DNA of 64,000 nt from Octopus vulgaris (taxonomy: Eukaryota). Positions 1 to 64,000 of this stretch are shown here, piece by piece. The first letter of the stretch is position 1, and each line of letters begins with the position of its first letter. The DNA lies in the NCBI GenBank assembly GCA_951406725.2, contig OX597825.1, positions 24,800,001-24,864,000 on the forward strand, written 5' to 3'. A program made the position numbers and the translations under genes. The notes under the pieces were generated by a model that was not told the DNA's origin, ran no database searches, and saw nothing but the letters and a program-made list of their open reading frames with translations.

Positions 1-170
1 TTGTATTTGTGAGTACAAATATGTATTTATACATACATGCTAGATGTGTTGAAACAATTGTCGTGATTAATAATAAATTCTCATATATTCCATCATCTGT
101 CTATATGTATATATATACATATAATTTCAACTATATATTATACATATATATATATATACATATCTATATA

Positions 171-344
171 CTTTATTTAAAAGCAGCAGAAATATAACAA
201 AAGCTGTTACTCAGAGTTTCACGTTCCCGTTCGTCAGACAGTTTTGTTAAGAGAAAATAAATTTTTAACAAAACTGTCCGACAAACGAGGTCATGAAACT
301 CTGAGTAACAGCTTTTGTTATATTTCTGCTGCTTTTAAATAAAG
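171..344. mobile_element. Fold-back (palindromic) Penelope-type terminal element; each arm carries a hammerhead motif
   Basis: Arms 171-250 and 265-344 are near-perfect inverted copies; homologous palindrome at 22398-22552. Confidence 0.65.
204..241 (-). ncRNA. Minimal type I hammerhead ribozyme with canonical core
   Basis: Minus strand: CUGU-CUGACGA-ACG(GGAA)CGU-GAAA-CUC(U)GAG-UA^ACAG; stems I, II and III all pair. Confidence 0.75.
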
Positions 345-489
345 CCAATTACTCATATTTATAGATAAATTCCTCTATTTACATAATATTGAGGTCTCAT
401 TCATTCTTTTGTTGTCATATTATTATTATTATTATTATATATATATATATAATAATTATTATTTGAGGAATAAAATCCAAACTTACAAG

Positions 490-815
490 GAAAAAGAATT
501 CAATTTAGAAATACTAAATCAAATTCCACACAATATAATATATATAAAATATTAGAAAAAAACCACCTTTTATCAATTCAAAATGAATAATTAAATTACA
601 CCATCTAGAAAATTACATATAATAGAAAAGTTAAAATTAAAATAACAATTAAAAAGTAAATATTAAGTAAATTTTATACATTATTCTAGTAATTTATTTA
701 ATCTTTACTTTTTAATTGTTATTTTAATTTTAACTTTTCTATTATGTGTAATTTTCTAGATGGTGTAATTTAATTATTCATTTTGAATTGATAAAAGGTG
801 GGTTTTTTTCTAATA
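490..815. repeat. AT-rich fold-back element in (TA)n
   Basis: attagaaaaaaaccaccttttatcaattc... inverted at ...gaattgataaaaggtgggtttttttctaat; homologues at 21795-22022 and 47456-47620. Confidence 0.75.
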
Positions 816-817
816 TG

Positions 818-870
<53 letters not shown>

Positions 871-2584
871 ACAAAAAATCCTGTGAAATCCTTGAAAGTA
901 GGGTCAGTAGATCCAGTGGTAATCTGAATAGAGTGCTTGTATGTCGATGAGGAGAGGTGCTGAAAGTTCAGGAAGTGGTTCAGAAATACAAGCCCAAAGT
1001 GTAGGAAGTTCAGGCAGGATCAAACTGGGGAAGTCATGTGAGCACATAATATATAGTTGAAATTTATAGAAAAACAAAAGGCAAAGAAAAGTGTATTAGT
1101 TTGATGTTCAGAAAAATGAAAAAGGCTTTTACATTTTGAGTCTACGCTCTTCAACAGAACGGAATAAGAGATAATAAACTGAGAGAGAATGCTGGACCAT
1201 TGAAATCTACATGTTTTTTCATTCTCTCTCACTTTATTTCCTCTTATTCCTTTCTGCTGAAGAGCATAGGCTTGAAACATAAAAGACCTTTTCATTTTCC
1301 CGAGTGTCAAACTAATACACTTGGTTGTTGTTCATACGCCTGTCTTCATCTTTTGTTTTACCATAAATTTCAACTATATATGTATATGTGTTTGTATATG
1401 TATATGTATATATATATTGTTATATTTCGGAATGGTCATTTTGCCAGTTTAGCCAATAAAAACACATGCACTAAATATTTGGTGTTACTTTGCTTCAATG
1501 TTATTTATTTTTTACATTAATCTTAATCTTATTTCAGCCAGAGTTCTTTCGTCACACTCCTGTGACTGCATCAGAGGACAGCTGCATCAAAAAAGGGCCA
1601 ATCTCTAATTGTGTAGGGAACATGTTGAAGGGTAGACAAAGTGATGACAAAGGATCTCCAGATGTTGAGCCTCACTGAAATTACAAGGGATCGAGACTTG
1701 TTAATTGGTGTGCTTGAGAAAAGGCATCAAGCTAAGTAAAACCACGGCCATCTACACTTATGGGACTGTCCCTTGCAGCCATTCTACTCGTTCCCTCTCC
1801 CAGCTGAGTGGATTTGGTAGACAGAAACTGAAAGAGACCCATCATATGTGTGTGTGTGTTTCCACCAACCCCACCATTACTTGACAACTGATGTTGGTGT
1901 GCTTATGTCCCCGTAACTGAGTGGTTTGGCAAAAGAGACTGACAGAATAAGTACTAGGCTTACAAAGGTTAAGTCCTGGGGTTGATTTGTTTGACTAAAG
2001 GTGGTGCTCCAGCATGGCTGCAAAAAAAAAAAACGTTGCCCTTTTCAAGCCTAACCAGGCTCATGGGCCCGGATTCCCGGTTTCTGTGGCATATGGGTTC
2101 CCTCCAGCTGGACAGGACACCAGTCCATCACAGCATTACTCAAGAAACAGGAAGATAGAGTAAGAGAAAGTTATGGCGAAAGAGTACAACAGGGGTCGCC
2201 ACCACCCCCTGCCAAAGCCTCGTGGAGCTTTTAGGTGTTTTCACTCAATAAACATACACAACGCCTGGTCTGGGAATCGAAACCATGATCCTCCGACCAT
2301 GAGTCCACTGCCCTGACCACTGGGCCATTGCGCCTCCACTGCACCCTTTTAAAGCCTAGCCAGGATCATGAGCCTGGTTTCCCGGTTTCTATGGCGTATG
2401 TGCTCCCCAGCTGGACGGGACGCCAGTCCATTGCGGCATTACTCATTTTTGCCAGCTGAGTGGACTGGAGCAATTTGAAGTGTTTTGCTCAAGAACACAA
2501 TGCGTCGCCCGGTCCAGGAATCGAAACCACAATCTTATGATCATGATGCTGACACCCTAACCACTAAGCCACGTGCCTCCACAC

Positions 2585-2642
<58 letters not shown>

Positions 2643-3376
2643 ATGCGCATAAATGTATATTTATTTATTTATATATTCAATTCATTTTAATAATTCGTTA
2701 CAAACTGCTGCATGTCTCACTCGTCTGATTTTATCATGAAATATGCTGTGGTTTATAACGAATCGTTAAAAATATTAAATAATAATTCTCAGTAATTTTT
2801 GTCTCCGTTATTTGTGAGTGGCTGTTAGTGATATTACAACAAATTCAAATATGTGTGTGTGTGTGTGTGTGTGCATAATCATATATGTATATACATTTAT
2901 ATACATGTACAAATATATATATTCATACATAGATACATGTACATATATATGTGCATGATTATACATATACATTCATTTATATATATATATATATATATAA
3001 TACTTATATATATGTATGAGTGTATGCATATATATATATATATATGTGTGTGTGTGCATATATTTATATATATATGTATGTATATCTATACACATATACT
3101 TTTTTTATACACACACACACACATATATATACGCATATATAAATACATATTTACATATGTGTATGAGTGTGTGTATAAATATATATATATACACATATAT
3201 ATGTATATCTATATATTTATGTGTGTGTGTATATATATATGTATGTGTGTATATATATGTGTGTGTATGTATGTATGTATGTATGTATGTATGTATGTAT
3301 GTATGTATGTATATATTTTTTATACACACACACATATATATATATGCATATATATATATGCGTGTGAGACTGAGAG

Positions 3377-3419
<43 letters not shown>

Positions 3420-3845
3420 ATAAGAGGGCATGAGAAAGATATCTCTTGATCAATGATGCCATTATGTTTATAAATTTAAATCATTATTTCAGAATTTCTT
3501 CCTGCTGTTGCTCACTTTTAATGTTCATAAATTATAAATCAATACGGACAAGTTGTCTGCTGTCTTCCAAATTAAGTTGCCAAAGAGAATTCAAAGCTGG
3601 AATTGAAGAGCTGATCTCATTCACCATTTGTCATGTATGCCTGAGCTATATTCAGTCGGAAAATGTACAGTATAGTCACTAGTACTTGGCATAAGATTAA
3701 ATGTTTGAAAATTTGTGTATTTTTACTTGTGTATGTTATAATCTGTGAAGATGTGTGGCCCAGTGGTTAGGGTGTTGGACTCATGATTGTCAGATCACAT
3801 GTTCAATTCCCAGACAGAGTGGTGTGTTGTGTTCTTGAGCACAAC

Positions 3846-6800
3846 ACTGTAGACACTGATCCTTGTCTTGTTCTTCAGGTTGTTATTGTGCCAAACATGT
3901 TTGTACAATCTGCCAAAGGAGCTCTTTGCCTTAGAGAGTCTATTGTCAATTTCCTTGTTGATGCTTGCATCGGATGAGATGATGCAGCCCAAGTATGTGA
4001 ACTGCTGTGTTGATTTCAGTTCGGTACCACAGAGAGTGATGCGGGGTGGGTGATATACCTCTTGGGATGCAGGCTGGTGAAGTACCTCTGTCTTCTTGAG
4101 GCTGACCGCTAGGCCAAAGAACCGCTAGGCCAAAGAACCGCTAGGCCAAAGAACCGCTAGGCCAAAGAACCGCGAGGCGTCTGCAAAGCAGGACGTGATG
4201 TGCTGCAGAGCTCGCTCTGTGTGGGCAACAAGAACAGCAGCATCCGCAAAGAGAAGGTCTTGAATCAAGGTCTTGGTGTGGGCTTGAAGGCACCATAGAT
4301 TGAAGAGGCTGACATCCAGACGGTACTTGACATACACCCCATCCCCATCTTCCAGATCTTCAGTTGCATGCATGAGCATCATACTGAAGAAGATGCTGAA
4401 GAGAGTCGGTGACAAGACACAACCCTGCTTCACGCTGTTGGAGATGGGGAAGGGCTCCAACAGGTCATCATTGAGTCTGATCTGGCCACACTGGTTCTCA
4501 TATAGCTGGACCACCATCTGTAGAAACTTGGAGGGACAACCAAGTCGTTCCAGGATGAGCCATAGTCTCGTCCTGCTCACTGTGTCAAATGCTTTTGTGA
4601 GTCTGCTCCCAGCAGCAGACAAGAAAATCATGGAGCTTGTCATATTGCGTCGGACCTCCATTCTTCCAGCTTTCTGGTGAGATGCTATCAACTCCTGCTG
4701 CTCTGTGACTCTTGAGTTGTCCTATGGCTTCAGTCATCTTTTCAAGGGTGGGTGGTTCGTCGAGCTCCTCTTTGAGTGGAAGTTGAGGAATGCGATGGAT
4801 GGCAGCATCCTGTATGGTATGGTTAGCACTGAAGAGGCTTTGGAAGTGCTAGGGTCAGTGAGCTAGGGCCAATGAGCGAGGATGGAAGTGTTATCAGAGG
4901 TCCTGTTCATCTGAACTACGCAGGGGACTCTGGACCTGGTGGATGGGGCCATACACTGCTTTCAGAGCCTCATAGAAGCCTCTATAGTCTCTGAGGTCAG
5001 TGCACAGCTGGGTTCTCCATGCCAGGTGGTCCCACCACTCATTCTGTATTTCTCTGAGTTTGCACTGTAGGATGCTGCATGCGCATCAAAAGGTAGCTTT
5101 CTTTACAGGACATGCTGGTTGTGTGAGGTGGGCCTGAGGAGCTGCCCTCTTCCTTGCTTGTAATTCCTGGATCTCCTTGTCCTTATCATCGAACCAGTCC
5201 TTGTTTTTCTTCTTTGTGTGCCCAAGAACGTCCTCAGATGTCTTAAGGATGGTTGATTTCAGGTTCTCTCAGAAGATGTCTGGAGTGGTGTCATCAGTGC
5301 AAGGGGAATCATCCAGCTTTTGCTGCAGGTCTGCTTGGAACTTGATTTTCACTTCTTCCCGACACAGGCTGCTGACATTGAGTTTATGGGGTTACCTTTC
5401 TTCTTGGGTTTGGGTTTGAGCTGCAGTTTGAGCTTGCAGCAGACAATGCGGTGATTGGTGTGGCACTCTGCGCTGGGCATCACTCTTGTGTGTAGAACAT
5501 CTTTCAGGTCCCGCTGGCATTCAAGCACATAGTCAAGTAGATGCCAATGTTTGGACTGAGGATGCATCCAAGTTGTTTTTAGACGGTCTTTCAGTTGGAA
5601 GATTGTGTTGGTAATAGCAAGTTGGTGCTCTGTGCAGAACATGAGCAGGAGGCGCCAATTGTCATTACAGCTACCAACGCCGTTTCTTCCAAGGATTTCT
5701 TTCCAAGCCTCAGAGTCTCTCCCAACTCTTGCATTGAAGTTGCCAAGGATCAGGACCTTGTCGTTTGCAGGGGTGTTGTTCAAGGGTCTGTGCAGATCAG
5801 AATAGAAGCTGTCTTTGTCTGCAGGATCTGCCAGTAGAGTTGGAGCATAAACACTGAAGAGCATGAGATGTTGTTTGCTCTCCAGTGGTAGGCGCATGGA
5901 TATGATGCAGTCCGAGTAGCCCGTGGGTAACGTTTCCAGTTTGGATGTGATGGAACTCCTCACCATGAGTCCTACACCCAACAGGCGTCTTCCAGATGAT
6001 GGTTTCCCAGACCAGAAGAGGGTGTAGCCAGCACCGCATTCTTTGAGGCTGCCCTTGTATTTGAAGTGGACCTCACTGAGAGCTGCTATGTCAATATTGA
6101 GATGGGAGAGTTCATGAGCTATGAGAGCCGAACAATGTTCTGGACAGCTGCTGTCAGCCTTGTCAAGCATGGTCCTGACATTCCAGCAGGCAACTTTCAA
6201 GTCCTGCTTACATTTTTCGGTTTTGTTTCCATGTTTGTTTGGCCACTCTGAAGATGCCCGTTGACCACTGCTAGCCAACTGGGTATAGAGGAGATGAACT
6301 TTGTTTAGGTGAACCTTTTCTACTACCCCTCTCCATGTGAAGCAAGCAGTGCTCTCTCTAAATAGGGCTGCCTGGTTGCTCAGGATGCTGCTGAGGGGTG
6401 TCATCGCCTCCGGGACGTCAACCAGGTGACCGAAGTCCTGAGCCGCCTATATGTAGGATCCAGACTGCGGCTTCGAGAGAAATCTTCCACCTGCCGCTTT
6501 TGCCCCATTCCCATCGCAGCAGAGCTTTTGGAATGGTTGGTCATAGAACATGGACGTGTCCTTTGGTCTGCACTGGGGAGTTTTAAAGTGAAGTGCAGTG
6601 CACACAAACTGGCCCCACCCTTTAAGCACAAAGTTCATCTGCCATGGCCTAGCAAGCTGGGATGGTGACAGCGAGATCCTCAGGCCGTAGGTTTGAAGTC
6701 AGAGTTACCCTCTCCTAGGCCAGTTGCCAACCATGGATGATGAGCCCCTCCTGCCCGTGCCATCGAAACCATGGTGAAAGAGGGAAAAGGATCCATGGTT

Positions 6801-6930
6801 TTCAGTAGGCGTATACTACTCGGTTGCCTAAGCCGAAGTAGGGGGTTAGCTTAGGAGACCCCGCCTGGAGCCTTTGACTAAAAAGTCTGTCCACAAGGCA
6901 GCGGAGCGAGATCAGGGAGTCGCATCCATT
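3846..6930 (-). mobile_element. Degraded RTE-clade (BovB-like) LINE: APE endonuclease plus reverse transcriptase with stops and frameshifts
   Basis: ORF 5349-6404 has CWNVRTM, DIAALSE, YTLFWSG, SVYAPT, GNFNARVG, TWMHP, LLDY. ORF 4125-4691 has LTKAFDTV, VKQGCVLSPTLF, LLFADA. The 5' boundary is approximate. Confidence 0.92.
4105..4173 (+). repeat. 16-bp tandem repeat (accgctaggccaaaga) x4.3 inside the RTE RT region
   Basis: Unit starts at 4105, 4121, 4137, 4153 and 4169. Confidence 0.9.
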
Positions 6931-7379
6931 GGGAGACGATGACTAGTAGACTAGTTCATACGTCTTTGCTTGGTCATTAACCAAACTGAGGTCCCAATGA
7001 TCCTGAAATTCCATTTGAGCCATTGACCAAGTGATTCTTCCACCTCTTCTGGAATACAATGCCTGGGGTGAGACAAGGGACAGTGACAGTACAATATGTA
7101 CATTATACATACATGCACACAGAGTTTGAAAGGCAATACACAAAATACATGCACACACACATACACATACATGCACAAACACTCCACACACACATTGTTG
7201 AATGGCCGTTGACTACGCTGTAGTTCCTCCGCCCTTTAACGGATCTTATTTTTTGTCCCGCAGGGTGTCCAAGAATCACCCGCCTCACCAAACAAGCCTG
7301 GTGGGGTTGCCAGTTTAGTTGCCGACAACCCAACCATGTTGTACTGGACAACATGGTACCAGTAGCACTCGAGAGCGAC

Positions 7380-7454
<75 letters not shown>

Positions 7455-7476
7455 GTATATAGATATATATACATAC

Positions 7477-7525
<49 letters not shown>

Positions 7526-7995
7526 TATTTCTTTACTACCCACAAGAGGCTAAACACAGAGGGGACAAACAAGGACAGACAAACGGATTAAGTGGATTAT
7601 ATCGACCCCAGAGCGTAACTGGTACTTAATTTATCGACCCCGAAAGGATGAAAAGCAAAGTCGACCTCGGCAGAATTTGAACACAGAACGTAATGGCAGA
7701 GGAAATATGGCTACGCATTTCACCCGGCATGCTAACGTTTCTGCCAGCTCATACACATATATATAATATATACATACATGTATGTATATATACATACACA
7801 TATATAAATGTGTATTTATAGGCACAGGATTGGCTGTGTTGTAAGTAGCTTGCTTACCACCCACATGGTTCTGGGTTCAAGTCCCACCATGTGGCACTTT
7901 GGATAAGTGTCTTCTACTATAGACTTGGGCCAACCAAAGCCTTTGCTAGACAGAGACTGAAAGAAGCCTGTCGTATATATGTATATATATGTATA

Positions 7996-8039
<44 letters not shown>

Positions 8040-9789
8040 GTTAGGAAGGGCATGGCGTTAGGAAGGGCATCCAGCTGTAGAAACATTGCCAGATAAGATC
8101 GGAGCCTGGTGCAGCCTTCTGGCTTCCCAGATCCCCGGTCGAACCGTCCAACCCATGCTAGCATGGAGAACGGACGTTAAACGATGATGATGATGATATA
8201 TATATATATGCATGCATGTGTGTGCATATGTCTGTGTTTGTCCCCCCAACATCGTTTGACAACCGATGCTAGTGTGTTTACGTCCCAGTGACCTAGTGGT
8301 TCGGCCTAAGAGGCCAATAGAATAAATACTAGGCTTCCAAAGAATAAGTCCTGGGGTCGATTAGCTCGACTAACAGGCGGTGCTCCAGCATGGTCGCAGT
8401 CAAATGACTGAAACAAGTAAGAGTAAAGTGAGTATACACACACACACACACACACACGCATATATATATATATTGCTAACCAACCACATGGTTCCGGGTT
8501 CAGTCCCACTGCGTGGCATCTTGGGCAAGTGTCTTCTGCTATAGCCCCGGGCCGACCAATGCCTTGTGAGTGGATTTGGTAGACGGAAACTGAAAGAAGC
8601 CTGTCGTATATATGTATATATATGTATGTGTGTGTGTGTTTGTCCCCCTAGCATTGCTTGACAACCGATGCTGGTGTGTTTATGTCCCCGTCACTTAGCG
8701 GTTCGGCAAAAGAGACCGATAGAATAAGTACTGGACTTACAAAGAATAAGTCCCGGGGTCGATTTGCTCGACTAAAGGCGGTGCTCCAGCATGGCCGCAG
8801 TCAAATGGATGAAACAAGTAAAAGAAAGTAAAAGAAAGAATATATATATAAACATACAAACATATGTATGCACCCACACACACGTTCGACAGGCTTCTTT
8901 CAGTTTCCACCAACAAAATCTACTCACAAGGCTTTGATCGCCCAAAAGCTATAGTAGAAGACATTTTCCCAAACTACCACACAATGGGATTGAACCTCGA
9001 ACCATGTGGTTCGAAAGCAAAACTTTTTACCATACAGCCACGCCTGCGCTTATAAAACTCGTACAGCCGCTCGTAGAGTGGGACCAAACCTCATTATCTT
9101 GACGTGACAGATGATGCTGTGTTCAGCCTCCTACATACATATATGTACCAACGTACGTGTGTGTATGTGCGTGTGTGTAAGACGGACAGCTAATCCAAAC
9201 GGGAAGCGAAGGAAACAATTGTGTGTAAGAAAGTCCTGTCTGAAACGAAGTGGAAATATAAAACAGTGAGCTGAAGACTGGTAGGAAAATTTCGCTGATG
9301 TGACGTAGCAAGGATTTATAATCAATAATCTATTGTTTCTGTTTGTTCTTTTTCTTTTTGTTTTGTTTTTGTTTTTACAGTGATTATAAAACTTCGCTAA
9401 ATGCAGGCCTTCTAAGTTTTACAGAGTTCTCTCCCTTATATCAGATTCCATCATCGAGAGCTTTTATTGTTGGTTTGGTTTTCAACAGACTGACAGATAG
9501 ATGGAGCGTATTGCCCATGTTCAGTCCACTGCAGGGCGGGAACTTCAGCGTGTTCTCTTCAGGACTTATTCTTTGTAAGCCTAGTACTTATTCTATCGGT
9601 GTCTTTTGGGAGGACAAACACAGACACACAAACATATACACAAACACATACATATATATATATATATACATGCATATATACGACGGGCTTCTTTCAGTTT
9701 CCGTCTACTCACAAGGCTTTGGTCGGCCCGAGGCTTTATAGTAGAAGACACTTGCCCAAGGTGGAACTGAACTACTTACCACATAGCGC

Positions 9790-9844
<55 letters not shown>

Positions 9845-9849
<5 letters not shown>

Positions 9850-10123
9850 ATCACGTGACCGACCAGACCATCAGATGTTGTTACACATCGCTGGTCACAA
9901 TGCGTTCGCATTGTTTTAGCCTTTGAATGACGCCACCCCGCTGGCCAAACGAGCAGGCCAACAGAAGAAAGAGCACAGCAGGGATCACCACCCCCTGCCG
10001 GAGCCTCGTGGAGCTTTAAGGTGTTTTCGCTCAATAAACACACACAACGCCCGGTCTGGGAATCGAAACCGCGATCCTCCGACCGCGAGTCCGCTGCCCC
10101 AACCACTGGGCCACCGCGCCTCC
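9845..10123 (-). mobile_element. tRNA(Arg)-derived SINE (Octopus OR-like); related copies at 2035-2340, 2345-2582, 24555-24750, 37560-37926, 43941-44325
   Basis: Head tggaggcgc..tggcccagtggtt (A box), gactcgcggtc (TCG anticodon arm), ggtttcgattccc (B box). Confidence 0.8.
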
Positions 10124-11577
10124 ATATATGTATATATATATATATATACGCACGCACGCATGTGTGTATGTATGTATGTATTCATGTATAACAGTAACTT
10201 AACGGTTTGGTAAAACAGTCCGATAGAATAAATATCAGGCCCTAGTTGTTTCGGTATGTTAACGTCCCTGTAACTTAGCGGTACGGCAAAATACACCGAT
10301 AGAATAAGTAACAGGTTCTAAGAAAAGAAAATGAAATGTATTGGGGTCGATTCATTCGATTAAAATGCTTCAAGGCGGTGCTCCAGCATGGCCGCAGTCT
10401 AATGACAAGTACAAGAATAAAAGAATAACAGTGTGTGAGGGTGGGGTTGTACGACGGGCTTCTTTCAGTCTCCGTCTACCAAATCCACTGACGAGACTTT
10501 GGTCGGCACCGTAGACATTGGACAGCATTGTAGAAGACGTTATACTGCACTTTAAAAGAAATCTGTCAACAGTGACAGGAAGTTCTTATTAAGGACACTG
10601 CGAGCATTTCGACTGGTCTTATGTCGGTTAAAGACTTGGGAGAAACAACAGCAGCAAGAATCTTGGCCATCCAAATATCACAGATTTTAACAATTGGATG
10701 CCATGGTGACATTTTGAAATGTCACACTTGTGTTTACTTCAAATTCATCGTTTAAACTAAGAATTTATCGTTTAAACTACTTATTTGATCGCCTTAGAAC
10801 TAATATTAGCTAGCTCACTTGATAAGCAGAATTGGGGTGTAACGATAAATATGATTAGGTACACAATATAATGAAATGTCGGAGTCAACAGTTGTAACGA
10901 TAAAAATTTGTTGTTATAATTGCATACTGTAGGAAGCAAAAGATGAACAATGCATGAAGTTTTAAGGAAATACCTTGCTTCAACGAGCAGGTTATGATAA
11001 ATCCAAAAGCATGCAAAGTAAAGTTTGAGTTTGTGTTCTCTTCATTGTTTAGTAGTAATTAAAGAGAGAGGTAGAATGATGTTGTAACAGAACAGAATTA
11101 GAGCAAAAGTTTGTATGAACTTGACGATGATGATGATGATAAATATTGATACCTAATCAATGAATTTTAATTAATCGTCTCTAACATATATGAAGCTAAG
11201 GCGGGTGAGACGGCAGGGTCGTTTACACGCCGAGTAAAATGCTTAGTGTCATTTCGTCCGTTTTTACGTTCTGAGTTCAAATCCTGTTGAGATAGACTTT
11301 GCCTTTCATTCTTTCAGGGTCGATAAAATATGTACCAATTGTTGAGCACTGGAGTCAATGTAATTGACTGATCCCCTCCCACGAAATTTCTGGTCTTGAG
11401 TAAAAAATTTCAGACCAATATATATATATAATGTGAAACTTTGTTCAACTTCAATCCTTCGTCATTTCGAAAACATGTTAATTTAAGACACAAAGTATGC
11501 AATTTGGGGACGAAACCCACGTCCCCAAATTGCTTACCTTGTGATACTTACTATTTTCTTAATATAATCTATTGAGA

Positions 11578-12095
11578 AGGCGGCGAGCTGGCAGAAACGT
11601 TAGCACACCGGGCGAAATGCTTAGCGGTATTTTCGTCTGCCGTTACGTTCTGAGTTCAAATTCCGCCGAGGTCGACTTTGCCTTTCATCCTTTCGGGGTC
11701 GATAAATTAAGTACCAGTTACACACTGGGGTCGATATAATCGACTTAATCCGTCTGTCTGTCCTTGTTTATCCTCTCTGCGTTTAGCCCCTTGTGGTCAA
11801 TAAAGAAATAGGTATTTCGTCTGCTGCTACGTTCTGAGTTCAAATTTCGCCGAGGTCGACTTTGCCTTTCATCTTTTTGGGGTCGATTAAATAAGTACCA
11901 GTTACGCACTGAGGTCGATATAATCGACTTAATCCTTTTGTCTGTCCTTGTTTGTCCTCTCTGTGTTTAGCCCCTTGTGGGTAATAAAGAAATGGGTATT
12001 TCTTCTGGGTTTACGTTCTAAGTTCAGATTCCGCCATGGTTGACAATCCCTTTCATCCTTTCGAGGTTGATTAATTAAGTACCAGTTCAACACTG
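11578..12095 (+). mobile_element. SINE with a Meta-domain-like core, internally tandem (about 2.7 units); other copies at 7529-7750, 18060-18288, 33738-34082, 37944-38175, 43437-43850, 49150-49655, 57737-57965, 61503-61735, 63000-63385
   Basis: Head aaggcggcgagctggcagaa, B-box-like gagttcaaattcc, core gtcgactttgcctttcatcctttcggggtcgataaattaagtacc. The Meta-domain assignment is from memory. Confidence 0.75.
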
Positions 12096-12448
12096 GAGTC
12101 GGTCAAATCGACTGCCCCCACCCCTCCGCAAAAATTTCGGGCCTTGTGCCTAGAGTAGAAAAGAATCGACTTCCCCCTCCACCAAGGCCTCAAACAGTAG
12201 CACAGTTGGTAACACGCTGAGCAATGATTAATTTCGTTGATTAATTTACGTCTGAGTTCAAATCCTGGCAGCTTCGAAATTGCATTGTATCCTACCGCTA
12301 CTCTGCAGAAAATACTTACTATGTCCAGTTCAATAGTATACAACAACTCCAATACATCGTCAGTGTGTGTGTGCATGTGTAGATACTAATTATATAATTA
12401 AATAGAAATTTATACATATATATATTTATGTATGTATGTATGTATATA

Positions 12449-12492
<44 letters not shown>

Positions 12493-12542
12493 TATACATA
12501 TATATATACACATATATATATACACATATATATACATATATT

Positions 12543-12598
<56 letters not shown>

Positions 12599-12699
12599 TT
12601 ATACACACGCTTTCCGTATACGTACGGAAAGCGTGTGTATAAAATTATAGAATTATTTTGTTTGTTAATTGTTTAAATTATTTTCCATTGCTTTCGTTT

Positions 12700-13014
12700 T
12701 AGCCTTCCGTATTTTCTACACGCGTAACAATTAATTTAATTTAACAATTAAGAAAAAAAAAATTTAGGGTTAGGGTTAGTGACAGGATGTTGTCTCAGTT
12801 TTAGACGCAGCAAATGATTTTAGCTCAATTAGAGGCGATTCATTGGTTAAAATTCGAAAAATTAAACTACGTTAAACAAACGAATTACAATTTTATCAAG
12901 AAAGCCAAGAGAAAATATGTTTTATTTTGACACATTCTACCAGTATATGAAGTTTTAAAGAGTTTAGTTAACTAAAAATTGTGTTGACATGTGCCGTTCA
13001 AAAGGAAAAGATCC
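12700..13014 (-). mobile_element. Partial copy of the TIR MITE at 59956-60377, containing (TTAGGG)n
   Basis: Shared internal sequence in reverse orientation; terminus gttcaaaaggaaaagatcc; ttagggttagggttag at about 12763-12779. Confidence 0.65.
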
Positions 13015-13905
13015 AGTTAATTTTCACTGGTTGGTAAATAATATTTCCCAGGGATTTTTACAATTCAGTTATCATCATCACCATTATTATTGCTGACGTA
13101 TTCACACACACACACCTTTCAAAAGCACAAACTACTGAAGACCTCGTCAAATTAGATGTCCTATCTGTTCTTATTTCATGTCACCAAGTACTAGATCACC
13201 AGCCCCATCTACTATGTGTATGTGTATATATGAATGACTAATACTACGGTGGATGTGATAGGCTAACGTTGAGTCTATGACGTGGGTTTAATATCTGAGA
13301 GTTCTGATTTTCACTTATTCCTCTGAGGTGAAATTTATAGAACTGACCAAGCACAGACAAATGTCTTCGAATGCAAAAGTCAAACTAATGCATTTATTAT
13401 AATATTGCGAGTATAATATTTATTATAATATACAGTATAATATTGCGAGATACGTGGATATAGAATAATGTGTAGATAAAAAGTTAAGAAAGGAACAGAG
13501 CAAGATGGAGTCAAAACTGAAAGGGAAAGGGAGGCACAGAGCAGTAAGTAAAACAAGGGGAGAGCACTGTGTTTGTGCTTAAGACGTAGGTGAGAGTTAT
13601 GTCCCTTACACCAAAAGTTTAAAAGCGAATATGTACACACACACACACAGAGTATTCACTTACCATATCACGGTTGACCTATCGCTTTTTATTATTTAAG
13701 CTTACGTCGATATATGTATATATATATATATACATACATACATATACACACATACACATACATACATACATACATACATACATACATGTACTCTACCTGC
13801 CTTCGTCTTTTGTTTATTTTCGTAAACTTTCCCTTTATATATATATATATATGCACATATATATATATAATATACATATATATTATGCATATATAGACAC
13901 ATATA

Positions 13906-13943
<38 letters not shown>

Positions 13944-16082
13944 GCATATATATATAAATATATTAAATATGTATATGTGTGTGCGTGTGTATATATATAT
14001 ATATATACACACACATTGTCTATTTACCGGTGACTAAAACAGCTTCAAAGCCAGTTGTTTATAATTTGTGTTGCATAAATTGGCAGTTTGACCAATAATA
14101 TAATTACCTAACTCAGAAATAGGTAAAGAGGTCGATAGTAGTAGTAGTAGCAGCAGCAGCAGCAGCGGCGGTGGGGGTGGGGGTAGTAGTAGTAGTAGTA
14201 GTAGCAGCAGCAGCGGCAGCGGTGGTGGTGGTGGTGGTGGTGGTGGTGGTAGTAGTAGTAGTAGTTTCAAATTTTAGCACAAGGCCAGCAATCTTGTGTC
14301 AATCTTATGTCAATGCCAGTATATGGCTTCTACTTTCTTATATCAAACCCAGAGGGTTAAAAGGCAGAGCGGATGTTAGTAGGATTTGAACTCGGAATGA
14401 AAAGAGTCAGAAGAAATACTGCTTATTTTTTAATAACTGTGATTTCTGATTTCTGATTTCAGTACAATGGCAGCAAATTTGTGTGGGGTGGGTGTAAACC
14501 AATCCCACAAACCCCTGTACTTGATTGGTACTTTATTTTATTACCCCAAGAAGATAAAAAGCAGAGATGACCTCAGCTTGATTTGATCTCAGAATATAAA
14601 GAAGCAAATACTTCAAGGCATTTTGTCCAATGTTCTAACAGCTGTGTGGAGGGACGTGGCTTAGTGGTTAGTGTGTTAGGCTTTTGATCATAAGGTTGAG
14701 GTTTCAATTCCTGCACCAGACAACATGTCGTGTTCTTGAGCAGAACACTTCATTTCAAGTTGCTTCTGTCCATTCAGTGGACAAAAATGAGTAGCCATCT
14801 AATAAACTGGTGACTCATCCAGGTAGGGAATATGTACGCCACGGTAAATAAAAATAAATGATCCTTATGAGTCACTATGACTCGGGAAGGAACTTTATTT
14901 TTACTAACAACAATATAAGCTCATCCCTTTTGTTGTTTGTTTGTTCCTTCTCGAGCCATGCCTGGCTCATAAGGGCCGGTTTCCTGGTTTCTTAGCGTAT
15001 AGGTTCCCCACCTGGACGGGACACCGGTCCATCGCAGGTGAGCTGCAAGATGCAGGAGGAAAGGATGAGAGAAAGTTGTGGCAAAAGAGTCAGCAGAAGT
15101 TTCGCCATTACCTTCTGCCTGAGCCACGTGGAGGTTAGGTGTTTCGCTCATAAACACACACATTGTCCGGTCTGAGATTCGAACCCACAATCCCTTGACC
15201 ACAAGTCTGCTGCTCTAACCACTAGGCCATGTGCCTCCACAAGCTCCTCCCTTGTAAAATATAGTTTCTAATTGAGGAAAAAGACCAGCAAATATGAAGA
15301 GAGAAAGTTACACAATCCAATGGCTCCTAATACTCAACTGGTTCCTCATTGACCTCAGACTGATAAACGATAAAGTTTATCAAAACAGAAAGAGCCAGAA
15401 GAAATGCCACGCACACACACACACAAATGATGGTAATAATAATAATATTAATAATAATAATAAAAATAATAGTGATAACAATAATATTTTTTATTTGCCA
15501 CAAAGGCAATGGATGAAGGAAACATTTGAAGAACATTAACAAATGACAACAGAAATAATAATAATAATAATAATATAAGTACAAGGCCTGAAATTTTGTG
15601 GGAGGGGACTAGGCGATTACATCAACCCCAGTGCTTCACTGGTACTTAATTTATCAAACCCGAAAACGATTAAAGGTAAAGTTGACTTCAGCAGAATTTG
15701 AACTCAGAACATAACTGATGAAAATACAGCTAAGGATTTCGCCCAGCACGCTAACGATTCTGCCAGCTCACCACCTGAATAACACTAATAATTATTATTA
15801 TTTCAAATTTTTGCCACAAGAGCAGATTCGGAGAGGTGGGGATAAGCCAATTACATTGATCCCAGTGTTCAACTGGTACTTATTTTATTGACCTTGAAAG
15901 GATGGAAAGCAAAGTTGACCTCGGTGGAATTTGAACTCAAACATTTGAACATGAAAAGAAATGCCACACACACACACACACACACACACAAAAAAGAGAT
16001 AATGATACTGATAACAATAAAACTTTTTATTTGTCAATGGATGAAGGCAAACATTTGAAGGACATAACAAATGACAGGAGAA

Positions 16083-16088
16083 ATGATG

Positions 16089-16155
<67 letters not shown>

Positions 16156-16189
16156 TAATAATAATAATAATATTATAATAATAATAATA

Positions 16190-16220
<31 letters not shown>

Positions 16221-16309
16221 AATAATAATAATAATGATAATAATAATAATAATAATAATAATAATATAATAATAATAATAATAATAATATTATAATAATA
16301 ATAATAATA

Positions 16310-16340
<31 letters not shown>

Positions 16341-16413
16341 AATAATAATAATAATGATAATAATAATAATGATGATAATAATAATAATAATAATGATAAT
16401 AATAATAATAATG

Positions 16414-16453
<40 letters not shown>

Positions 16454-16491
16454 TAATAATAATAATGATGATAATAATAATAATAATAATG

Positions 16492-16522
<31 letters not shown>

Positions 16523-16545
16523 TGATAATAATAATAATAATAATG

Positions 16546-16578
<33 letters not shown>

Positions 16579-16593
16579 GTAATAATAATAATG

Positions 16594-16647
<54 letters not shown>

Positions 16648-16660
16648 GTAATAGTAATGA
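16083..16660 (+). repeat. Long compound (AAT)n/(GAT)n microsatellite
   Basis: About 580 bp of taa/tga triplets. Confidence 0.95.
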
Positions 16661-16984
16661 TAAAGGAGACAGTAAGAAGATTTCAATTCGAAGTTAATAA
16701 GTAAGCTAACTGCATTTAAAACTTTATTAACTTGATGGAATGGAATGTGATAATTTGAGTTAGGCCTAATTTACCATTTTTAATATTCCACACAAAAATT
16801 CCTTTTAGTGGCACCATAAAATCAACATCTTGCAATGAATGTTTGAATCAGTTGATCTACTGTAGTCAGACTACAACAGTTAGTTTCCAGCAGTAGACTT
16901 CTTTTTAAACCAGTTTGTTCAGTTCAGTATATACATTATACATTATATATTCATGTTATATATTTATATATATATGTTGATAGA

Positions 16985-17343
16985 AATGGTAAGACAACAA
17001 AAGAATGAAAGAGACTTTGATATTATGTAAATAGAGGAATTTATCTGTAAATATAATATGTGACAATTATTCGGTAGACATGATAAAACTCCGAGTTTTG
17101 GATGTCGGGGCAGAAACCCACGCCACCATCTCTTCAGTTATTCGGCTATTCGGAAAAAATTCTCTTCAGTAGGTCTGCTTCGAAGTTTTCCAAGCCTTTG
17201 ATTTTTGGAGGGAATTTCTTAGATTTAATACCATAGACTATATTCTTTGGATAACTGGAGATGGTGGTGTGGGTTTCCGCCCCGACATCCAAAACTCTGA
17301 GTTTTATCATGGCTGCTGAAAAATTGTCACATATTATATTTAC

Positions 17344-17345
<2 letters not shown>
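16985..17345. mobile_element. Penelope-like relic: inverted hammerhead-bearing repeats flanking a short ORF fragment
   Basis: Arms about 17045-17141 and 17251-17347; the spacer encodes YGIKSKKFPPKIKGLENFEADLL on the minus strand. Confidence 0.6.
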
Positions 17346-17389
<44 letters not shown>

Positions 17390-18969
17390 GTAGATATTTA
17401 AACATATTTAAAGTTATGTGTAGTATGTATAAATGTGCGCATTGATACACTTACATCAAAGAGGCACATTCATATAAATATCACATATACTCATTTGCAT
17501 AGACATGTTTCATTCGTGTGTGTGTGTGTGTGTACATTTATAAATACATATATATACATGAGTGTGCTTATGTGTATATATATAGTTGCAATTTTCATGA
17601 ACTACTTAAAAATAACAGATTTAACATTTTTCTTTTTAATGTTGCCTTGTTAGATGGCAGTTAACTTTTCAATGTAGCCTCCAAACCTAAAAAACTTACC
17701 TATCTCTAGTTTAACCAACAGCATTTATATTACTTGCCCCTTATGACATAGTTCCTAGAGAAATAGGCTGATACCATGGCTCACAAGCTTAGCTTATGAC
17801 ATGGCTCACAAAGAAGAAGTTGATACTAAAAATTCATAGCTGAGTTTACAACGTAACTCATGGCATTACTAATAGCTTACCTTAGGCATTGCTCGTAATT
17901 TAGTCCACTGCTTAGTCTTAGTGTTTGGTACACAACCATGCATTGACTTATAACATGATCCAAGGCATCAAATTAGCAAGTAACTAATACAGATTCATGT
18001 GGAAGAACTCAACAGGAAATTTTCTGGTGGACAAAGTGGCAGTTTGTCAACATTATCTGTTTCTTTATTACCCACAAGGGGCTAAGCATAGAGGGGACAA
18101 ACAAGGACAGACAAACGGATTAAGTCGATTACATCGCCTCCAGTGCATAACTGGTACTTAATTTATCGACCCCAAAAGGATGAAAGGCAAAGTCGACCTC
18201 GGCGGAATTTGAACTCAGAACATAACGGCAGACAAAATACAGCTACACATTTCACCCGGCGGGCTAACGAGTCTGCCAACTCGCTGCCTATATTGGTCAC
18301 ACTGATAGGAGATCTGGATTATCCAACCTTGAAAATCATCAGTTTTATACTGCCTGTCCTACTTAATGTAAGTAATGGACCCTATACACCCACTGAAGAA
18401 AATATAAAATAATTAGTGATAAAATGAAAGAAATATCAGATGTGTGTCTATGTATGCGAGTGAGAAAATGAGTCCTTGGAGTATATGAAGAACCAATCAT
18501 TACATTACAGGTTTTGTGACTTGGAATATCAGCAAGCCATTACAAAAGATTATCGATACTGCAGAGAGGTGATTCCTTGGAAGAATACTGAAGGTGTCCT
18601 GTGTAGAGAGAGTGGAAAATTTGGAGGTCTTTAGACAAGCAAAAGTACACCAGAAAGTTCTTCAATAAAATAAAAAAAGACACCATATTCATTGTTATTT
18701 TTATCTCATTCACCATAATGTCCACTTTTCCATACTTGAGTCAGACAGAGTTTATCTGTGGTAGATTTTCTATAGAGGGATGCCCTTCCTCTTGTGAACT
18801 GTCACCTGTTCCCAAGTGAGGCAATATTTCCGCATGGCCAGACATTGTTTTCACAAACTATTGCGAATATATGATGCTGCTTGTATGATAGTGACACTTT
18901 TTTTACAACCATCATATGATGCCGAGTCAAGGAGACAAACTCATGCACACACACACAAACATATATATA

Positions 18970-19349
18970 CACTTGCGTCAGAAATTAATTAGCACTTCTC
19001 AAATTTCTACATTAAATAGGTTAAATCAATTAACCTATGAGCTGTTCAAAACGTCTTACGCGATGAGAAAACTTAGTATGGTGTGATTTCGGTCCTTGCG
19101 AGGCGCTACCTATATCTATTAAACAAAGGAAGATTTGTCTGCATCCGCACTCCAAGTTGTTGTTGCACTGCTATGTCAACATCATAAGGCTGTAGACTCT
19201 CAAACTGCTCTGCAAACAAAGTTACGTCATCGTTCTGCGCAACAGTGAACTCGCAACAAAGCAATGGTTCGAGATATGGCCACTAGGTGACAGCACATAC
19301 CTTGAGTGAAGAGCAAATCAAGGGTACTAATTAATTTCTGATGGTAGTG
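18970..19349. mobile_element. Tc1/mariner-type MITE
   Basis: TA-flanked TIRs cact..tcagaaattaattag / ctaattaatttctga..agtg. Confidence 0.7.
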
Positions 19350-19822
19350 TATATATATAGAGAGAGAGAGTTAGGGTTCTCCATATAGAATACACTTCAT
19401 AGTGCTCAAGGGATTTAAAATTGAGCAGGTGGAAGTGTAAATGTAAGGGTAAGCAAGTTAGGCAAGTTGATATACAAAAGATATTAAATACATTTAATAC
19501 AAAAAATGTATATATGTTTACATATAAAAAGGTTTGACTTGCATAGAATAGAAATGATATCAGGAATTAAAGGGGTTGAATAAGAGTTTTACGAGTCCAA
19601 CAACTGTTTTTTAGGGGCTGGTGGTCCAAAATAATGATTGTAAACTGACTCCATCATAGGATAATACCAGCCTCCATCTTCAGGGAAGAATTTTACATTT
19701 GTGGTGCTGACAAAAAGATTAAAGATGGACTAACCTTTTTATATGTAAAAATATGTACATTTTTGAATTAATTCTATTTAATATTTTTTGTATATTGACT
19801 TGTCTAACTTGCTTATCCTTAC

Positions 19823-19853
<31 letters not shown>

Positions 19854-20300
19854 GAACTTCTTTCAGTTTCCATCTACCAGATCCACTCACAAGGCTTTGG
19901 TTAGACCAGGGCTAAAGTAGAAGATATTTTCCCAAGATGCCACACATTGGAACTGAACCTGAAATCATGTTGTTGAGAAGCTAACTTCTTACCACACAGC
20001 CACACTTGTACCCAGTCAACAGTCTCAATTTATTGGACACTATTTCATAGGAAAAAGCCTTGAGTATTTTGTGAAAACCAAAAAAAATCTAAAAGAAAGA
20101 AGAAACCAGGAGAGACAGAGAGAGAAATGCATATATAAACAGTAAAGCAAGTTGCCACATCAAAGTGACAGTTAAATATTACTTGTAGTTTAACCCCAGG
20201 CAGATTCTCCACCAGCTGGTTTTCGATGCAACATTCTGCATCCTTTATATACAATATATCGCTAGCGAACACTAATTAACCTCCATCAGCTAACAGGATC

Positions 20301-20345
20301 GTGGGACTGGCCCAGTTTTAAGCTAGTTGGCTCTTCATCAGCCAC
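20301..20345 (-). ncRNA. Hammerhead ribozyme relic with one core substitution
   Basis: GUGG-CUGAUGA-AGAGC(CAACUA)GCUU-AAAA-CUGG(G)CCAG-UC^CCAC. Confidence 0.55.
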
Positions 20346-20727
20346 ATGCACCTGTGCAATGGAGTGATAGCTAAGATATATATTGCCAGCAATATATTGT
20401 AAAGAAAGTAACCAGCTTGCTATATATATATATATAATAGACACTCCCATATATATATATATATATATATATGGGAGAGTCTATTATATATATATATATA
20501 TCTTTGTATATATAATGGACTCTCTCAAAAGCTTACTCAATCCATCAAATTGACTTTACCTGTACAGATGAACAAGTATGCTACACATCAGATGTTGAAA
20601 TAATTGCAAAGCAATGTGAAATGAAGTGTTTTGCTCAAGAACACAATGCACCACCCAGTCAGAGATACGAACCCACAATCTGGCAATCGTGAGTGCAACA
20701 CCCTAACCACCAGGCCACAGGCCTTCC

Positions 20728-20806
<79 letters not shown>

Positions 20807-22192
20807 TCATATTACATATATGCACACACCTTATATTTATCTTTGTTACTATTATATATATATATAAAAATATCATTATTATTATTATTATTATCAGGGG
20901 CAAATATAAATAATTGATAATAACAATAACATCAGTGGCAGCAAGCAATATTAGCATTAAACAGCTATACCATAAATTCTTAATTATTATTAATTCTTAA
21001 TTAGAGGGTACATGAAGCACCAGCTTGCTAAAGAGTGGAAGTAAAAAACTCCAACTTAACCACTAATCTTACAGAAAATATGTAACGGACCAAAATTCAA
21101 AATCATGATCCAGGTATATTTGTTACCTTACCTTATTCTACGGCTTTTTAACTGAGAAAATATGTTAAAAGGCCGAGGCTATCAGAGGTGGGGAAAATGT
21201 TATTTTCGACATGGTTTCACATCGTAGGGGAAGTTGCTCAGTATTTTAAAATTTATTTTTAAAAGTTGTTCCTCTTGGATTGTCAGCAAATTGGTTCGTT
21301 TCACAACCATATTAATTTGTGTTTAAAATGATAGAGTTTTTCTTTATGTTGTCTAGCGTGATTAAGATGTCCAATGTATTGGTAACTATTTGTCATTCAT
21401 TGATGATATACTCCGCCAAAAATGTTGAGATATATCAAAATGTAAAAGTGTGTGTTAGGTTTTGTATGCAAAGGACCAGTCGGGTGAATTGTAGCAAGTC
21501 ATCCCACTGAAAATGGTACTTTCCAGTTACAAAAGATAAACTTGTCTTGATGAATACATTTTAAAATACTGAGTTACTGTCCCTTAAGACAAAACAATCA
21601 TTTATTCTCAAATAATACTTTTCCTCTAATAATCTCCTCATGCCAGAGGTCATTCATAAAATAAACCTGAAGATTGCCAAGAAGAAAGAAGATGGCTGCA
21701 GCTTGAACTGAGCTGGGCCACACTTCTTCCTCCAAGCATAAAGCTTGAAGTAATTTGTCACAAATAAGATACTTTTTATATATATATATATATATAAATT
21801 AGAAAAAACACACCTTTTATCAATTCAATAATGAAAAATTAAATTATACCATTTAGAAAAATTACCAAATATATACGTTTTATTTATTATTTTGCACATT
21901 ACTTACTCATTGTTATATGTTTTATCTTATATTTAATCTTTCTATAATATGTAATTTTTCTAAATGGTATAATTTAATTTTTCATTACTGAATTGATAAA
22001 AGGTGTTTTTTTCTAATTTATACATATATATATATATATATATATTTATTTTAAGCAGCAGAAAATTCAACAAAATTTTGAGTTTCTCTGCTTCATCAAC
22101 AGTTTTTGCTAGCAAAAACTGTCTATGTGTTTTTGTTGAATTTTCTGAAAATTGAAGTTTTTTTCCACCTTGTTTCACATTTATGTTTTACT

Positions 22193-22228
<36 letters not shown>

Positions 22229-22276
22229 ATTTTGTGAAATTTGATTTAGTGTTTCCCTCATATTATTATTATTATC

Positions 22277-22327
<51 letters not shown>

Positions 22328-22397
22328 GGAGTAAACACATAAATGTGAAACAAGGTGGAAAAAAAGAGTACTCAAATACCAGTGGTAGAGTAATATG

Positions 22398-22552
22398 CTT
22401 TATTTAAAGCAGCAGAAAATTCTACAAAACCTGTTACTCTGAGTTCCACGTTGCCGTTCATCGGACAGTTTCTAGCAAAAACTGTCCAATGAACGGCAAC
22501 GCGAAACTCAGAGTAACAGGTTTTGTAGAATTTTCTGCTGCTTTAAATAAAG
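22398..22552. mobile_element. Fold-back element with two hammerhead-like arms (homologue of 171-344)
   Basis: ctgtCCGATGAacggcaacgtGGAACtcagaGTAacag (minus strand) and ctgtCCAATGAacggcaacgcGAAACtcagaGTAacag (plus strand). Confidence 0.65.
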
Positions 22553-22586
<34 letters not shown>

Positions 22587-22714
22587 AAAGAATTAAGATT
22601 CAAGTAACTTCCAATGAATTTACTTGATATGGTATATATACATATATATATATATATTATCCATACAGTAATGTGTATATATATAAACGAGATATATATA
22701 TATACTTCTTTCTC

Positions 22715-22760
<46 letters not shown>

Positions 22761-23489
22761 GCTTCTCATAGACAACAGATGAGAATTCTGCAATTTCTTG
22801 CCAACAACCTGCATAGATAATTTGTTTGTAGTAATCAAATATTTGTGTGTGTTGTACGTTAGCTCACTCCCTCCAGCCGTCAAATGGACATTGCTTGTAT
22901 ACCGGTGCACAAATGTGCTACATGTTTAGATGTCAAAGCGATTACAGAGCAACATGAAGGAATGAAGTGTCTTGCTCAAGAACACAATGCATTGCCTCAA
23001 TGCAGGAAATGAAACCACAACCTTGTGACTGCAAAGTGCAAAAACCTAACCATTAGGCCATGCACATATTCATCTTTATTAATTATTTTGTTTTATATAT
23101 ATATATGCATGTATATATGTATAAACATGGAATTTATGGACGTGGATTTTTAGGGGTCAGTGAAGTTAAAAAAATAAGACATTTGTTCAGTTTCAGCAAC
23201 ATTTTTTTTATCTTTTTTTTCCATTTTCGTTTAATATTTCATTTTATTATTCCTTTTTTTGTATTTTTTTTTCTTCTGATTTTCTTGGTATTTTTTAATT
23301 CTGTGGATTAAAATAAAAAGTATCTCTTTGTTTTGTTTTGTTTTTGTTTTGTTGGGTTTTTTTTTTTTTGTTCATTTACTCATTTTTGGAATATAGGAAG
23401 TATTGATTTTTTTTTTGTCTGTTTTTACTTAGAATATAAAAAAAAAAATAACATAACAAAAAAAAAAAATGAAACAGATTAAAAATATC

Positions 23490-62909
<39,420 letters not shown>

Positions 62910-64000
62910 CTGTAAAAAGAGAGAGAATGGAGAGAGAAATGAAATACTGATTTATATATTTTACGTCCTCTTGCCTATGTTTGCATGGGTCAGAGGCATG
63001 ATTAAGTCGATTATATTGACCCCTGCGCATAACTGGTACTTATTTAATCGACTCCGAAAGGATGAAAGGCAAAGTCGACCTCGGCGGAATTTGAACTTGG
63101 AACGTAGTGGTAGACGAAATACCACTAAACATTTCGCCCGGCGTGCTAACGATTATTATTTCTTTACTGCCCACAAGGGGCTACACACAGAGGAGAAAAA
63201 CAAGGACAGACAGACGGATTAAGTCGATTATATCGACCCCTGTTCGTAACTGGTACTTAATTTATCGACCCCGAAAGGATGAAAGGCAAAGTCGACCTTG
63301 GCAGAATTTGAACTCAGAACATAGTAGCAGATGAAATACCGCTAAGCATTTCGCCTGGCATGCTAACGTTTCTGCCAGCTCGCCACTTTGTCTTGGCATC
63401 ATATAGTAGTTCTAAAATGATTGCCACCATCATATGAGCAGCATCATTCGTTTGCACATTTGTCTGGCCATGAGAAAATATTACTTTATTTGGAAACAGG
63501 TGAGGATTGGCAACAGGAAGCCTTCAAGGTGGTGCCCCTGCATAGTCACAGTCTATTGACTAAATCAAAAGGTAAGGATACACACACACACACACACTTG
63601 TTATGTCGTGATCAGGTGAGTGCAGTAGTTTATTAAGGCTGTTCCAGTGTTATCCAATGAATTCATCTACAACAATTTATCTAGAACCACACACACACGC
63701 ATACACACACATACAACAACATGCACACACACACACACACACACAACAATCTCACACACACACAACCATATACAAGCATGCACACAACCACACACACACA
63801 CACATACAACCACACACATACACACATATACAGCCACACACAAACACACACACATATAACAATCACACACACAGACACAACCACACACGCATGCAACCAC
63901 CCACACACAAACAACCACATCCACACCCACACAACCACACACACATTAAACACACACACATACAACAATCTCACACACACATATACAACCAGAAACAAAC

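Follow-up and report, generated by a model that had tools for sequence, protein, structure and literature searches.

The palindrome at positions 171–344 of the window (the 64,000-nt stretch of Octopus vulgaris DNA analysed here) very probably consists of two short, hammerhead-bearing pseudo-LTR (pLTR) ends of a Penelope-like element (PLE) with Hydra-clade protein motifs, placed back to back in a (TA)n repeat, likely by a single insertion event, and likely dead since. Its arms, 171–250 and 265–344, are 80 nt each and 93% complementary around a 14-nt spacer, the whole measuring 174 bp, and the 174-nt strand has a folding energy of −120.5 kcal/mol (z −23). The first arm (171–250, minus strand) is an inverted, 5′-truncated pLTR end that stops at the pLTR end without a tail, an outer end (+41 from the ribozyme cut site) that it shares with young inverted pairs. 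It is bordered at 125–170 by a decayed (TA)n-rich target, and relatives meet (TA)n-type repeats at the same AATAAAG end. The A/T-rich junction of the two truncated 5′ ends (251–264) is specific to this copy, differing among 22 loci. By sequence reading and comparison of the arms, 265–344 on the plus strand is probably a sense copy of the pLTR end with a decayed hammerhead at 274–311. It is followed by a probable, very short (10 nt) remnant of the family’s ~70-nt tail (345–354, plus strand), which resembles the tail start of relatives and to which the tail of another PLE family, family B, is joined (355–419, plus strand; 84–92% over about 65 nt by blastn against loci bearing the family B hammerhead). 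The plus arm is probably the sense copy, because ~10 nt of tail seem to be left beside it, which would place the consensus-matching hammerhead in the inverted copy; with the tail almost gone, the strand of the sense copy rests on these 10 nt. A target-site duplication is indiscernible in the (TA)n flanks.

The earlier note had placed a type I hammerhead on the minus strand at 241–204, and its letters read as it stated. Direct reading, a descriptor scan and k-mer counts assign it a consensus core with U4 at position 236. Stem I pairs 241–238 with 207–204, the core CUGACGA occupies 237–231, stem II (230–228 with 223–221) is closed by a GGAA loop, GAAA lies at 220–217 and stem III, CUC-U-GAG, at 216–210; U209 and A208 follow, with a predicted cut between 208 and 207. 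A descriptor scan of both strands of the whole 64-kb window returned this as the sole hammerhead match (core start at minus 237), against a chance expectation of 0.025 matches on average at the same stem lengths in 40 second-order Markov shuffles. Rfam does not detect the motif, returning no hammerhead family at E values up to 10 for window positions 1–1500, where its 38 weak matches all fell below the gathering score and were mostly to microRNA hairpin models. The 4-bp stem I described previously is present, but helix I is really 12 bp long with one bulge: folding adds eight pairs (249–242 with 202–195, C203 bulged; 195–249, minus strand) with pair probabilities of 0.87–1.0 in the isolated arm, and a like extension is predicted in 5/5 subfamily representatives. 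The type I order of CUGANGA, GAAA and UH with three helices is found only in the minus arm; the plus arm and the family majority lack it. The plus arm is indeed a decayed copy, as proposed, differing from the minus arm at 6/80 sites, which include G8 to A and a broken stem II, and it retains C4.

The palindrome’s relatives number in the thousands, most with C in place of U at core position 4; typically one arm ends where the pLTR does and only the other has the tail. A genome search with the palindrome gave 1570 first-look candidates, and the 40 that were scored were of similar length and 84–91% identical, apart from the palindrome itself. A tail of about 60–72 nt stood on one side in 21/21 other loci fetched; both outer ends of these loci adjoin simple repeats, mostly (TA)n, and the centre varies between copies. 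Walking upstream bore out the suggestion that a hammerhead with a palindromic stem III belongs to a PLE terminal repeat, as single-arm copies extend to varied lengths and the longest reach the C-terminus of a GIY-YIG domain and a reverse transcriptase (RT). A broken full unit (L119) has a 5′ hammerhead and tail and a second hammerhead 3168 nt on, with C4 at both. The autonomous partners that had been anticipated are also there: a protein search identified a young sister subfamily (about 76% identity, about 1% diverged) with many 726–727-aa open frames, arranged in tandem (period 3356) and in inverted pairs, whose hammerhead 32-mer has 3398 exact matches in the genome. Tandem matches on C29 were set aside as a local triplication and not an element array.

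Judged by its motifs, the parent is a PLE of Hydra-clade type. Its protein (P0001) has RWK, DKT, CxCX5C, CxxC and CxH, and RWK, DKT, the CxCX5C linker, CxxC and CxH are Hydra-clade diagnostics (Craig et al. 2021, PMC8557442); an assignment to the Neptune clade was dropped on this match. A single open reading frame with RT followed by a C-terminal GIY-YIG is found in both the parent and the young sister, with the hammerhead ~130 nt upstream of the open frame. Atlas neighbours at 0.96–0.99 carry HTH_animal, GIY-YIG or RVT_1 on some members; Pfam gave 0 families in the parent reading-frame pieces or a 711-aa young protein, and a PDB sequence search gave no solved structure. Other Hydra-type features present are (TA)n targeting, pLTR tandems, an inverted 5′-truncated copy and a one-sided tail. 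A hammerhead is present in the pLTR, with a U4C core in the window’s subfamily and U4 in the youngest. Four old copies match the young unit at 0.44–0.76 identity in the 3′ UTR, 0.76–0.84 in the core and 0.87–0.93 in the tail. A tree of 90 of 270 arms (those with a long 3′ UTR) falls into three groups, an old and a middle one with C4 and a young one with U4; having no outgroup, it gives no order of changes.

The elements agree with the Hydra PLEs of Craig et al. (PMC8557442; hammerheads listed in File S2) in the C-terminal GIY-YIG and motif set, the (TA)n targets, a hammerhead whose palindromic stem III is closed by a 1-nt loop, and the inverted 5′-truncated copy at the 5′ end with a one-sided tail. 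An octopus family, Hydra-1_oBim, is listed there, but its hammerhead has stems other than the window’s, and it is the coral Hydra-2_aMil hammerhead that shares stem I, stem III and the cleavage base (File S2). Several of the listed hammerheads have an unpaired stem II position next to the core, as here. All 26 Hydra rows of File S2 are U4, in a listing whose descriptor demands U4, whereas C4 dominates the window’s subfamily and family B; stem II here measures only 2–3 bp, the unit is 3.36 kb against ‘generally under 3 kb’, and the tail is ~70 nt against 30–40 (PMC8557442). The minimal PLE hammerheads of Cervera and De la Peña (2014, PMC4209133) are likewise type I motifs in pLTRs with a short palindromic helix III, a dimer model of action and copies that are mostly single or truncated. 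Their G10.1–C11.1 pair is absent here, where helix II is short and helix I long, and we found no mention of a U4C core in the parts of that survey drawn on here.

The textbook U4 of the minus arm (236) is most likely a CpG transition from the family’s C4, since U4 occurs at the frequency of other CpG changes and partner arms are without it. Genome-wide, the exact 32-mer is found 1059 times in the C4 form and 81 times in the U4 form; other single CpG transitions of the same 32-mer occur 51 times (G to A at the CpG of C4) and 63 times (C to T at the next CpG). Among 61 arms from 50 loci picked regardless of core, C4 had become T in 7, and the other seven CpG positions had changed in 1–11. The partner arms of palindromes picked for U4 had U4 in 0/13 readable cases, and another old subfamily had 7 U4 among the first 100 of 153 matches. 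The U4 count of 81 exceeds the control of 51 (binomial p 0.011), the excess over the control of 63 being smaller, and a small U4 subfamily or a strand bias may be the source of this excess. The ribozyme had been called intact, a description that is not supported, its canonical U4 being a minority state at the frequency of CpG decay.

Stem II varies between subfamilies as well. In a hand count of the first 100 of 6354 wildcard matches to the hammerhead, 61 had the young form (U4, A opposite A at 10.1–11.1), 19 the middle form (C4, A opposite G) and 10 that of the window’s family (C4, A–U), with 10 others. Across nine arms from different subfamilies, stems I and III are invariant, 10.1–11.1 is unpaired in 4/9, and variation is confined to positions 4, 7 and 11.1 and to both loops; in the subfamily forms, loop 2 remains a GNRA. 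By analogy, an unpaired 10.1–11.1 is not in itself a defect, because published Hydra hammerheads are often unpaired there. The covariation by which the earlier note proposed to judge the stems did not appear within the lineage, a two-sided change being seen in 0/10 pairs; by inspection, family B and the published Hydra motifs keep pairing with different stem I and II sequences.

The hammerheads of the two arms point outward, so that, whichever strand is transcribed, the ribozyme is preceded in the RNA by its own complement. In a 186-nt context, all 17–18 hammerhead pairs have a probability of 0.0 on both strands, and on both the hairpin is about 69 kcal/mol better than the best fold containing a hammerhead. 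A transcript through the palindrome is therefore predicted to fold as an 80-bp hairpin and not as a ribozyme, contrary to the proposal that a ribozyme would be presented whichever strand is transcribed. The 9-mer of stem III self-pairs at −7.9 kcal/mol, as the dimer model requires, but the two hammerheads lie on opposite strands and so cannot dimerise in cis within one transcript. We consider it highly improbable that the minus arm owes its core, by descent or by selection back to that form, to a canonical hammerhead active at this locus. U4 together with a paired 10.1–11.1 does single it out, the combination occurring in 1 of the first 100 of the 6354 wildcard matches, and the isolated arm comes within 2.1 kcal/mol of the hammerhead fold (stem III probability 0.02). 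Such activity is opposed by a U4 rate equal to that of CpG decay, by the C4 of partner arms, by the transcription of the complement ahead of the ribozyme and by the location, about 23 kb beyond the last PI3-kinase coding exon found (near 23.7 kb, minus strand). The PI3-kinase exons span 23550–50700 on the minus strand, with C2 near 50.5 kb and kinase exons near 34.3, 30.4, 29.3 and 23.7 kb.

The window holds another inverted pair of this lineage at 22326–22552, which is of the middle subfamily, with C4, a decayed core and a full tail. The final PI3-kinase coding exon ends about 1 kb before it on the same strand, and the pair could lie in the 3′ UTR and form long double-stranded RNA.

Insertion ends were read from a young sample, the first 100 of 3027 matches to the young 3′-side word, chosen regardless of the hammerhead. 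Outer ends lie at +41 or +107 from the cut site, and inverted pairs usually have one of each; exceptions are L184, with the tail on both arms, and L251 and L255, which end at +94 and +62. Over all loci extracted, 70 inverted pairs carry the tail on exactly one side in 62 cases, on both in 3 and on neither in 5, the last being the window copy, L084 and three artefacts of local triplication. At the 5′ side, about 40 of the 100 arms end in a 22-nt window at −28 to −49 and 6 in the next 100 nt, and none of the 100 arms and 24 unit-spanning copies ends at the ribozyme cut site. The three 5′ ends nearest to it (+4, +4 and −2) go back to an internal deletion, a junction with an inverted tail and an alignment that stopped at the wrong place, and cleaved RNA as the template was rejected on the absence of cut-site ends among the 100 arms. 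The pile-up at −28 to −49 was also considered as a transcription start, which was rejected since 0/18 copies passing the second upstream hammerhead stop there, and as a splice acceptor, which fits the young sequence while the older subfamily is without the AG.

Seven copies that pass the second hammerhead stop at −101 to −134, among copies chosen for long open reading frames or extent. Of the 24 unit-spanning copies (L272–L291, L146, L231, L240), 7 have 5′ ends at −101 to −134 and 3 at +31 to +38. Judging from these end positions, the cluster 101–134 nt before the upstream cut site may mark the transcription start.

After hand deduplication the young sample holds 45 inverted pairs, of which 30 join two short arms, 15 two long arms and 0 a short to a long one; L143, outside this unbiased sample, is a short-long pair. 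Distinct junctions are present in 26/30 short young pairs, and the palindromes are for that reason not a self-amplifying fold-back unit: one subfamily after another has formed such palindromes afresh, among them a young one whose 727-aa reading frames are intact. The earlier note had preferred a non-autonomous fold-back element, copied as a unit and presenting a working ribozyme from either strand. The 1570 first-look candidates, with 40 scored at similar length and 84–91% identity, look at first like the copies of such a unit, and one perfect palindrome of 158 bp was met several times in the young subfamily, a recurrence for which a minor amplified master could also account. The proposal nevertheless founders on the heterogeneous junctions, on the continuum with single-arm, long and ORF-bearing copies, on the palindromes that every subfamily, the young active one included, makes for itself, and on a ribozyme sequestered in a hairpin without covariation, and we regard it as very unlikely. 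Neither the shared internal junction nor the symmetric ends of a fold-back element or MITE are found (26/30 junctions distinct, one-sided tail in 62/70), and in place of the direct tandem repeats and same-strand hammerheads of a non-LTR retrozyme the arms are inverted. Non-LTR retrozymes (10.64898/2026.07.22.740005, PMC7229834) do resemble the palindromes in being non-coding, hammerhead-bearing and PLE-derived, but they are direct tandems with ribozymes on the same strand, as against inverted arms with ribozymes on opposite strands here.

Priming at two sites has, in our view, about an even chance of being the mechanism that makes the inverted pairs, and is favoured because the ends at +41 and +107 correspond to the pair of RT start sites on either side of the tail in PAc. 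In vitro, the Poseidon element PAc (Frangieh et al. 2024, PMC11167929) starts reverse transcription at two adjacent sites bounding the tail, cuts and extends both target strands and uses uncleaved RNA as the main template, with no reads at the cut site. This behaviour agrees with the +41/+107 ends and the absence of 5′ ends at the cut site here; PAc is of another clade, and its hammerhead overlaps the start of the open reading frame instead of lying ~130 nt upstream. No explanation of inverted pairs was found in the parts of that study drawn on here, and no relevant report of twin priming behind inverted PLE copies in the literature searched. In the proposed sequence, the element’s endonuclease would cleave the (TA)n target on both strands, and the ends so produced would prime reverse transcription at neighbouring sites of the element RNA, one at the tail end (+107) and one at the pLTR end (+41). 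Both cDNAs would pass the uncleaved hammerhead, often stopping 28–49 nt upstream of the cut site, and would then be joined at small self-complementary words to give a hairpin with a tail on one side. Later, CpG decay likely turned C4 of the minus arm into U4 and damaged the plus arm; the tail was mostly lost.

The same geometry might instead come from a fold-back of one cDNA, a possibility we rate as appreciable though doubtful. A tail-primed cDNA would stop upstream of the hammerhead, self-prime on a small pLTR palindrome, copy itself back to the pLTR end and meet the target by microhomology. This would suit the coupling of arm lengths (30 short-short and 15 long-long pairs with none mixed, and a Spearman coefficient of 0.61 for the long ones), the many junctions on a 4-nt palindrome at −44 to −41 and the fact that the arms are nearly always of one subfamily type. 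Fold-back alone leaves unexplained the many single copies that end at +41, very unequal long pairs such as −331 with −1550, and inversions of the tail only, in which a lone arm faces an inverted tail without any duplication (L262, L239, L025, L028, L037, L057, L062 and L073). At L017:1500–1667 an inverted pair has arms with the diagnostics of different subfamilies, suggesting two templates or an insertion beside an older copy. Mutations in the arms of 26 young pairs, which are small numbers, comprise 1 shared by both arms and 9 private to one.

Short palindromes could also be what stably persists of long inverted insertions after a later deletion of their centres. Long palindromes are known to be unstable, and long inverted pairs are common (15/45). 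Yet in a subfamily that is ~1% diverged, short pairs already make up two thirds of the total, the 5′ ends crowd into 22 nt (40/100 arms) with only 6 in the next 100 nt, and non-inverted single copies end there too (L236, L250, L264). Later collapse is an unlikely account of the short pairs.

The C4 core extends to family B, whose hammerhead 5′ word has 4099 matches in the genome, with C4 in 94 of the first 100. Family B forms tandem arrays (period about 2580) with 717-aa open frames and copies mostly 98–100% alike, and its protein is 45% identical to the first and has the same Hydra motifs. A U4C core is present in two expanding PLE lineages that are 45% alike in protein, one of them young with intact reading frames. 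Loci L319–L324 (G000:C1, for example 57208000–57223500) are young family B loci in tandem and inverted arrays, with a U4C hammerhead and a long stem II. In the window, 16990–17150 on the minus strand is an older family B end, with U4 and a decayed GAAA followed by the tail.

The same core change is known from a viroid hammerhead (cited in Perreault et al. 2011, PMC3088659), where U4C is reported to reduce in vitro activity considerably while still permitting infectivity; here it is instead the majority form in thousands of genomic retroelement copies. No report of a U4C or CCGANGA core in PLEs was found in the literature searched, and Lünse et al. 2017 may list U4C.

Other palindromes in the window include one at 1089–1322 that is extended on one side and whose plus arm holds a hammerhead-like CUGAAGA...GAAA core; by its sequence it is probably the end of a third PLE family. 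Three related A/T-rich palindromes (556–808, 21804–22012 and 47495–47618) are without a hammerhead core word. The palindrome at 62554–62741, with 88-nt arms, TTGCAGCG-type ends and no hammerhead core, could be a true MITE on the basis of these features. A LINE fragment with endonuclease and RT domains lies at 4128–6446 on the minus strand.

There is nothing unusual about the locus itself, which is one fossil PLE end among thousands, and much of its setting is already in print: hammerheads in Hydra-clade pLTRs, inverted truncated copies, and pairs of hammerheads on opposite strands, which in Schistosoma lie 100–700 bp apart (PMC4209133). Its perfect consensus serves as a warning that, in a single copy, such a match can arise through a chance CpG change. 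What emerged at the family level bears on the role of the hammerhead in endonuclease-bearing PLEs, which Craig et al. state to be open (PMC8557442). We tentatively suggest that two lineages of these PLEs, one of them young with intact reading frames in tandem, multiplied into the thousands while carrying a crippled U4C hammerhead, that no sampled insertion started from the cut site, that the inverted pairs record a fixed two-site priming geometry (+107/+41, coupled lengths), and that the motif was kept as a structure for the element’s protein and not as a cutter. If so, a large part of the PLE hammerheads would escape searches for CUGANGA, and what the PLE hammerhead is for could be tested directly on matched natural U4/C4 pairs. 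The natural U4 and C4 versions in recently active relatives, together with a clean record of insertion ends, provide material for cleavage and retrotransposition assays.
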